Source: Eubacteriales bacterium
GTDB taxonomy: Bacteria; Bacillota; Clostridia; Oscillospirales; CAG-272
Direction of reading: 5' to 3'
NCBI GenBank assembly: GCA_045598385.1
Contig: JAZLLY010000016.1
Coordinates: 153 to 64,152 of the forward strand
DNA: 64,000 bases
Under the pieces are notes generated by a model that saw only the letters and a list, made by a program, of their open reading frames with translations, searched no databases and was not told the origin of the DNA. The stretch's first letter is position 1. Each line of letters starts with the position of its first letter. This document shows, in pieces, positions 1 to 64,000 of this stretch. The position numbers and the translations under genes were made by a program.

Positions 1-63
1 ATATGTCAAGAAGATATGGCTGATTTTATCCGATTATGCCTTTATTTTGCTGTAAAAAACAAG

Positions 64-105
64 AAGAAACGTCTTTTGCCTTGTTAGACAAAAGTTCGTT
101 CTTTT
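64..105. repeat. Imperfect hairpin, second copy of the hairpin next to tRNA-Leu
   Basis: AAGAAACGTCTTTTGCC-TTGTTA-GACAAAAGTTCGTTCTTTT; closely resembles 359-398. Confidence 0.55.
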
Positions 106-117
106 ATGTCAAAGACT

Positions 118-160
118 GACCAAACGTCGTAAAATCAGGGTAAGTAAGACCAAACGTCGT
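118..160 (+). repeat. 13-bp direct repeat GACCAAACGTCGT x2 (30-bp period)
   Basis: Exact copies at 118-130 and 148-160. Confidence 0.8.
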
Positions 161-238
161 TTTTCTGCAAGTTTGTTTTCTTTGATAAGACATACTGCCT
201 TTCTGCAAAAAATTAATCATATTTTACAAAAAAAAATC

Positions 239-358
239 AATGATGTCGCCGCTTTGCGGCTGATGATGTTTCGTCGCTACGCTTCGAAATGATTTTGCTC
301 ACTCCGTTCGCAATGATGCGATGTTTGCCTCTCATGCCCGGCAGGGCAAACATCATTC
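239..358. repeat. Array of short palindromes separated by TGAT(G) spacers (REP-like)
   Basis: Four units: GCCGC-TTT-GCGGC, TTCG..CGAA, TTGC..GCAA, GATGTTTGCC..GGCAAACATC, each preceded by TGATG/TGATT. Confidence 0.6.
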
Positions 359-398
359 AAAAAACGCCTTTTGTCCGATAGACAAAAGACGTTTTTTG
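359..398 (-). terminator. Intrinsic terminator downstream of tRNA-Leu
   Basis: AAAAAACGCCTTTTGTC-CGATA-GACAAAAGACGTTTTTT stem with A/T tracts. Confidence 0.75.
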
Positions 399-399
399 T

Positions 400-482
400 T
401 GGTGCGAGCGACAGGAATTGAACCTGCATGGAAATCCGCCAGATCCTAAGTCTGGTGCGTCTGCCAGTTCCGCCACGCTCGC
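400..482 (-). tRNA. tRNA-Leu(TAG)
   Basis: Minus strand GCGAGCG acceptor stem, TGGCGGAACTGGCAGACGC D-arm, anticodon arm CCAGA-CTTAGGA-TCTGG, long variable arm, GGTTCAATTCC T-loop, encoded CCA. Confidence 0.97.
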
Positions 483-490
483 GTACCTGT

Positions 491-519
491 ATTTTATCAT
501 ATACCGGGACGGATTTCAA
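491..519 (-). promoter_or_regulatory. SigA-type promoter for tRNA-Leu
   Basis: TTGAAA-17-TAAAAT with TG extension. Confidence 0.6.
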
Positions 520-554
520 GAACTTCTTTCATATTGTGAAAATCTTAATTCCCC

Positions 555-583
555 TTGACGCAACTATTATATTATGATACAAT
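555..583 (+). promoter_or_regulatory. SigA-type promoter for ruvC operon
   Basis: TTGACG-17-TACAAT with TG extension. Confidence 0.65.
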
Positions 584-612
584 AGTATGAATAATTATGG
601 GGAGGCAATAAG

Positions 613-1113
613 ATGCGGATACTCGGCATTGATCCCGGGCTCGCCATCGTCGGATGGTGCGTTCTCGAATCGAATAACGGCGTTTGTCGTCCGATTGCCT
701 TCGGCGCCATTACGACGCCTGCTCATACTTTGATCGAATCCCGGCTTCTGACGATCGAGCAGGACCTCTCCTCGGTGATCGAGAAGTACAGACCTGAAGA
801 GATGGCGATCGAGGAGTTATTTTTTACAAACAATATTACAACGGGTATTCCGGTTGCTCATGCGCGGGGCGTGATTCTTTGTACGGCTTATAAGTTCGGT
901 CTGAAAATCAGCGAATATACGCCGATGCAGATCAAGCAAGCCGTCGTCGGTTACGGAAAAGCGGACAAGCATCAGGTGATCGCCATGGTCACGACGATCC
1001 TCCGTCTGCCAAAGCCGCCCAAGCCGGACGATACTGCGGATGCCGTCGCAGTCGCTCTTTGTCACGCGCAGACCTCTCATTCCGTGATGAAACAGTATTT
1101 TAATCAAAGATAG
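613..1113 (+). CDS. ruvC: Holliday junction endonuclease RuvC
   Basis: ILGIDPG, IEELFF, YTPMQIKQAVVGYGKADK, PDDTADAVAVALCH; GGAGG RBS. Confidence 0.96.
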   Translation: MRILGIDPGLAIVGWCVLESNNGVCRPIAFGAITTPAHTLIESRLLTIEQDLSSVIEKYRPEEMAIEELFFTNNITTGIPVAHARGVILCTAYKFGLKISEYTPMQIKQAVVGYGKADKHQVIAMVTTILRLPKPPKPDDTADAVAVALCHAQTSHSVMKQYFNQR

Positions 1114-1122
1114 GTAACGTCT

Positions 1123-1995
1123 ATGTGGATCAGCGATAAATGGAAAGACTATACCGTTCTCGATACCTCGGACGGGGAAAAACTCGAAATATGGGGAAAA
1201 TACTCTTTGGTACGCCCGGATCCTCAAGTCATCTGGTCGAGCGAGAAGAAAGATCCTCTCTGGAAATATGCCGACGCGCATTACACGAGAAGCAGAAGCG
1301 GCGGCGGATCCTGGAATGACAATAAGTTGCCTGCCTCCTGGCATATCACTTACGGAGATCTGATGTTTCTGATCAAGCCCATGGGCTTCAAACACACCGG
1401 TCTTTTCCCGGAACAGGCGACCAACTGGGATTGGTTCCGCTCTTTGATCGAAAGCGCGAAACGTCCAATCAAAGTGCTTAATCTTTTTGCCTATACGGGC
1501 GGGGCAACCGTCGCTGCTGCCAAAGCCGGGGCGTCCGTCGTTCACGTGGACGCGGCGAAAGGCATGGTGGAGACCGCAAAGGAAAACGCAAGACTTTCCG
1601 GTCTTTCGGACGCACCTATCCGCTATATCGTGGATGACTGCCGGAAATTCATCGAGCGCGAGATCCGCCGCGGAAACCGTTACGACGGGATTATCATTGA
1701 TCCGCCGTCTTACGGCAAAGGTCCGACCGGGGAAGTCTGGAAGATCGAAGAATGCATCGACGATTTCGTCGCTTTGACGACAAAAGTCCTTTCGGATCGC
1801 CCACTCTTTTATCTTTTGAATTCATACACGACCGGTTTATCGGCGTCAACGATGAAATATATAACGGATATACGTATTACTTCAAGGTTCGGGGGAAAAA
1901 GCGAAGCAGAAGAGATCGGCTTGCCTGTAAAAGCGACCGGATCGGCTCTTCCTTGCGGTTCTTCCGTTCGTGTTACGTTCCATTCGGAAGGATAA
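1123..1995 (+). CDS. Class I SAM-dependent methyltransferase (RlmI/YwbD-like)
   Basis: KHTGLFPEQ, VLNLFAYTGG SAM motif, IIIDPPSY. Confidence 0.85.
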   Translation: MWISDKWKDYTVLDTSDGEKLEIWGKYSLVRPDPQVIWSSEKKDPLWKYADAHYTRSRSGGGSWNDNKLPASWHITYGDLMFLIKPMGFKHTGLFPEQATNWDWFRSLIESAKRPIKVLNLFAYTGGATVAAAKAGASVVHVDAAKGMVETAKENARLSGLSDAPIRYIVDDCRKFIEREIRRGNRYDGIIIDPPSYGKGPTGEVWKIEECIDDFVALTTKVLSDRPLFYLLNSYTTGLSASTMKYITDIRITSRFGGKSEAEEIGLPVKATGSALPCGSSVRVTFHSEG

Positions 1996-1996
1996 T

Positions 1997-2890
1997 ATGG
2001 AAAAAGAAATCGTTATTGAAATCAAGGATCTGTCCTTTTCTTACGAGGAAAACCGGCAGACGGATTTTCTCCCGGAAAAAAGTGACATTCCTCCTGCGCT
2101 TTCGCACGTTGATCTGACGGTGCGATCGGGCGAATATATCGCCGTCGTCGGCCATAACGGGTCCGGAAAATCGACGCTTGCCAAAATCATCAATATGATC
2201 CTGATGCCAACTTGCGGTACCTATAAACTTTTCGGAAGGGAAGTCACCTCTCCCGATTTTACCGAGGACGATATGTATGATCTTCGCCGCAGGACGGGCA
2301 TGGTTTTTCAAAATCCCGATAATCAGCTCGTCGCAACGGTTGTAGAAGAAGACGTCGCCTTCGGACCCGAAAATCTCGGCTTGCCGTCGGAAGAGATCCG
2401 GGCGCGCGTGGAAGAGGCGCTGTCTCTTGTCGATATGACGGAGTTTCGCAACCACGCGCCGCACAAACTATCCGGCGGACAGAAGCAACGCGTCGCGATC
2501 GCCGGCATTATCGCGATGCACCCCGAGATCGTGATTTTCGATGAATCGACCGCTATGCTCGATCCTGTCGGCAGGGCTTCCGTTATTTCCATCATGGAAA
2601 AACTGCACGACGACGGTGCGACCGTGATCCATATCACGCACGATATGACCGAGGCGGCGAGAGCCGAGCGCATCGTTATCATGAACGACGGAGGGATCGT
2701 TATTGACGGTGTTCCCGAAAAAGTGTTCACCGACGTTTCTCTCCTACACCGCTACGGACTTTCCGCCCCCGATGAAACGGAGCTGCTCTCTATGCTTCGG
2801 GAAGCGGGATGTGCCGTTGCACCTTTCGCGCTGTCACCCGAGGATTGTGCCGACGCCATTTTGAATATGTTAAGGAATCGGAATGAATAA
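1997..2890 (+). CDS. ecfA1: ECF transporter ATPase A1
   Basis: GHNGSGKST, FQNPDNQ, LSGGQKQR, FDESTAMLD; start moved to ATG 1997 after GAAGGA. Confidence 0.92.
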   Translation: MEKEIVIEIKDLSFSYEENRQTDFLPEKSDIPPALSHVDLTVRSGEYIAVVGHNGSGKSTLAKIINMILMPTCGTYKLFGREVTSPDFTEDDMYDLRRRTGMVFQNPDNQLVATVVEEDVAFGPENLGLPSEEIRARVEEALSLVDMTEFRNHAPHKLSGGQKQRVAIAGIIAMHPEIVIFDESTAMLDPVGRASVISIMEKLHDDGATVIHITHDMTEAARAERIVIMNDGGIVIDGVPEKVFTDVSLLHRYGLSAPDETELLSMLREAGCAVAPFALSPEDCADAILNMLRNRNE

Positions 2891-3743
2891 ATTAGAACTT
2901 GTTGATGTTTCTTACCTTTACGGAAAAGACACGCCTTTTGAAAATCGGGCGCTTCAAAACGTTTCCGTCGGGTTTGAGGCAGGTAAAATAACGGGACTGA
3001 TGGGGCATACAGGATCCGGAAAATCCACGCTCGTCAATCTTTTGAACGGTTTATATAAGCCCACAGCCGGGACCGTGCTGCTGGACGGACACGATATTTG
3101 GGAAAAGCCCAAAGAGATCGCAAAGGTGCGTTTCCGTGTCGGTCTTGTCATGCAATATCCGGAGTATCAGCTTTTCGACGATACCGTAAGGATGGATATC
3201 GGTTTTGCTCCCCGTAATCTCGGTTTATCCGACTCCGAGATAGAATACCGGGTAAAAGAGGCGGCAAAATTCACAGGTCTTACGGACGACGTTCTCGATA
3301 AATCTCCTTTTGAACTCTCCGGCGGTCAGAAACGCCGTGTTGCCATCGCCGGCGTGATCGCTATGCGCCCGGAAGTCCTCGTGCTCGATGAACCTGCCGC
3401 GGGACTCGATCCGATCGGAAAGAAGACCATTTTCGAGGGATTGTCGGCTTTTGCCAAAGAAAGCGCAACGACGGTGATCCTCGTCAGTCACTCGATGGAA
3501 GATATGGCAAAATACTGCGATAATATCGTCATTATGAATCACGGTACGGTCTGCAAAAGCGGAACGGTCAACGAGATCTTTGAAGATCCCTCCATTCTTC
3601 CGGAAAACGGACTTTTGATTCCCGAACCGATGAAGATCGCCATGAAATTGCGTTCCGAGGGGATCGCGCTTTCCGGGGAATGTTATTCCTTGCGCGGACT
3701 TTGCGAAGCTATCCTTCGTTACAAGGAGGGATATGCCGTATGA
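2883..3743 (+). CDS. ecfA2: ECF transporter ATPase A2
   Basis: GHTGSGKST, QYPEYQLF, SPFELSGGQKRR, DEPAAGLDP. Confidence 0.92.
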   Translation: MNKLELVDVSYLYGKDTPFENRALQNVSVGFEAGKITGLMGHTGSGKSTLVNLLNGLYKPTAGTVLLDGHDIWEKPKEIAKVRFRVGLVMQYPEYQLFDDTVRMDIGFAPRNLGLSDSEIEYRVKEAAKFTGLTDDVLDKSPFELSGGQKRRVAIAGVIAMRPEVLVLDEPAAGLDPIGKKTIFEGLSAFAKESATTVILVSHSMEDMAKYCDNIVIMNHGTVCKSGTVNEIFEDPSILPENGLLIPEPMKIAMKLRSEGIALSGECYSLRGLCEAILRYKEGYAV

Positions 3744-4600
3744 TCTCGGATATTACACTCGGTCAGTTTTTCCCCGGCAACTCTTTTTTGCATAAACTGG
3801 ATCCCCGCACGAAAATCGTCATCGCCACGCTTTTCATCGTTGCGATCTTTCTCGTCAGCAATCCTCTGTCTTTCGCAATACTGACGCTCGCCGTTTTCGT
3901 TTGCGTTCTTGCTTCTGGTATCTCCGCCCGCGTGATCCTCAGGGGCATACGACCTCTGATCTTCATTATGATCTTTGCGTCGCTGCTCAATCTTTTCATG
4001 ACGACGGGAGAAGGAGAACCGCTCGTTTCATTCTGGGTTTTCAAAATCTATGAGGAGGGCATTATCCGCGCCGTTTTCATGACGCTCCGCGTGATCGTGC
4101 TGATCGTCGGTTCCAGTCTTTTTCTGACCTACACGACGTCGCCCATCGCCTTGACGGACGGACTTGAATCCCTTTTGTCACCTCTTTCGGTGCTTCATAT
4201 TCCCGTCCATATTTTCTCTATGATGATGTCGATCGCCCTTCGGTTCATTCCTACGCTCGTAGAAGAGACCGAGAAGATCATGAACGCGCAAAAATCCCGT
4301 GGCGCGGATTTTTCCTCCGGCAGTCTCGTAAAGCGGGCAAAAGCGCTGATTCCCATTCTCGTTCCGCTTTTTGTGTCGTCGTTCAAGCGGGCAGAGGAAC
4401 TTGCGACCGCCATGGAATGCCGCTGTTATCGCGTCGATAAACCGAGGACGAAAATGAAAACGAGGAATCTTACGGCTTCGGATTTCGTTGCCATGCTGGC
4501 AGGGGCGCTTTTCCTTGTCGGTGTCATTTTACTTCGGACTCTGCCGAACCGATTCGTATCGGACGCGCTTCTGTATCAAATTCTGTTTTACGGGTTGTGA
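3740..4600 (+). CDS. ecfT: ECF transporter transmembrane component T
   Basis: LHKLDPRTK, ALRFIPTL, AQKSRG, AMECRCY; ATGA overlap with ecfA2. Confidence 0.92.
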   Translation: MISDITLGQFFPGNSFLHKLDPRTKIVIATLFIVAIFLVSNPLSFAILTLAVFVCVLASGISARVILRGIRPLIFIMIFASLLNLFMTTGEGEPLVSFWVFKIYEEGIIRAVFMTLRVIVLIVGSSLFLTYTTSPIALTDGLESLLSPLSVLHIPVHIFSMMMSIALRFIPTLVEETEKIMNAQKSRGADFSSGSLVKRAKALIPILVPLFVSSFKRAEELATAMECRCYRVDKPRTKMKTRNLTASDFVAMLAGALFLVGVILLRTLPNRFVSDALLYQILFYGL

Positions 4601-4601
4601 T

Positions 4602-5351
4602 ATGATTTATTTTTGTAAGGTATCTTACGTCGGCACGGATTTTCACGGTTTTCAGGTGCAGCCCGGGAAAAGGACTGTACAGGGTGAACTTATGAAAGCG
4701 TTTACGGCGGCATTTCAGGCCGACGTATCCGTTACGGGTTGCAGCCGGACTGACGCGGGTGTTCACGCGACCGCATTTTATCTGACCGTAAAGACGGAAA
4801 GTGAAAGCATTCCGCCCGAAAAACTCCCTGTTGCCGTTTTGCCTTATCTGCCGCCCGATATTTCGGTTTACGAGGCGACGGCGGCGGATGCCGACTTTCA
4901 TCCAAGGTACGACGTCAAAAGCAAAGAATACACCTATAAGATCGTCAACCGCAAGATCCCCGATCCTTTTTCCTTTCACCGCGTCTGGTTTTTGCCGAGA
5001 AAGATCTCCGATGACGGGGTAGCGCGTATGCAAGAAGCGCTCCCATATCTCATCGGCACGCACGATTTCCGCGGATTTATGGCAGAGGGTTCGGACGTCG
5101 GGGATACGGTTCGTACCGTTTTTGACTGCTCACTTTCCAAAGAAGGCGATACTCTCACATTTCGCATCCGAGCCGACGGTTTTCTCTACAATATGGTGCG
5201 CATCATCGTCGGTACTCTCACGGACATCGGATACGGCAGACTGTCCCCGAATGTTCTTGCGGATATGTTGAGTACGCAGAACCGCGATCTCGGCGGTCCG
5301 ACGGCGCCTGCCGACGGGCTTTATCTCTCGGACGTTGATTACGGAAAATAA
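4602..5351 (+). CDS. truA: tRNA pseudouridine(38-40) synthase
   Basis: YVGTDFHGFQVQ, GCSRTDAGVHA, GFLYNMVRIIVG, GPTAPADGLYL. Confidence 0.95.
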   Translation: MIYFCKVSYVGTDFHGFQVQPGKRTVQGELMKAFTAAFQADVSVTGCSRTDAGVHATAFYLTVKTESESIPPEKLPVAVLPYLPPDISVYEATAADADFHPRYDVKSKEYTYKIVNRKIPDPFSFHRVWFLPRKISDDGVARMQEALPYLIGTHDFRGFMAEGSDVGDTVRTVFDCSLSKEGDTLTFRIRADGFLYNMVRIIVGTLTDIGYGRLSPNVLADMLSTQNRDLGGPTAPADGLYLSDVDYGK

Positions 5352-5395
5352 CATAAAAAATCTCCGACGGCAAATACTAACCGTCGGAGGTTTTT
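5351..5395 (+). terminator. Terminator hairpin containing a SigG/F-like promoter motif and the PBP RBS
   Basis: AAAAATCTCCGACGG-CAAATACTAA-CCGTCGGAGGTTTTT; ACATA-17-AATACTA; GGAGG in 3' arm. Confidence 0.6.
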
Positions 5396-7813
5396 ATGTC
5401 TGAACAATTCAATAAACCGGAAAAAAAGAGAAAAAGCGGCGTTCGTATTTTAGCCGCTGTATTGATATGTATCGCGTTTCTTACACTCGTCAGTTGCGTT
5501 TTCATTTCGGTATTCGCAAAGAAACACGTGGACTTTGAACAGGATGAAGTTCTATTCCGATCCGCGACGGAAGAAAGCGTGATCCGTATATACGCAGGAG
5601 GGGAAGAAAACCCCACCCTGTACGAAGAACTTTGTTTTTCCGAAAACCGGAAAATGTGGGTAGATCAGGAAAACGTGGCAGAGTGCGTAAAAGCGGCGTT
5701 TCTTGCCGCCGAGGACCGGGAATTTTATACCCATAAAGGCGTCAATCTGAAAAGAACGGTTTATGCCGCTGTCAATCTGATCACGAAAAAACAGTCGGTT
5801 TTCGGCGCTTCCACGATAACGCAGCAGGTCATCAAGAATATCAGCGGGGATGACGAGGTCACTTTTACGCGTAAATTGTCAGAGATTCTGCGAGCATATC
5901 ATATCGAAAAAGCGCACTCCAAAGACGAGATCCTCGGTGTGTATCTCAATATCGTTCCCCTCAGTGAAAACGTCGTCGGCGTCGGCAGCGGCGCACTCAC
6001 GTACTTTGATAAGGACGTTTCAAAACTGAATCCCGCAGAGGCGGCGACGCTCGCGGGGATCACGAACGCCCCGACGAGATATAACCCTTATCTTCATCCG
6101 GAGGCGTGTCTGGAAAAGAGAAATCACGTACTGTATGCGATGTATGACGCCGGGTATCTCGACGAAGACGAATACAGGACTTATGCCGCTTATCCTCTCG
6201 GTGTCGCAGAGCGGAAGAGCAGCGTGAACGATGTTTATTCCTGGTTCTCGGAAACGGTGATGACGGACGTACAAAACGCATTGATCGAAAGCGGTTATTC
6301 CGAAAATGCGGCAAAACAACTTCTGTATCGCGGCGGGCTTTCGATCTATGCGACGGTGGATCCCAAGATACAGAAAATCATGGAAAACTACTTTGAGAAT
6401 GACAGTAATCTTCCCGCGGAAACCAAAGACGGGCTTTCCTACGCGATGTGTGTTTTGGATTCTGCCAACGGGGATCTTCTCGGCGTGATCGGGAACAGTC
6501 GGGAAAAGACGGCAAACCGTGTGCAGAATTATGCGCTTTCCCCGCATACGCCGGGATCGTCATTGAAGCCGATCGCCCTATATGCGCCGTTGATTGATGA
6601 GGGAAAAATCAATGCGGCGACGGTTTTCGATGACGTGCCCGTCACGTTTTCGGAGAGCAACGGGGTGTATTCCGCTTATCCGCAGAACTCTCCGAAAGTC
6701 TATTCGGGACTCACGACGGTCGCCGACGCCATTCGTCTTTCCAAAAATACGGTCGCCGTCCGTCTTTATGGGGAACGTGGTGCCGAAGCCATCTACACGG
6801 ATCTTTACAGGACGTTCGGCTTTGATACGCTGATAAGAAAGAAGAGCAAAAGCGATTCATCGACTCTGACCGATCTCGCGGTTTCGCCTCTGGCTCTCGG
6901 ACAATTGACTTACGGCGTCAGCTTGCGAAAACTGACACAGGCATACACGGTTTTTCCGGCAGACGGCATTTTAAGAAACGGGAGAAGTTTCACGAAAGTG
7001 ACCGATACGGCGGGAAACGTACTTCTCGAGAACGAAAAAAGCGAAAAGCGCGTTTACGCAACCTCTACGGCGAGGATCATGAACCAACTGCTCAGCGGAG
7101 TCGTTAAAGACGGAACGGCAAAGTCCGTCACGCTGAAAAATACGATCGCGACAGCGGGAAAAACCGGAACTTCCGGGGATGACAAAGACCGTCTTTTTAT
7201 AGGATACACGCCTTACGTGACCGCCGGAATATGGTGTGGCTATCAGGACGGGACAAGATCCGTTTCTTCGGCTGCCCCCTCGCATTTGCAGATATGGGAC
7301 CGTGTGATGACGGAAATTGAGAATACCGTTTACGCGGATCACGCGACGCCGCGTTCCTTTTCGACCGATGGGCTTTTGCGCTGTTCTTATTGCAAGGATT
7401 CCGGAGAGCGCTTTTGCCCGACCTGCGCCCTCGATCCGAGAAACGACAGGATGGCATACGGGTTTTTTACGGCGGATAATCAGCCGACCGGCAATTGCTC
7501 ACGCCATATCGCCGTAGCGTATGATGAAACGACGGATGCGATCGCCGGAGACGGTTGTCCCACGGAGGATGTTCGCTTGATCGCTCTCGTAAAAGTCGAT
7601 GACCGCGCCTTTCCGAAAGATATCGTTGTGACGGATGCCGGTTACGTTTACCGGGAACTTGCAGAGGGCATACCTGTCGGAGATTCCTATGACATTCCGT
7701 ATTTCTATTATCAGATAAAGGACGGCGTATTTGTCGGGCGTTCACCCGGCAGTAAACAATTTAATTCCTTTTGCTATCTTCACGACGATGAAGAAGATGA
7801 AAAAAGTGCTTGA
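5396..7813 (+). CDS. Class A penicillin-binding protein (transglycosylase/transpeptidase)
   Basis: N-terminal TM; EDREFYTHKG, GASTITQQ, RKLSE; SSLK, SKN, KTG; Cys-rich C-terminus. Confidence 0.92.
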   Translation: MSEQFNKPEKKRKSGVRILAAVLICIAFLTLVSCVFISVFAKKHVDFEQDEVLFRSATEESVIRIYAGGEENPTLYEELCFSENRKMWVDQENVAECVKAAFLAAEDREFYTHKGVNLKRTVYAAVNLITKKQSVFGASTITQQVIKNISGDDEVTFTRKLSEILRAYHIEKAHSKDEILGVYLNIVPLSENVVGVGSGALTYFDKDVSKLNPAEAATLAGITNAPTRYNPYLHPEACLEKRNHVLYAMYDAGYLDEDEYRTYAAYPLGVAERKSSVNDVYSWFSETVMTDVQNALIESGYSENAAKQLLYRGGLSIYATVDPKIQKIMENYFENDSNLPAETKDGLSYAMCVLDSANGDLLGVIGNSREKTANRVQNYALSPHTPGSSLKPIALYAPLIDEGKINAATVFDDVPVTFSESNGVYSAYPQNSPKVYSGLTTVADAIRLSKNTVAVRLYGERGAEAIYTDLYRTFGFDTLIRKKSKSDSSTLTDLAVSPLALGQLTYGVSLRKLTQAYTVFPADGILRNGRSFTKVTDTAGNVLLENEKSEKRVYATSTARIMNQLLSGVVKDGTAKSVTLKNTIATAGKTGTSGDDKDRLFIGYTPYVTAGIWCGYQDGTRSVSSAAPSHLQIWDRVMTEIENTVYADHATPRSFSTDGLLRCSYCKDSGERFCPTCALDPRNDRMAYGFFTADNQPTGNCSRHIAVAYDETTDAIAGDGCPTEDVRLIALVKVDDRAFPKDIVVTDAGYVYRELAEGIPVGDSYDIPYFYYQIKDGVFVGRSPGSKQFNSFCYLHDDEEDEKSA

Positions 7814-7830
7814 AAATCAAGCACTTTTTT
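7800..7830. terminator. Bidirectional terminator
   Basis: AAAAAAGTGCTTGA-AAA-TCAAGCACTTTTTT between convergent genes. Confidence 0.8.
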
Positions 7831-8291
7831 CATTCAAGAACGGATTTTATAAGACGGTTTTCCGTGTCATATTCCAGTTTCAGAGAGAAGAACGGCGTCT
7901 CTTTTTCAAGCAAAGCGAGAAAGACGGCATCGCCTTCCCACAGGGGAAGAGTGAGAACATCTTTTTTATTCACCCATGAGAGAACGCCCTCGGGGCAGTC
8001 TTCCTGCAATTGACCGGTGTATTCGCGGCAGGTGAAAAGATGCATATATTCCGTCCCGAACTTTTCCGACACGAAAGTGATAAAGCCGCGGTAGATCAGT
8101 TTATCGGCAGAAAGTCCCGTTTCCTCAAGGATCTCGCGCCTCGCACAATCGAAAGGAGATTCTCCCTGTTGCATTTTTCCGCCGATGCCAACCCATTTTC
8201 CTTCGTTTTCATCATTTAGCTTCTTGACACGGTGCATCATAAGGTATTGACCGCGTTCGTTTTCCAGATAGCAGAGCGTCGTGTGTTTCAT
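7830..8291 (-). CDS. Nudix hydrolase (MutT/MutX-like 8-oxo-dGTP diphosphatase)
   Basis: Nudix box GGKMQQGESPFDCARREILEETGL; LPLWEGD. Confidence 0.88.
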   Translation of the reverse strand: MKHTTLCYLENERGQYLMMHRVKKLNDENEGKWVGIGGKMQQGESPFDCARREILEETGLSADKLIYRGFITFVSEKFGTEYMHLFTCREYTGQLQEDCPEGVLSWVNKKDVLTLPLWEGDAVFLALLEKETPFFSLKLEYDTENRLIKSVLE

Positions 8292-8369
8292 GTTCTCACC
8301 TCGTTATCATTGTAACACTTTTTCTTCCGAAAAACAAGCCGAAAGTTACGCCGAGTTCATAATTACGCG

Positions 8370-8398
8370 TTGACTTTCGGTATAAATTGTAGTATAAT
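8370..8398 (+). promoter_or_regulatory. SigA-type promoter of ABC exporter
   Basis: TTGACT-17-TATAAT. Confidence 0.7.
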
Positions 8399-8426
8399 CT
8401 TGTAGTTATTATAAGAAAGAATCGGT

Positions 8427-10274
8427 ATGACTATGGAAAACACGAAAACAAAACCGAAAAGAATCGGTTTGAAACGGTTTTTACCGTTCGTAAAACCGCA
8501 TCTGAAATACTTTATCATCGGTCCGATCTGCATGATCGTTGAGGTGATCGGTGAAGTGCTGATGCCGAAGATGCTTTCGTACATCATCGACTTCGGTGTT
8601 TATACTTCTTCGGAAAAAGAAGTGCCGCAGTTTGTCCGCGCTATCTTCAACGCGTTCGGTAACAATAATTTCATCGTGGCAATGGCGGCAGGTATGATTC
8701 TTACTGCCATTCTGATGATGCTCGGCGGTGTCGGAGGCGCCTATTTCGGTGCAAAAGCTTCCGTCAATTTTGCCACCGATCTGCGTCAGGCGGTGTTTGA
8801 AAAGATTCAGAACTTTTCTTTTTCCAATACCGACCGATTCAGCACGGGTTCTCTCGTCACGAGAGTGACGAACGACGTCACCCAATTGCAGAACTTCGTC
8901 AATATGCTTCTGCGTATGTGCCTGCGCGCTCCCGGTATGATGATCGGTGCTTTGATCATGGCGATCATTCTGAGCCCGAGTCTGTCCGTCATTCTCGCGG
9001 TATCCATTCCGCTGATGATCGGCGCTATCATATTCATCATTTTCAAAGGTTTCCCGCGTTTTTCCGCGATGCAGACAAAGATCGACGCGCTCAACTCCAC
9101 CGTCGGAGAAAATCTGACGAACGTGAGAGTGGTCAAATCGTTCGTGCGGGAAGAGTATGAGACCGAAAAATTCAAAACCGCGAACGGAAATCTTAAAACG
9201 GCGATGGGTGATGCTTTCGGCGTCATGATCCTGATGTCTCCCGTTATGACATTCGTGATGAACGCGACTTCCATTGCGGTTTTATGGTTCGGCGGCAATC
9301 AGCTTCTTTCCGATCCGTCGTTCGGCACCGGCGATCTCGCCGCTTTCGTGACCTATATCACGCAGATCCTCTCCTCTTTGATGATTCTGACGTTTCTTTT
9401 CGTGATTTTTGCCCGTGCCATCGCATCCGGCAAGAGAATCGCAGAAGTGCTTGATGAGAAGATTGATATTGAAGATTTCGGCGCAGATGACTCGCTTCGC
9501 GTCGGATCCGGTGATATTGATTTCAAAAAAGTCAGTTTCCGCTATTACAAAAACAGTGAAGAAGAGGTGTTATCCGATATCAATCTTCACATCGCGAGCG
9601 GTGAAACCGTCGGTATCATCGGTTCTACCGGTTGCGGAAAGACGACACTTGTTTCCATGATCCCCCGTCTTTATGACGTGGATAAAGGGGAAGTCCTCGT
9701 GGCAGGCAGAAACGTGAAAGATTATACGCTCTTCCACCTTCGGGAGGGTGTCGGTATGGTTTTACAGAAAAACGTTCTTTTCTCCGGTTCGATCCTTGAT
9801 AATCTTCGCTGGGGCAACGAAGCCGCCTCCGACGAAGACGTCAGAACCGCCGCCGATGCCGCTCAGGCAACCGGTTTTGTCGAAGAGTTCAAAGACGGTT
9901 TTCTGACGGATCTCGACCAGGGCGGTTCCAACGTTTCCGGCGGTCAGAAACAGAGACTTTGTATCGCGAGAGCACTTTTGAAAAAACCGAAGATCCTGAT
10001 ACTCGACGACTCGACGAGCGCCGTTGATACGGCGACGGAAGCCAGGATCCGCCAGGCATTCAAAACGTCTCTTAAGGACTCCACGAAGATCATTATCGCG
10101 CAGAGAATCAGTTCCGTGAAAGACGCCGACCGTATTGTCGTGATGAATGACGGCAAAATTACGGGTATCGGCACGCACGACGAACTCCTCGCCGGCAACA
10201 TTGAGTACCAGGAGATTTATTATTCTCAGGTTGACAGAGAGGAGGAAAGCGCAAATGGCAGTCAGAACGCTTGA
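8427..10274 (+). CDS. Heterodimeric ABC exporter subunit 1 (TMD+NBD, degenerate Walker B/switch)
   Basis: Multi-TM domain; GSTGCGKTT, VSGGQKQR, ILDDSTS (D for E), IIAQR (Q for H). Confidence 0.92.
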   Translation: MTMENTKTKPKRIGLKRFLPFVKPHLKYFIIGPICMIVEVIGEVLMPKMLSYIIDFGVYTSSEKEVPQFVRAIFNAFGNNNFIVAMAAGMILTAILMMLGGVGGAYFGAKASVNFATDLRQAVFEKIQNFSFSNTDRFSTGSLVTRVTNDVTQLQNFVNMLLRMCLRAPGMMIGALIMAIILSPSLSVILAVSIPLMIGAIIFIIFKGFPRFSAMQTKIDALNSTVGENLTNVRVVKSFVREEYETEKFKTANGNLKTAMGDAFGVMILMSPVMTFVMNATSIAVLWFGGNQLLSDPSFGTGDLAAFVTYITQILSSLMILTFLFVIFARAIASGKRIAEVLDEKIDIEDFGADDSLRVGSGDIDFKKVSFRYYKNSEEEVLSDINLHIASGETVGIIGSTGCGKTTLVSMIPRLYDVDKGEVLVAGRNVKDYTLFHLREGVGMVLQKNVLFSGSILDNLRWGNEAASDEDVRTAADAAQATGFVEEFKDGFLTDLDQGGSNVSGGQKQRLCIARALLKKPKILILDDSTSAVDTATEARIRQAFKTSLKDSTKIIIAQRISSVKDADRIVVMNDGKITGIGTHDELLAGNIEYQEIYYSQVDREEESANGSQNA

Positions 10275-12174
10275 AGAACTCCAAAAGCAATACGGCGGTA
10301 ATAAAACCGCGAAGCACCGTCATCACGGTCAGAACCCGCCTCGCATGGGTGGCGGCAGAGGACCCGGCAGAGGCGGCGGACCCGGTGTCAGAGCGACGGG
10401 AAAACCGAGGGACGTGAAACAAACCGTCAAACGTCTTTTGTCCTATCTTTCGCCTTATAAAGGGCGACTTTTACTCGTCGTCGTCTGTATGCTTCTTTCG
10501 ACCGGCGCATCCCTTATCGGTGCTTACATTCTGCGCCCTGTCATCAACATACTTGTCGGCGAAAGCGACGCGTCGTTCCTCGGGATTTCTTTTGATACGC
10601 CCTTATCCTGTATCGCCATGATCCTTACGGTCGTTGCCGTCGTTTATCTGTTCGGTGTCGTCTCTTCGTACTTACAGGCGAGACTGATGCTTTCGGTCTC
10701 CCTCGGTGCGACTCAAAAGCTCAGAAATGATCTGTTCCGTAAAGTACAGACCTTGCCGCTTCGCGTTTTTGACTCGGATTCCAACGGCGAGATCATGAGC
10801 CGCTTTACGAACGATATCGACAACATCGACGTTATGCTGAATAATACCGTTGTCAATCTGATTTCCGGTGTGATCTCGCTCGTCGGTACTTTTGTCTTTA
10901 TGGTTTGCACCAATATTTGGCTGACATTGATCACCGTCGTATTCATTCCCATCTTTATCTACCTTTCGGGTTCCATTGCGAAAAGAGCAGGAAAGTATTA
11001 CGTCGGTCAGCAACAGGCGCTCGGCTCCATTAACGGTTATATCGAAGAATCGGTATCGGGGCAAAAAGTCATTAAAGTTTTCAATCACGAGCATACCGTT
11101 ATGGAAGAGTTCAAAGAACTCAACGAAGATATGCGTGACAAACAGTTTAAGGCACAGTACTACGGCGGTATCATGGGACCGATTCTCGGCAACACGAGCC
11201 AGATCAGTTACGCTCTTACTGCGGGTATCGGCGGTCTTATGTGTCTCAAGGGAGTGTTTGATCCCGGCGGACTTGCCGTTTTTGTAAACTATTCTCGTCA
11301 ATTTACCCGACCGATTGATATGATCTCCCAACAGATGAGCACGATCTTTGCCGCTCTCGCCGGTGCGGAACGCGTATTCGGCATTATGGACAGAGATCCC
11401 GAACCGAGAGACGTTTCGTCTCCGGCGGACGCTTCTTCGATCCGCGGCGACGTCAGACTCGAGAACGTTACGTTCGGTTATCTTGAAGGGCAGACGATTC
11501 TCAAAGACATTTCGCTTTATGCGCATCCCGGTCAGAAAATCGCTTTCGTCGGTTCGACGGGAGCGGGGAACACGACGATAACGAATCTGCTCAATCGTTT
11601 TTACGATATTGAAAACGGTAGTATTACCATCGACGGCGTCGATATCAAGGATTATCCTATGGCGGATCTTCGCCGCAATATCACCATGGTGCTTCAGGAT
11701 ACGCATCTGTTTACCGGAACGGTAAAAGAGAATATCCGCTACGGACGCCTTGACGCGACCGACGAAGAGATCGTGGAAGCCGCGAAAACGGCATCGGCGC
11801 ACAGTTTTATCATGCGACTTGAAAACGGATACGATACCGTTCTCGAGGGAGACGGCGCCAACCTTTCGCAGGGACAGCGTCAGCTTCTCAACATCGCTCG
11901 TGCCGCTTTGTCGAAAGCGCCTATTCTCATCCTTGACGAAGCGACCTCTTCCGTCGATACGAGGACGGAACGCCATATTGAGCACGGTATGGACAGACTG
12001 ATGAAAAACCGCACGACGTTCGTCATCGCTCACCGTCTCTCGACCGTCAGAAACGCAAACGCCATCATGGTCCTCGAAAAAGGTGAGATCATTGAGCGCG
12101 GAACCCATGAGGATCTTCTTTCGCAAAAGGGAAGATATTACGAGCTTTATACCGGCGTCCGCGAACTCGATTGA
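10255..12174 (+). CDS. Heterodimeric ABC exporter subunit 2 (Walker A Lys replaced by Asn)
   Basis: RBS GAGGAGG before ATG 10255; GSTGAGNTT, LSQGQRQ, ILDEATS, IAHRLST. Confidence 0.9.
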   Translation: MAVRTLEELQKQYGGNKTAKHRHHGQNPPRMGGGRGPGRGGGPGVRATGKPRDVKQTVKRLLSYLSPYKGRLLLVVVCMLLSTGASLIGAYILRPVINILVGESDASFLGISFDTPLSCIAMILTVVAVVYLFGVVSSYLQARLMLSVSLGATQKLRNDLFRKVQTLPLRVFDSDSNGEIMSRFTNDIDNIDVMLNNTVVNLISGVISLVGTFVFMVCTNIWLTLITVVFIPIFIYLSGSIAKRAGKYYVGQQQALGSINGYIEESVSGQKVIKVFNHEHTVMEEFKELNEDMRDKQFKAQYYGGIMGPILGNTSQISYALTAGIGGLMCLKGVFDPGGLAVFVNYSRQFTRPIDMISQQMSTIFAALAGAERVFGIMDRDPEPRDVSSPADASSIRGDVRLENVTFGYLEGQTILKDISLYAHPGQKIAFVGSTGAGNTTITNLLNRFYDIENGSITIDGVDIKDYPMADLRRNITMVLQDTHLFTGTVKENIRYGRLDATDEEIVEAAKTASAHSFIMRLENGYDTVLEGDGANLSQGQRQLLNIARAALSKAPILILDEATSSVDTRTERHIEHGMDRLMKNRTTFVIAHRLSTVRNANAIMVLEKGEIIERGTHEDLLSQKGRYYELYTGVRELD

Positions 12175-12193
12175 TCCGTAATCATAACACAAT

Positions 12194-12228
12194 AAAAAGG
12201 GAAGAGAATAAACGCTCTTTCCTTTTTT
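12194..12228 (+). terminator. Intrinsic terminator after ABC exporter
   Basis: AAAAGGGAAGAG-AATAAACG-CTCTTTCCTTTTTT. Confidence 0.7.
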
Positions 12229-12376
12229 CTATATTTGCATTTATCTTCACGTAAGATGGATCAGCGAATAAAAAGTTGTGATTTTCATTTTTTCTTCATA
12301 ATATTTGGTTTTTCTTTGATATTTCCCTTTTTTATCGTTAACCGTTCACTATTCGTTGTAAAAAATCAGTAAAACA

Positions 12377-12408
12377 AAAGGACTTGCAAAAACAGCAAGT
12401 CCTTTTTT
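12377..12408. terminator. Terminator after ispH-rpsA (bidirectional form)
   Basis: AAAAGGACTTGC-AAAAACA-GCAAGTCCTTTTT. Confidence 0.75.
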
Positions 12409-12421
12409 ATCAGCCGAAAGA

Positions 12422-14476
12422 TCAGATGGTACCTACGATGTAGGGAGCCATATCCGCTCTTTCTTCCTCTTCGCGTTTTTTCTCAGCTTCACGCTCCGCG
12501 TCGCGCTCTGCTTTTTCGGCAGCAGCGGCTTCGGCAGCGGGTTTCTTTTCTTCGGCTTCCATGAGAGCGCGGATAGAAAGCGCTACTTTACGGTTTTCGG
12601 TGTCGATCTCGACGATTTTGGTATCGACGACATCACCGATCTTCAGTACTTCGGCGGGAGAGTTGACTCTCTGCGTGGAGAGACGGGAAATATGGATCAG
12701 ACCATCTACGTCCTCGAATACTTCGCCAAAAGCGCCGAAAGGCATGATAGCGACGATCTTTGCGGGGACGACGTCACCGACCTTATACTGCTCGGTGAAC
12801 TTCTTGAAATTATCCATATCTTCGGTTTTGTAACCGAGGGAAATTCTGCGTTTTTCAACGTCGATCTCTTTGATAACGACGTCGATTTCCTGACCGACAG
12901 AAACGACTTGAGACGGATGTTTGATACGCTTCCAGGACAGTTCGCTGTTGTGGATCATACCGTCAATGCCGCCGAGATCGACAAACGCGCCGTAAGTCGT
13001 CAGATTCTTGATGACTCCGTGGATACGCTGACCGACGGAAAGTGCGGCGATCGCTTCATTTTCTTTTGCGAGTTTCTTTTCGTTTGCGATGACTTTGATG
13101 GAAGCGATCGCTTTCTTTTTGTCCTCGTCAAAATCAATGATACGAACTTCCTGCGTTGTGCCGGCGAGGGGAGAAAGGTCTCCGTCCTTCGCGATTCCGG
13201 TCTGGGAAGCGGGCACGAACACACGATTGCCTTCGATCGACATGGTGACACCGCCTTTGACGACTGCGGTCACGGTTCCGGAAAGAACGGTACCGGCGTC
13301 ATACGCCTCTTTGAGAGCAACCCAACTTCTGTCGGAGTCAACTCTCTTTTTGGACAGGGTGGCTACGCCTTTGCCATCTTCCACACGAATGACAAACGCC
13401 GTAACCGAATCTCCCACTTTGAACAGGTCTTCCAGTTTGACACCGGGTTCATCGGTGATTTGCTCTTTGGCAATCACACCGGTAAATTTAGCGCCGAGGT
13501 CAAGAAGGATCTCGCCGGGAGTAACCGCGTAAACGGTACCGGTAACTGTTTCTCCTGTATGTAAAGTAGTGAGGGATTCTTCGAGCATTGTTTCAAAATT
13601 GTTTTCCATTGCTTTTAATACCTCCGTTATAATCCCGTCAGGTGTGGAAGCACCGGCGGTAATTCCGATATTTTTTTCCGTAGAGAGTGAAAGTTTCCTT
13701 ACGTCGTCCGCTCCGGAAACAAGATAGGCAGAAGAACAGTTTTCTTTGCAGATTTCGTACAATTTGCGGGTGTTGGAACTGTTCGGACTTCCGACGACTA
13801 CGGTAACGTCGGAACGGGAAGCGAGATTTTTGGCTTCTTTTTGCCTGGTTTCGGTAACATTACATATTGTATCAAAAAAATCAATGTTTGTATATAGTTT
13901 TTTTAAGATTTTTTTCAGATTTTCGTATTCGTGGAGATTTTCTGTTGTCTGTGAGGCAAAAATGACCTTTTTTTCATGGAAATTGAATGTTTGAAGGTCA
14001 TTTTCCGACGAAACGGCGTATTTTTCGCCGCTTGCATAACTGATAATGCCGCGCGCCTCGGGATGTTTACTGTCGCAGAAGAGAAGAAAAACGGTATTTT
14101 CATTTGTTTCCCGCTTTGCGATTTCGTGTATTTTCAATACGGATGGGCAAGTCAGATCAATATAGCGGAAGTCCTGATACGATTTTTTCCATTCGTCGAT
14201 CGTTTGTGCTTCTTCTTTTGTTATCCCGTGGGTGCGAAGAAAAAGCGTGTGCGGAGCGTTCGGTTCATCGGCGAGGATCTGTTGCATTTGTTCAAGCGTC
14301 ACGGAAATTACACCGATCTTCCGGAGAGAGGCGACGTAATTATCGTTATGAATGATATCTCCGAGGGTGTAAAACTTCTCGTTTGCTTTCGCTTCACGGA
14401 TTTCCCGGCGGATCACGGTGTCCGCACGTCTGACGCCGGGACAAAACCCGGCATGCTCGGCTACTCGGATAGGCAT
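12422..14476 (-). CDS. ispH-rpsA: Bifunctional HMBPP reductase IspH / ribosomal protein S1 fusion
   Basis: HAGFCPGV, DLTCPSV, DTICNVT (3 Fe-S Cys), SSNT, GITAGASTP; followed by four S1 repeats (e.g. YGAFVDLGGIDGMIHNSELSW). Confidence 0.93.
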   Translation of the reverse strand: MPIRVAEHAGFCPGVRRADTVIRREIREAKANEKFYTLGDIIHNDNYVASLRKIGVISVTLEQMQQILADEPNAPHTLFLRTHGITKEEAQTIDEWKKSYQDFRYIDLTCPSVLKIHEIAKRETNENTVFLLFCDSKHPEARGIISYASGEKYAVSSENDLQTFNFHEKKVIFASQTTENLHEYENLKKILKKLYTNIDFFDTICNVTETRQKEAKNLASRSDVTVVVGSPNSSNTRKLYEICKENCSSAYLVSGADDVRKLSLSTEKNIGITAGASTPDGIITEVLKAMENNFETMLEESLTTLHTGETVTGTVYAVTPGEILLDLGAKFTGVIAKEQITDEPGVKLEDLFKVGDSVTAFVIRVEDGKGVATLSKKRVDSDRSWVALKEAYDAGTVLSGTVTAVVKGGVTMSIEGNRVFVPASQTGIAKDGDLSPLAGTTQEVRIIDFDEDKKKAIASIKVIANEKKLAKENEAIAALSVGQRIHGVIKNLTTYGAFVDLGGIDGMIHNSELSWKRIKHPSQVVSVGQEIDVVIKEIDVEKRRISLGYKTEDMDNFKKFTEQYKVGDVVPAKIVAIMPFGAFGEVFEDVDGLIHISRLSTQRVNSPAEVLKIGDVVDTKIVEIDTENRKVALSIRALMEAEEKKPAAEAAAAEKAERDAEREAEKKREEEERADMAPYIVGTI

Positions 14477-15778
14477 TTACTGTTCTCCGGGTGCAGGAAG
14501 AGCGGAATAATTGCCGAGACGGATGATGTCGCCGAAAATGCGTTCCGTTGCTTTCTGATACTCGAGGGTTCCGCCGTTTTGGAAGCCGAGTTCTTCATAG
14601 GAAATCGGTTTGCCGATCACAAGATCGACACGACGCAAAAATCCGTATTTTACGTTTTTGACCTTGATACAGACGGGAAGCACGTCGCAACCGGCACGGT
14701 ATGCGATCATCGCCGCACCGTTCTGCGGTTTCGTTTCGGCAGGATTGACGCCGGGCATACGGTGTCCCTGAGGGAAGATGGCGACGGGATTTCCGCGTTT
14801 TGCAAGTTCGATCGAGGTCTTTACGGCACCGATATCGTTCCCGGTACGGTCAACGCTGACGGCACCGAGACTTTTGATCATCGTACCGACGAGGGGAACC
14901 GAGAAAAGTTCTTTTTTTGCTATGAAGTGGATGGGACGGCGCATCGCGCTCGCAACGACGAAGACATCACGAACGGCAATATGGTTGGAGCAGACGAGAT
15001 AGCCGCCCTCTTTCGGAATGTTTTCCTTTCCGGTTACGTGAATATGGAGGAAGAAACGGACGAGCGGTGCCATCCAAGCGTACATTCTCTTATATTTCTT
15101 ATCGGATTTGATCTCTGCTTTGCGGATTTTTACGAGGTCCTCGATCTTTTTCGCCGTTCCCTCGAGATCCAGATGAGAATTGTCAAGAGTAAATGCGTCA
15201 GACGCAGGAACGCAAGGCGAAACTTCACGCGTGGAGTCGTTTCTGTCTCTTTCGTTCATTTCGGAAAGGACTTTTTCGTAGGTGACTTGTTCGTCGCCTC
15301 TTGCTTTCAGTTCTTCATAGCGTCTTCGTGCCCTTGCCTCGGGGGTCGCCGTGAGAAATACTTTGAGTTCGGCGTCGGGAATAATGACGGTACCGATGTC
15401 CCTGCCGTCCATGATCACGGAATTTTTCGCGGCGATATCCTGTTGAAGAGCGAGAAGCGACTGCCTTACCTCGGGAATGGCGCTGACGGCGGAAGCCGCC
15501 ATGGACACCTCGGGTGTTCTTATGAAATCGCCGATATCATTCCCGTTGAGAAGAAGTATCTGGCGATCTGTAAACTTCAGTTCAATATGAATGTCTTTGA
15601 GTTCGGCGACCACCGCGGGCGCGTCCTTCGGGGAGATGCCCTTACTCAAAACGTGATAACCGATCGCACGGTAAAGCGCGCCGGTATCTACGTAAATGAT
15701 CCCCATTTCTTTTGCGATCTTTTTCGCGACGCTGGATTTTCCGGCTCCGCCGGGACCGTCAATGGCAATTCTGAACAT
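14477..15778 (-). CDS. cmk-plsC: Cytidylate kinase / 1-acyl-sn-glycerol-3-phosphate acyltransferase fusion
   Basis: IAIDGPGGAGKSS, DTGALYRA, MDGRDIGT; C-terminal NHIAVRD, FIAKKEL, IFPQGHR. Confidence 0.9.
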   Translation of the reverse strand: MFRIAIDGPGGAGKSSVAKKIAKEMGIIYVDTGALYRAIGYHVLSKGISPKDAPAVVAELKDIHIELKFTDRQILLLNGNDIGDFIRTPEVSMAASAVSAIPEVRQSLLALQQDIAAKNSVIMDGRDIGTVIIPDAELKVFLTATPEARARRRYEELKARGDEQVTYEKVLSEMNERDRNDSTREVSPCVPASDAFTLDNSHLDLEGTAKKIEDLVKIRKAEIKSDKKYKRMYAWMAPLVRFFLHIHVTGKENIPKEGGYLVCSNHIAVRDVFVVASAMRRPIHFIAKKELFSVPLVGTMIKSLGAVSVDRTGNDIGAVKTSIELAKRGNPVAIFPQGHRMPGVNPAETKPQNGAAMIAYRAGCDVLPVCIKVKNVKYGFLRRVDLVIGKPISYEELGFQNGGTLEYQKATERIFGDIIRLGNYSALPAPGEQ

Positions 15779-15795
15779 GGTCGTTTTTCACTTTC

Positions 15796-17028
15796 TTATG
15801 GATTTGATGAATGGGTACCGGCGAGAAAGCCGGAAGAAAAGGCGATCTGGAGATTAAATCCGCCCGTGTAGGCGTCAACGTCAATGATCTCACCGGCAAA
15901 ATACAGTCCGCTTACGCGTTTGGACTCCATCGTTTTCGGATCAATCTCTTTGGTTGAAACACCGCCCGAGGTGACGATGGCTTCTTCTATGGGGCGGAAG
16001 CCCGAAAGAGGGACGGTAAAATCTTTGAGGGTGTGCAATATCGAAGCTCTGTCCGATTTTGTCAGAGAATTGACTTTTTTTCTGGGATCAATCCCCGTTT
16101 TTTCAAGCAGAGGCAGTTGCATTTTTTGCGGTAGAAGCGCGTCGAGGGCGTTGCAAATATCTTTGTTAAGCCGTTCTTCAAAGTCCGAAAGCAGGCGTTT
16201 GTCGAGTACTTCTTCGGACAGCGCGGGCTTGAGATCAATATGCAAAGACAGTTCGCTGATCCGCTTTCCGTGAAGACGGGAAGAAGCAGAGAGAATCGTC
16301 GGACCCGTGACACCGAAATGCGTGAACATCATTTCTCCGAAATCGTCGTACAGAGTCTTTCCGTTTTCCGATACGGAGACGCCGACGTTTTTCAGCGTAA
16401 GTCCTTGCAGCTTCGGGCAGACGGGATCGGGACTTTCGAGTGGCACGAGGGAGGGGCAGAGAGGAACGATCGTGTGACCGAACGATTCCGCGAGACGGTA
16501 ACCGGATCCGTCGGAACCCGTTTGCGGGTAGGAGAGTCCTCCCGTCGCAAGAATGACGCGATCATACATGTATCGGGATCTGTCAGTAAAGACCGTAAAA
16601 ACCTCGCCGTCTTTTGTTAAGGCGGTAACGTTTTCAAACCGGAGTTCAACGCCGTTAATAAAGCGTTTCATAGCACCGACGACGTCGTTTGCGTTATCGC
16701 TGACGGGAAAAACCCGCTTACCGCGTTCCGTTTTCGTGGGAACGCCGAGTTTTTCGAAAAAAGCGACGGTGTCGGACGTGGAAAACGACGCAAGCGCAGT
16801 ATACAGAAAGCGAGGGTTTGTCGGAACGTTCTCGAGAAATTCCGATGTATCCGAAGCGTTGGTGACGTTACATCTGCCTTTGCCCGTGATCGCGAGTTTT
16901 TTTCCGAGTTTCATCGCGTGGTCAAAAAGAGTAACATCGGCGCCGTTTTTTTTGGCAATGCCGGCTGCCATCATTCCGGCGGGGCCGCCGCCGATCACGG
17001 CGATTTTTAACGGTTTATCGCTTATCAT
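15796..17028 (-). CDS. HI0933/BaiN-family flavoprotein
   Basis: GGGPAGMMAA, GKKLAITGKGRCNVTN, ATGGLSYPQTGSDGSG, TGGFNLQIAFSSG; start ATG 17028. Confidence 0.9.
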   Translation of the reverse strand: MISDKPLKIAVIGGGPAGMMAAGIAKKNGADVTLFDHAMKLGKKLAITGKGRCNVTNASDTSEFLENVPTNPRFLYTALASFSTSDTVAFFEKLGVPTKTERGKRVFPVSDNANDVVGAMKRFINGVELRFENVTALTKDGEVFTVFTDRSRYMYDRVILATGGLSYPQTGSDGSGYRLAESFGHTIVPLCPSLVPLESPDPVCPKLQGLTLKNVGVSVSENGKTLYDDFGEMMFTHFGVTGPTILSASSRLHGKRISELSLHIDLKPALSEEVLDKRLLSDFEERLNKDICNALDALLPQKMQLPLLEKTGIDPRKKVNSLTKSDRASILHTLKDFTVPLSGFRPIEEAIVTSGGVSTKEIDPKTMESKRVSGLYFAGEIIDVDAYTGGFNLQIAFSSGFLAGTHSSNP

Positions 17029-17872
17029 AGACGTTATACGTGTTCCAGATGGATTCCAGACGGTTGAATCTTTCGGAGATAAAACTCTGTCTTTTGCAGG
17101 CAATATCCGTGAAGATGGCGTTGACGATGGAGAGCGGCGCAACGAGAGAATCCGTGAAGGAAGCCATATCGGACTCCGCCGTCAAAAGAAAGGAAGCGTA
17201 CTCCGCGAGCGGAGAGACTTCGGAATCGGTGATCACGACGACGCTGGCTTTTCTTTCTCTCGCAAATTTAACGCCGTTTATGATCCTCGTGGAATAACGG
17301 GGAAACGAGAAGGCAATGACGACGTCGTTTTCTCCGGCGGAAAGGAGTTGCTCGCATACTTCTTCGGAGGACGTCGCCTGGATAAGGGATACGTTATCGA
17401 AGAGCATACAGAGATTATGATGGGTGATATAAGCAAGCCCGAGTGTCGATCTGGCAGCGAGAACGAAGATTCTTTTGGCTTTGATAATACAGTCAACGGC
17501 ACCGCTGAAAGCAGTACGGTCGATGGATTCCATCGTCGATCTGATCCTTGTAATATCGGATTCCATGACACTGTCAAGAACGTTTGCGCGTCCGATGCGT
17601 TGTCTTGTCATTTCGACGCGTTCATTCAGAGTCAGTTTGTTTTTCAGCAGTTCATTGACGGCGTCCTGAAATTCCGCGTAGCCGTCATAGCCGAGTTCCA
17701 TCGCGAAACGAACGACGGTCGATTCGGAGATACCGTGCATTTGCCCGAATTTTGCGGCGGTGATATTCGCGATTTTTTCGGATTCATTTAATACGGAATT
17801 CGCGAGGATCTTATGACTTTTCGAGAGTTTCGGAAAGACTTTTCGAATCCGTTTTGATATATCAACTGCCAT
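17015..17872 (-). CDS. MurR/RpiR-family transcriptional regulator
   Basis: SESTVVRFAMELGYDGY HTH; SIS domain FSFPRYS, ITDSEVSPLA. Confidence 0.9.
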   Translation of the reverse strand: MAVDISKRIRKVFPKLSKSHKILANSVLNESEKIANITAAKFGQMHGISESTVVRFAMELGYDGYAEFQDAVNELLKNKLTLNERVEMTRQRIGRANVLDSVMESDITRIRSTMESIDRTAFSGAVDCIIKAKRIFVLAARSTLGLAYITHHNLCMLFDNVSLIQATSSEEVCEQLLSAGENDVVIAFSFPRYSTRIINGVKFARERKASVVVITDSEVSPLAEYASFLLTAESDMASFTDSLVAPLSIVNAIFTDIACKRQSFISERFNRLESIWNTYNVYDKR

Positions 17873-17893
17873 AACTTTTCCCTTTCTTATGTG

Positions 17894-19336
17894 TTAAAGG
17901 AGAGCGATCGCTTTTTGAACGCGGGCGACGGTTTCGTCTTTTCCGATGACTTCCATGATCTCGGTCGCACCGCCGGGTGTCGCCGTCAGTCCTGAAACCG
18001 CGATACGGAGACACCACATTACGGCGCCGAGCTTCATTCCGAGTTTTTCCGAAAGGGGAGCAAAAGCGGCGAAGATTGAATCGTTGTCAAATGACGAAAG
18101 TGCCGTCAGGACGTCAAGCGATGATACAAGGACGTTTTTGACGACTGCGAGATCGTCGATCTTGTTTTTCTTATTGAAATAGAGATCTTTCTCATAATCC
18201 GGAAGTTCAAGGAAAAACGCCATTTTCGCGTCAAGTTCCGAGAACTTCTGGATCCTCGTTTTAAGAAGAAGCAACATTTTTTCTTTATTGACGGAGGCGG
18301 GAATGTTGCTGTGGATGAAAACTTCCGCTTTTTCAAGGAAAGCTTGATCGTTCATTTTATGGATGTATTCGCCGTTGAACCAAAGAAGTTTTTCAAAATC
18401 GAAGACGGCGGGAGATTTTGAGACACCGTCGATCGTAAAGGCGGCTTTCAGCTCGTCAAGCGTAAAAAACTCTTTCTCCGATTCCTTCGGGCACCAGCCG
18501 AGCAGGGCGATATAATTGAGGATCGCTTCCGGCAGATATCCGTCGTCGAGAAGATCTCCGAAGGATACGGCGCCGTGCCTTTTCGATAATTTGGATACGC
18601 TACCGTCAGCGTTTTTGCCCATCATGAGGGGCAGATGGACGTATTGCGGTCTTTCCCAGCCGAATGCGTCGTACAGAAGAACGTATTTCGGCGTGCTTGT
18701 CAGATATTCGGATCCGCGGACGACGTGTGTGACACCCATGAGATAGTCATCAATCACGTGGGCAAAATTGTAGGTCGGGTAGCCGTCGGCTTTAATGAGG
18801 ATCTGATCCTGCAATTCCTCATTATTGACGGAGATTTCGCCGAACACGGTGTCGTGATACGACGTGACACCGGTCAGAGGCATTTTTTGCCGTATGACGA
18901 AAGGAAGACCGGCTTTCAGATTCTTTTCGATTTCCTCTTTCGTAAGATCACGGCAATGACGGTCATAACCGCCGGTCGCGTCTTCTTCGTGTAGTTTTTC
19001 AAGGCGTTCTTTGGAGCAGAAACAGTAATACGCAAAACCGGAGTCGATCAGTTTTTTTGCGTATTCCATATAGATCGGTTTTCTTTCACTCTGCACGTAA
19101 GGACCGTGATCACCGCCGACCTCGGGTCCTTCATCATAGGTGAGTCCCGTAATTTTCAAGGTGGTTTTGATGATATCGGTCGCACCTTCGACAAGCCGTT
19201 CTCTGTCGGTATCTTCTATACGGAGAATGAACTTTCCGTTATCGTGCTTCGCGATGAGAAAAGAATAAAGCGCGGTGCGCAAATTGCCGATGTGCATATA
19301 ACCTGTAGGGCTCGGAGCAAATCTTGTAACAGTCAT
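17894..19336 (-). CDS. gltX: Glutamate--tRNA ligase
   Basis: RFAPSPTGYMHIGN, LRIEDTD, KLSKRHG. Confidence 0.97.
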   Translation of the reverse strand: MTVTRFAPSPTGYMHIGNLRTALYSFLIAKHDNGKFILRIEDTDRERLVEGATDIIKTTLKITGLTYDEGPEVGGDHGPYVQSERKPIYMEYAKKLIDSGFAYYCFCSKERLEKLHEEDATGGYDRHCRDLTKEEIEKNLKAGLPFVIRQKMPLTGVTSYHDTVFGEISVNNEELQDQILIKADGYPTYNFAHVIDDYLMGVTHVVRGSEYLTSTPKYVLLYDAFGWERPQYVHLPLMMGKNADGSVSKLSKRHGAVSFGDLLDDGYLPEAILNYIALLGWCPKESEKEFFTLDELKAAFTIDGVSKSPAVFDFEKLLWFNGEYIHKMNDQAFLEKAEVFIHSNIPASVNKEKMLLLLKTRIQKFSELDAKMAFFLELPDYEKDLYFNKKNKIDDLAVVKNVLVSSLDVLTALSSFDNDSIFAAFAPLSEKLGMKLGAVMWCLRIAVSGLTATPGGATEIMEVIGKDETVARVQKAIALL

Positions 19337-19436
19337 TTTATGCCTCTTTATCTTTTATTTAATAATATTAACATATTTTTTATTTTTTGTCAATTCCGAT
19401 TTACGATTTTCAATCGTTAAAAGACTGTGAATTTTC

Positions 19437-19465
19437 TTGACAGCGGCGTTTTTTGATACTATAAT
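19437..19465 (+). promoter_or_regulatory. SigA-type promoter for HK-dinB
   Basis: TTGACA-17-TATAAT. Confidence 0.75.
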
Positions 19466-19494
19466 GATGGCAATGATGAGAAAGGAGAAGCGCC

Positions 19495-20955
19495 GTGAAA
19501 AAAAGTATATTCGCCAAATACATGATAACGTTTTCCCTGATCATCATTATCAGTTTCTCGGTTCTGACATTCATATTCAGTAATATCATCCAGAGTTATT
19601 CCGTTCGGCAGCTCGACGAAGAACTGACGAAAAGCGTCAATTATCTGACACAGACGATCGTGTCAAAGCAGAGTCATCCGGACGATATGAAAGGTTCGGT
19701 AATAAAATCCGGGGATTCTTTACGGCAGATCAACGGTATTTGTATTTTTATTTACGACAGGCAAAACGAACTTGTTTATTCCAACAATACGGATCTTATC
19801 CCCTTGTTATTATTGAAAAACGACAGCGATTCCGGCTTCAATCTGACAGAAATCGACTCCGAAAAAAACATTGACGGAAAATCCTATCTTTATTTTTCCG
19901 GCAATCTGTCCGAACATTTGCCCGGAAACTGGCACGTGATCGGTATGGAAACGGACAATCCGGAATATCACACCGTGTACGCTTGCAGTGCTACGGTGTC
20001 GGAGGATATTTCCGTTCCCATCCGTTCCTCGGTGTTCACGGCGTCTGTCTGGGTCATTCTCGCTTCGGTCATTGCCATCAACTTCATCACGGAAAGAATG
20101 CTCCGACCGATCCGACAGATCAAAAAAGCCACTTCCGATTACGCGCGCGGGTACTTTGATACCCGTGTCAACGTGGAGGGAAAAGACGAGATCGCGCTGC
20201 TCGGGCAGGCATTCAACGACATGGCGGACTCTCTCGAAAAAACCGAGAAAATGAGAAACGCGTTTCTCGCCAATATTTCTCACGATCTGCGTACGCCCAT
20301 GACAACGATATCCGGTTTTATCGACGGTATCAATTCCGGTGCTATTCCGCCCGAGAAGCAGCCCTATTATCTTGAACTCATCTCTGCGGAGATTCACCGT
20401 TTGTCCCGTCTCGTTTCCAGTATTCTCGACGTCTCCCGGCTGGAATCGGGAGAACGGAAATTCGTATTTTCCGATTTTGACGTTGCCGAAGTCGCAAGAC
20501 TGATTCTCATTTCCTTTGAACAGAAGATCGAGGATAAACATCTCGACGTTTCTTTTGAGTCTGCCGACTCGGTCACGGTTCATGCTGACAAAGACGCCAT
20601 TTACCAAGTCCTTTACAATCTCTGTCATAACGCTATCAAGTTTGCTCGTGATAACGGGAAACTGCGGATAACCATTGTTGAAAAAGATGAAAAAGTCTTC
20701 GTCAGCGTTTTTGACGAAGGCGAGAGCATTGCGGCGGAGGATATGCCTTTCGTCTTTGACCGTTTTTATAAGACCGATAAAAGCCGCGGGCTCGATAAAT
20801 CCGGCGTCGGACTCGGACTTTATATCTGCAAGTCCATTATGGACGCCCATAAAGAGACGATTTTCGTGAAATCCGACGAGGGTGAAAACTGTGAGTTTAC
20901 CTTTACGCTTTCCCGTCCGTCGGAAAACACAAAGAAAAACTCTTCCAAGGTGTGA
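19495..20955 (+). CDS. Membrane sensor histidine kinase (HAMP-HisKA-HATPase)
   Basis: 2 TM, HAMP DEIALLGQAFNDM, H-box SHDLRTPMT, NLCHNAIKF, GVGLGLYI. Confidence 0.93.
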   Translation: MKKSIFAKYMITFSLIIIISFSVLTFIFSNIIQSYSVRQLDEELTKSVNYLTQTIVSKQSHPDDMKGSVIKSGDSLRQINGICIFIYDRQNELVYSNNTDLIPLLLLKNDSDSGFNLTEIDSEKNIDGKSYLYFSGNLSEHLPGNWHVIGMETDNPEYHTVYACSATVSEDISVPIRSSVFTASVWVILASVIAINFITERMLRPIRQIKKATSDYARGYFDTRVNVEGKDEIALLGQAFNDMADSLEKTEKMRNAFLANISHDLRTPMTTISGFIDGINSGAIPPEKQPYYLELISAEIHRLSRLVSSILDVSRLESGERKFVFSDFDVAEVARLILISFEQKIEDKHLDVSFESADSVTVHADKDAIYQVLYNLCHNAIKFARDNGKLRITIVEKDEKVFVSVFDEGESIAAEDMPFVFDRFYKTDKSRGLDKSGVGLGLYICKSIMDAHKETIFVKSDEGENCEFTFTLSRPSENTKKNSSKV

Positions 20956-20958
20956 GTT

Positions 20959-22167
20959 ATGGACAGAGTCATTTTACACTGTGACTGTAATTCCTTTTTC
21001 GCGTCCGTCGAGACCGCTCTGCATCCCGAATACCGCGACGTTCCGATGGCGGTATGCGGCAATGTCGAGGATCGTCACGGGATCGTTCTCGCGAAAAACG
21101 AACTTGCCAAAAAATGCGGTATCGTCACGGCGGAGACCGTGGCTTCGGCTAAAAGCAAGTGCAAAGATCTCGTCATCGCCTCGCCGCATTATCAGGCGTA
21201 TAAGGAATACTCGAAAAAGGTATCGGAAATCTTTTACCGATTTACCGATACGGTGGAATCGTTCGGCATAGACGAATCCTGGCTGGACGTTACCGCGAGC
21301 AGAAAACTTTTCGGTACCGGAATGGAGATCGCCGAAAAAATCCGCAAGACGGTGAAGGAAGAGGTCGGGATTACCGTCTCGATCGGCGTTTCTTTCAATA
21401 AGATCTTCGCAAAACTCGGCAGCGATTACAAAAAGCCGGACGCGATCACTGAAATATCGAGAGAAAACTTCCGATCAATCGTCTATCCTCTCCCGGTCGG
21501 CAGTCTTTTGTTTGTCGGTAAACGCACGGAAGAAGCACTTCGCACGCTCGGCGTTCGTACCGTCGGCGACCTTGCCTCCATGAGCGAAGAAACGCTCGTA
21601 CGCCGTCTCGGAAAACAGGGCGAAGCAATCCTTCGTTATGCAAGAGGGGAAGACGATTCCCCTGTGGTCTCCGAAAAGGAAGAACGCAAAAGCATCAGCA
21701 ACGGATTTACGTTCAAAAAGGATCTGCAGGGCTTTGACGAATGTCAGAGAGCCATTCGTTTTCTGACGGACGCCATCGGGACGAAACTGCGAAAAAATCG
21801 TTTTCTCGCAGGCACTGTAACGCTGAAGATCAAAGATACTTTTCTCAAAACGTATCAGAAACAAAAACCGATCACGCCGAAGACGGATCACGCGGACAGT
21901 ATCGCGAAAGAAGCGATCGAACTTTACAAGTCCATGTGGCTTCCGAACGATCCCGTCAGACAGTTTACCGTTACGGTCTCGGGACTTGTTCCGAAGAGTG
22001 ACGAGTTTTCCCAGATTTCCTTTTTCGACGATGACGATAAGACGGCGGAAAAGAACAGAAACAAAGATTTCGCGATCGACACCATTCGCGAAAAGTACGG
22101 GACTTCGATCATTGTTCCGGCATTGCGGCTCAAGGACGGATTCGGTATTTTTGACGATGAAGATTAG
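20959..22167 (+). CDS. dinB: DNA polymerase IV
   Basis: ILHCDCNSFFASVE, FGIDESWLD, AKLGSDYKKPD, clamp-binding-like QISFF. Confidence 0.93.
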   Translation: MDRVILHCDCNSFFASVETALHPEYRDVPMAVCGNVEDRHGIVLAKNELAKKCGIVTAETVASAKSKCKDLVIASPHYQAYKEYSKKVSEIFYRFTDTVESFGIDESWLDVTASRKLFGTGMEIAEKIRKTVKEEVGITVSIGVSFNKIFAKLGSDYKKPDAITEISRENFRSIVYPLPVGSLLFVGKRTEEALRTLGVRTVGDLASMSEETLVRRLGKQGEAILRYARGEDDSPVVSEKEERKSISNGFTFKKDLQGFDECQRAIRFLTDAIGTKLRKNRFLAGTVTLKIKDTFLKTYQKQKPITPKTDHADSIAKEAIELYKSMWLPNDPVRQFTVTVSGLVPKSDEFSQISFFDDDDKTAEKNRNKDFAIDTIREKYGTSIIVPALRLKDGFGIFDDED

Positions 22168-22197
22168 AAAAAGCGAGGCATTACTGCCTCGCTTTTT
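22168..22197. terminator. Bidirectional terminator
   Basis: AAAAAGCGAGGCA-TTAC-TGCCTCGCTTTTT. Confidence 0.85.
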
Positions 22198-22777
22198 CGT
22201 TTAGAAATAAGATATTCGGTTTAATTTTGAACAGTTCCCGTGGTTCGTGCATTGCGAAAATGACAAGACGTTTTTCACTTTCTTTTTCGAGGATGCGCGC
22301 GACTTTTTTTGCCAGATTTTCGTCGAGTTCCTTAAATGGTTCGTCAAGTAGAAGGACGGAAGACGGGAATAATACGGCTCGCGCGAGATTGACTCTTTGT
22401 TTCATTCCTCCGGATAATTGAGCGGGAAAAAGATGCATATCGTTTTCGGTAAATCCGAGGTCGAAAAGAAAGTCGGTTAATTGTTTGTCCGTATTTTCAT
22501 CCGGTTTTTCCGTAAGTATCTTTTTGACGTTTCCGACGGCGTCAAGATGAGGGAAAAGCCGATATTCCTGAAATGCAAAACTGACGTTGCCCCGGATTTT
22601 TACGGTCCCGTCCGTCGGGGCGTCAAGCCCTGCGATGATCCGTAAAAGCGTGGTTTTTCCACTTCCGCTCGCGCCGAGGATTCCGTAAAGTCCCTGATCG
22701 GGAAATCGGAAAGAAAAACGTTCGATAACGGTTTTCTGTGAAAAAGTCTTCTTTATATCGCAAAGTTCAATGCTCAC
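22181..22777 (-). CDS. ABC importer ATP-binding protein (SsuB/TauB-like)
   Basis: GASGSGKTT, FQEYRLFP, LSGGMKQR, LLDEPF. Confidence 0.88.
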   Translation of the reverse strand: MSIELCDIKKTFSQKTVIERFSFRFPDQGLYGILGASGSGKTTLLRIIAGLDAPTDGTVKIRGNVSFAFQEYRLFPHLDAVGNVKKILTEKPDENTDKQLTDFLFDLGFTENDMHLFPAQLSGGMKQRVNLARAVLFPSSVLLLDEPFKELDENLAKKVARILEKESEKRLVIFAMHEPRELFKIKPNILFLNEKARQ

Positions 22778-23540
22778 GTTTTCCCACCTCTTTCTTGAGT
22801 TTCAGAATGATGCGCTCAAAGAGAACGCTGAAGAGAATCACGGATAAAGTCCAGGCGAAAAGCTGTGGTGTTTCTCCGAATGCCTTTGCGTCGCTGATTT
22901 TCATTCCGACGGAATCTTTCGCATATACGATGACTTCGGCGGAAACGCCGGCTTTCCACGCAAGACCGACACAGGTAAGAATCGCTGTGAAAAAATGAGG
23001 AAGCAGGGAGGGTAATATGAAATCACGAAGCTTTCTTATCCCCGTAATGCCGTATAGCGAAAGCATTTCCATATTGTTTTTGTCAAGTGTTGAAAACCCG
23101 GCTTGCATTTGTCCGTAGACGACCGGGGTTACCATCAGAGCGGCGATCAGTGACGGAACGAGATTTTTGCCGTTTTCCAATACAACCCAAAGGATAAGGA
23201 TAAAGGAAACGACGGGGGTAGAGCGGATAACCGTCATAAAAGGTTTGAGAATGGCTTCCGCGCTTTTGCAATAATAGCAGAAAACCGATATGATAACCCC
23301 TGCCGCCGTGCCTATCAAAAGTCCCTCAAAAATGCGGAAGACGGAAAGTGTGATGACTTTCCAGTATTCTTTTTCGGCCATAAGCCGGAACAATGCCCCC
23401 ATCGTTTTTCTGACGCCCGGAAGCGCGAAATCCGTTCCGTACTGATTTTGCAGAGCAAGAGAAAAGAGATCCCAAAGGCAGAAGAGAATGAGAACTCCGG
23501 AAGCCGGAAGCAATATTTTTTTAATTTTTTTGAATTTCAT
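22767..23540 (-). CDS. ABC importer permease (SsuC/TauC-like)
   Basis: RSTPVVSFIL, LAWKAGVSAEV; multi-TM; start ATG 23540 inferred. Confidence 0.85.
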   Translation of the reverse strand: MKFKKIKKILLPASGVLILFCLWDLFSLALQNQYGTDFALPGVRKTMGALFRLMAEKEYWKVITLSVFRIFEGLLIGTAAGVIISVFCYYCKSAEAILKPFMTVIRSTPVVSFILILWVVLENGKNLVPSLIAALMVTPVVYGQMQAGFSTLDKNNMEMLSLYGITGIRKLRDFILPSLLPHFFTAILTCVGLAWKAGVSAEVIVYAKDSVGMKISDAKAFGETPQLFAWTLSVILFSVLFERIILKLKKEVGKREH

Positions 23541-24519
23541 AATAAATTTCATCCTTCGGAAGATCATTCCCGATCGTCGCGGGGAGTTTTTCGTATAGGA
23601 TTTCATAAAAGGCCGTAAGATCGTTTTTCATAACGGAACCGCTCCGAAATACGATTGCGCCGTCAAGATTTGTGAGCGCTCTTTCGGCAACATTTTTGTT
23701 TGGTAAGACGCCGGCGCCGACGATGAGACCGGCGGCAGAATCAAGGTTATCGGGATTTCCGATATAACTGACGGATTCTTCAAAATCAGACATGAAGGTT
23801 TCGATAAGGTCCGGGTTTTCTTCGATATAATCGGCTTTTACGACGAGGCATCCCATCGGGAGATCGGTGTCGGTAACTTCATGCCAGACGTCGCCTATCG
23901 GAAAAGCCACTTCGTAGGCGTCGGATTGCAAAAGTACGGAGGTGACTTTGGGTTCCGGAAGTACGGCGATATCGACGGATCCTTTCATGAGATCGGCGAC
24001 AAGAGCATCGTGCGTACTGACGGTTTCTACGGAAAAATCAATCGACAGTGCACTTTTCAAATACTCGATGACGGGGCCTGTCGTGGAAGTGGGGACTGAT
24101 ACTGTCACGGTTTTTCCGGAAAGATCGTTCATATCGCTCACGCCGAGTTCTTTTTTTGCTACGACGAAGAGAGAGGAAAGACAATTGACGGCGAGAACGC
24201 GGACTTTGTCGTTTTGCTTGCTATAAAGCATGGCGGCGGTGTTGCTCGGCAGACATACGGCGTCGAGAGTGCCGGTAAGAAAATCCGTTACGGCGGTATC
24301 CGGTGACGCGTAAAGCGTGAATTCATAGGGAAGAGATGGATCGGACTTGACCGTTTCCATCAGTTTTGCCATTCCCATACCGGTCGGACCGCTGAGAACG
24401 CCGATCTTCATTTTTTCGTCGCCGTTATTATCTCCGAAAACGGAACAGGAGGAAAAAATGATAAATATAAAAACGGAAATGAGAATGAGTGCGACGGTTT
24501 TTTTGAGTATTGATTTCAT
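23521..24519 (-). CDS. ABC importer substrate-binding lipoprotein (SsuA/NMT1-like)
   Basis: Lipobox FSSC, GVLSGPTGMG, AVLPEP. Confidence 0.82.
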   Translation of the reverse strand: MKSILKKTVALILISVFIFIIFSSCSVFGDNNGDEKMKIGVLSGPTGMGMAKLMETVKSDPSLPYEFTLYASPDTAVTDFLTGTLDAVCLPSNTAAMLYSKQNDKVRVLAVNCLSSLFVVAKKELGVSDMNDLSGKTVTVSVPTSTTGPVIEYLKSALSIDFSVETVSTHDALVADLMKGSVDIAVLPEPKVTSVLLQSDAYEVAFPIGDVWHEVTDTDLPMGCLVVKADYIEENPDLIETFMSDFEESVSYIGNPDNLDSAAGLIVGAGVLPNKNVAERALTNLDGAIVFRSGSVMKNDLTAFYEILYEKLPATIGNDLPKDEIYYEIQKN

Positions 24520-24536
24520 TTTACGAACCTCGGAAA

Positions 24537-25172
24537 TCATATTTTCAGGATTTTGACGTTACTATCTCGGTATTCGATCATGCCTTGTTCACAGAGGGAA
24601 TGCAAGGCACGGTAGAGAGAGGCACGACCGCAACCGAGAGCGCGGGATGCGTCTGTCATGTTTACGTGGAACGTGTCTTTGTCGTTTTTTGTATTTTGTG
24701 AACGAAGGTACTCAAAAAGTTTTTCCGTGATGTCTTTACCGGATAGCTGGGCGATCTTTTCATTGAGAAAAATGGCTTTTTTGACAACAAACCTTAACAT
24801 ATTGTATGCAATTTTCGGACATTCCATGAGAATATCAGAATCGTTTTCACTTAAGAAAACAACGGAAGTATCTCCTTTTGCGATCACTGTCGTCGGAAAA
24901 GACGATGTCGTCGAGAACATCGAAAGCATACCGAAAGAATCGTATTGGTAAAGACGATTGAGCAAAACGGTACTGCCGTCTTCCCGCCGTCTGTAAACGA
25001 TACATTTACCGTTTACGATAAACCCGATTCTTTTATGCGTGGTTTCGGGGGAAAGGATCACGGCACCGTCGGAAAACGTTTCCGTCTTCGGACAGAGCCG
25101 AGAAAGGATATTCTTTGATTCGTCCGGTTTCAATCCGGAAAAGAGAAATGTGTTTTCAAAAAAATCTTCCAT
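24537..25172 (-). CDS. Crp/Fnr-family transcriptional regulator
   Basis: cNMP-binding-like N domain (LFSGL..., DSFG); C-terminal HTH NMTDASRALGCGRASLYRAL. Confidence 0.88.
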   Translation of the reverse strand: MEDFFENTFLFSGLKPDESKNILSRLCPKTETFSDGAVILSPETTHKRIGFIVNGKCIVYRRREDGSTVLLNRLYQYDSFGMLSMFSTTSSFPTTVIAKGDTSVVFLSENDSDILMECPKIAYNMLRFVVKKAIFLNEKIAQLSGKDITEKLFEYLRSQNTKNDKDTFHVNMTDASRALGCGRASLYRALHSLCEQGMIEYRDSNVKILKI

Positions 25173-25186
25173 TACGCCTCCGAAAG

Positions 25187-25202
25187 TGTATCATATGAGA
25201 CA
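25187..25202. promoter_or_regulatory. Palindromic operator candidate TGTATCATATGAGACA
   Basis: 14/16 symmetric TGT-N10-ACA over the predicted TSS of the Crp/Fnr gene. Confidence 0.55.
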
Positions 25203-25231
25203 ATTATAATGAAACGACCGCATTTTGTCAA
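25203..25231 (-). promoter_or_regulatory. SigA promoter of Crp/Fnr-ABC operon
   Basis: Consensus TTGACA-17-TATAAT on minus strand. Confidence 0.8.
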
Positions 25232-25327
25232 GAGCAGTCAAAAATATTTTTTTTATTTTGCGCAAAAAGTTGAAATTGAACAGAAAATATGGTATACTAA
25301 AAAAAATAAAATGAAAGCGTGTGTCCT

Positions 25328-26131
25328 ATGACGATATCACTTTTGAGTATTGCCGATCGTTTTGCGAACATTCATTTTGAATTTCGCGATGCCGTGGATA
25401 TTCTGATTCTCGCCGGTCTTCTTTTCCTGGCGCTCCATTTTCTCAATAATCACAAAGCCGGTGTTCTTGTTTTCGGAATCGCCGCTTTTCTTGTTATATT
25501 CTGGCTTTCGGATATTTTTGAACTCCGGGCGCTGCACATGATCTTCGGCGGTCTTTATGAGGTCGGCGCATTGGCTCTGATCATCATTTTTCAGCCCGAG
25601 ATACGGGACGCACTCGAAAAAGTCGGCTCCCGTTCCATCGGGACGTTCCGGGTGATTTCCGAACGTCTCAGACGGCATCGCTCGTATTCCGCCGTCATCG
25701 AGAACATCTGTTCTGCCGTCACGGATCTTTCGGCTTCCAAAACCGGCGCTCTGATCGTGATTTCCGGATCCAATAAGCTTGACGATATGGTGGAGACCGG
25801 TATTGCCATTCACGCCGATGTAAACTCTTTTTTGCTCCGCAACCTTTTTTTTGATAAAGCACCGCTTCATGACGGTGCCGTCATCATTGACGATGCGCGC
25901 ATTGCCGCCGCAGGTTGTGTTCTTCCTCTGACGAGACGGACCGACGTTGACAGTAACCTCGGTACGCGTCACAGGGCAGCGATCGGCGTCAGCGAAGTCA
26001 GCGATTCCGTCACGGTCGTCGTTTCCGAGGAAACGGGTATCATTTCCGTTGCATACCAGGGCGTATTGCAGCGGAATCTGACACCTCAATCTCTCAAAGA
26101 GTTTCTGGCGGATAAAATCTACATTTTCTGA
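25328..26131 (+). CDS. cdaA: Diadenylate cyclase CdaA
   Basis: 3 N-terminal TM, IIFQPEIRDALE, PLHDGAVII, GTRHRAAIG, VSEETG; start uncertain (25319/25328). Confidence 0.93.
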   Translation: MTISLLSIADRFANIHFEFRDAVDILILAGLLFLALHFLNNHKAGVLVFGIAAFLVIFWLSDIFELRALHMIFGGLYEVGALALIIIFQPEIRDALEKVGSRSIGTFRVISERLRRHRSYSAVIENICSAVTDLSASKTGALIVISGSNKLDDMVETGIAIHADVNSFLLRNLFFDKAPLHDGAVIIDDARIAAAGCVLPLTRRTDVDSNLGTRHRAAIGVSEVSDSVTVVVSEETGIISVAYQGVLQRNLTPQSLKEFLADKIYIF

Positions 26132-26146
26132 TCCCTTGGAGGCATT

Positions 26147-26242
26147 ATGAAAGAAAAGAAAAACGGTTGGGTCCGCATCGTGCTGACGGCCGGTATATCT
26201 CTGATATTGGCGACGCTCATCTGGCTTTCCGTGAATGGCTGA
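26147..26242 (+). CDS. 31-aa single-TM peptide, CdaR(YbbR) N-terminus-like
   Basis: GGAGG RBS; MKEKKNGWVRIVLTAGISLILATLIWLSVNG; lies in the cdaR position; below the ORF-track cutoff. Confidence 0.7.
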   Translation: MKEKKNGWVRIVLTAGISLILATLIWLSVNG

Positions 26243-26260
26243 TATTGTTCGGAGATTTTT

Positions 26261-27871
26261 ATGACAGGCACGCTTCTTGTTGTGAACGGTATCAGACTGG
26301 ATCTGTCCGATCCTGTCGAGTCCGCTTTTCACGCCGCTCAAACTAAATTATCGAAAGCCGGCATTTTCAAGAAAAATGCCTGTTTTTCGTTATACAAGAG
26401 AAGTGTTGACGCCAGGAAAAAAGCCGACATTCATTTTGTGTGTTCCGTTGCGGTTTCCGCTGATTTTTCGGATCGTGAGATCGCACTCGCAAAATCATCC
26501 GGCTTTTCCGTTTATTCCGAAAATCCGATCGATATCAGGATCGGAGAAGACACGATATCGGCAAGACCCGTTATCGTCGGCTCGGGTCCCTGCGGTCTTT
26601 TTGCCTCGCTTCTTCTTGCTGAAAACGGTTACCGTCCGATTCTTCTTGAACGCGGCGGAAATATGGAAGAACGCGTCGCTGCCGTCTCGCGATTTTCTTC
26701 TATGCGTATTCTTGACAGTGAAACAAACGTGCAGTTCGGCGCAGGCGGTGCCGGGACGTTTTCCGACGGAAAACTCGTGACGCGGATCGGCGATCCCGTG
26801 ACAAGATATGTACTTGAACGCTTCGTTTCTTTCGGTGCGGATCCATCTATTCTCACCGCCGCGAAACCTCATATCGGGACCGATGTTCTTCGCGGAATCG
26901 TGGAACGTCTTCTTGACCGCATCGTTTCACTCGGCGGAGAAGTCCGCTTTCACACCCGCTTTACGTCTTTTGACGATAAAAACGGAACGGTGCAACATAT
27001 CAAAACGAATCACGGTGATATTCCCTGCGGCGCGCTGATACTGGCTTTGGGTCACAGTGCCAGGGATACTTATCGCTATCTTCTTACGCGAGGGCTTTCC
27101 ATCGAAGCCAAGCCGTTTTCTGTCGGAATGAGAATCGAACATTCGGCGAAAGATATTGACGAAGCCATGTACGGCGCCGATCTTTCCGATCTCATCGGAC
27201 ACGCCGAATATACGTTGTCGCATAATACCGCCGTTCGCGGGGTCTATACTTTTTGTATGTGCCCGGGCGGCGAAGTCATCGCCGCGGCAAGTGAAGAAAA
27301 TACGGTCGTTGTCAACGGCATGAGTCTGCACGCCAGAAACGGTAAAAACGATAATAGTGCGGTAGTTTGCAGTATTTTCAAAGAAGATTACGGCGCGACG
27401 CCCGAAAAAGGTATCGCTTTTCAGCAAATGATTGAAAAGGCGGCGTTTACGGCAGGCGGCGGGGATTACGCCGTTCCGCTCGTGACCGTCGGTGATTTTC
27501 TTTCCGGAAAAGCCGTAACTATGCCTAAACGCGTTATGCCTTCTTATATGGGCGGGAACGCATTTCGTCTTGCCGAACCCGAGACGTATTTGCCGAAATT
27601 CGTCTGCGACGCCATTCGCGGCGGTCTTAACGGTTTCGACAAGAAAATACACGGTTTTGCCGTTTCCGACGCTATACTTTCGGGCGCGGAAACAAGGACA
27701 AGCGCTCCTCTGCGCATTTTGCGGGAAGAGGGCTCCCGTCTTGCCGTCGGTTTTCACAATCTCTATCCTGCGGGCGAGGGAGCCGGATATGCGGGCGGTA
27801 TCACCAGCGCGGCGACGGACGGTATCCGCACGGCACTCGCTCTTATGGCAAAATACCGCCCCATAGATTAA
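26261..27871 (+). CDS. FAD-dependent oxidoreductase (COG2509-like)
   Basis: VGSGPCGLFA, FGAGGAGTFSDGKL, YTFCMCPGG, GEGAGYAGGITSAA. Confidence 0.85.
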   Translation: MTGTLLVVNGIRLDLSDPVESAFHAAQTKLSKAGIFKKNACFSLYKRSVDARKKADIHFVCSVAVSADFSDREIALAKSSGFSVYSENPIDIRIGEDTISARPVIVGSGPCGLFASLLLAENGYRPILLERGGNMEERVAAVSRFSSMRILDSETNVQFGAGGAGTFSDGKLVTRIGDPVTRYVLERFVSFGADPSILTAAKPHIGTDVLRGIVERLLDRIVSLGGEVRFHTRFTSFDDKNGTVQHIKTNHGDIPCGALILALGHSARDTYRYLLTRGLSIEAKPFSVGMRIEHSAKDIDEAMYGADLSDLIGHAEYTLSHNTAVRGVYTFCMCPGGEVIAAASEENTVVVNGMSLHARNGKNDNSAVVCSIFKEDYGATPEKGIAFQQMIEKAAFTAGGGDYAVPLVTVGDFLSGKAVTMPKRVMPSYMGGNAFRLAEPETYLPKFVCDAIRGGLNGFDKKIHGFAVSDAILSGAETRTSAPLRILREEGSRLAVGFHNLYPAGEGAGYAGGITSAATDGIRTALALMAKYRPID

Positions 27872-27920
27872 ATCCGTATTAAATGGAAAGGCGGGAGAAA
27901 TCCCGACTCTTGATACTATA

Positions 27921-30089
27921 ATGATTTCGATAAAAGAAAAGGAGAAGCGCAAGCTCTGGTCGCTCAAAACCGACCGTCTTCCGATCCCCCGGGCGGACGT
28001 CACCGCTTGTGCCCACGAACTCGGCGTTCACCCTGTCGTCGCCAAGCTGCTTTATTTACGGGGAAATCAGACCGTTGACTCGATGAAGTCATTTCTTTCG
28101 ATGGAAGACGTCAGCATCCCGGATCCGTTTCTGATGAAAGACATGGAACTTGCCGTCGGAAGGATCCGAAAGGCAGTTATTTCTCATGAGAAAATCAAGA
28201 TTTACGGAGATTTTGACGCCGACGGCGTGACTGCCGTTTCCACGCTTTATCTGTTTCTTCGATCTCAAGGTGCCGACGTATCGTATTTTATCCCCAACCG
28301 TTTGAGCGACGGATACGGTGTATCGAAAGACTCGATTGATCTGATCAAAGCAGACGGGACGTCGCTGATCATTACCGTTGATACCGGTATCACGGCGGTG
28401 GACGAGATCGCCTACGCGAACGCTATCGGTCTTTCTTTCGTCGTGACGGATCATCACGAGTGCCCGTCGGAACTTCCGCCGTCGGTGGCAAACGTAAATC
28501 CGCATCGGCAGGACTGTCCTTATCCGTTCAAGGACCTTGCGGGCGTCGGCGTCGTGTTCAAACTGCTGTGCGCTTACGAAGAGCGCTTCAGCGGGCTTGA
28601 CCGCCTGAACGCCACGCTTTCGGTTTTTGACCGTTTTGCGGATCTGGTTTCGCTCGGTACGATCGGAGACGTCATGCCCATCGTCGGGGAAAACCGTATC
28701 ATCGTCAGTCACGGTATTTCCATGATGAAGAAAAATCCGAGAGTCGGAATCGCCGCTCTCATAGACGCCGTGGCAGGAAAACCCGTTGCCGGAAATACCA
28801 ATATCACATCGACTTATATCGGTTTTAATCTCGTCTCAAGGATCAATGCGGCGGGTCGCATTACGTCGGCTTATGACGCTTTGGATCTTTTCCTGACGGA
28901 TGACTATAACACGGCGCTTACTGTCGCGCAGGGGCTTTGTGCTGCCAACAAGATACGGCAGGACGAGGAAAATGAGATCCTCGCGCAATCGGAAGAGCAG
29001 TTGTCGCTTTATGCCGATGCCGAACGTTACCCCGTTGTCGTTCTTCAAGACGATCACTGGCATCACGGCGTCGTCGGGATCGTAGCCGCCAGGATTCTCG
29101 AAAAATACGGAAGACCAACCATTCTCGTGTCGTTTGAGGGAAACGGAGATACGCCGTCGGATGAAGACGTCGGCAAAGGATCCGGCAGAAGTATCAAAGG
29201 TCTGAATCTCGTCGGGGCGCTTCGCGGTTGTTCCGATTGTCTCATAAAATACGGTGGGCACGAGCTCGCCGCCGGGCTTTCCGTTTCCCGCGGAAATCTC
29301 TCGGTTTTCCGTGAGCGTATCAACGCGTATGCGAGAGAGAACCTTACGAATGACGCTCTGATCCCGAAACTCGAGGGAGATCTCAAAATACCGTTTTCGG
29401 ATGTCGGAATGACTCTTGCTGAGGATCTGCACGTTATGGAACCTTTCGGCACGGGGAATCCCGTTCCCGTTTTTTTGACGGAGGGATGCTTCGTCCGTGA
29501 AATCACATCGTGTTCCGGCGGCAAGCATACGCGTCTTTCTCTCGGTGACGGCAGTTTCGGCGTTACCGCAATGTATTTTTCTCACTCCCCGGAATCTCTC
29601 GGATTTCACGTCGGCGATCGTGTTGACGTCATGTTCAATCTCGACGTGAACGAGTGGAATAACCGCCGCTCGGCACAGATGATCGTCAAGGATATCCGTC
29701 TTTCGGAAATAAACGGAAAAGAAACGCCGCTTGATGAAGCCGAATTTTTAAGGGTCTGGAACGGCGGAACATATACCGCGGCCGATCAATATCTGCCGTC
29801 CCGCGAGGATTTCAAGGCGGTTTACCTGACTTTGTTATCCTGCTACCGCAACGGAGTCGGAACCTTGCGTTTTGACGAAATGCTCGCAAGACTTACGTTC
29901 GCAACGGAGACACCCCAACACGTTTCATACGTCAAGCTTCGCATCATCGTCAAGGTCATGATCGAATTGAATATCATGAATATTACGGAGAACGAAAACG
30001 GCTGTTCTTTCGCTCCCCGATTCCCGAGTGAAAAAACAGATCTCGAAAAATCTTCGTTACTGAAGAAAATACGTAATCAGCAAAATTAA
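27921..30089 (+). CDS. recJ: ssDNA-specific exonuclease RecJ
   Basis: YGDFDADGV, ITVDTG, TDHH, RINAAGR, GSGRS, GGHELAAG. Confidence 0.95.
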   Translation: MISIKEKEKRKLWSLKTDRLPIPRADVTACAHELGVHPVVAKLLYLRGNQTVDSMKSFLSMEDVSIPDPFLMKDMELAVGRIRKAVISHEKIKIYGDFDADGVTAVSTLYLFLRSQGADVSYFIPNRLSDGYGVSKDSIDLIKADGTSLIITVDTGITAVDEIAYANAIGLSFVVTDHHECPSELPPSVANVNPHRQDCPYPFKDLAGVGVVFKLLCAYEERFSGLDRLNATLSVFDRFADLVSLGTIGDVMPIVGENRIIVSHGISMMKKNPRVGIAALIDAVAGKPVAGNTNITSTYIGFNLVSRINAAGRITSAYDALDLFLTDDYNTALTVAQGLCAANKIRQDEENEILAQSEEQLSLYADAERYPVVVLQDDHWHHGVVGIVAARILEKYGRPTILVSFEGNGDTPSDEDVGKGSGRSIKGLNLVGALRGCSDCLIKYGGHELAAGLSVSRGNLSVFRERINAYARENLTNDALIPKLEGDLKIPFSDVGMTLAEDLHVMEPFGTGNPVPVFLTEGCFVREITSCSGGKHTRLSLGDGSFGVTAMYFSHSPESLGFHVGDRVDVMFNLDVNEWNNRRSAQMIVKDIRLSEINGKETPLDEAEFLRVWNGGTYTAADQYLPSREDFKAVYLTLLSCYRNGVGTLRFDEMLARLTFATETPQHVSYVKLRIIVKVMIELNIMNITENENGCSFAPRFPSEKTDLEKSSLLKKIRNQQN

Positions 30090-30109
30090 CGACCGTTTGG
30101 AGTATCACG

Positions 30110-32317
30110 ATGGATCCTTTCGCAAAACCTTTGTTTGATTTGATTCTGAAAAGTGAAAAAAATTATAACGTCGAGAAGATCACGGAAGCGTACGAATACG
30201 CCTCTCTCTGTCACGACGGTCAGATGCGTCAGAGCGGGGAACCGTATATCAGTCATCCGCTCGCAGTTGCCACGATCGTCGCCGAACTCGGTCTCGATAC
30301 CGATTCCGTGTGTGCCGCGTTGCTCCATGATACTGTCGAGGACTGTTCCGATAAAACCAACCTTGACGTTATAAGAAAGAAATTCGGCGACGACGTCGCG
30401 CTTCTCGTGGACGGCGTGACCAAGAATATCCAGGTCCAACTCGCCGACAAAGAAGAAGAGCATATCGAAAACATCCGGAAAATGCTTCTCGCGATGAACA
30501 AGGATATCCGCGTTATCTTTATCAAACTTTGCGACCGTCTCCATAACATGAGGACGCTGACCGCGAAAAAAGAGGAAAGACAGCGTGCGATCGCCCTTGA
30601 AACCATGTATATCTACGCACCTCTCGCTCACCGTCTCGGTATGCAGAGAATCAAGCAGGAACTCGAAAACCTCAGTCTGATGTATCTGGATCCCATCGGC
30701 TATCATGAAGTGGAGGAGGAGATCCGTAAGAGGTACGGATTGTCCCGTAATCTTCTGCAGGAGGCAGAAAAACTGATCGGGGAAAAACTCGCGGAGAACG
30801 GGATCGGTTACAAGCTCGAAAGCCGTATCAAGTCGGTTTACAGTCTTTACCGCAAGATGTATTCTTTCAATAAATCCTTCGACGAAATCTACGATTTTTA
30901 CGCCGTGAGGATCATCCTCGACACGGAACTGGAATGTTATACCGCACTTGGCCTCGTTCACGAAATGTTCAAGTCCGTGCCCGGCCGTTTCAAGGATTAT
31001 ATTTCCACGCCCAAGCCCAACCTTTACCGTTCCTTGCATACGACGGTCATCGGAAACGGCGGTTTTCCTTTCGAGGTGCAGATCAGAACACAACAGATGC
31101 ACGAGGAAGCCGAATTCGGTATCGCCGCGCACTGGAAGTATAAATCGGGAGAAAAATCGCAGGAAAGTATCGACGAGAAACTCCGCTGGATCGCACAACT
31201 TCTCGAATCCGACGAAAATACCAGAGATCCAGAAGAGTTCATGCGTTCTTTCAAAACGGATATTTTCCATGATGAAACTTTCGTATTTACGCCGAAAGGG
31301 GACTGCATATCTCTCCCGCAGGGGTCAACCGTCATAGATTTTGCCTATGCGATCCATTCCGCTGTCGGTAACAAGATGACCGGCGCGAAGATCAACGGTG
31401 TCATCGTCCCGATCGACCGGGTGCCGCAGAACGGTGAGATCGTCGAGATCATCACCGGCGGGGCAAGCAAAGGGCCGAGCCGCGACTGGCTGAAGATCGT
31501 GACGACGGCACAGGCAAAAAGTAAGATCCGTCAATGGTTCAAAAAAGAAAAAAGAACAGAAAATATCCAGGTCGGAAGAGCGGAGATTGAAAAGGAAGTC
31601 AAGAGGATGGGCGGGAATGTTACCGCCGAACAACTCGATGAGATCATCGCCGCGATCGGGAAAAAGATCGGTATTACCGACGCGGATGATTTCTACAATA
31701 CGCTCGGCTTTGGCGGTATTACGATCACGAGATTCCTGCCGAAGATCAAAGAAGAGATTGAAAAACTAAATGCTGCGGAAGCTTTGCCGCTTTCAAGTGA
31801 AGAAGAACTGAAGAACGTCAAGATCGAAGCAAACAAAAAACGCCTTCGTTCCAGTGGCGGTATTTTGATCGACGGAGAGAGCGGATGTCAAGTAAAGTTT
31901 GCAAAATGCTGCAATCCGCTTCCCGGCGACAGCATCGTCGGATTTATTACCCGCGGCTTCGGCATATCCGTTCATAAATCGGACTGCAAAAACGTGGTCG
32001 CGAGCCGTACGGAAGAAAATCTTTCCCGCTGGGTCCATGCCGAATGGGAGAAAGCGTCCGGCTCCCACGAGGCGACTTACGAAGCAGGCATCCAGATGTG
32101 CATCCGTGACGGTATCGGCATCATCGCCGCTATTTCGACCATTCTCGCAGATATGAAGGTGCCCATCATGTCCATCAATACGCAACAGGGGAAACAGCCC
32201 GACGAACGATTTGTGAATCTTTCGATCGCCTGCAAGAGTACCTCCCATTACGACGCTATCGTCAGCAAACTCAAGACTTTACCGTTCGTCATTTCCGTCA
32301 CGAGAGGTAACGGCTGA
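30110..32317 (+). CDS. relA: Bifunctional (p)ppGpp synthetase/hydrolase Rel
   Basis: GEPYISHP, LLHDTVED, DRLHNMRTL, RFKDYI, EVQIRT, TGS (DFAYAIHS), CC motif, ACT. Confidence 0.96.
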   Translation: MDPFAKPLFDLILKSEKNYNVEKITEAYEYASLCHDGQMRQSGEPYISHPLAVATIVAELGLDTDSVCAALLHDTVEDCSDKTNLDVIRKKFGDDVALLVDGVTKNIQVQLADKEEEHIENIRKMLLAMNKDIRVIFIKLCDRLHNMRTLTAKKEERQRAIALETMYIYAPLAHRLGMQRIKQELENLSLMYLDPIGYHEVEEEIRKRYGLSRNLLQEAEKLIGEKLAENGIGYKLESRIKSVYSLYRKMYSFNKSFDEIYDFYAVRIILDTELECYTALGLVHEMFKSVPGRFKDYISTPKPNLYRSLHTTVIGNGGFPFEVQIRTQQMHEEAEFGIAAHWKYKSGEKSQESIDEKLRWIAQLLESDENTRDPEEFMRSFKTDIFHDETFVFTPKGDCISLPQGSTVIDFAYAIHSAVGNKMTGAKINGVIVPIDRVPQNGEIVEIITGGASKGPSRDWLKIVTTAQAKSKIRQWFKKEKRTENIQVGRAEIEKEVKRMGGNVTAEQLDEIIAAIGKKIGITDADDFYNTLGFGGITITRFLPKIKEEIEKLNAAEALPLSSEEELKNVKIEANKKRLRSSGGILIDGESGCQVKFAKCCNPLPGDSIVGFITRGFGISVHKSDCKNVVASRTEENLSRWVHAEWEKASGSHEATYEAGIQMCIRDGIGIIAAISTILADMKVPIMSINTQQGKQPDERFVNLSIACKSTSHYDAIVSKLKTLPFVISVTRGNG

Positions 32318-32784
32318 TGATCGCTGTCATTCAACGTGTCTTTTCCGCCGGTATCGTCGCCGACGGTATTGATAAAGGTAGAATCGGAAAAGGGCTTTAT
32401 ATTCTTCTCGGAGTCGAAGAAAACGATTCGGTCAGGGACTGTCGTCTTCTTGCCGATAAGATCGTGAAACTCCGTATTTTCAGCGACGCTGACGGAAAGA
32501 TGAATCTTTCCCTCGCCGACGTCGGGGCAGACGCCGCCGTTGTATCCAATTTCACCCTTTGCGCCAATTATGCCCACGGCAATCGGCCGGATTATCTTAT
32601 GGCGGCAAAACCTGCCGTAGCCGAACCGCTTTACCTCCATTTCGTCTCCCTTTTACAAGAACGCGTTTCTCACGTCATAACGGGAACGTTCGGTGCCGAT
32701 ATGAAAACGTCGATGGAAACCGACGGTCCTGTGACTATCGTGATGCACTCCTCCGTTCTCGGAGGAAACGGCAATTTCAAATAA
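32317..32784 (+). CDS. dtd: D-aminoacyl-tRNA deacylase
   Basis: MIAVIQRV, LRIFSDADGKMN, SNFTL, DGPVT. Confidence 0.93.
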   Translation: MIAVIQRVFSAGIVADGIDKGRIGKGLYILLGVEENDSVRDCRLLADKIVKLRIFSDADGKMNLSLADVGADAAVVSNFTLCANYAHGNRPDYLMAAKPAVAEPLYLHFVSLLQERVSHVITGTFGADMKTSMETDGPVTIVMHSSVLGGNGNFK

Positions 32785-32799
32785 GAACGGATTGATTTT

Positions 32800-34302
32800 A
32801 TGATACTGCACGCTGAAGGAAACGTAAAACTGTATTATCTGCAAACGCTTTGTCTGATCTTCTTTCCCGGCTCTACGTTTTCTCCCGATGAAGAACCGGG
32901 GGAGGGTGTGCCGGAAGTATTTGTCAAAGTGTACCCGGATAACGATAATAATGCCTGTACGGCATACGTTTCCATACGGTTAAACGATAAAATATGCGAG
33001 TCGAGCGAGACTGTTTCTTACGACGTTCCTCTTGTGATGGCGGATCACGAATCCTTGGCTGTCGGACGTGCCTTTTTCGCCGCAGGAAAAGAACTTCTCG
33101 GTCTGACCTCCCCCTGGGGTATTCTGACCGGGATACGCCCCTCGAAAATTGCCGCGAAACTCCTTCTTGCCGGAAACGGCGTATTGAAGACCCGGAAGAT
33201 CCTGCACGAAGAGTATCTTCTGAATCCGCAAAAAGCGGCACTTGTCACGACTGTCGCCGGCTCCGAGATCAAAACGCTCAAAAGTATGCCGAAAAATTCG
33301 TGTTCCCTGTACATATCCGTGCCGTTTTGCCCGACGAGATGCGCGTATTGCAGTTTTGTGTCCTATACGACTCCGAAACTTCTTTCCCTGATTGATGAGT
33401 ATCTCAATTGTCTGATCAAGGATCTCGGAAATACCTTCACGACAATCCGCAAACTCGGGTTTTCCATCCATACGATATATATAGGCGGAGGAACCCCCAC
33501 GATCCTGTCCGCGGCGCAACTTAAAAAACTACTGTCGTACATACACCGTCATCTTCGTGACGGGGAAGCGGTCGAGTTTTCGCTCGAAGGGGGGCGCCCC
33601 GATACGATCACCAAAGAAAAAGTCGATATGGCGGTATCTTACGGCGTAACCCGCATGAGCGTAAATCCGCAGACGCTGAATGACGATATTCTCAAAGAGA
33701 TCGGAAGAAAGCATACCGTCGCGGATTTTTACCGCGCGTACGATATTGTAAAAGCGAGCGGTATCAAGGATATCAATATTGATCTGATCGCCGGATTACC
33801 CGGCGACGATTTCAAAAATTTTTCCGATACGATGGACAAGATCATTGCTCTTCATCCTACGAACATTACCGTTCATTCTTTCACAGTCAAGAAAGCATCC
33901 GACGCATTAAAACGCAATTCCGCAATTTATTCTACGGCAGGAACTGATGCGACAAAGAGTGTTGCTTATGCGCAACTGAAGACGAAATTCGCCGGATACC
34001 GACCGTACTATATGTACAAGCAAAAGAATACGATAGGGAATCTTGAGAACGTCGGCTATGCCGTTGACGGTGCAAAATGTCTTTATAACGTTTATATGAT
34101 GGAAGAAAAGCAAACGATCTTCGGTGTCGGTGCCGGTGCCGTCACAAAACTCGTTTCACTCACAGAGCGTCCGGAGGACGTCAGGATCAAACGCATCTTC
34201 CAGCCGAAATATCCTTATGAGTATCTTCAGGAAAATCACGACGATCTGATGAAACAGACATCACTACAGATCCTGTCATTTTTTGACGGTACGGTTTCAT
34301 AA
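32800..34302 (+). CDS. hemZ: HemZ-like radical SAM protein
   Basis: PWGILTGIRPSK, CPTRCAYCSF, IGGGTPT, PYYMYKQK. Confidence 0.88.
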   Translation: MILHAEGNVKLYYLQTLCLIFFPGSTFSPDEEPGEGVPEVFVKVYPDNDNNACTAYVSIRLNDKICESSETVSYDVPLVMADHESLAVGRAFFAAGKELLGLTSPWGILTGIRPSKIAAKLLLAGNGVLKTRKILHEEYLLNPQKAALVTTVAGSEIKTLKSMPKNSCSLYISVPFCPTRCAYCSFVSYTTPKLLSLIDEYLNCLIKDLGNTFTTIRKLGFSIHTIYIGGGTPTILSAAQLKKLLSYIHRHLRDGEAVEFSLEGGRPDTITKEKVDMAVSYGVTRMSVNPQTLNDDILKEIGRKHTVADFYRAYDIVKASGIKDINIDLIAGLPGDDFKNFSDTMDKIIALHPTNITVHSFTVKKASDALKRNSAIYSTAGTDATKSVAYAQLKTKFAGYRPYYMYKQKNTIGNLENVGYAVDGAKCLYNVYMMEEKQTIFGVGAGAVTKLVSLTERPEDVRIKRIFQPKYPYEYLQENHDDLMKQTSLQILSFFDGTVS

Positions 34303-34341
34303 CCCATATATCCTGTTCATATATTTGGACAGGATTTTTTT
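34297..34341 (+). promoter_or_regulatory. Terminator hairpin overlapping a SigE-like promoter
   Basis: TCATAA-15-CATATATT; stem ATCCTGTTCA/TGGACAGGAT plus T-tract abutting the ATG. Confidence 0.5.
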
Positions 34342-35898
34342 ATGAAACGGAGAGATCTTGTGACGGAAAAAGTGAGAAAGAGCGCCTGGACTCTGACGGT
34401 ATCCGCGCTTACGGTAAAAGTGATCGGTGCGGTCTTCAAGGTTCCGCTCCTCCGTGTTCTGACAGATGAGGGCATGGGGTATTTCAATACCGCATACACG
34501 ATCTATTCATTTTTATATCTGATTTGTACCGCCGGTGTCCCGAAAGGTATCTCCATTCTTTTATCCACGAAGAATACGACCGAGTCTTATCGTAAAGTCG
34601 AAGCAATATGTTTCCGCTTTTTCCTCATCCTCGGTGCCGGAGTATCGGTTTTGCTTCTGATTTTGTCTTTTCCGCTTTCACGGCTGATCGGCAACTCCGA
34701 CGCGGCTTTTACGCTTATTGTTATGGCACCTTCCTTGATCTTCATATCGTTATCGGGCGTTTGTAAAGGTATTTTCAATGAAAGGAGAGATTTTCTGTCC
34801 GTCGCGGTTTCCGACGTGATCGAAAGCGTGATGAAATTATCTCTCGGCTTGGCTTTTTCTTTATTCGCAACATTGAAAAAATGGCCTTTGCCGATCGTTT
34901 CCGCTTTTTCGGTCCTCGGCATCACCATCGGTTCGGTTATAGGATTTCTTTATTTGCTTATTCACTATAAAGCAGAGAAGAACAGCCGAAAGCTTACTGT
35001 CAAAGTCGGAAATAACGATGCTTTCCGTATTCTGAAAGAACTCTTTTCCATTACATTTCCCATCACGCTCGCGGCGGGGGTTAATTCCCTGTCTCATCTG
35101 ATCGATCTCGGACTGATCATGAAACGACTGATGGCAGGCGGCGTGTCCTCCGAGGATGCGATTGCCCTTTACGGTAACTATACGACGCTCGTCGTCCCGA
35201 TGTTTGCGCTCGGGGGAAGTATCGCCGTCAGCGTCAGTCTATCCGCACTTCCGCAACTATGCCGTGAACGAAATGACAGATCCGGTTTCTTTGCCGTTTA
35301 TCATTCTTACACGGTCAGAATGTCGTATATTATCGTTCCGATGTCTTTCGGACTTTTCTTTTTCGGGGAGACGGCGCTTCGTCTCCTATTCCCGGCATCC
35401 AGCGTAGAGATCGCCGCACCTTTACTGAAACTGATTTCTCCGGCGATCTTGCTGTCGGCTTTATTCACAATGACTTCGACGGCGCTTGAGGCGGTCGGAA
35501 AACAAAGCGCGGCTCTGTTATCCGTGACACTCGGTGCAGTTGCAAAGATTGCTGTCAGTTACTTTTGTATCGGAAACCCCGATATCGGGATGAAAGGGGC
35601 ACCTCTCGGCACGCTGGTTTCCTGCGGTGTCACGTTATTGACGTCTTCCGTTTTATTGTATATGGACAAAGGCGTTTTCCCGGATCCGATACGTGAATTT
35701 ATCTCGCCTTTCCTTTGCAGCGTGCCGGCTTTTCTTGCGGTCTCTTATTACTTGAGATCGAAGACAAACGTCTTGTCTTTCCGTGATAATTTATTTGCGG
35801 TTATACTCGGAGGCGTAATATATATTTTTATTTTAGGATGCGTTTTCTATGGCCGGAAACTTCTTTTTCACGATGAGAAATTGTGCAATGTGCAATAA
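34342..35898 (+). CDS. SpoVB/YabM-like MOP-family flippase
   Basis: VKVIGAVFKVPL, EGMGYF, TAGVP, many TM segments, yab-cluster context. Confidence 0.85.
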   Translation: MKRRDLVTEKVRKSAWTLTVSALTVKVIGAVFKVPLLRVLTDEGMGYFNTAYTIYSFLYLICTAGVPKGISILLSTKNTTESYRKVEAICFRFFLILGAGVSVLLLILSFPLSRLIGNSDAAFTLIVMAPSLIFISLSGVCKGIFNERRDFLSVAVSDVIESVMKLSLGLAFSLFATLKKWPLPIVSAFSVLGITIGSVIGFLYLLIHYKAEKNSRKLTVKVGNNDAFRILKELFSITFPITLAAGVNSLSHLIDLGLIMKRLMAGGVSSEDAIALYGNYTTLVVPMFALGGSIAVSVSLSALPQLCRERNDRSGFFAVYHSYTVRMSYIIVPMSFGLFFFGETALRLLFPASSVEIAAPLLKLISPAILLSALFTMTSTALEAVGKQSAALLSVTLGAVAKIAVSYFCIGNPDIGMKGAPLGTLVSCGVTLLTSSVLLYMDKGVFPDPIREFISPFLCSVPAFLAVSYYLRSKTNVLSFRDNLFAVILGGVIYIFILGCVFYGRKLLFHDEKLCNVQ

Positions 35899-36030
35899 AA
35901 AAAGAAGATAAATTTGGCGAAATAGACGAAGTGAAAAAAACAAATACGGAAAATAAGTGGAGTTTCCTTGTATTTTCAACGGTTTTCGGTATAATGGATA
36001 CGTCCATTAAAAATTGAAAGGAACAAAAAA

Positions 36031-36306
36031 ATGAACAAACTTGATCTTGTAAACGTAATTTCCGCAGAGACCGGTCTGAAGAAGAAAGATGCCGAGTCCG
36101 CACTCAACGCTACGATCGCCGCTATCGAAGGCGCTCTGAAAGACGGCGACAAAGTGTCCCTTATCGGATTTGGTAACTTCGAAGTCAAAAAGGTTGCTGC
36201 TCACATCGGACGTAACCCTCAGACCAATCAGGAAATCAAGATTCCCGAATGCAAGAAGCCCGTATTCACCGCTTCTAAAGTACTGAAGGATTCCGTCAAC
36301 GGTTAA
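36031..36306 (+). CDS. hup: DNA-binding protein HU
   Basis: MNKLDLV, LIGFGNFEV, GRNPQT. Confidence 0.96.
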   Translation: MNKLDLVNVISAETGLKKKDAESALNATIAAIEGALKDGDKVSLIGFGNFEVKKVAAHIGRNPQTNQEIKIPECKKPVFTASKVLKDSVNG

Positions 36307-36308
36307 TT

Positions 36309-36554
36309 TTGAGACTCGATAAATATCTGAAAGTATCCCGTTTGATCAAACGACGTACGGCTGCCAACGAGGCATGTGACGACGCTCACGTTTCGGTAAA
36401 CGGAAAAACAGCGAAAGCGTCCTATGACGTCAAAATCGGGGACGTGATTTCGATTCTTTTCGGATCCAAGACGGTCAACGTACGTGTCCTTGACATTCGC
36501 GATACCACAAAAAAATCCGAATCTGCAGGTATGTACGAAGTCCTGTCCGATTAA
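36309..36554 (+). CDS. yabO: S4-domain RNA-binding protein YabO (RqcP)
   Basis: MRLDKYLKVSRLIKRRTAANEAC; TTG start. Confidence 0.92.
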   Translation: MRLDKYLKVSRLIKRRTAANEACDDAHVSVNGKTAKASYDVKIGDVISILFGSKTVNVRVLDIRDTTKKSESAGMYEVLSD

Positions 36555-36560
36555 AACCGA

Positions 36561-36608
36561 ATAATGTAAAAAGCCATTTCATATCTTATGATTGAAATGG
36601 CTTTTTTT
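36561..36608 (+). terminator. Terminator after yabO containing a SigE-like -10
   Basis: AAAAAGCCATTTCA..TGAAATGGCTTTTTT; ATA-16-CATATCTT. Confidence 0.6.
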
Positions 36609-36618
36609 CGGAGGTTTT

Positions 36619-36879
36619 ATGGAAGAAAAACAAGTTTTGCAACTGACTGACCGGCATCACATGACGCTGAATACCGTGCTTTGCGTTTCCGCTTTCGATC
36701 ATTCCTACGTGAAACTGGGAACGGAAAAGGGTGAAATCGAGATCGCAGGGAAAGATCTGAAAATCACGGATCTGTCAAAAGAGAAAAAAAGTGTGATTCT
36801 TGAGGGTGAAATCAAGGACATTTCCTTTTCTGAGAAAAACGACAGATCAAAAAGTCTTTTCGGCGGAAAACTACGTTGA
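36619..36879 (+). CDS. yabP: YabP/YqfC-family sporulation protein
   Basis: LTDRHHMTL..VSAFD..LGTEKGEIEIAGKDLKI..LEGEI; GGAGG RBS; synteny. Confidence 0.8.
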   Translation: MEEKQVLQLTDRHHMTLNTVLCVSAFDHSYVKLGTEKGEIEIAGKDLKITDLSKEKKSVILEGEIKDISFSEKNDRSKSLFGGKLR

Positions 36880-37466
36880 AGTATTTTTCGGTATATTCCA
36901 TAGTCCGGTGTTACCTCTCTGCGGCGGGAGTCGGTCTTTCGTGCGGTATCATTTATCCGATTTTGGGGGATATTAAAAAAGCAACAGAAGAATGGTTCGT
37001 CCTATCCTTTCGTTGCATCGCAAAAGGACTGTCCGATCGCCCAAAACCGCGTGAAGTGAAATTGTCTTTCTTGTCCGATTTTTTGTATTTCTTCTGCTTT
37101 TCCGCTTTCTTTCTTCTGATCCTTTACGTCTTTTTGGATCTGACTTTCCGTTTTGCCGCATTGTTTTTCGTGATCACGGGTTTTTCTCTCGGTTTTTTCA
37201 TTTCCAAAAGATATCTTCATAAATTTTTCCGTTTTCTTTACGAAAAAGTGACGGGTATTTACGCTCGATTTCTGATCGTCATTACCGCTCCTTTGCGTTT
37301 TCTTGCCTGTGCTTTTTTCGATTTTATATTGGCTCCTGTACTTGATGCGATGAAAATAGCGTTAAAAACCGGAAAAACAAGGAAAATTATCCGTCAAAAA
37401 ATGAAATCTTATTCCTCTTTTTTATTGACGCGTGCGCGCAAATATGATAAAATAAGCATAGCGTAG
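36876..37466 (+). CDS. YabQ-like spore cortex membrane protein
   Basis: Multi-TM, FLSDFLYF, follows yabP. Confidence 0.6.
   Translation: MKYFSVYSIVRCYLSAAGVGLSCGIIYPILGDIKKATEEWFVLSFRCIAKGLSDRPKPREVKLSFLSDFLYFFCFSAFFLLILYVFLDLTFRFAALFFVITGFSLGFFISKRYLHKFFRFLYEKVTGIYARFLIVITAPLRFLACAFFDFILAPVLDAMKIALKTGKTRKIIRQKMKSYSSFLLTRARKYDKISIA
37425..37453 (+). promoter_or_regulatory. SigA promoter of glg operon
   Basis: TTGACG-17-TAAAAT with TG extension. Confidence 0.7.
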
Positions 37467-37479
37467 TAATAGCGTAGTA
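37458..37479 (+). repeat. Perfect tandem repeat ATAGCGTAGTA x2
   Basis: Two adjacent 11-bp copies between the -10 and the glgB RBS. Confidence 0.85.
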
Positions 37480-37496
37480 AAAGAAAGGAAGTCGCC

Positions 37497-39395
37497 ATGG
37501 AAGACCTTGCCGGATATTACTTTCATCAGGGAACCAATTTTCGCGCTTACGAATATCTCGGCTGTCACTTGTTATCCGACGACGACGGCTTTCGTTACGT
37601 TTTCAGAGTTTGGGCACCCAATGCCGTTTCGGTTTCACTTGTTGGGGATTTCTGTTCGTGGGATACTCCCGTTCCGATGCGGAAAGTAACTTCAAACGGT
37701 GTATATGAAGTTGAAATAACTTCCGACGTCTCTCTCGAACGGCAGAATTATAAATACAGCATTGAGGGCAGAGACGGGGTTTTTCGGTACAAAGGGGATC
37801 CTTACGCCGCCATGTCGCGCGGAAAAGCCGACGGGGCATCCGTCATTTTCACGGGATCGCGGCACGTCTGGCACGATGATGCTTATCTGCGATCGAGAAG
37901 AAAAAAGATCGCTTTCGACGGTACGGGTTTTGTTTCCGTTCCGATTCACGTTTACGAAGTTCATTTTTCGAGTTTTATCCGCGTGGATGATAAAATCCCC
38001 TCATACCGGGAAATGGCGGATATTCTGATTCCGTACGTTAAGGTCATGGGCTTCACGCACGTTGAGTTTTTGCCCCTCACCGAGTATCCGTACGACGGTT
38101 CGTGGGGGTATCAGGTCGGTGCATTTTTCGCCCCGACTTCAAGATTCGGTGATCCCGACGACTTTCGATATCTCATTGACGCCTTTCACAAAAACGGGAT
38201 CGGCGTGATCCTCGACTGGGTTCCCGCCCATTTTCCGAAAGACGAGTGGGGACTTTACGAGTTTGACGGACAACCTCTTTACGAATATCAAGGGAAAGAC
38301 CGGCAGGAGTCATCATCCTGGGGAACCCGATTTTTTGATCTCGGAAGAGAAGAAGTCCAGTCATTTCTGATCTCCAACGCCTTGTATTATCTGCGTGAGT
38401 TTCACGTGGATGGCCTCCGCGTTGACGCCGTCGCCTCGATGCTTTATCTCGATTACGACAGAAAGCCCGGGGAGTGGTGTCCGAACATCTACGGCGGGCG
38501 TGAGAATCTCGAAGCTGTCTCATTTCTGAAAAAACTGAACAGCGCCGTCCTCGGCGAAATACCGGACGTCCTGATGATCGCTGAAGAATCGACGGCGTTT
38601 CCCGGTGTTACACACCCCGTTTCGGAGGGGGGGCTCGGTTTCAGTCTGAAATGGAACATGGGATTTGCCAACGATTATTTCGACTATCTTACGATGGATC
38701 CCGTTTATCGAAAATATCATCATGACGCCCTGACATTTCCTTTGATGTACGCGTATTCCGAAAATTACGTTCTTCCCATTTCTCACGACGAAGTCGTACA
38801 CGGAAAACTCTCGTTCATCAATAAAATGAACGGTGATTACGAAAACAAATTTCTGCAGGCGAGAACGGCGCTGATGCTTCTTATGACATATCCGGGGAAG
38901 AAAATGATGTTCATGGGAACAGAGTTTGCGCAGTTCCGCGAATGGGATTATGAGAATCCCCTCGAATGGTTCATGCTCGATTACGACAATCACCGAGAGT
39001 TCCGTGATTATGTCATGGCGCTCAATCATTTTTATCTTTCCCGCAGCGAACTCTGGCAGGATGACTTTTCTCCCTCCGGTTTTTCATGGATCTTACCCGA
39101 TGAAAACGCCAAAAACGCCGTTGCCTTCAAACGACGAAACCGAAAAGGAGAAGAACTCATCGTTTTGCTCAGTTTTTCGGGAGCGGAGCAGACGCTTCGG
39201 ATTCCTTTGAGTGCCGGTTCTTATCTTCGGTTGATGTTCGCTTCTCACGACAGTGTCAGACCTGCCCTTGACCGCATGAAAAAAGAGAGTAAAACCAAAG
39301 AATACGGCGATATCACCTTGCCGCCGTTTTGCGGCGTTATCCTCAAAGAAATCAAACGTAAAACTTTTTACAGAATTCCCGACAACGAAATCTGA
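37497..39395 (+). CDS. glgB: 1,4-alpha-glucan branching enzyme
   Basis: FRVWAPNA, SWGYQV, LDWVPAHF, GLRVDAVASM, IAEEST, ISHDEVVHGK. Confidence 0.96.
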   Translation: MEDLAGYYFHQGTNFRAYEYLGCHLLSDDDGFRYVFRVWAPNAVSVSLVGDFCSWDTPVPMRKVTSNGVYEVEITSDVSLERQNYKYSIEGRDGVFRYKGDPYAAMSRGKADGASVIFTGSRHVWHDDAYLRSRRKKIAFDGTGFVSVPIHVYEVHFSSFIRVDDKIPSYREMADILIPYVKVMGFTHVEFLPLTEYPYDGSWGYQVGAFFAPTSRFGDPDDFRYLIDAFHKNGIGVILDWVPAHFPKDEWGLYEFDGQPLYEYQGKDRQESSSWGTRFFDLGREEVQSFLISNALYYLREFHVDGLRVDAVASMLYLDYDRKPGEWCPNIYGGRENLEAVSFLKKLNSAVLGEIPDVLMIAEESTAFPGVTHPVSEGGLGFSLKWNMGFANDYFDYLTMDPVYRKYHHDALTFPLMYAYSENYVLPISHDEVVHGKLSFINKMNGDYENKFLQARTALMLLMTYPGKKMMFMGTEFAQFREWDYENPLEWFMLDYDNHREFRDYVMALNHFYLSRSELWQDDFSPSGFSWILPDENAKNAVAFKRRNRKGEELIVLLSFSGAEQTLRIPLSAGSYLRLMFASHDSVRPALDRMKKESKTKEYGDITLPPFCGVILKEIKRKTFYRIPDNEI

Positions 39396-39429
39396 TTCAA
39401 GAAAATCTTTATAGAAAGCGGATAACAAT

Positions 39430-40584
39430 ATGTATTGCAAAAAAGAATGTATTGCCATGTTACTTGCCGGTGGGCAGGGATCCCGTCTTTACGATCTGAC
39501 AAAACAAACCGCAAAACCCGCCGTTTCTTACGGAGGAAAGTACAAGATCATTGACTTTCCTCTTTCCAACTGCATTAATTCGGGAATTGATACCGTGGGT
39601 GTTCTCACTCAGTATCAGCCGCTCGCGCTGAACGAGTATATCGGAAACGGTGAGCCCTGGGATCTTGACCGTATGCGCGGTGGTCTTTCCGTTCTTCCGC
39701 CTTATCAGGGTACCCATTCTTCCGACTGGTATAAGGGTACAGCTAACGCCATTTATCAGAATATTCCTTTCATCAATCAGTACGATCCCGATTACGTACT
39801 GATCCTTTCGGGCGACCATATTTACCGTATGGATTACGCCAAAATGCTCGAGCAGCATAAGAAGACCGGCGCTGCCTGTACCGTCGCGACGATCACCGTG
39901 CCGATGGAAGAGGCGTCCCGCTTCGGTATTTGCAATACCAATCCCGACGGTTCGATCTACGAGTTCGAGGAAAAGCCGAAAAAACCCAAGAATAATCAGG
40001 CATCCATGGGCATTTATATCTTTACGACGAAAAAACTCATTGACTATCTGACGATCGACGAAGAAGACAAGACGTCTTCCAACGATTTCGGCAAGAACGT
40101 TATTCCGAATCTCCTTGCGCACGGGGAAAAACTTTATGCTTACGCTTTTTCCGGATACTGGAAAGACGTAGGAACCATCGCTTCTTTGTGGGAATCCAAT
40201 ATGGATCTTCTCGGTGAAACTCCGATATTGAATCTCGCCGACGCGAATTTCCGTATTTATTCCCGTAATTCCGCACGTCCGCCTCAGTTTATCGGCAGAA
40301 ACGCGTCGATTGTCAATTCGCGTATTTCCGAGGGATGCCGTATCTACGGTAATGTCGAAAATTCCATTCTTTCCGGCGGTGTCGTCATTGAAGAAGGCGC
40401 GATCGTCAAAGACTCCGTGATCATGGAAGACGTTATCGTCCGCAAGGATGCCAGGATTTTTACTTCCATTATCGATTCCGATTCCACGATCGGCGAAAAC
40501 AGTACCGTAGGTATTGACGGCGCCGATAAATCCAACATCACCGTTGTCGCGAAGGGCAGTATCGTTCCTTCGGTCAATATGTAA
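39430..40584 (+). CDS. glgC: Glucose-1-phosphate adenylyltransferase
   Basis: [29 protein letters not shown]. Confidence 0.96.
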
Positions 40585-40596
40585 GGAGGGATCCGT

Positions 40597-41730
40597 ATGC
40601 ATACGTACAGTACCGCCGGCATTATCTTTTCCAATCTGAATGACAACACCCTGTCCGAACTCACACAGGACAGAACGGTTGCGGCGATCCCCTTTGCCTG
40701 CCGCTACCGCCTTGTCGATTTTTGTCTTTCCAACATGGTGAATGCGAATATTTCGCACATCAATATCGTCGCCAATTATAATTACCGTTCCCTTGCCGAT
40801 CATATCGGAAGCGGAAAAGACTGGGACCTTGCGAGACGGAAAGGCGGTATCAATTTTATTTCTCCGTACCAGACCTCGCATACTTCTTCCTCAAAACTGT
40901 ATTCTTATCATTTGGACGCTCTCAAAAACATGAAAGAATACATAAATGAATTCAAAGAAGAATACGTCGTTCTCATGGACGCCGACAATATTTATAACAT
41001 TGATCTGTCGGAACTGATCCGTCAGCACATGAAAACGGATGCCAATATCACTATTATTACCAAGAGAGCGACCCCCGATTACACGACCAATCATCCGAGA
41101 ATGATGATCTCTTCCGTCGCCGGAAAGATCACCGATATCAAGACCGGTACGGAATACGACGAAAAAGATCCCGAGGTCTCGCTCAATACCTTCATTATGA
41201 AGACTTCGTATCTGCGTACGCTCATCGCACGGGCGGAAAAAGAGAAGATCGAGAGTCTGACGGAGATTATTCTTCATTCCTTCAAATATGAGAATTTCCG
41301 GTCCTATTGTTTCCCGGGCTATGTCGCATCGGTTTCGACTTTCATGGATTATTACCACTGTTCCATGGAGATCACGCAGAACGAGCAGGCGAGAGAATCT
41401 CTTCTGACCAAGAAAAACTCCCCGATATTTACCAAGATTCACAATTCCGTTCCCACGATGTATCTTGAGGGCGCCAAGGTCGAAAACTCCCTGATCGCCG
41501 ATGACTGCGTCATTCAGGGTACCGTTATCAATTCCGTGATTTCGAGAAACGTGCATATAGCCAAAGGCGCCGTCGTCAAGAACTCCGTTCTGTTTTGGGG
41601 TTGCAACGTCGGCCCGAATGCGCAGCTGAATTGCGTCGTTGCCGATAAAGACGTGACGATCACCGATTCCGTCAATATTTCCGGAAACAAGAATTTGCCT
41701 ATCTACATTGAAAAAATGCGTAAGGTATAA
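40597..41730 (+). CDS. glgD: ADP-glucose pyrophosphorylase subunit GlgD
   Basis: RTVAAIPFACRYRLVDF, HIGSGKDWDLARRKGG; lacks the LAGG motif. Confidence 0.92.
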   Translation: MHTYSTAGIIFSNLNDNTLSELTQDRTVAAIPFACRYRLVDFCLSNMVNANISHINIVANYNYRSLADHIGSGKDWDLARRKGGINFISPYQTSHTSSSKLYSYHLDALKNMKEYINEFKEEYVVLMDADNIYNIDLSELIRQHMKTDANITIITKRATPDYTTNHPRMMISSVAGKITDIKTGTEYDEKDPEVSLNTFIMKTSYLRTLIARAEKEKIESLTEIILHSFKYENFRSYCFPGYVASVSTFMDYYHCSMEITQNEQARESLLTKKNSPIFTKIHNSVPTMYLEGAKVENSLIADDCVIQGTVINSVISRNVHIAKGAVVKNSVLFWGCNVGPNAQLNCVVADKDVTITDSVNISGNKNLPIYIEKMRKV

Positions 41731-41733
41731 TTT

Positions 41734-43164
41734 ATGAAAGTCTTATTCGTAGCGAGTGAAGCCAATCCTTTTGCCGCCAGCGGCGGACTCGGCGATGTAA
41801 TGGGTGCACTGCCGAAAACTCTTGTGAAAACCGACAAAACCGTAAGCGCTTCCGTCATTCTGCCGCTTTACGGCAGTGTGAAAGAAGAATACCGCCAGAA
41901 AATGAAGAAAGTCGCCGATCTTTCTTTCCCTCTTTCCTGGAGAAATACCGGCGCTTCCGTGTTTTCTCTCAAAGTTTCCGGCGTGAACTATCTTTTTATC
42001 GAAAACCATTACTATTTCAAACGTGATACCCTTTACGGTCAGTCGGATGACGGCGAGCGTTTTGCATTCTTTTCGACAGCCGTCGTGGAGTACATGAAAG
42101 CGACGGGTGATATCCCGGATATTCTTCATGCCAACGACTGGCAGTCTGCGTTGACGGTCATTTATCTGAAGACCGAATATTCGCATCTTTCGATCTTCTC
42201 AAAGATCAAAACCATCTATACGATACACAATATCGAATATCAGGGTAAATTTGATCCTTACATTCTCGGCGACGTTTTCGGTTTGAGTGCGAAGTATTAT
42301 CACACGGTCGAATTTGACGGTTGCATCAATCTGATGAAAGGTGCGATCACGCTTTCCGACTACGTTTCGACCGTCAGTCCGAATTACGCGAACGAACTGC
42401 GCCACGATTTCTTTGCTTTCGGACTTGCCGACGTTATTTCCTCGGTTTCCGGTAAAATGCGGGGTATCATCAACGGCATTGATTACTCGTATTTTTCACC
42501 CGAAAAGGGTGGGGACATCACCTTGCCGTACGGAATCAAAGATCTTAAATCCGGAAAGGCAGCCAATAAAACCGCGCTTCAGCAAGAACTCGGGCTTACC
42601 GTTCATTCGGACGTGCCGATGCTTGCCATGATCACCCGTCTGACCGCAGGAAAAGGAATGGATCTTGTTTTGCGGATCCTCGACGAGCTGCTCTGCGAGA
42701 ACGTGCAGGTCGTTATCCTCGGTACCGGGAACGCGGAATATGAAGAGGCGATCCGCGCCGCAGAATCACGCCATCCCGCGAATATGCGTGCCCTCGTAAA
42801 ATTTGATCGCACACTCTCGAAGAAACTCTATGCAGCATCCGATATTTTCCTGATGCCTTCGAAGAGCGAACCCTGCGGCCTTTCGCAGATGATCGCCTGT
42901 TCTTACGGGACCGTTCCCGTCGTTCGTTCCGTAGGCGGACTTTACGATTCGATCCGTGCCTACGGGGAAGAGGGTGCGAACGGCTTCCGATTCGATAATT
43001 ACAATGCGCATGAACTTTTGTTCACGGTCAAACGTGCCTTGTCACTTTACCGTGAAGAAAAAGAGTGGGATAAACTCGTACTCACCGCGAAAAAATCCGA
43101 TTTTTCATGGAACAGATCCGCGGCACAGTATCTCGATATGTATAACACCGTGCTTCGGTGGTAA
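41734..43164 (+). CDS. glgA: Glycogen synthase
   Basis: SGGLGDV, HANDWQ, TIHNIEYQG, EPCGLSQM. Confidence 0.95.
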   Translation: MKVLFVASEANPFAASGGLGDVMGALPKTLVKTDKTVSASVILPLYGSVKEEYRQKMKKVADLSFPLSWRNTGASVFSLKVSGVNYLFIENHYYFKRDTLYGQSDDGERFAFFSTAVVEYMKATGDIPDILHANDWQSALTVIYLKTEYSHLSIFSKIKTIYTIHNIEYQGKFDPYILGDVFGLSAKYYHTVEFDGCINLMKGAITLSDYVSTVSPNYANELRHDFFAFGLADVISSVSGKMRGIINGIDYSYFSPEKGGDITLPYGIKDLKSGKAANKTALQQELGLTVHSDVPMLAMITRLTAGKGMDLVLRILDELLCENVQVVILGTGNAEYEEAIRAAESRHPANMRALVKFDRTLSKKLYAASDIFLMPSKSEPCGLSQMIACSYGTVPVVRSVGGLYDSIRAYGEEGANGFRFDNYNAHELLFTVKRALSLYREEKEWDKLVLTAKKSDFSWNRSAAQYLDMYNTVLRW

Positions 43165-43193
43165 AATGTTTTATAAAAGATTGGATAATATCA

Positions 43194-45653
43194 ATGAATC
43201 ATTCTTCTGAAAATAAGAAAACGGAACTCCCTTCTCAAACGGATATCGGCGAAAAGATAATCCAGAAACTGATCGCCAGAGGTATCTCGGATCCCAAACT
43301 CGCGACAGATGAACAAATGTATCACGCCGTCGTATCGGCGGTCAAAGACATACTCGGAGAAAACCGGGAAAACTTCACGAGACTTGCCAAACAAACGTCG
43401 GCGAAACGCGTTTGTTATCTCTGTATGGAATTTCTCGTCGGACGCTCTCTGAAAAACTACCTCATGAATATGGGACTTTACGACAGTGTGTGCCGATTCC
43501 TGTCGGAGAGCGGGACATCTTTTGAAAAGATCTACGCCTGTGAAGCGGATCCGGGACTCGGAAACGGCGGTCTCGGCAGACTTGCCGCCTGCTTCATGGA
43601 TTCACTGACCGCAAAAGACTATTTTGCAAACGGGTATTCGCTGCTTTATGAAAACGGTCTTTTCAAACAAAAGATCATTGAAGGAGAGCAGGTCGAACTT
43701 CCCGATGATTGGATCCCCGGCGGCGGTGCTTGGCTTTTTCCTCATCCCGAGAAGAGCATTTCCGTCCGCTTCGGCGGAAAGATCACAGAATCGTGGGCGA
43801 ACGGGGAATGTAAGATCACGCATACCGAATACGACGAAGTGAAAGCCGTTCCCTACGATCTTCTGATCCCGGGTACCGTCAGCAACGCGACGAATTCCAT
43901 TCGGCTTTGGAGAGCGCGTCAACCTTATTCCGGCATCAACGGCTACGATATTTCGCAGAGTTCATACGTCCGTCATCTCAATGAAGCGGACAGCGTCGAG
44001 ATCATCACAAAGCAGTTGTATCCGCCGGACGATCATGATGAAGGCAAACTTTTGCGTCTGACGCAACAGTATTTTCTTGTTTCTGCCTCACTTCAAAGTA
44101 TCATTCGGGATTATTTCAGTTCCAAAGGTTCGCTTGAAGGGTTTGAAGACAATATCGCGATCCATATCAACGATACGCATCCCGCACTTTGTATTCCCGA
44201 ACTTATGCGCATTTTTATGGATGTATATTCTTTTTCCTGGGAAGACGCCTGGCGCATCGTTACCAAATGCGTTTCCTATACGAATCATACGGTTTTACCC
44301 GAAGCCCTCGAATGTTGGCGCGTCGATCTCTTTTCAATCAAACTTCCGAGAATATATAATATCGTTCTCGAGATCAACCGCCGATTCACCACCGATCTTT
44401 GGAATCTGTATCCCGGTGACTGGGACAGAATATCCCGTATGTCCATCGTCGCGTATAACCAGGTGAGAATGGCGAATCTTTCCGTCGTCGGTTCTCATAC
44501 CGTCAACGGGGTTTCCAAATTGCACAGTGAGATCCTCAAGAAAACCATTTTTCACGATTTTTACAAAATGGATCCCGCGAAGTTTACGAACGTTACGAAC
44601 GGCGTCGTACACCGCCGTTGGCTGAATTACGCCAATCCCGGACTTTGTTCTCTGATATCCGATCTGATCGGTGACGACTTCCGAGAGAATGCGGGAGAAC
44701 TCTCAAAACTTTCGGCATTTGCCGAAGATAAGAACGTTCTTACCCGCGTTTCCGAGATCAAACTTTCGAACAAAGTCAATTTTGCCAACTATGTGCACGA
44801 AAAGACGGGGAAGATCATTGATCCCCGATCCGTTTTTGACGTTCAGATCAAGAGAATGCACGAATATAAACGTCAGCTCCTCAACGTGCTCAAGATCATG
44901 TCGCTTTACGAGCAGATCCTCGATAATCCGAACGCCGATATTCCCCCGCAGACATTCATATTCGGTTGTAAAGCCGCGCCGGGATACGCTATGGCGAAAA
45001 AGATCATCAAACTGATCTATTTTCTTTCGGAAGAACTCGAGCGCAATCCTCTTACCAAAGACCGTTTGCGCATCGTCTTCATGGAAGAGTATAACGTTTC
45101 TCTCGCGGAAAGACTGATACCCGCCGCCGATATATCCGAACAGATCTCTCTGGCGGGTAAAGAGGCGAGCGGAACCGGCTGTATGAAACTGATGATGAAC
45201 GGTGCCGTTACTGTCGGAACGCTTGACGGAGCAAACGTGGAGATCCTCGACGCCGTCGGGGCGGATAATATGTACGTTTTCGGACTCAACACTCCGGAAG
45301 TGGAAGAACTTTGGCGCAACGGTTACGTCGCCCGTGAGTATTATCACGCGTCGGAACTCTTGCGAAAAGTCATCGACCGTTTTTCCATGCCGATAGGCGG
45401 TCAGGATTTTTCGCATATTTCCGATTATCTCGTCAACGGCGGTTACGGGATCGCCGATCCTTTTATGTGCCTTGCCGATTTTGAGTCATACACGAACGCC
45501 TATAACGCAGCCATGAAAGATTATAAAGATCCTTTGGTATGGGCTAAAAAATCCATTATCAATACGGCAAAAAGCGGCATCTTTTCTTCGGACAACAGCG
45601 TTTCGCACTACGCGTCCGAAATCTGGCACATGAAACCCGTCAGAAAAATCTGA
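43194..45653 (+). CDS. glgP: Glycogen/alpha-glucan phosphorylase
   Basis: GLGNGGLGRLAACF, INDTHP, KRMHEYKRQ, EASGTGCMK. Confidence 0.95.
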   Translation: MNHSSENKKTELPSQTDIGEKIIQKLIARGISDPKLATDEQMYHAVVSAVKDILGENRENFTRLAKQTSAKRVCYLCMEFLVGRSLKNYLMNMGLYDSVCRFLSESGTSFEKIYACEADPGLGNGGLGRLAACFMDSLTAKDYFANGYSLLYENGLFKQKIIEGEQVELPDDWIPGGGAWLFPHPEKSISVRFGGKITESWANGECKITHTEYDEVKAVPYDLLIPGTVSNATNSIRLWRARQPYSGINGYDISQSSYVRHLNEADSVEIITKQLYPPDDHDEGKLLRLTQQYFLVSASLQSIIRDYFSSKGSLEGFEDNIAIHINDTHPALCIPELMRIFMDVYSFSWEDAWRIVTKCVSYTNHTVLPEALECWRVDLFSIKLPRIYNIVLEINRRFTTDLWNLYPGDWDRISRMSIVAYNQVRMANLSVVGSHTVNGVSKLHSEILKKTIFHDFYKMDPAKFTNVTNGVVHRRWLNYANPGLCSLISDLIGDDFRENAGELSKLSAFAEDKNVLTRVSEIKLSNKVNFANYVHEKTGKIIDPRSVFDVQIKRMHEYKRQLLNVLKIMSLYEQILDNPNADIPPQTFIFGCKAAPGYAMAKKIIKLIYFLSEELERNPLTKDRLRIVFMEEYNVSLAERLIPAADISEQISLAGKEASGTGCMKLMMNGAVTVGTLDGANVEILDAVGADNMYVFGLNTPEVEELWRNGYVAREYYHASELLRKVIDRFSMPIGGQDFSHISDYLVNGGYGIADPFMCLADFESYTNAYNAAMKDYKDPLVWAKKSIINTAKSGIFSSDNSVSHYASEIWHMKPVRKI

Positions 45654-45670
45654 AATTGCAGGAGATCGCC

Positions 45671-47587
45671 ATGCGAGTTACGAACATTTTTCCGACAATC
45701 CGTTCGACCGCTTTCGGCGATCTTCTTTTCGTCCACGGTAAAACGAAAAACAGAACGACGGCATTTTGTTTACCGGACAAAGCGGGTGTATTGTTTTTCA
45801 TTCCGAGAAGTCTTTGCCCGCTTGCGGTTACTGTTGAAGTGTTTTCCGAGGATCTTTCAATCCGGTCCGTTTACACCTGTGAGTATTTCGATACGGAAAA
45901 TGAATCTGACGTGTTTCTCTTTGATTGCAGTATACTGCCCGTCGGACTCTACTATCTCCGTCCCGGATTTTCCGCGCTCGGAAATACCTATTACGGATAC
46001 AAAAAGACGCACGGGCTTATTCTGACGACCGAACAGCGCCCCCCCGATATTCAGATTTCCGTGTCGGATTTTCATAACGAATCGAATCCTCCTGTTTACG
46101 GAGGCGTCATATACCACATATTCGTGGATCGCTTCTGTAAATACGGCAGATCTTCCTATAAAGGCGATTTCGTACTCATTGACGATTGGGAAAACGGGAT
46201 GGTCGAATACCCGGCGTATCGGGGCGGGCCTTTGAAAAACAATACTTTTTTCGGCGGGACGCTCGACGGTATCAGCGAGAAACTGCCGTTTCTCAAGTCT
46301 CTCGGCGTCACGATTCTGTATCTCAGTCCTATTTTTGAAAGCCCGTCCAATCACAAATACGATACGGGTGATTACGCAAAGATTGACGATATGTTCGGCG
46401 GAGAGGCGGCATTTTCCGATTTGCTTGCCGCTTGCGCAAAGATGGGGATCGGTGTCATCCTCGACGGCGTTTTCAATCATACAGGTTCCGACAGCCGTTA
46501 CTTCAACCGTTACGGTCATTATGATTCCGTCGGGGCTTATCAGAGTCAAAAATCACCGTATTATTCCTGGTATGATTTTCAGAATTATCCCGACCGTTAC
46601 ACTTGCTGGTGGGATATTCCGATCCTGCCTCGTATCCATCCCGACGTTCCCGATTGCCGTGCTTATTTTACCGGTGAGAAAGGTATTATTCCTCGTTACA
46701 CCGAACTCGGCATTCTCGGCTTTCGACTTGACGTGGTCGATGAACTCAGCGACTCTTTTGTCGCCGATATCCGACGTGCCATGAGACAAGTCAATCCCCG
46801 TTCTTATCTGCTTGGCGAAGTCTGGGAGGATGCCTCCAATAAAATCGCCTACGGACAAAGAAAAAAGTACTATCTCGGTGAAGAACTCGACGGCGTCATG
46901 AATTATCCGCTGAGAAAAGGGCTGATAGCATATATTATGCGCGGAGATACCGAAGCCCTGAGGTACGCGCTGACGGATATTTACGAAAATGCGCCGCGGC
47001 GCATCCGTGACGCGATGATGAATTTTCTCGGGACCCATGATACCGAAAGGATCCTGACGGTTTTTGCCGACCACGATATTGCGGGACTGGATAATCACGC
47101 GTTGTCCGTTCTTCGTTGCAGCGGAGAAGAAAAAAAGGTAGCGAAGAAACGTCTGATTTCCGCCTATACCGTTCTTTCGACTTTGCCCGGTATTCCTTCG
47201 GTCTTTTACGGTGATGAAGCCGGAATGGAGGGGTATCACGATCCATTCAACCGTATGCCTTATCCGTGGGGAAAAGAAGATAAAACGATTCTACGGCGTT
47301 TTCGGAAAGCAGGCAAGATCCGTCATACGGAGAAGGTTTACGAAACCGGCGATTTTCATCTTCTTTCACTCGACCAAGATATGCTTATCTTTGCACGGAC
47401 GGACGGGGAAGATGCCTGCCTGACGGTTTTCAATCGCTCGGACAAAAGAATCTCCATAGAATTCAGCAAAAATGCAAAAGATCTCCTGTCAGAAAAGAAA
47501 AACGACCGTTTTACGGTTTTACCGCTTACGGCGAGAATATTTTCGATCAGCAGAGATACCGGATTTTCCGTTGAAAAAAGCAAATAA
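45671..47587 (+). CDS. GH13 amylopullulanase/neopullulanase-like glycosidase
   Basis: SNHKYDT, LDGVFNH, GFRLDVVDE, GEVWEDA, GTHDTER. Confidence 0.9.
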   Translation: MRVTNIFPTIRSTAFGDLLFVHGKTKNRTTAFCLPDKAGVLFFIPRSLCPLAVTVEVFSEDLSIRSVYTCEYFDTENESDVFLFDCSILPVGLYYLRPGFSALGNTYYGYKKTHGLILTTEQRPPDIQISVSDFHNESNPPVYGGVIYHIFVDRFCKYGRSSYKGDFVLIDDWENGMVEYPAYRGGPLKNNTFFGGTLDGISEKLPFLKSLGVTILYLSPIFESPSNHKYDTGDYAKIDDMFGGEAAFSDLLAACAKMGIGVILDGVFNHTGSDSRYFNRYGHYDSVGAYQSQKSPYYSWYDFQNYPDRYTCWWDIPILPRIHPDVPDCRAYFTGEKGIIPRYTELGILGFRLDVVDELSDSFVADIRRAMRQVNPRSYLLGEVWEDASNKIAYGQRKKYYLGEELDGVMNYPLRKGLIAYIMRGDTEALRYALTDIYENAPRRIRDAMMNFLGTHDTERILTVFADHDIAGLDNHALSVLRCSGEEKKVAKKRLISAYTVLSTLPGIPSVFYGDEAGMEGYHDPFNRMPYPWGKEDKTILRRFRKAGKIRHTEKVYETGDFHLLSLDQDMLIFARTDGEDACLTVFNRSDKRISIEFSKNAKDLLSEKKNDRFTVLPLTARIFSISRDTGFSVEKSK

Positions 47588-47595
47588 CGTCGCCG

Positions 47596-48714
47596 TTATT
47601 TGCTTTTTATTTTTTTCAGTTTTTCGATAAGGCGATCGACGTCGCTTTTATTGTTGAAGTAAGAAAAACTGACTCTTACGCAACCCGTTTCGTAAGTTCC
47701 GAGTTTTTTGTGAGCTAAAGGCGCACAATGAAATCCCGCCCTGACGCAAATCTCATAACGGTTGAGGTATTCCGCGATTTCCTCTGCCGAAAACGGAGGG
47801 TATAGAAAAGAAACGATACCGTTTCCCGCCGGGTAAAGAACCGAAAGGTCGTCGATCTCGCGCATTTTGTTGACACAGTACGACGTCAGTTCGTCAAGTT
47901 TTCTTCCGATCGTCTCTATACCGACAGACCTCACAAAATCAATTCCCGCGCCGAGGGTCATTATGGCAGGCGTGGAAAGTGTTCCGCCCTCCAGTCGTTC
48001 GGGCAGTGCAAGAGGCATTTCGGGATTTTTACTTTCGTTCCCGCTTCCTCCCTCGATCCAGGTGCCGAGTTCTCCGGAATCGGAAAAAACCGCGAAACCG
48101 CATCCCTGAATCCCGAATAATCCTTTATGCGCAGGAGCGCAGAGTACGTCTACCGGGTATTTTGACAGATCGAGATCCTCGTGACCTGCGATCTGTGACG
48201 CATCGGCAATAACGCAGATTCCGTATTTTTTCCGGATATCCGACAAAACGGATAAAGGCACCCGGTATCCCGAGATATTGGAGGCAAGGGAAGTTACGAT
48301 ATATTTGGTATTTTTCGTGATTCTTTTTTCTATTTCGTTTTTCGTATCGTTTCCGACGGAAAAGACAGAATAGTCGATTTTTCCCGCTTTTTTTAATTTT
48401 TCAATCGGTCTGAAAACCGCATTATGCTCAATATCGGATATTAGTACGTGGCAGAAACTTTGAATTTTCGATTTTATCGCCATATTGAGGGCGTATGTCG
48501 CGTTGGCGGTAAACACTACGTTTTCGGGATTTTGCAGATGAAAGAGCGTTGCCGTTTTTTCCCGGACCTCGTAGATTTTTTCCGACGCTTTCATAGAGAG
48601 AAAATGACTGCTTCTGCCGGGATTTCCGCCGTACAACCAAACGGCGTTTATCAGATCCCTGTAAACGCGGATCGGTTTTTGATAAGTTGTGGCGGCATTA
48701 TCAAGGTATATCAA
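47596..48714 (-). CDS. Class V PLP aminotransferase / cysteine desulfurase-like
   Basis: IYLDNAATT, EHNAV, DASQ, PAHKGLFG, RAGFHCAP. Confidence 0.88.
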   Translation of the reverse strand: MIYLDNAATTYQKPIRVYRDLINAVWLYGGNPGRSSHFLSMKASEKIYEVREKTATLFHLQNPENVVFTANATYALNMAIKSKIQSFCHVLISDIEHNAVFRPIEKLKKAGKIDYSVFSVGNDTKNEIEKRITKNTKYIVTSLASNISGYRVPLSVLSDIRKKYGICVIADASQIAGHEDLDLSKYPVDVLCAPAHKGLFGIQGCGFAVFSDSGELGTWIEGGSGNESKNPEMPLALPERLEGGTLSTPAIMTLGAGIDFVRSVGIETIGRKLDELTSYCVNKMREIDDLSVLYPAGNGIVSFLYPPFSAEEIAEYLNRYEICVRAGFHCAPLAHKKLGTYETGCVRVSFSYFNNKSDVDRLIEKLKKIKSK

Positions 48715-48938
48715 TGTTTTTTCTCACTATAAGGATAGGTTTCATACGGAACGTCGTTGTTTCGTAAGGTCATGACGGCGTTCCAATAATCGTTATCATT
48801 GAATGTGACGCCGTAGGTACAACCGCGTCTTGTTTTTTCGGCATCTACTTTGATGATTTTTGATGGAATCCCGGATCGGTTCAACAATTTTTTCGCCTTT
48901 TCAGCGTAAGTGACGGAGGGAAGTGTTACGGTTATCAT
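48711..48938 (-). CDS. DUF3343-like small protein (putative S/Se carrier)
   Basis: SVTYAEKAKKLL..GI...GCTYGV; ATGA overlap with desulfurase. Confidence 0.75.
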   Translation of the reverse strand: MITVTLPSVTYAEKAKKLLNRSGIPSKIIKVDAEKTRRGCTYGVTFNDNDYWNAVMTLRNNDVPYETYPYSEKKH

Positions 48939-49090
48939 GGGTGTGTCCTTTCTTTTTCCTGCTGTTACTATTTTATGCGCTGTATTTTTTATTGCGAAAT
49001 ATGGAAAAATGCTGGACTTTTTGCCGTCATTGTGTTATACTACGTTCGTATTATTCTGTTTATCCGAAGGATAAAAACAAGGGGATTTTC

Positions 49091-50767
49091 ATGGAAGAGA
49101 TCAAAACCAATTTTATTCATGACATTATTGATGCGGATCTTGCGGCAGATCCCGAGCTGCGCGTTCATACCCGTTTTCCGCCTGAGCCAAACGGTTATCT
49201 TCATATCGGTTCCGCTAAAGCGATCTGGATCAATGCCATGACCGCAAAAAAATACGGCGGTACTTTTAATCTCCGTTATGACGATACGAATCCGTCGAAA
49301 GAAGACAATGAATACGTCGAGAGTATCTATGAGGATCTCAAATGGCTCGGATGCGAACCCGACGGCGGTATATTTTACGGCTCCGATTATTTTGATAAGT
49401 GCTATGAATATGCCGTAAAACTCATCAAAGAGGGAAAGGCATACGTCTGCGATCTTTCCGCCGATGAAATGAGGGAATACCGCGGAACTCTGACCGAACC
49501 CGGTAAAAACAGTCCTTACCGTGACAGATCCGTCGAAGAAAACCTGGATCTGTTTGAAAGAATGAAAAACGGCGAGTTTCCCGACGGCGCGAAAACCCTG
49601 CGTGCCAAGATCGACATGGCGGCTCCCAATATCAATATGAGAGACCCGGCAATTTATCGGATCGTTCATACTTCTCATCACAGACAAGGGGATAAATGGT
49701 GCATTTATCCGCTTTACGATTATGCGCATCCGATCCAGGACGCAACGGAAGGAATTACTCATTCGCTTTGCTCGATTGAGTTTGAAAACCATCGTCCTCT
49801 CTATGAATGGGTCGTCAATAACGTCTTTTCCACCGGAGACGATAAGCCTCTGCCGTTCCCGAAACAAAGAGAGTTTGCCCGTCTCAACGTCACTCACACC
49901 GTCATGAGTAAGCGTTATTTGCGCCAGCTCGTGGAAACCGGACTTGTTGACGGATGGGACGATCCGAGAATGCCTACGCTTTGCGGTCTCAGACGCCGCG
50001 GTTATACCCCCGATTCTATTTTTGATTTTGTTTCCCGTGCCGGAATCGCAAAGGCATATTCCGTCGTCGATTATGAGCTTCTCGAACATTGTATTCGCGA
50101 AGAACTCGATGATAAAGCCGAGAGACGTATCGCCGTATTACATCCGATCAAAGTCGTGGTGACCAATTATCCCGAAGATAAGACGGAGTATTTTGAAGTC
50201 GCGAACAATCCGCATCATCCGGAATCCGGGACGAGAAAACTGCCTTTTACGAAAGAGCTTTACATTGATGCCGACGATTTTGCCGAAGTTCCTCCTCCTA
50301 AGTTTTTCAGGATGAAACCCGACGGAGAAGTCCGCCTCATGGGTGCTTATATCGTCAAATGCGAAGAAATCGTCAAAAACGCCGACGATTCGATCGCAGA
50401 GATCCGTGTGAGCGCCGATCTGGAAACCGGTAACGGCGTTCCCGCCGACGGCAGAAAGATCAAAGGTACTATTCACTGGTTGTCCGCCGACTATGCCAAG
50501 ACCGCAAAAGTGAAACTCTTCGATTTTCTCTTTAATATCGAAAACGTCGCCGAGATCCCGGAGGGTAAAACGTTCGACGATTATCTTAACGTCAATTCCG
50601 TCACCGTGATTGATGACGCGAAGATCGAACCCTGCCTTGAGGACACGAAGCCGTACGACAGATTTCAGTTTGTGCGCACAGGTTATTTCGTTAAGGATTC
50701 CAAATATCCCGACACCTTTAACCGTATTGTCGGCTTAAAAGACAGTTTTCCGAAACAGAACGCGTGA
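49091..50767 (+). CDS. glnS: Glutamine--tRNA ligase
   Basis: TRFPPEPNGYLHIGSAK, LRYDDTNP, MSKR, FQFVRTGYF; start ATG 49091. Confidence 0.96.
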   Translation: MEEIKTNFIHDIIDADLAADPELRVHTRFPPEPNGYLHIGSAKAIWINAMTAKKYGGTFNLRYDDTNPSKEDNEYVESIYEDLKWLGCEPDGGIFYGSDYFDKCYEYAVKLIKEGKAYVCDLSADEMREYRGTLTEPGKNSPYRDRSVEENLDLFERMKNGEFPDGAKTLRAKIDMAAPNINMRDPAIYRIVHTSHHRQGDKWCIYPLYDYAHPIQDATEGITHSLCSIEFENHRPLYEWVVNNVFSTGDDKPLPFPKQREFARLNVTHTVMSKRYLRQLVETGLVDGWDDPRMPTLCGLRRRGYTPDSIFDFVSRAGIAKAYSVVDYELLEHCIREELDDKAERRIAVLHPIKVVVTNYPEDKTEYFEVANNPHHPESGTRKLPFTKELYIDADDFAEVPPPKFFRMKPDGEVRLMGAYIVKCEEIVKNADDSIAEIRVSADLETGNGVPADGRKIKGTIHWLSADYAKTAKVKLFDFLFNIENVAEIPEGKTFDDYLNVNSVTVIDDAKIEPCLEDTKPYDRFQFVRTGYFVKDSKYPDTFNRIVGLKDSFPKQNA

Positions 50768-51504
50768 TGGACCTTTCTTCGTTTTGGAATCAAATCATAT
50801 TTTACGTCACGGTTCCGAGATGCCCCTGCTGTCACACGGCTCTGTCTCTTTCTGACGATGCTCTTTGTCCTTCCTGCAAGATCGTTTACGAAAATGCGAA
50901 AAACAGGGATTGCGGCGTGTGTTTCAAACCGATTTCCCGTTGTCAATGCCCGCCGCCTTATCTGAAATCGCATTGTGTATCAAAACTATTCAAAGTTACG
51001 AGGTATTTCAGAAAGCAGGATATTCATCCTGCGAACGCCCTGATTTATTCACTTAAACAGGATCACAGTAAAAGAACCGTGCGTTTTATGGCACGAGAAA
51101 TGAAAGATTCGCTTTTATCCGTGACAGAGTATGAAGGACTTATCGTGACAAACGTGCCGAGAAGAAAAGAAGGTATCAAGAAATACGGGTTCGATCACGC
51201 TGCCGCTCTTGCGCGATCCGTCGCTAAACTGCTGAACGTTCCGTATATACCGACGCTCGTTTCACACGCGAAAACGGCGCAAAAAGGTTTAAGGGGCAGG
51301 GACAGAAAGATAAATGCCCAATTCTCCGCCAAAAGATCGTTATCTCTTAAAGGGAAGACCGTTCTACTGATTGATGACGTGGTAACGACAGGTTCTTCGA
51401 TGGGAAACGCCGCCATGGTCCTGAAAGGCGAGGGCGCGAAAACCATCCTCGGTGCCTGTTTCGCGATCGCGTATCACGATCCTTACGTATCTTTTGATTC
51501 ATAA
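50767..51504 (+). CDS. comFC: ComF-family protein (Zn ribbon + PRTase)
   Basis: CxxC pairs, YGFDHA, VLLIDDVVTTGSS. Confidence 0.85.
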   Translation: MDLSSFWNQIIFYVTVPRCPCCHTALSLSDDALCPSCKIVYENAKNRDCGVCFKPISRCQCPPPYLKSHCVSKLFKVTRYFRKQDIHPANALIYSLKQDHSKRTVRFMAREMKDSLLSVTEYEGLIVTNVPRRKEGIKKYGFDHAAALARSVAKLLNVPYIPTLVSHAKTAQKGLRGRDRKINAQFSAKRSLSLKGKTVLLIDDVVTTGSSMGNAAMVLKGEGAKTILGACFAIAYHDPYVSFDS

Positions 51505-51616
51505 TTTCAATAACAAAAAACGGTATATCCGTTCGGACAAACAAGATTCCGAAAAGATATACCGTTTTTTCTTTGCATATTTCCGTTTTTTCTCATGCAG
51601 GCATACGATAGGAAAG

Positions 51617-51646
51617 AAAAAAGAGTGCCCGATGTGGACACTCTTT
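51617..51646 (-). terminator. Terminator after rplA
   Basis: Minus strand AAAGAGTGTCC-ACATCG-GGCACTCTTTTTT. Confidence 0.7.
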
Positions 51647-51653
51647 GTTGAAA

Positions 51654-52349
51654 TTACGCGAGCTTCGCGTAGTTGATCTTGATACCGGGGCCCATCGTCG
51701 AAGCGACAACGCAGCTCTTGATATACTGACCTTTTGCAGCAGCGGGTTTTGCCTTGATGATGGCACCCATAAGGGTGAGAAGGTTTTCCGCAAGTTTTTC
51801 GGGACCGAAAGAAACTTTACCGATAGGGCAGTGAATGATATTTGTTTTATCAAGACGGTATTCGATCTTACCGGCTTTCGCTTCGGTAACGGCTTTTGCG
51901 ACATCGGGAGTGACGGTTCCGGCTTTCGGGTTAGGCATCAAACCTTTGGGACCGAGGACTTTACCGAGACGACCGATAACACCCATCATGTCGGGCGTAG
52001 CGATGACGACGTCGAAATCAAACCAGTTTTCCGTGGTGATCTTTTGAACCATATCTTCGGCACCGACATAATCAGCACCTGCGGCAAGAGCGGCTTCTGC
52101 TTTATCGCCGCGAGCGAAGACAAGAGTTTTGACGGTTTTACCGGTACCGTTCGGGAGGACGATAGCGCCTCTGACCTGCTGATCGGCGTGACGGGAATCA
52201 ACACCGAGACGAACGTGGATTTCGACGGTTTCGTCGAACTTTGCTTTACCGGTCTGGCAAACGAGTGCAACGGCATCGTTTACGTCGTAAAGTTTTGCTT
52301 TTTCAATAAGAGCAGCGCTCTCTTTATATTTTTTTCCCATTTTAGCCAT
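51654..52349 (-). CDS. rplA: 50S ribosomal protein L1
   Basis: [31 protein letters not shown]. Confidence 0.98.
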
Positions 52350-52362
52350 TGTTTCGTCCTCC

Positions 52363-52788
52363 TTACTCTTCCACGGTGATACCCATGCTGCGGGCAGTTC
52401 CGGCGACCATGCTCATAGCGGCTTCGATGGAAGCGGCGTTAAGGTCGGGCATTTTGATCTCCGCGATTTTGCGGACCTGATCTTTGGTCAGCTTTGCGAC
52501 TTTCGTCTTGTTGGGCTGAGCGGAAGCGGTCTCGATACCGCATTCTTTCTTGATCAGAACGGCAGCGGGGGGCGTTTTGGTAATGAAGGTGAAAGAACGG
52601 TCAGCGTAAACCGTGATGATGACGGGGATGATGAGACCGATGTCATTTTTCGTTCTTTCATTGAATTCTTTCGTGAAGTTGGGGATGGAAACACCGTACT
52701 GACCCAGTGCGGGGCCGACGGGGGGCTGGGGCGTAGCTTTTCCGGCGGGAAGCTGGAGTTTGATATAACCGGTGATTTTCTTTGCCAT
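52363..52788 (-). CDS. rplK: 50S ribosomal protein L11
   Basis: [33 protein letters not shown]. Confidence 0.98.
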
Positions 52789-52804
52789 GATATTTACCTC
52801 CGAA

Positions 52805-52848
52805 TGTGGTTATAAATCGGGAGATTCAAAAATTTTCTCCCTCCCACA
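52805..52848 (-). promoter_or_regulatory. L1-binding autoregulatory leader upstream of rplK
   Basis: GTGGGAGGGAGA...TCTCCCG...ACCAC just before the rplK RBS; resembles the Firmicute L1 operator. Confidence 0.65.
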
Positions 52849-52878
52849 AGATGCTTCAATGGAAGCAATAAGAGAAAG

Positions 52879-53421
52879 TTATTTTGCCAAGCGAACGTCT
52901 TTCGTCTCAACCATGATCGGAATATCACGCCGCTCTGTGGAAGCCAGAATAACCAACTGTTTTTTGTCTTCGCTGATTTCCTGAAGAATACCGGAGTATC
53001 CCTCGAAAATACCGGAGAAGACTTCCACTTTGTCTCCGACTTTCAGTCCGATGTCGTCGGAATGGATCTCAACATTGAACATTTCGACTTCTTCTTCGGA
53101 AAGGGGAGTGGGTTCAGACCCGGGACCAACAAAACCGGTAACACCGGTAATGTTTCTGACGACGTGCCAGGTGGCATCCGTCATCGTCATTTTGATCAGC
53201 ACGTAGCTCGGGAAGATTTTGGTTTCAACTTCTTTCGTCTCTCCCTTGGCATTCGTGGTGGTCGTCATTTCGACCGGGATCTTAATATCGAAAATCATGT
53301 CCTGCAGACTACGGTTTTCGACGATTTTTTCGAGACTGTCTTTGACTTTGTTTTCGTAACCTGTATAAGTGTGAGCAACATACCATCTGGGACCGAGGTT
53401 TTTTTCATCAATATTACTCAT
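52879..53421 (-). CDS. nusG: Transcription antitermination factor NusG
   Basis: WYVAHTYTGYENKVK, FPSYVL, VRNITGVTGFVG, KOW GIFEGYSG. Confidence 0.95.
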   Translation of the reverse strand: MSNIDEKNLGPRWYVAHTYTGYENKVKDSLEKIVENRSLQDMIFDIKIPVEMTTTTNAKGETKEVETKIFPSYVLIKMTMTDATWHVVRNITGVTGFVGPGSEPTPLSEEEVEMFNVEIHSDDIGLKVGDKVEVFSGIFEGYSGILQEISEDKKQLVILASTERRDIPIMVETKDVRLAK

Positions 53422-53432
53422 ACGTTATTTCC

Positions 53433-53774
53433 TTAGACTCTGATCCAACCCTTAAGAGTTGTGATGATGAATGCAAAGAAAGAATCCACAAGCGCAAGGC
53501 CTGCGGCGACGACAAGAACGGCAACAACGACGAGAACGGTACTCTTTTTGAGTTCATCTTTCGGCGTCCAATGAACTTTTTTCATTTCATTGACGGTATC
53601 GCGGAAAAACTTTTTGATCTTTCCCCAGAACTTCTTCAGTTTCTCACCGAAAGACGTTTTCTTGGGGGATTTAGCTTTTTTCGCGGATTTGCTCTGATCT
53701 TCAGTCTCGGCAGGCGCAGTCGTCTCGACGGCTTCTTTTGACTCGTTTTCCAAATTTTTCAATTCTTCAGCCAT
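53433..53774 (-). CDS. secE: Preprotein translocase subunit SecE
   Basis: FFRDTVNEMKKVHWT plus TM; between rpmG and nusG. Confidence 0.93.
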   Translation of the reverse strand: MAEELKNLENESKEAVETTAPAETEDQSKSAKKAKSPKKTSFGEKLKKFWGKIKKFFRDTVNEMKKVHWTPKDELKKSTVLVVVAVLVVAAGLALVDSFFAFIITTLKGWIRV

Positions 53775-53790
53775 TTTCTGTCCCTTCCGA

Positions 53791-53940
53791 TTACTTCGTT
53801 TCTTTGTGCAAAGTGTGTTTGCGGCAGAAACGGCAATACTTGTTCATTTCAAGTCTGTCGGGATCGTTCTTTTTGTTTTTTTCCGTGTCATAATTTCTTT
53901 GCTTACATTCCGAGCAAGCGAGTGTAATTTTGACTCTCAT
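53791..53940 (-). CDS. rpmG: 50S ribosomal protein L33 (Zn-binding type)
   Basis: [17 protein letters not shown]...[16 protein letters not shown]; AGGAGG RBS. Confidence 0.97.
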
Positions 53941-54054
53941 ATCGGCACCTCCTGATAGATTTCGGGATAATATCCCACATACCTCCCTCGAAAAAGCCAA
54001 GGCGCGCCTGTCCCAAAAGCGCACACAAAAAAAGGCCTCCGTCGAGGTAACGTT

Positions 54055-54084
54055 ATTATAGCACAGGAAATCACACAATGTCAA
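54055..54084 (-). promoter_or_regulatory. SigA promoter of rpmG operon
   Basis: TTGACA-18-TATAAT with TG extension. Confidence 0.7.
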
Positions 54085-54160
54085 TACTTTTTATAAAATA
54101 ATTTATAAATATTGAAATATGGATTATTTTGTGCTACAATTTCGGCGAAAGGATGATACG

Positions 54161-55117
54161 ATGAAGATTACGGTACTTGACAGAAAATCCATGGGAAACG
54201 ACCTTGATTTCTCGGTTCTTGCCGAATGGCGACCCGACGTCTCACTTACGGTTTATGACGAAACGAAAAGAGAAGACCTTTTTGAAAGAGCAATAAACGC
54301 AGACGTACTTGTCCTCAATAAAATCAAAATGACGGAAGACGTGCTCCGCTTTGCCGAGAATCTGAAACTCATTTGTGTTTTCGCGACGGGATACGATAAT
54401 ATTGACCTTGCCGCCGCCAAAGAGATGGGGATAGCCGTCTGTAATGTTCCCGCATATTCGACGGAAAGCGTGCTGCTGCTCACAGTCAGCACGGCGTTGT
54501 CGCTGGCGGCAAGGATCCCGACGTTCTCCGATTACGTGAAAACCGGAGATTATACCCGCAGCGGAGTACCCAATTATCTGACACCGGTTTTTCATGAATG
54601 CCGTGGTCTGACCTGGGGCATTGTCGGTTGCGGAAATATCGGTTCACGCGTCGCGGAAGTTGCCGCATCGCTCGGTATGAAGGTCATCGTGTATCAGAGA
54701 CATCCGTCCGCTTTCCGTAACGTCGATCTTGACACGTTATGCCGCGAATCGGATATCATATCTCTTCATTGCCCGCTGACGGATTCGACACGTTCTCTGA
54801 TCGGAGAACGGGAATTGTCCCTGATGAAGAAAACCTGTGTTCTCGTCAATGAGGCACGAGGCGCCGTACTTGATGAAGCGGCAGTTGGGAAAGCGGTGAT
54901 AAACGGTTCCATTGGTGCTTTCGGCTCCGACGTTTACGGCGAAGAACCGTTTCCAAAAACGCATCCGTATAACGCGATCATGGGCTTACCGAACGTTATT
55001 CTCACGCCTCACGTCGCCTGGGCGGCGTATGAAGCAAGGGTCCGCTGTCTTAGAATCATCCGAGATAATATAATATCTTGGTCGAACGGCGAAATTAAAA
55101 ATAGAGTAGATATTTAA
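54161..55117 (+). CDS. D-2-hydroxyacid dehydrogenase
   Basis: ATGYDNID, GIVGCGNIG, SLHCPLT, NEARG, LTPHVAW. Confidence 0.9.
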   Translation: MKITVLDRKSMGNDLDFSVLAEWRPDVSLTVYDETKREDLFERAINADVLVLNKIKMTEDVLRFAENLKLICVFATGYDNIDLAAAKEMGIAVCNVPAYSTESVLLLTVSTALSLAARIPTFSDYVKTGDYTRSGVPNYLTPVFHECRGLTWGIVGCGNIGSRVAEVAASLGMKVIVYQRHPSAFRNVDLDTLCRESDIISLHCPLTDSTRSLIGERELSLMKKTCVLVNEARGAVLDEAAVGKAVINGSIGAFGSDVYGEEPFPKTHPYNAIMGLPNVILTPHVAWAAYEARVRCLRIIRDNIISWSNGEIKNRVDI

Positions 55118-55123
55118 TGGCAG

Positions 55124-55157
55124 AAAACAGCCGCACAAAATCTGTGCGGCTGTTTTT
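55124..55157. terminator. Bidirectional terminator
   Basis: AAAACAGCCGCACA-AAATC-TGTGCGGCTGTTTTT. Confidence 0.85.
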
Positions 55158-56333
55158 CTATCCTCTGTCAACGGTGATGACGCAATAGTGAGCGGGGCGT
55201 TTTTCCAGTACGGCATTCGCGATTTTTTCTTTGATGGAGTCCGGCGTTTCTTTACTTTCAAAAGGCAGGACAATATCAAAGATGAGGTTGGTATGCGTGG
55301 CACCTATGACGGTACGGAAATCGTGTACTGTGATGGTAGGATCCAGCGTTTCAACGATCATACTGATAAACCGACGAAGTTCGTTGACGCGTTCATCGTT
55401 GGTCACGATCGGATCCATATGGATCGTGCAGGGATAGCCGAGTTCATCGTGCAGATTCTTTTCGATCGTGTCGATCACGTCATGCAATTCAAAAATATCC
55501 TTGCTCCCGTCCACTTCAACATGAAGAGAAATGATCAGATTCTTCGGTCCGTAATTATGAACCATAAGATCATGGATGCCGAGCGCTTCCGGATAGCGTC
55601 TGACGATATCGTGGATTTTTTCGACGGTATCGGCGACCGGGGCTTCTCCGAGAAGCGAATTTTTCGTTTCGTTCAGGATCTTGACACCGGCGATCAGAAT
55701 CAGAACCGATACGAGAATACCCATTGCCGCATCTATAAAGTAGAGGTCACTGTGGAAATAAATGATAACGGAAGAAATGAGAACGGCGCCCGTCGAGATG
55801 CAGTCGGAAAGAGAATCGACCGACGCGGCTTTGACGACGACGGAATCAATCTTTTTTGCAATCTTTTTATAAAAAACGGAAAGCCAGAGCTTCGCGAGAA
55901 TGGATGTTCCGAGAAGAATGATGGTAACGACGTTTACGTTTGTCTCTTTCGGTTCATCTAACCCTATTAATATTCTTATCGAAGTAGATAAGAGTTCCAC
56001 ACCGACGATGACGATCAGAAACGATACGATCATGGAGGCGATATATTCGATACGTGAATGACCGAAAGGATGATCCCGGTCCGCAGGTTTCGAGGAAATC
56101 TTGAAACTGACGAGAGATACGATCGAACTGCCGGCATCCGAAAGGTTATTCAGGGCATCGGCGGTGATGGCGACGGAGCCGGACAGAATACCGAGGATCA
56201 ATTTTACAAGGGATAGCAGCAGATTTACGGATATCCCGACGAAACCGGAGAGCGCGCCGTATTTTTCGCGGATTTCCGGCTTTTCCGTATGTTCACGGTC
56301 TTTGATAAACAGTTTACATAATAAATCAGTCAT
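55158..56333 (-). CDS. Cation diffusion facilitator family transporter
   Basis: ADALNNLSD, DHPFGHSRIEY, DSLSD, HDLMVHNYG. Confidence 0.9.
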   Translation of the reverse strand: MTDLLCKLFIKDREHTEKPEIREKYGALSGFVGISVNLLLSLVKLILGILSGSVAITADALNNLSDAGSSIVSLVSFKISSKPADRDHPFGHSRIEYIASMIVSFLIVIVGVELLSTSIRILIGLDEPKETNVNVVTIILLGTSILAKLWLSVFYKKIAKKIDSVVVKAASVDSLSDCISTGAVLISSVIIYFHSDLYFIDAAMGILVSVLILIAGVKILNETKNSLLGEAPVADTVEKIHDIVRRYPEALGIHDLMVHNYGPKNLIISLHVEVDGSKDIFELHDVIDTIEKNLHDELGYPCTIHMDPIVTNDERVNELRRFISMIVETLDPTITVHDFRTVIGATHTNLIFDIVLPFESKETPDSIKEKIANAVLEKRPAHYCVITVDRG

Positions 56334-56400
56334 GACGACCTCCGATGGGGTTTACTTTTTCATTATTATATGATAGAATATCGGTGAAAGGATATTGACT

Positions 56401-56709
56401 ATGGACTTGATTACATTTTATCCGGAATCGACAGGTGCCGAAGCTCTGCGCACCGAAATACTCTATGCCGTCGCGAGCGCAAAAACGAAAGGGAATGAAC
56501 TCATCCTGCTTTCACCGAAAAACGCTTTGCCGAAAACCGTCGTTTCCGAACTCAAAAAAATCAAAAAATCCGGGAAAATCGATCTTTTCGTTTCTTTTTC
56601 CGATTTTGAGGAAGAATCGACGGAATCCCGATATATTCTGAACAAATATCCCGGGCTCTCTTTGCCTGAGCAACGGGATAACCGGTTATTCCTTATCAAA
56701 GTTCAATAA
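56401..56709 (+). CDS. Hypothetical protein, degenerate Smr-like
   Basis: AAAGGA RBS; own promoter TTTACT-17-TAGAAT; KKIKKSGKIDLFVSFSDF...RYILNKYP resembles clostridial stand-alone Smr proteins. Confidence 0.6.
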   Translation: MDLITFYPESTGAEALRTEILYAVASAKTKGNELILLSPKNALPKTVVSELKKIKKSGKIDLFVSFSDFEEESTESRYILNKYPGLSLPEQRDNRLFLIKVQ

Positions 56710-56712
56710 GAT

Positions 56713-56746
56713 AAAAACCGTTTTGCCGATCGGCAAAACGGTTTTT
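56713..56746. terminator. Perfect 34-bp palindrome, bidirectional terminator
   Basis: AAAAACCGTTTTGCCGATCGGCAAAACGGTTTTT. Confidence 0.85.
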
Positions 56747-56764
56747 CATCGGGAGGGAATCCTA

Positions 56765-56989
56765 TTACTGAGCGGACTCCAGATAATTCACAATATCACC
56801 GACCGTGTGAAAATTATGTAACTCTTCATCATCGATCACAATGTTAAACTTTTCTTCGCAAAGATATACAAGATCGGCAAGTTCAAGGGAATTTATACTG
56901 AGGTCACGGGTAAGATCAGCTTCCATCGTTACGTCTTCGGGCGAAACGCGAAGTTCATCAACAAGAAACGTCTTCAGTTCTTCAAACAT
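56765..56989 (-). CDS. acpP: Acyl carrier protein
   Basis: 74 aa acidic; DLSINSLELADL, EEKFNIVIDDEE, TVGDIVNY; GAGAGGA RBS. Confidence 0.88.
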   Translation of the reverse strand: MFEELKTFLVDELRVSPEDVTMEADLTRDLSINSLELADLVYLCEEKFNIVIDDEELHNFHTVGDIVNYLESAQ

Positions 56990-57154
56990 GAATTGTCCTC
57001 CTCTTAGAGAATTTTGAGTTTACTAAACTATCATACACTTATTTTAATTTTTTGTCAATAGTTTTTTAAAAAATCTCTTAAACTATCTTCATTCAAAATC
57101 CGTTGACTTTTCATAACGTATATGATAGTATATATGTAGAAAGGAGGATAAATC

Positions 57155-57586
57155 ATGCAATATTTATTTCTTGTTTGGATTGCCGTTATGGTTCTGGCGA
57201 TCGTCGCAGAGCTGTTAACGACGGAAATGATTGCGCTCTGGTTTATTCCGGCTGCGCTCGTCAGTCTTATCTTATCCGTATGCGGAGTCAAAGCGTTTTG
57301 GATTCAATTGCTCGTTTTCGCCTGTGTTTCCGCGGCGGGAGTTTTTCTCGCACGTCACTTTTTCACGAACAGGCGGGAAGACTGCCGTACGAATATCGAC
57401 GCTATCATCGGGGAAAAATGCATTGTAACCGAAAAAATCGACAATTACGCCGGTTCCGGACTTGTCAAAGTAAAAGGGCAGATCTGGTCTGCGAGGAGTA
57501 TTTCCGATGAAGAAACGTTCGCCCCCGGTGAGATGCTCGTGGTCATCGCCATTGAAGGTGTCAAACTGATTTGTAAAAAATTGTAA
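57155..57586 (+). CDS. NfeD-family protein
   Basis: TM N-terminus; GLVKVKGQIWSARS, IEGVKLI OB-fold. Confidence 0.88.
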   Translation: MQYLFLVWIAVMVLAIVAELLTTEMIALWFIPAALVSLILSVCGVKAFWIQLLVFACVSAAGVFLARHFFTNRREDCRTNIDAIIGEKCIVTEKIDNYAGSGLVKVKGQIWSARSISDEETFAPGEMLVVIAIEGVKLICKKL

Positions 57587-57598
57587 AGGAGAAATATT

Positions 57599-58555
57599 AT
57601 GCTTTCCGTTTTTCTTATGGGTACCGGCGGTGTTGTTGCTCTTATCGCCATCATCTTTATCATTATCGGTGTCGTGGTTGCCAATTTCAGCATTGTCCCG
57701 CAGGCGACGGCACAGGTCATTGAACGCCTTGGCAGTTACTACACGACCTGGCACACCGGCTTTCACGTTAAAGTCCCGTTCATCGACCGTATCGCCAAGA
57801 AACTCAATCTGATGGAACAGGTCGCGGATTTTCCGCCCCAGCCCGTTATTACCCGTGATAACGTCCGTATGCAGATTGATACCGTCATTTTCTTTCAGAT
57901 CACCGATTGTAAGCTTTATACCTACGGCGTCACGAATCCTCTTTTGGCGATCGAAAATCTGACGTCCACGACGCTTCGTAACATCATCGGCGAGCTTGAC
58001 CTTGACCAGACGCTTACTTCGCGTGATATCATCAATACCAAAATGCGTTCCATTCTTGATGAGGCGACCGATCCCTGGGGTATCAAGGTGACCCGTGTCG
58101 AACTCAAAAATATCATTCCGCCCAAAGAGATCCAGGATGCCATGGAAAAGCAGATGAAAGCGGAGCGCGAGCGCCGTGAGATCATGCTGAAAGCCGAAGG
58201 CGAAAAGAATTCCACAATCCTGATCGCCGAAGGTAAAAAACAGCAGCAGATTCTGAACGCGGAAGCAGAGAAAGAAGCTGCCATTCTTCGTGCCGAAGCC
58301 GTAAAAGAAGCCAAGATGCGTGAAGCAGAGGGCGAAGCGGAGGCCATTCTCCGTGTCCAGGAGGCGACGGCAAAAGGTCTTTCCATGCTGAACAAAGCCG
58401 CTCCTTCCGATGAAGTGTTGAAACTGCGCGCTCTCGATGCTTTCTCGAAAGCCGCCGACGGACAGGCGACGAAAATCATCATTCCCTCAGAAATTCAAGG
58501 ACTCGCCGGACTTGCGGCAGGAATCGTTGAATCTTCCAAACCCGCAAAGAAATAA
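57599..58555 (+). CDS. SPFH/stomatin (QmcA-like) protein
   Basis: VIERLG, PPQPVITRDNV, TLRNIIG, AMEKQMKAERERR. Confidence 0.92.
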   Translation: MLSVFLMGTGGVVALIAIIFIIIGVVVANFSIVPQATAQVIERLGSYYTTWHTGFHVKVPFIDRIAKKLNLMEQVADFPPQPVITRDNVRMQIDTVIFFQITDCKLYTYGVTNPLLAIENLTSTTLRNIIGELDLDQTLTSRDIINTKMRSILDEATDPWGIKVTRVELKNIIPPKEIQDAMEKQMKAERERREIMLKAEGEKNSTILIAEGKKQQQILNAEAEKEAAILRAEAVKEAKMREAEGEAEAILRVQEATAKGLSMLNKAAPSDEVLKLRALDAFSKAADGQATKIIIPSEIQGLAGLAAGIVESSKPAKK

Positions 58556-58618
58556 TTTTCATATACGAACGGTCGGCGGTGCCAGAGATGACACCGCCGA
58601 AAATATTTGGAAAATCCC

Positions 58619-58647
58619 TTGACATTGAAGAAAAGTTCTGTTATAAT
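58619..58647 (+). promoter_or_regulatory. SigA promoter of tRNA pair
   Basis: TTGACA-17-TATAAT with TG extension. Confidence 0.85.
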
Positions 58648-58668
58648 ACAGCATGTTGCTAAAGGAAT

Positions 58669-58745
58669 GCGCCTTTAGCTCAGCTGGATAGAGCAACTGC
58701 CTTCTAAGCAGTAGGTCGGGGGTTCGAGTCCCTCAAGGCGCGCCA
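58669..58745 (+). tRNA. tRNA-Arg(TCT)
   Basis: GCGCCTT acceptor, TAGCTCAGCTGGATAGAGC, ACTGC-CTTCTAA-GCAGT, GGTTCGAGTCC, CCA. Confidence 0.97.
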
Positions 58746-58754
58746 TTTCAATAT

Positions 58755-58832
58755 GGTGGGATTAGCTCAGTTGGTTAGAGCGCCAGGTTGTGGCCCTGGA
58801 GGTCATGGGTTCAACTCCCATATCTCACCCCA
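58755..58832 (+). tRNA. tRNA-His(GTG), with encoded G-1
   Basis: CCAGG-TTGTGGC-CCTGG anticodon arm, GGTTCAACTCC, C discriminator, CCA. Confidence 0.96.
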
Positions 58833-58834
58833 TT

Positions 58835-61165
58835 TCAGACTGTCGGAAGACAGTCTTTTTTTTGCGCATTTTCGCGTAACGGTTCGATGGTTATCAATTG
58901 TACGGCATCGTCGAGCCATTCTACCGAGACAGCATCACCGTAACGGTAGAGTCCTTTCGCGATACCGGAAGATAAGGGATCTCCGATTTCTTCGTACAAG
59001 GATAAGATGGAAGCTCTCGAGCCGCATCCCGCTATCCGATTTTTGCGCACGATATTCCGGAGAACGGCATCGGATATTTGAATGTTTATCCCGATCTTTT
59101 CACATCGAACGGTAAGTTCTTTTGCCTTACGGCAGAGAATACGATAAAGAGCTTCATCGTTCAGATGAGAAAATATAATGACATCATCCAGCCGTGCAAG
59201 CCATTCTTCCGAAAAAAATTCTTTCAGAAGTTTCATGTCCGGTTCATTCATCGGAGAACCGTGTTGACGGGAAAATCCTGCCACAGAACTCTTGCCGGAA
59301 AAACCGAGATTTGATGTCATAATAACAATAGTATGCAAAAAACTGACTTTTTTTCCGGCAGAATCTGTCAGGAAGCCCTCATCGTTTAACTGCAAAAGAA
59401 GATTTCTTACTTCGCGATTCGCTTTTTCGATCTCATCGAAAAGGATGACGGAATAGGGATGCCGATATACTTTTTCCGTCAGTGTGGCGCTATCGTCATA
59501 ACCGACGTAACCCGGGGGCGTTCCGATCAGTTTCGAGACGGAATGCGCCTCCGAAAATTCGGACATATCGTATCGTATCAGCGCACCGTTCCTGCGGTAA
59601 AACGTATCGGATAGCGCTTTTGCAAGTTCGGTTTTTCCGACGCCGCTCGGTCCGAGAAATAAAAAGATACCGATAGGTCGATCCGGATTTCCGATACCCG
59701 TTCTGTTTCTTACGATGGCTCCGGTTATTTTCTCTATGGCTTTGTCCTGGCCGTATATCCGTTCTTTCAGTTGATTACCGAGCGAGAAAAGGTCAAAATC
59801 TTTGGATTCTTCAAGGGGGATGCCGGTCATAACGGTGACTGCCGTCCGGATATCCTTTTCGGTAAGCTTCAAAGGCATTTTCGGTGAAATATTTTCAGAC
59901 TTGCAAACAGGATCAACGTCGCAAACCATTTTCTTTTGATTCCTATGGCGGACGGAAAGAGAAGCGCAGGATTCGTCTAAAAGATCAATCGCTTTATCCG
60001 GCATTTTCCGACCGTCTATATATTCCCGTGATAATCTGACGACGGAAGAAAGGGCGTTTTCGTCTATTCTGATGCCGTGAAAGTTTTCGTAACGGTTCTT
60101 GATCCCTTTCAGGATAAAAAGCGTTTCCTCGTCGTTCGGTTCTTCCACAAAGATCGGCTGAAATCGTCTGGACAATGCGGCGTCTTTTTCAATGGTTTTT
60201 CTGTATTCGTCAGCAGTTGTCGCACCGATCAATTGTATTTCACCGCGCGAGAGATCCGGTTTCAATATATTCGATGCGTCGATGGCACCTTCAGCCGCGC
60301 CGGCACCGACGATCGTGTGTATTTCGTCGATGAAAAGAACGATCTCTGGATGTTTTTTAACTTCGTCCATGATCGTTTTGAGACGTTCTTCAAAATCCCC
60401 ACGATATTTCGTCCCGGCAATCACAAGTGTCAGATCCAAGGTCAGAATGTGTTTGTTTTGCAATACGGGAGGAACGTTTCCGTCGGCAATACATTGCGCA
60501 AGCCCTTCGGCAATCGCCGTTTTCCCGACACCTGCCTCACCTATCAAACACGGATTGTTTTTGAATTTACGACAAAGAATGCAAATCATTCTTTGCATTT
60601 CCGATTCTCTCCCGATGACCGGCTCGAGTTTTCCTTCAGTCGCCATGGCCGTGAGATCTTTGCCGTAACGCAAGATGGATAGATTTGCCGGGATCCCGTT
60701 ATTTTTTCCCGAACATTCTTTCCATTTTTCTCCCGCCTTCAGAATTGTCAGCGTATCATCGCGTAGACGAATAATGTCAACAGACAGGTATTGAAGTACT
60801 TTTATCGCCATACATTCTTTTTCTTCGAGAATTGCCAAAAGAATGTGTTCGGTTCCTATTTTTTGAGCATTGTATTTTACCGTCAGTCTATAAGAATTTT
60901 CGATAATCCTTTTACATCTCGGCGTCATATTCTGCGGTGTCAGCGAGGTTTTATCGTATATCCCGACGTACTCTCTGATGGCTTTATCAAGAATGGGGGA
61001 AGAACAATTGTATTTTCTTAAAACCGACTTGGCAGAAGAGCAATCCTGTTTCACCAAAGAAAGAAGAATATGTTCGGATCCGACGTAGGTATGACCGAAG
61101 TTCTCGGCGATCTCCACCGTTTGATTCAATGCTTTTTCCGCAAACAAAGTGAATTTATTACCCAA
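58835..61165 (-). CDS. ClpC/ClpA-like AAA+ ATPase lacking the coiled-coil M-domain
   Basis: Two Clp-N repeats (GSEHILL, GTEHILL), GEAGVGKT, KYRG, FIDEIH, GPSGVGKT, PPGYVG, FDEIEKA; TTG start after GAGGAAG inferred. Confidence 0.88.
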   Translation of the reverse strand: MGNKFTLFAEKALNQTVEIAENFGHTYVGSEHILLSLVKQDCSSAKSVLRKYNCSSPILDKAIREYVGIYDKTSLTPQNMTPRCKRIIENSYRLTVKYNAQKIGTEHILLAILEEKECMAIKVLQYLSVDIIRLRDDTLTILKAGEKWKECSGKNNGIPANLSILRYGKDLTAMATEGKLEPVIGRESEMQRMICILCRKFKNNPCLIGEAGVGKTAIAEGLAQCIADGNVPPVLQNKHILTLDLTLVIAGTKYRGDFEERLKTIMDEVKKHPEIVLFIDEIHTIVGAGAAEGAIDASNILKPDLSRGEIQLIGATTADEYRKTIEKDAALSRRFQPIFVEEPNDEETLFILKGIKNRYENFHGIRIDENALSSVVRLSREYIDGRKMPDKAIDLLDESCASLSVRHRNQKKMVCDVDPVCKSENISPKMPLKLTEKDIRTAVTVMTGIPLEESKDFDLFSLGNQLKERIYGQDKAIEKITGAIVRNRTGIGNPDRPIGIFLFLGPSGVGKTELAKALSDTFYRRNGALIRYDMSEFSEAHSVSKLIGTPPGYVGYDDSATLTEKVYRHPYSVILFDEIEKANREVRNLLLQLNDEGFLTDSAGKKVSFLHTIVIMTSNLGFSGKSSVAGFSRQHGSPMNEPDMKLLKEFFSEEWLARLDDVIIFSHLNDEALYRILCRKAKELTVRCEKIGINIQISDAVLRNIVRKNRIAGCGSRASILSLYEEIGDPLSSGIAKGLYRYGDAVSVEWLDDAVQLITIEPLRENAQKKDCLPTV
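58837..58863 (+). terminator. Terminator after tRNAs
   Basis: AGACTGTC-GGAA-GACAGTCT followed by T-tract. Confidence 0.85.
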
Positions 61166-61231
61166 TGGCTCTTCCTCTTTCTTTTTTTGGAAAGTATATC
61201 CGTTCTTTCGGATTTTAAGCAAAATCAACTG

Positions 61232-61735
61232 TTATTTTTCGAGTGTGCCAAGAACTTTCTGCAATTCCCGCATAAAGTCTCTTGAAACCGTCCCCGTCAC
61301 GGGCTTATGCAGTTTTTTCTGCATGGACTTGACTGCGTCTTCCGTTCGATCGGAAAAATAACCGCTGTGAAACGTTTTCGTTCCGTCGCCGTAATGTTCG
61401 GACAAGCTGTTCAAAATGTTTTGAAGGATCTCCACGTAAACGCCCTGTGACGTTACCCGCAGAGGAAAAGGATCGTTCCGTGTTTCTTTTTGCTCCGCCA
61501 TGACATTTGCGACGTTTTCCGCTTCGCCGCAGAGAAGGACGAATGTTTCGTAATCCACTTTGCCCGTCTCTTGCAATCCGTTATCGTGCTGAAATCGCAG
61601 GACGGCTTCTGCCGTCTCTGTCCCGTAAACGCCGTCGATCGGCAGCGTTTTTGTCTCATCTTTCGCATATTCGATATCGAGAAGTTTCGCTTGCACGTTT
61701 TTTACGGCTTCATTTTTATCTTCGATACTGTACAT
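61232..61735 (-). CDS. Peptidoglycan-binding domain protein (2 PG_binding_1-like repeats)
   Basis: DGVYGTETAEAVLRFQHDNGLQETGKVD; GYFSDRTEDAVKSMQ...TGTV; AGGAG RBS. Confidence 0.85.
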   Translation of the reverse strand: MYSIEDKNEAVKNVQAKLLDIEYAKDETKTLPIDGVYGTETAEAVLRFQHDNGLQETGKVDYETFVLLCGEAENVANVMAEQKETRNDPFPLRVTSQGVYVEILQNILNSLSEHYGDGTKTFHSGYFSDRTEDAVKSMQKKLHKPVTGTVSRDFMRELQKVLGTLEK

Positions 61736-61743
61736 AAGTTCTC

Positions 61744-63138
61744 CTATGAGATAACGTAACCCGGGTACTGCTTGTCGGTCGCCAATGATCCGGAATAAAA
61801 ATCTTCGTAAACCGAAACGATAGCGTTCCACGTCAACGTGTTGACACGCCCGGTCTTTACCGGAAGACCGTAAAATTCCTGAAAAGTCCTGACGGCCTTT
61901 TCGGTCTGCGTTCCGTATATCCCGTCCACTTCAACTTTGGAAATGACGGGGTTTCTGTCGGAGATATAATTCAGATACGATTGCAGGACTCTGACATCGT
62001 CACCGTCGATACCTATCCTCAATATCCGTCCGGGATACGGTTTGATCTCTCCGGCGACGTAAACATAAGGTATATCGCTCACCAGCCCGTAATAGACGTT
62101 TTGCATCTTATCCCACACGGCGCGATCCACGATCCCGGTTTCGGGAAGACCGTATGTACGCTGAAACGCGATCACGGCGTCTTTTGTCAAAGGTCCGAAT
62201 GATCCGTCAACCTTGACAGTCGGCACGGTAGGGAGATAGGAACCGATATAGTTCAGATAATACTGCAAAACGACGACACCTACGGAATCCATCCCTTCGC
62301 GCAGGTCAGCAACAAACTGCGTCGAAATATCCGACAGAGAGATCCCCTCGGAATAAAGTTCCGAAAGATTTTTGACGGCACTGTAAACGCTTTCGATCCG
62401 ATACCAGTTCGTCGGTGATACTTCACCCGTCACTTCGTATCCGAATACTTCTTCAAATCGCTTCACAGCTTGGGTAGTTGAGCTTCCGTAAAATCCGTCT
62501 GCCGGGTAGATTTTCGGAATGCCGGGGAAATTGGAGGAAATCCGATTCAGTCGTCTCTGAATCAGTTCCACGTCCCGTCCCGCCTCTCCTTCACGGAGCG
62601 TGACGGGCGGCGCGCTGGCTTCAACAGAACCGACAGGCACGTTTTTCACGATCTCGATATCATTGCCGTAATAACTTTTGAGAATATCGAGATAAGATAG
62701 CCCGTTGTTTGCGAGGGCGACCGTTCCCCATTGAGAAAGCCCGTCGCACGTTACGTTCACGCCGTCGCAGAATTTGGCAAAAAGCGGTTCTATCCGTCCG
62801 ATTTTCCGGATATACGAATTGAATATTTCATCGACGATTCCGGCGATGTTCTGATAAATATCACGTTGATATACGTACTTCTGATCGTTGGCAGGTGTTG
62901 ACGTTATGTCAAAATCATAGCCGCGCGAACGGTAATATTCCGTATAAACGCGGTTCATCGCCACCGAGATCTGTGCGAGAATATTGGCTATCAATGATTC
63001 TTTCGGCCAGGTCGGATATATTTCACTCGATGCCACGTTCTTTATGTAGTCGCTGAAGTTTTCCGTGACGTTTTCCGCGTCCTGGTCCGGACGTCCGAGG
63101 TGGATGACAATCGTATTAGGGATAATGGGATAATCCAT
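61744..63138 (-). CDS. sleC: SleC-like spore cortex-lytic enzyme (mature-domain start) with 3 PG-binding repeats
   Basis: DYIKNVASSEIYPTWP, NRVYTEYYRSRGYDFDITS, FCDG..C..LSQWG, ILKSYYG; three DGxY/FG..T..AV..F repeats. Confidence 0.85.
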   Translation of the reverse strand: MDYPIIPNTIVIHLGRPDQDAENVTENFSDYIKNVASSEIYPTWPKESLIANILAQISVAMNRVYTEYYRSRGYDFDITSTPANDQKYVYQRDIYQNIAGIVDEIFNSYIRKIGRIEPLFAKFCDGVNVTCDGLSQWGTVALANNGLSYLDILKSYYGNDIEIVKNVPVGSVEASAPPVTLREGEAGRDVELIQRRLNRISSNFPGIPKIYPADGFYGSSTTQAVKRFEEVFGYEVTGEVSPTNWYRIESVYSAVKNLSELYSEGISLSDISTQFVADLREGMDSVGVVVLQYYLNYIGSYLPTVPTVKVDGSFGPLTKDAVIAFQRTYGLPETGIVDRAVWDKMQNVYYGLVSDIPYVYVAGEIKPYPGRILRIGIDGDDVRVLQSYLNYISDRNPVISKVEVDGIYGTQTEKAVRTFQEFYGLPVKTGRVNTLTWNAIVSVYEDFYSGSLATDKQYPGYVIS

Positions 63139-63146
63139 GTTCTCTC

Positions 63147-63530
63147 CTATTCCAAGACTACGTCATAGTCTTTCGGGACATTGTTTGCCGCGTCATATCT
63201 TGAAACCGGCGTCATGTTGACGGGGAGTTCCGTTGTAATACCGGGATAAACGGAAACATTGAAAACGGATTTTTTATAATATCCCTCGGCCGTCACCGTC
63301 ACGTTGAGTTCCGAGTATCCTTTTTCGGCGGTCATAGGAGATGCCGTAAGTTCGGGGGAAGGTGTTTTCACACTCATCGTCGGCGTTACGCCGTCCGCAT
63401 TTGAAAACGAACTCATTCGCTCGTTCTTGATCTGTTCCGACGTACCCACGAACAATACCGTTGCGTTTTCAAGGGGATAAGCACCGTTTCCGCTGGTGAT
63501 ACGAAGATAAATATTACCAAAATACTGCAA
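63147..63530 (-). CDS. SleC N-terminal pre-domain-like protein (carboxypeptidase-regulatory-like fold)
   Basis: TTG start after GGAGGAG; PLENATV, SNADGVT, GYSELNVTVTAEGY, PVNMTP. Confidence 0.75.
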   Translation of the reverse strand: MQYFGNIYLRITSGNGAYPLENATVLFVGTSEQIKNERMSSFSNADGVTPTMSVKTPSPELTASPMTAEKGYSELNVTVTAEGYYKKSVFNVSVYPGITTELPVNMTPVSRYDAANNVPKDYDVVLE

Positions 63531-63562
63531 GATTTTCTCCTCCGTTTTATTGATAAAATCGC

Positions 63563-63591
63563 TTGACTTCAGTCGAATTTTAGGGTATAAT
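63563..63591 (+). promoter_or_regulatory. SigA promoter of prs
   Basis: TTGACT-17-TATAAT. Confidence 0.7.
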
Positions 63592-63617
63592 GTTAGCCGA
63601 GGAGGGAGACTATTCGT

Positions 63618-63643
63618 ATTGTATGCATACAAAACGGAGACGT
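63618..63643 (-). promoter_or_regulatory. SigK-like promoter candidate for sleC cluster
   Basis: Minus strand AC-16-CATACAAT; low-information motif. Confidence 0.35.
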
Positions 63644-63673
63644 CCCTCTATTTTTTTGCTTTGTGAGGATATC

Positions 63674-64000
63674 ATGAAAGAGCATTTGTTTGGCGATCTT
63701 TGTGTCATCGGCATGAAAGGTTGTGAAGAATTCACCGCTGAAGTTGACAGTTATCTCAAGTCTTTCCGTGCCGGTTTTGAAGACGTCGATACCTACGTCA
63801 CCAACGCCGATTGTCCCCGTTTCGGAAGCGGAGAAGCGAAAGGCGCCGTTCATCACTCCATGCGCGGTCAGGACGTTTATATCATATGCGACGTGTTCAA
63901 TCACGGTGTTACATACAAAATGTACGGGCAGTCCGTTCCCATGAGCCCCGACGATCACTATCAGGATCTGAAAAGAGTCATTGGCGCTATCGGCGGTAAA
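63674..64000 (+). CDS. prs: Ribose-phosphate pyrophosphokinase (5' part, runs off window)
   Basis: GAGGA RBS; MKEHLFG...CPRFGSGEAKG...RGQDVYIICDVFN...MSPDDHYQDLKRVIGA; absent from ORF track because there is no stop in the window. Confidence 0.9.
   Translation, partial: MKEHLFGDLCVIGMKGCEEFTAEVDSYLKSFRAGFEDVDTYVTNADCPRFGSGEAKGAVHHSMRGQDVYIICDVFNHGVTYKMYGQSVPMSPDDHYQDLKRVIGAIGGK

Follow-up and report, generated by a model that had tools for sequence, protein, structure and literature searches.

A SleC-type enzyme split at its propeptide, with the pre-domain encoded by a separate gene, in Clostridia

Background

The SleC protein of Clostridioides difficile and Clostridium perfringens is a prepro-zymogen, which the Csp subtilases activate by cutting off its propeptide. 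The propeptide has about 35 residues; it lies between the pre-domain and the mature enzyme and bears the Csp cleavage site. The DNA which we have studied (the window, 64,000 nt from a Eubacteriales bacterium) appears to contain the parts of SleC in separate genes. Is this a real form of the enzyme, and how could it be controlled if the pre-domain and the enzyme are made as different proteins?

Organization of the locus

Three adjacent open reading frames (ORFs) are confirmed, all of them on the minus strand, with lengths of 127, 464 and 167 aa. Each one has a separate ribosome-binding site (RBS) of the AGGAG type. The features are the following:

63617..63643, minus strand: possible sigma-K/sigma-E type mother-cell promoter, AC-N16-CATACAATA, a weak candidate read from the sequence
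63537..63543, minus strand: RBS of ORF1, GGAGGAG, 6 nt 5' of the TTG start
63147..63530, minus strand: ORF1, stand-alone SleC pre-domain homologue, TTG start, TAG stop, 127 aa
63139..63146, minus strand: ORF1/ORF2 spacer of 8 nt, with the AGGAG of ORF2 overlapping the TAG of ORF1
61744..63138, minus strand: ORF2, SleC-type enzyme, ATG at 63138, 464 aa, N-terminus MDYPIIPN
62623..63135, minus strand: catalytic domain of ORF2 (SpoIID-like, SleC-type), residues 2–172, by hmmsearch (profile built from 120 homologues)
63022–63024, minus strand: codon of Glu39 in the ASSEIY motif of ORF2, inside the catalytic domain
61804..62604, minus strand: three PG_binding_1 repeats of ORF2 (Pfam), residues 179–257, 278–350 and 373–445
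61232..61735, minus strand: ORF3, two PG_binding_1 repeats, ATG start, 167 aa, with an AGGAG overlapping the TAG of ORF2

The initial annotation had described a 127-aa ORF ending in TAG and, after 8 nt, an out-of-frame 464-aa ORF with its own AGGAG; all of this is seen in the sequence. The frames of ORF1 and ORF2 are different (63530 − 63138 = 392 = 3 × 130 + 2). The longest open frame of ORF1 extends to 63632 (161 aa); we favour the start at 63530 because of its RBS and the alignment of relatives. For ORF3 the ORF listing also gives a GTG at 61831, and the ATG at 61735, which is preceded by an RBS, is the likelier start.

The candidate promoter is found within the 143-nt gap between ORF1 and a divergent prs-like gene. 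The mother-cell promoter consensus, AC-N16/17-CATAnnnTA, was looked for in the 300 nt preceding the pre-domain of 136 split loci: 19 of them contain it, and on the other strand only 1 does. A passage of PMC6878958 places the sleC gene of C. difficile in the sigma-K regulon.

ORF1 is a stand-alone pre-domain

Sequence profile and fold both identify ORF1 as homologous to the SleC pre-domain, a transthyretin-like beta-sandwich. A profile search was required, since the ORF1 sequence alone gave no match in PDB sequences and only itself in a word-indexed protein collection. The profile of 19 relatives matches the N-domain of the C. difficile SleC zymogen (PDB 9h68, chain residues 60–172) with E 1.9e-17, and the motifs of the SleC pre-region which had been recognized by eye in ORF1 sit in the columns aligned by this search. 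The AlphaFold model of ORF1 has pLDDT 90. When it is compared with Foldseek, the top matches are the four chains of 9h68 (TMq 0.81–0.83, best E 7.7e-9).

The only Pfam match of ORF1 is to CarboxypepD_reg (PF13620), which has the same transthyretin-like kind of fold; it is below the gathering cut-off in ORF1 (16.6 vs 32.3 bits) and is matched by 8 of the 19 relatives (E <= 0.1). In a passage of a preprint (10.1101/2022.02.25.481979) the N-domain of SleC is called DUF3869 (PF12985), but none of the 19 pre-domain sequences matches this family at E <= 0.1. The stand-alone pre-domain family is large: 2657 clusters at E <= 1e-10 among 1.84 billion representatives. The best 150 of these 2657 clusters have lengths of 109–403 aa, with the domain at the C-terminus in the longer ones. 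Thousands of clusters of stand-alone pre-domain proteins are found without a Pfam family and, so far, without a name in annotation.

ORF2 and the fate of the propeptide

Residues 1–260 of ORF2 align to residues 214–475 of the 9h68 chain (E 9.2e-65), and ORF2 begins at the residue aligned with the start of the mature enzyme, about where it had been placed in the initial annotation. It is the sole sleC copy found in a search of its own genome. All 32 aligned sequences have Glu39 of the ASSEIY motif, and the same residue is present in 9h68; in view of work on SpoIID it is presumably the catalytic residue. The same 32 sequences have a mean column identity of 59% and 55 invariant columns. The three PG_binding_1 stretches have a Pfam E value of 3.4e-47; classical SleC has only one.

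Other families fall below their cut-offs in ORF2: SpoIID/LytB (PF08486) reaches 22.8 bits, just under 23, TIGR02669 33.3 against 83.3, and TIGR02870 30.5 against 234.75. TIGR02869 (SleB) gives 81 bits vs a cut-off of 236.5 and covers only the PG-binding repeats; Pfam detects no Hydrolase_2 catalytic domain in ORF2. ORF2 is presumably a spore cortex lytic transglycosylase, as SleC is.

The propeptide had been reported as apparently missing from both ORFs. This stands for its middle and end: YPPKIPE...VVL is absent from ORF1 and ORF2 and present in 17 of 17 classical fused sequences. It does not stand for the first 11 residues or so (...I.V.PNTL): most relatives keep them at the C-terminus of ORF1 as a tail, an assignment based on motif reading and not on an alignment score, as MAFFT wrongly set the tails against the catalytic N-terminus. 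The ORF1 tail of the window ends about 6 residues before that of its nearest relative. Roughly 23 residues bearing YPPKIPE...VVL are deleted, and the Csp cut site, as mapped in classical SleC, would lie within them.

Distribution of split and fused forms

In the sample of the class, 399 genomes were scored and 89 of them have a pre-domain match; 93 places were fetched and classified by hmmsearch. The genomes are distributed as follows:

Split only: 68 genomes
Split and fused both: 1 genome (G317)
Classical fused only: 15 genomes (16 classical fused when G317 is included)
Multi-repeat fused: 1 genome (G369)
Truncated gene: 1 genome (G244)
Weak pre-like matches only: 3 genomes

The split form is commoner than the fused form in this sample, by about 4:1 (68 split-only vs 16 classical fused genomes). 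Its carriers include Oscillospiraceae and gut commensals of the Ruminococcus type. Of the 399 genomes in the class sample, 69 have the split pair, and so do 54 of the 80 loci taken from named records; the order ORF1-ORF2 is kept in 16 of 16 loci fetched from the genus. Such recurrence goes well beyond chance. Each gene has its own start, and the spacing between them varies from an overlap of about 120 nt (L164) to a gap of 365 nt (L027). The textbook view of clostridial cortex lysis is the Csp-SleC system of two pathogens, and the Csp-free split form is about four times as frequent in our class sample.

All split genes lie on one side of a branch with support 99 in a FastTree tree of 141 rows, and the same branch appears in a quick IQ-TREE run with 67 rows (SH-aLRT 98). 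Classical fused SleC is set apart in a clade of its own (support 99). Closest to the split genes on the tree are multi-repeat fused proteins, in which a single ORF contains the pre-domain, a linker and the catalytic domain; a 910-aa example comes from a genome (G040) in the same taxonomic order as the genome of the window. Split sleC is therefore a real form with a single origin on the tree and not a sequence error. A full-text search of the openly available literature found no paper on split sleC.

Proteases and sporulation genes

Peptidase_S8 occurs in 290 of 399 genomes, which is too widespread for a marker of Csp, and therefore the specific CspB_prodomain (PF18425) was used. It was detected in 15 of 400 genomes: they are 15 of the 16 classical fused genomes and none of the 68 split-only genomes. 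As the genomes are related and not independent, this contrast reflects few evolutionary events; the tree has two architectural changes. The association with csp that had been envisaged from the window is thus found in the class sample: Csp tracks fused SleC and never occurs in split-only genomes. The classical fused genome without Csp is G056. At 8 of the 20 fused loci examined csp adjoins sleC. According to the results table, Peptidase_S8 is missing altogether from 18 of the 68 split-only genomes. YabG is present in 1 of 68 split-only vs 9 of 16 classical fused genomes; it is only a partial marker of the fused form, as in family f44 five classical fused genomes are without it, and it is also missing from G163 and from G317.

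The genome of the window, which is 99% complete, has no match to Peptidase_S8, CspB_prodomain or YabG. A full-length sleC with csp elsewhere could have done the work of this locus; neither a second sleC nor either of the two protease domains was found in the genome. It carries Spo0A, SpoIVA and GerA, and it also encodes a Hydrolase_2 protein of the SleB/CwlJ type, which might contribute to cortex lysis or replace this module in it.

CspB_prodomain was found in none of six multi-repeat fused genomes (five tested separately and G369). The absence of Csp is therefore not specific to the split form. Independence from Csp may belong to the whole multi-repeat clade, the split being a later step.

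Predicted complex and proposed mechanism

A model of the complex between residues 1–262 of ORF2 and ORF1 has a score of 0.84, while the best of three controls has 0.00; of 157 solved complexes 116 attain the mark used for this score, and of 215 mismatched pairs only 2 do. Between runs at least 97% of the contacts agree and the partner has a pLDDT of at least 88. The predicted interface is formed by residues 41–44, beside Glu39, and 89–99 of ORF2, and by residues 95–105 and the last residues, 124–127, of ORF1. Multimer modelling, which had been suggested for all three proteins, sets ORF1 beside the ASSEIY motif. The high score may come from the model's memory of the intramolecular arrangement solved in 9h68; the model indicates likeness and not binding of the separate proteins. 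The idea that separate subunits control ORF2, also put forward in the initial annotation, draws its only support from this model.

We consider it probable that the locus is a genuine, anciently fixed three-gene SleC, split at the propeptide, whose pre-domain would act in trans as a chaperone or latency factor. ORF1 corresponds to the pre-domain with the first few residues of the propeptide, and ORF2 to the enzyme from its mature N-terminus. An enzyme made already cut would need neither YabG nor Csp, and the genome has neither of them. We infer that ORF1 binds ORF2 non-covalently beside the active-site motif; it would be a folding helper and probably also a latency factor for ORF2 in the dormant spore. 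When germination is sensed by a GerA-type receptor, ORF1 might be released or destroyed, or the accessibility of the cortex might be altered, with no cut of a propeptide. The additional repeats, together with ORF3, would anchor the enzyme to cortex peptidoglycan.

More tentatively, we suggest a switch free of proteases: the bound pre-domain could be a detachable lid, freed by a physical or chemical cue after the GerA-type receptors. Such a lid, rather than the Csp-SleC cascade known from the pathogens, would be the usual form of control of cortex lysis in gut Clostridia, because the split form exceeds the classical one by about 4:1 in the class sample. ORF1, a small partner protein predicted beside the active-site motif, offers a handle by which this can be tested. 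The split or fused state of sleC could also serve as a genomic marker of Csp-free versus Csp-type germination.

Alternative explanations

ORF1 might be only a folding helper of the mother cell, acting in trans and not kept in the spore. The latency of ORF2 would then come from elsewhere, for example from Ca-DPA, hydration or the accessibility of the cortex, which have been proposed for CwlJ and SleB in Bacillus. The SleC prepeptide of C. perfringens is a folding helper in cis, and this homologous prepeptide is reportedly necessary to produce active enzyme, to judge from the title of a paper by Okamura et al. (2000). A passage of PMC3567191 also indicates that in model systems the pre-domain of SleC is removed during sporulation, and the model of the complex would suit a chaperone as well as an inhibitor. 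However, a helper of this kind leaves unexplained why the inhibitory part of the propeptide was deleted without replacement in 68 of 399 genomes, and the predicted interface adjoins the ASSEIY motif; we regard it as unlikely, although it is the strongest competitor of an ORF1 that is also a latency factor.

A module that does not serve germination, and instead remodels peptidoglycan during engulfment or cortex synthesis, as SpoIID-like proteins do, or in vegetative cells, appears improbable. The catalytic domain of ORF2 is distantly SpoIID-like (the Pfam match of 22.8 bits given above) and multi-repeat fused relatives are present in Faecalibacterium, which is not known to sporulate. Yet ORF2 matches SleC with E 9e-65 and a SpoIID structure only with E 0.36, and it stays far under the TIGR cut-offs of SpoIID/LytB and spore_II_D; no obvious signal peptide is seen by eye in ORF1, ORF2 or ORF3, as in SleC, and the genome retains Spo0A, SpoIVA and GerA. 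We give hardly any credit to errors of sequencing or assembly, to a pseudogene of recent date, or to a translation that restores the fused protein by frameshift or read-through. The two frames are just 8 nt apart, no RNA run with the locus was found, and the contigs of two gut-metagenome DNA runs (shares 0.09 and 0.05) leave positions 63132–63215 uncovered, but the split recurs in the class sample and the named records with varied spacing and separate starts, its genes group in a single clade with good support, the part of the propeptide in question is deleted rather than interrupted, and the conservation of ORF2 columns reveals a clear constraint.

Comparison with other systems

The locus has in common with classical SleC (9h68) the catalytic domain, the first PG-binding repeat, the fold of the N-domain and the ASSEIY motif. 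It differs by having the pre-domain on a separate gene, out of frame with the enzyme, by the deletion of YPPKIPE...VVL in a genome without Csp or YabG, and by three PG_binding_1 repeats instead of one, with two more in a third gene. The multi-repeat fused SleC-like proteins (585–926 aa) are uncharacterised; they are found in Faecalibacterium, Pygmaiobacter, Lawsonibacter, Erysipelotrichaceae and G040. They share with the split form the presence of several PG_binding_1 repeats, but their pre-domain, a linker of 30–60 residues and the catalytic domain are on one polypeptide.

In Bacillus the pairs SleB-YpeB and CwlJ-GerQ consist of a cortex-lytic enzyme and a separately encoded partner, which the enzyme needs to be stable or properly localised and possibly to be latent. 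They resemble the split form in having an enzyme with a co-transcribed non-enzymatic partner and no proteolytic activation of a zymogen. However, there is no homology, since ORF2 lacks the Hydrolase_2 domain and ORF1 is unrelated to YpeB and GerQ, and the likeness is only an analogy. YpeB may keep SleB inactive, according to the abstract of PMC13393411. Passages of PMC3567191 and PMC13434707 state that the prodomain of CspB, once cleaved, stays non-covalently bound near the active site. The concept of a detached N-terminal domain bound near the active site is common to the prodomains of subtilisin and CspB, which are both foldases and inhibitors; in our case the detachment is genetic and not proteolytic, and the enzyme cleaves glycan strands and is not a protease.

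ORF3 and neighbouring genes

A ClpC-like gene downstream was considered as a general partner of the module and rejected: it is found at 10 of 54 split loci, all of them close relatives. A colinearity of ORF3 with repeats 4–5 of a fused relative was also tried; the comparison is uninformative because whichever two repeats are chosen, their alignment with ORF3 is about equally good. Pfam detects in ORF3 two PG_binding_1 stretches (E 5.5e-25) and nothing else, in agreement with the initial description of a third ORF with two PG-binding repeats only and an RBS overlapping the preceding stop. An ORF with only PG-binding repeats is located directly downstream of ORF2 at 26 of 40 split loci of the class sample and at 40 of 54 from named records. 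In 7 of the 40 class-sample loci a longer ORF2 (533–632 aa) takes the place of a separate ORF3. ORF3 is a usual yet variable part of the module: it may be separate, fused to ORF2, or absent.

Organization of the operon

The three ORFs which we read as a split SleC, the cortex-lytic enzyme of spore germination, are tightly packed on the minus strand. Their coordinates in the window sequence agree to the base with the layout proposed in the initial annotation.

Features of the operon and its surroundings
63530–63147, minus: ORF1, 127 aa, TTG start, TAG stop, GGAGGAG 6 nt upstream of the start
63138–61744, minus: ORF2, 464 aa, ATG start, 8 nt past the ORF1 stop in another frame; AGGAG overlaps that stop
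61735–61232, minus: ORF3, 167 aa, ATG start, AGGAG overlapping the ORF2 stop
58835–61228, minus: ClpC/ClpA-like double AAA+ ATPase (Clp_N, AAA, AAA_2), starting a few bases past the ORF3 stop
58669–58832, plus: adjacent tRNA-Arg(tct) and tRNA-His(gtg), convergent with the ClpC-like gene
63674–64000, plus: ribose-phosphate pyrophosphokinase-like (prs-like) gene, upstream of the operon and divergent from it
63643–63617, minus: sigma-K/E-like motif AC-N16-CATACAATA, upstream of ORF1

The ClpC-like ATPase scores under the ClpB and ClpA equivalog cut-offs. It may be co-transcribed with the operon, but of 54 split loci just 10, all from close relatives, have a homologue downstream. The prs-like neighbour recurs in several loci of the genus. 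Among 136 split loci the strict sigma-K/E-like pattern lies upstream in 19 cases, compared with one case when the opposite strand is scanned, a weak hint that the operon might be expressed in the mother cell.

The enzyme and its pre-domain

In ORF2, Pfam recognises three PG_binding_1 repeats and, weakly, SpoIID. Its residues 1–260 are matched by residues 214–475 of 9h68_A, a chain of the C. difficile SleC zymogen structure, with no large gaps (E 9.2e-65). In this alignment the first residue of ORF2 is paired with the L of LDNPVVPE, a stretch which we take to be the N-terminus of mature SleC: the large ORF does begin at about the mature N-terminus, as had been noticed by eye.

ORF1 as sole query gave no significant match in Pfam, the PDB sequences or the protein collection. 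A profile of 19 relatives, taken from genes immediately upstream of ORF2 homologues, matches residues 60–172 of 9h68 (E 1.9e-17). The best Foldseek matches of the ORF1 AlphaFold model (pLDDT 90) are the four 9h68 chains (TMq 0.81–0.83, E 8e-9 to 5e-8); the next ones are generic transthyretin- or pilin-like sandwiches. Fused relatives join both parts in one ORF, for example the 910-aa ORF of G040, a genome from another family of the same order, which has the pre-domain, a 32-residue linker, the catalytic domain and at least five repeats. ORF1 is therefore the SleC pre-domain beyond doubt, which upholds its initial assignment.

A search of 1.84 billion representative proteins with the pre-domain profile gave 3648 clusters with E <= 0.001, 2657 of them with E <= 1e-10. 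The best 150 cluster matches are all 109–403 aa long, with the domain C-terminal in the longer ones. Many stand-alone pre-domain ORFs in the fetched loci bear N-terminal extensions of 100–300 residues (L014 at 586–1884, L038, L040, L051, L077, L101, L107 and others); that of L014 is rich in Pro and Gln.

The propeptide

We read the stretch of 9h68 between pre-domain and mature enzyme from a HMMER alignment with a fused relative as query. Past the pre-domain there is a basic stretch with an SRQS motif, presumably the YabG site, then a segment of about 35 residues (...IFDIGEHTL / YGTYPPKIPE... / ...GFVV), after which the mature enzyme starts. The pattern E.I.[IV].PNTL.GNYPPKIPE...KPLPPP.SG.VVL recurs in all 17 classical fused sequences.

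Most stand-alone ORF1 proteins terminate in ...[IV].[VE]..P[QE]NL, followed by the stop. Judging from these motifs (MAFFT placed the tails elsewhere), they appear to retain the first 11 or so residues of the propeptide and to end exactly before the YPPKIPE part. ORF1 of the window terminates in DVVLE, about 6 residues short of the end of its nearest relative. Since ORF2 homologues begin a few residues ahead of a conserved P.IPE.I.VHLG, about 23 residues have been deleted, which we assume to be the part carrying the Csp cut. The propeptide had been noted as apparently missing: this holds for its YPPKIPE part, while its first 11 or so residues appear to survive in the tails of most ORF1 relatives.

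Distribution and age of the split

In the genus, all 16 loci fetched have a pre-domain ORF of 127–195 aa followed directly by an ORF2 of about 465 aa. We also drew an even sample of the class (401 genomes, 399 scored), fetched every matching place and typed it with three home-made HMMs. A pre-domain match was found in 89 genomes.

Architectures in the class sample
Split pair only: 68 genomes
Split pair and classical fused gene: 1 genome (G317)
Classical fused gene only (pre-domain, linker, catalytic domain, one repeat; 411–459 aa): 15 genomes
Multi-repeat fused gene of 833 aa and orphan pre-domain ORF: 1 genome (G369)
Truncated 253-aa gene: 1 genome (G244)
Weak pre-like matches, no catalytic neighbour: 3 genomes

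Two split loci (L045, L189) are cut by contig ends. Named records supplied 80 loci. The 54 split ones are from Oscillospiraceae, from Ruminococcus and from MAGs with the label Eubacteriales, Clostridia or Bacilli; the other 26, all multi-repeat fused, are from Faecalibacterium, Pygmaiobacter, Lawsonibacter and Erysipelotrichaceae.

In a tree of the catalytic domain and first repeat, a single branch sets the 94 split genes apart from all others (FastTree, 141 rows, local support 99). In quick-mode IQ-TREE this branch has an SH-aLRT of 98; the 67 rows used there included 35 split genes chosen at random and 15 fused multi-repeat genes chosen by hand. The 17 classical genes likewise form one group (support 99), and multi-repeat fused genes sit between the two. 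Two architecture changes explain all rows; the tree is unrooted and implies no direction. The spacing between pre-domain gene and ORF2 varies: at one extreme the two overlap by about 120 nt, at the other they lie 365 nt apart. There is thus no conserved recoding site. The comparative data exclude an artefact, a pseudogene or recoding as explanations: the split is real, old and common.

G317 has both systems: a split pair (374-aa pre-domain ORF and 468-aa enzyme) and a classical fused SleC of 411 aa flanked by two subtilase genes (L051, L073). Faecalibacterium, Pygmaiobacter and Lawsonibacter, which are not known to sporulate or do so poorly, have an intact fused SleC-like gene of about 870 aa with five or six PG-binding repeats (L136–L153); in most cases a 230-aa ORF bearing a single repeat comes next. 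Four sleC-type genes in records labelled Muribaculaceae, Barnesiella or Bacteroides (L118, L142, L149, L153) nest among Firmicutes sequences, three of them inside the Faecalibacterium group; most likely they are mis-binned contigs.

Csp and YabG proteases

Peptidase_S8 is uninformative as a Csp marker, being present in 290 of 399 genomes; we used Pfam's Csp-specific model CspB_prodomain. Among 20 fused loci, in which 64 of 68 ORFs with 400 aa or more were scanned, 8 have a subtilase gene next to sleC; seven of these genes bear CspB_prodomain. This domain is found in 15 of 400 genomes of the class draw, all among the 16 with a classical fused gene. It is absent from the 68 split-only genomes and from G369 and G244. 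In this survey, of a kind suggested in the initial annotation, it tracks the fused form (15 of 16 vs 0 of 68), in genomes which are related, so that few evolutionary events lie behind the counts. CspB_prodomain is also absent from five genomes with multi-repeat fused genes, thus freedom from Csp may predate the split. By our reading of the Peptidase_S8 table, subtilase matches are entirely missing from 18 of the 68 split-only genomes. The one classical fused genome without CspB_prodomain (G056, 1.2 Mb, L068) has a SleC of 420 aa and YabG, with no Peptidase_S8 match.

YabG (Peptidase_U57) is found in 67 of 399 genomes, including 9 of the 16 classical fused and one of the 68 split-only (G295), where it has an in-frame stop. 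It is missing from whole families of the class draw, some with sleC genes. Such rarity is unexpected, since this protease has been described as a signature of sporulation (PMC10681294).

The genome that contains the window (1.5 Mb, 99% complete) has a single sleC-type gene and, across that assembly, neither subtilase nor YabG; a full-length sleC with csp elsewhere, the alternative raised initially, is thus absent. Spo0A (above cut-off), SpoIVA and one subunit of a GerA-family receptor are present, which suggests a spore-forming organism equipped with a classical nutrient receptor. The genome differs from C. difficile, where SleC is described as a sigma-K regulon member processed by YabG and CspB (PMC6878958; PMC3567191), in lacking both proteases. 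Its only Hydrolase_2 (SleB/CwlJ-type) protein, on contig C41 at 5991–6995 (L022, 811–1815), has a Cu_amine_oxidN1 domain in front in place of PG_binding_1, and no ypeB-like gene was recognised adjoining it.

A possible mode of action

The split form shares the enzyme and both domain folds with classical SleC and differs in three defining features: single precursor, propeptide and Csp partner. No description of a split sleC came up in our full-text searches of the literature; the relevant text of a preprint on sporulation genes treats SleC only as a multidomain protein of many clostridia. On sequence grounds it appears to be a new variant form of SleC.

The operon encodes, already separated, the parts into which the classical protein is cut. 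ORF1 would bind ORF2. The complex model of ORF2(1–262) with ORF1 scores 0.84 vs 0.00 for the best of three controls, a level which 116 of 157 solved complexes attain, as do 2 of 215 mismatched pairs, but both domains lie in one 9h68 chain, so this may be memory of 9h68 and speak for likeness, not binding. At least 97% of the contacts are shared between runs, and the partner pLDDT is 88 or higher. Predicted contacts pair ORF1 strand 95–105 with ORF2 89–99, and involve the last ORF1 residues and ORF2 41–44, two residues past the invariant Glu39 of the ASSEIY motif.

ORF1 may be a folding helper for ORF2; a paper by Okamura and co-workers from 2000 is said, by its title, to give the perfringens SleC prepeptide this role. 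ORF1 might be a chaperone only, with latency obtained by other means. We prefer that it probably also keeps the enzyme latent, in place of the lost propeptide, and that germination would be triggered by something other than Csp proteolysis. The module may instead act in sporulation or growth and not in germination, but ORF2, with its weak SpoIID match, is closer to SleC than to SpoIID, which speaks against this.

ORF3 contains two PG_binding_1 repeats and nothing else. In one set of split loci a similar gene comes directly after ORF2 in 26 of 40, and in another set in 40 of 54; seven loci of the first set have instead a longer ORF2 of 533–632 aa. The extra repeats of ORF2 and ORF3 would hold the enzyme on the cortex. 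Fused relatives reach six repeats in one chain, which argues that repeat number is more important than repeat linkage.
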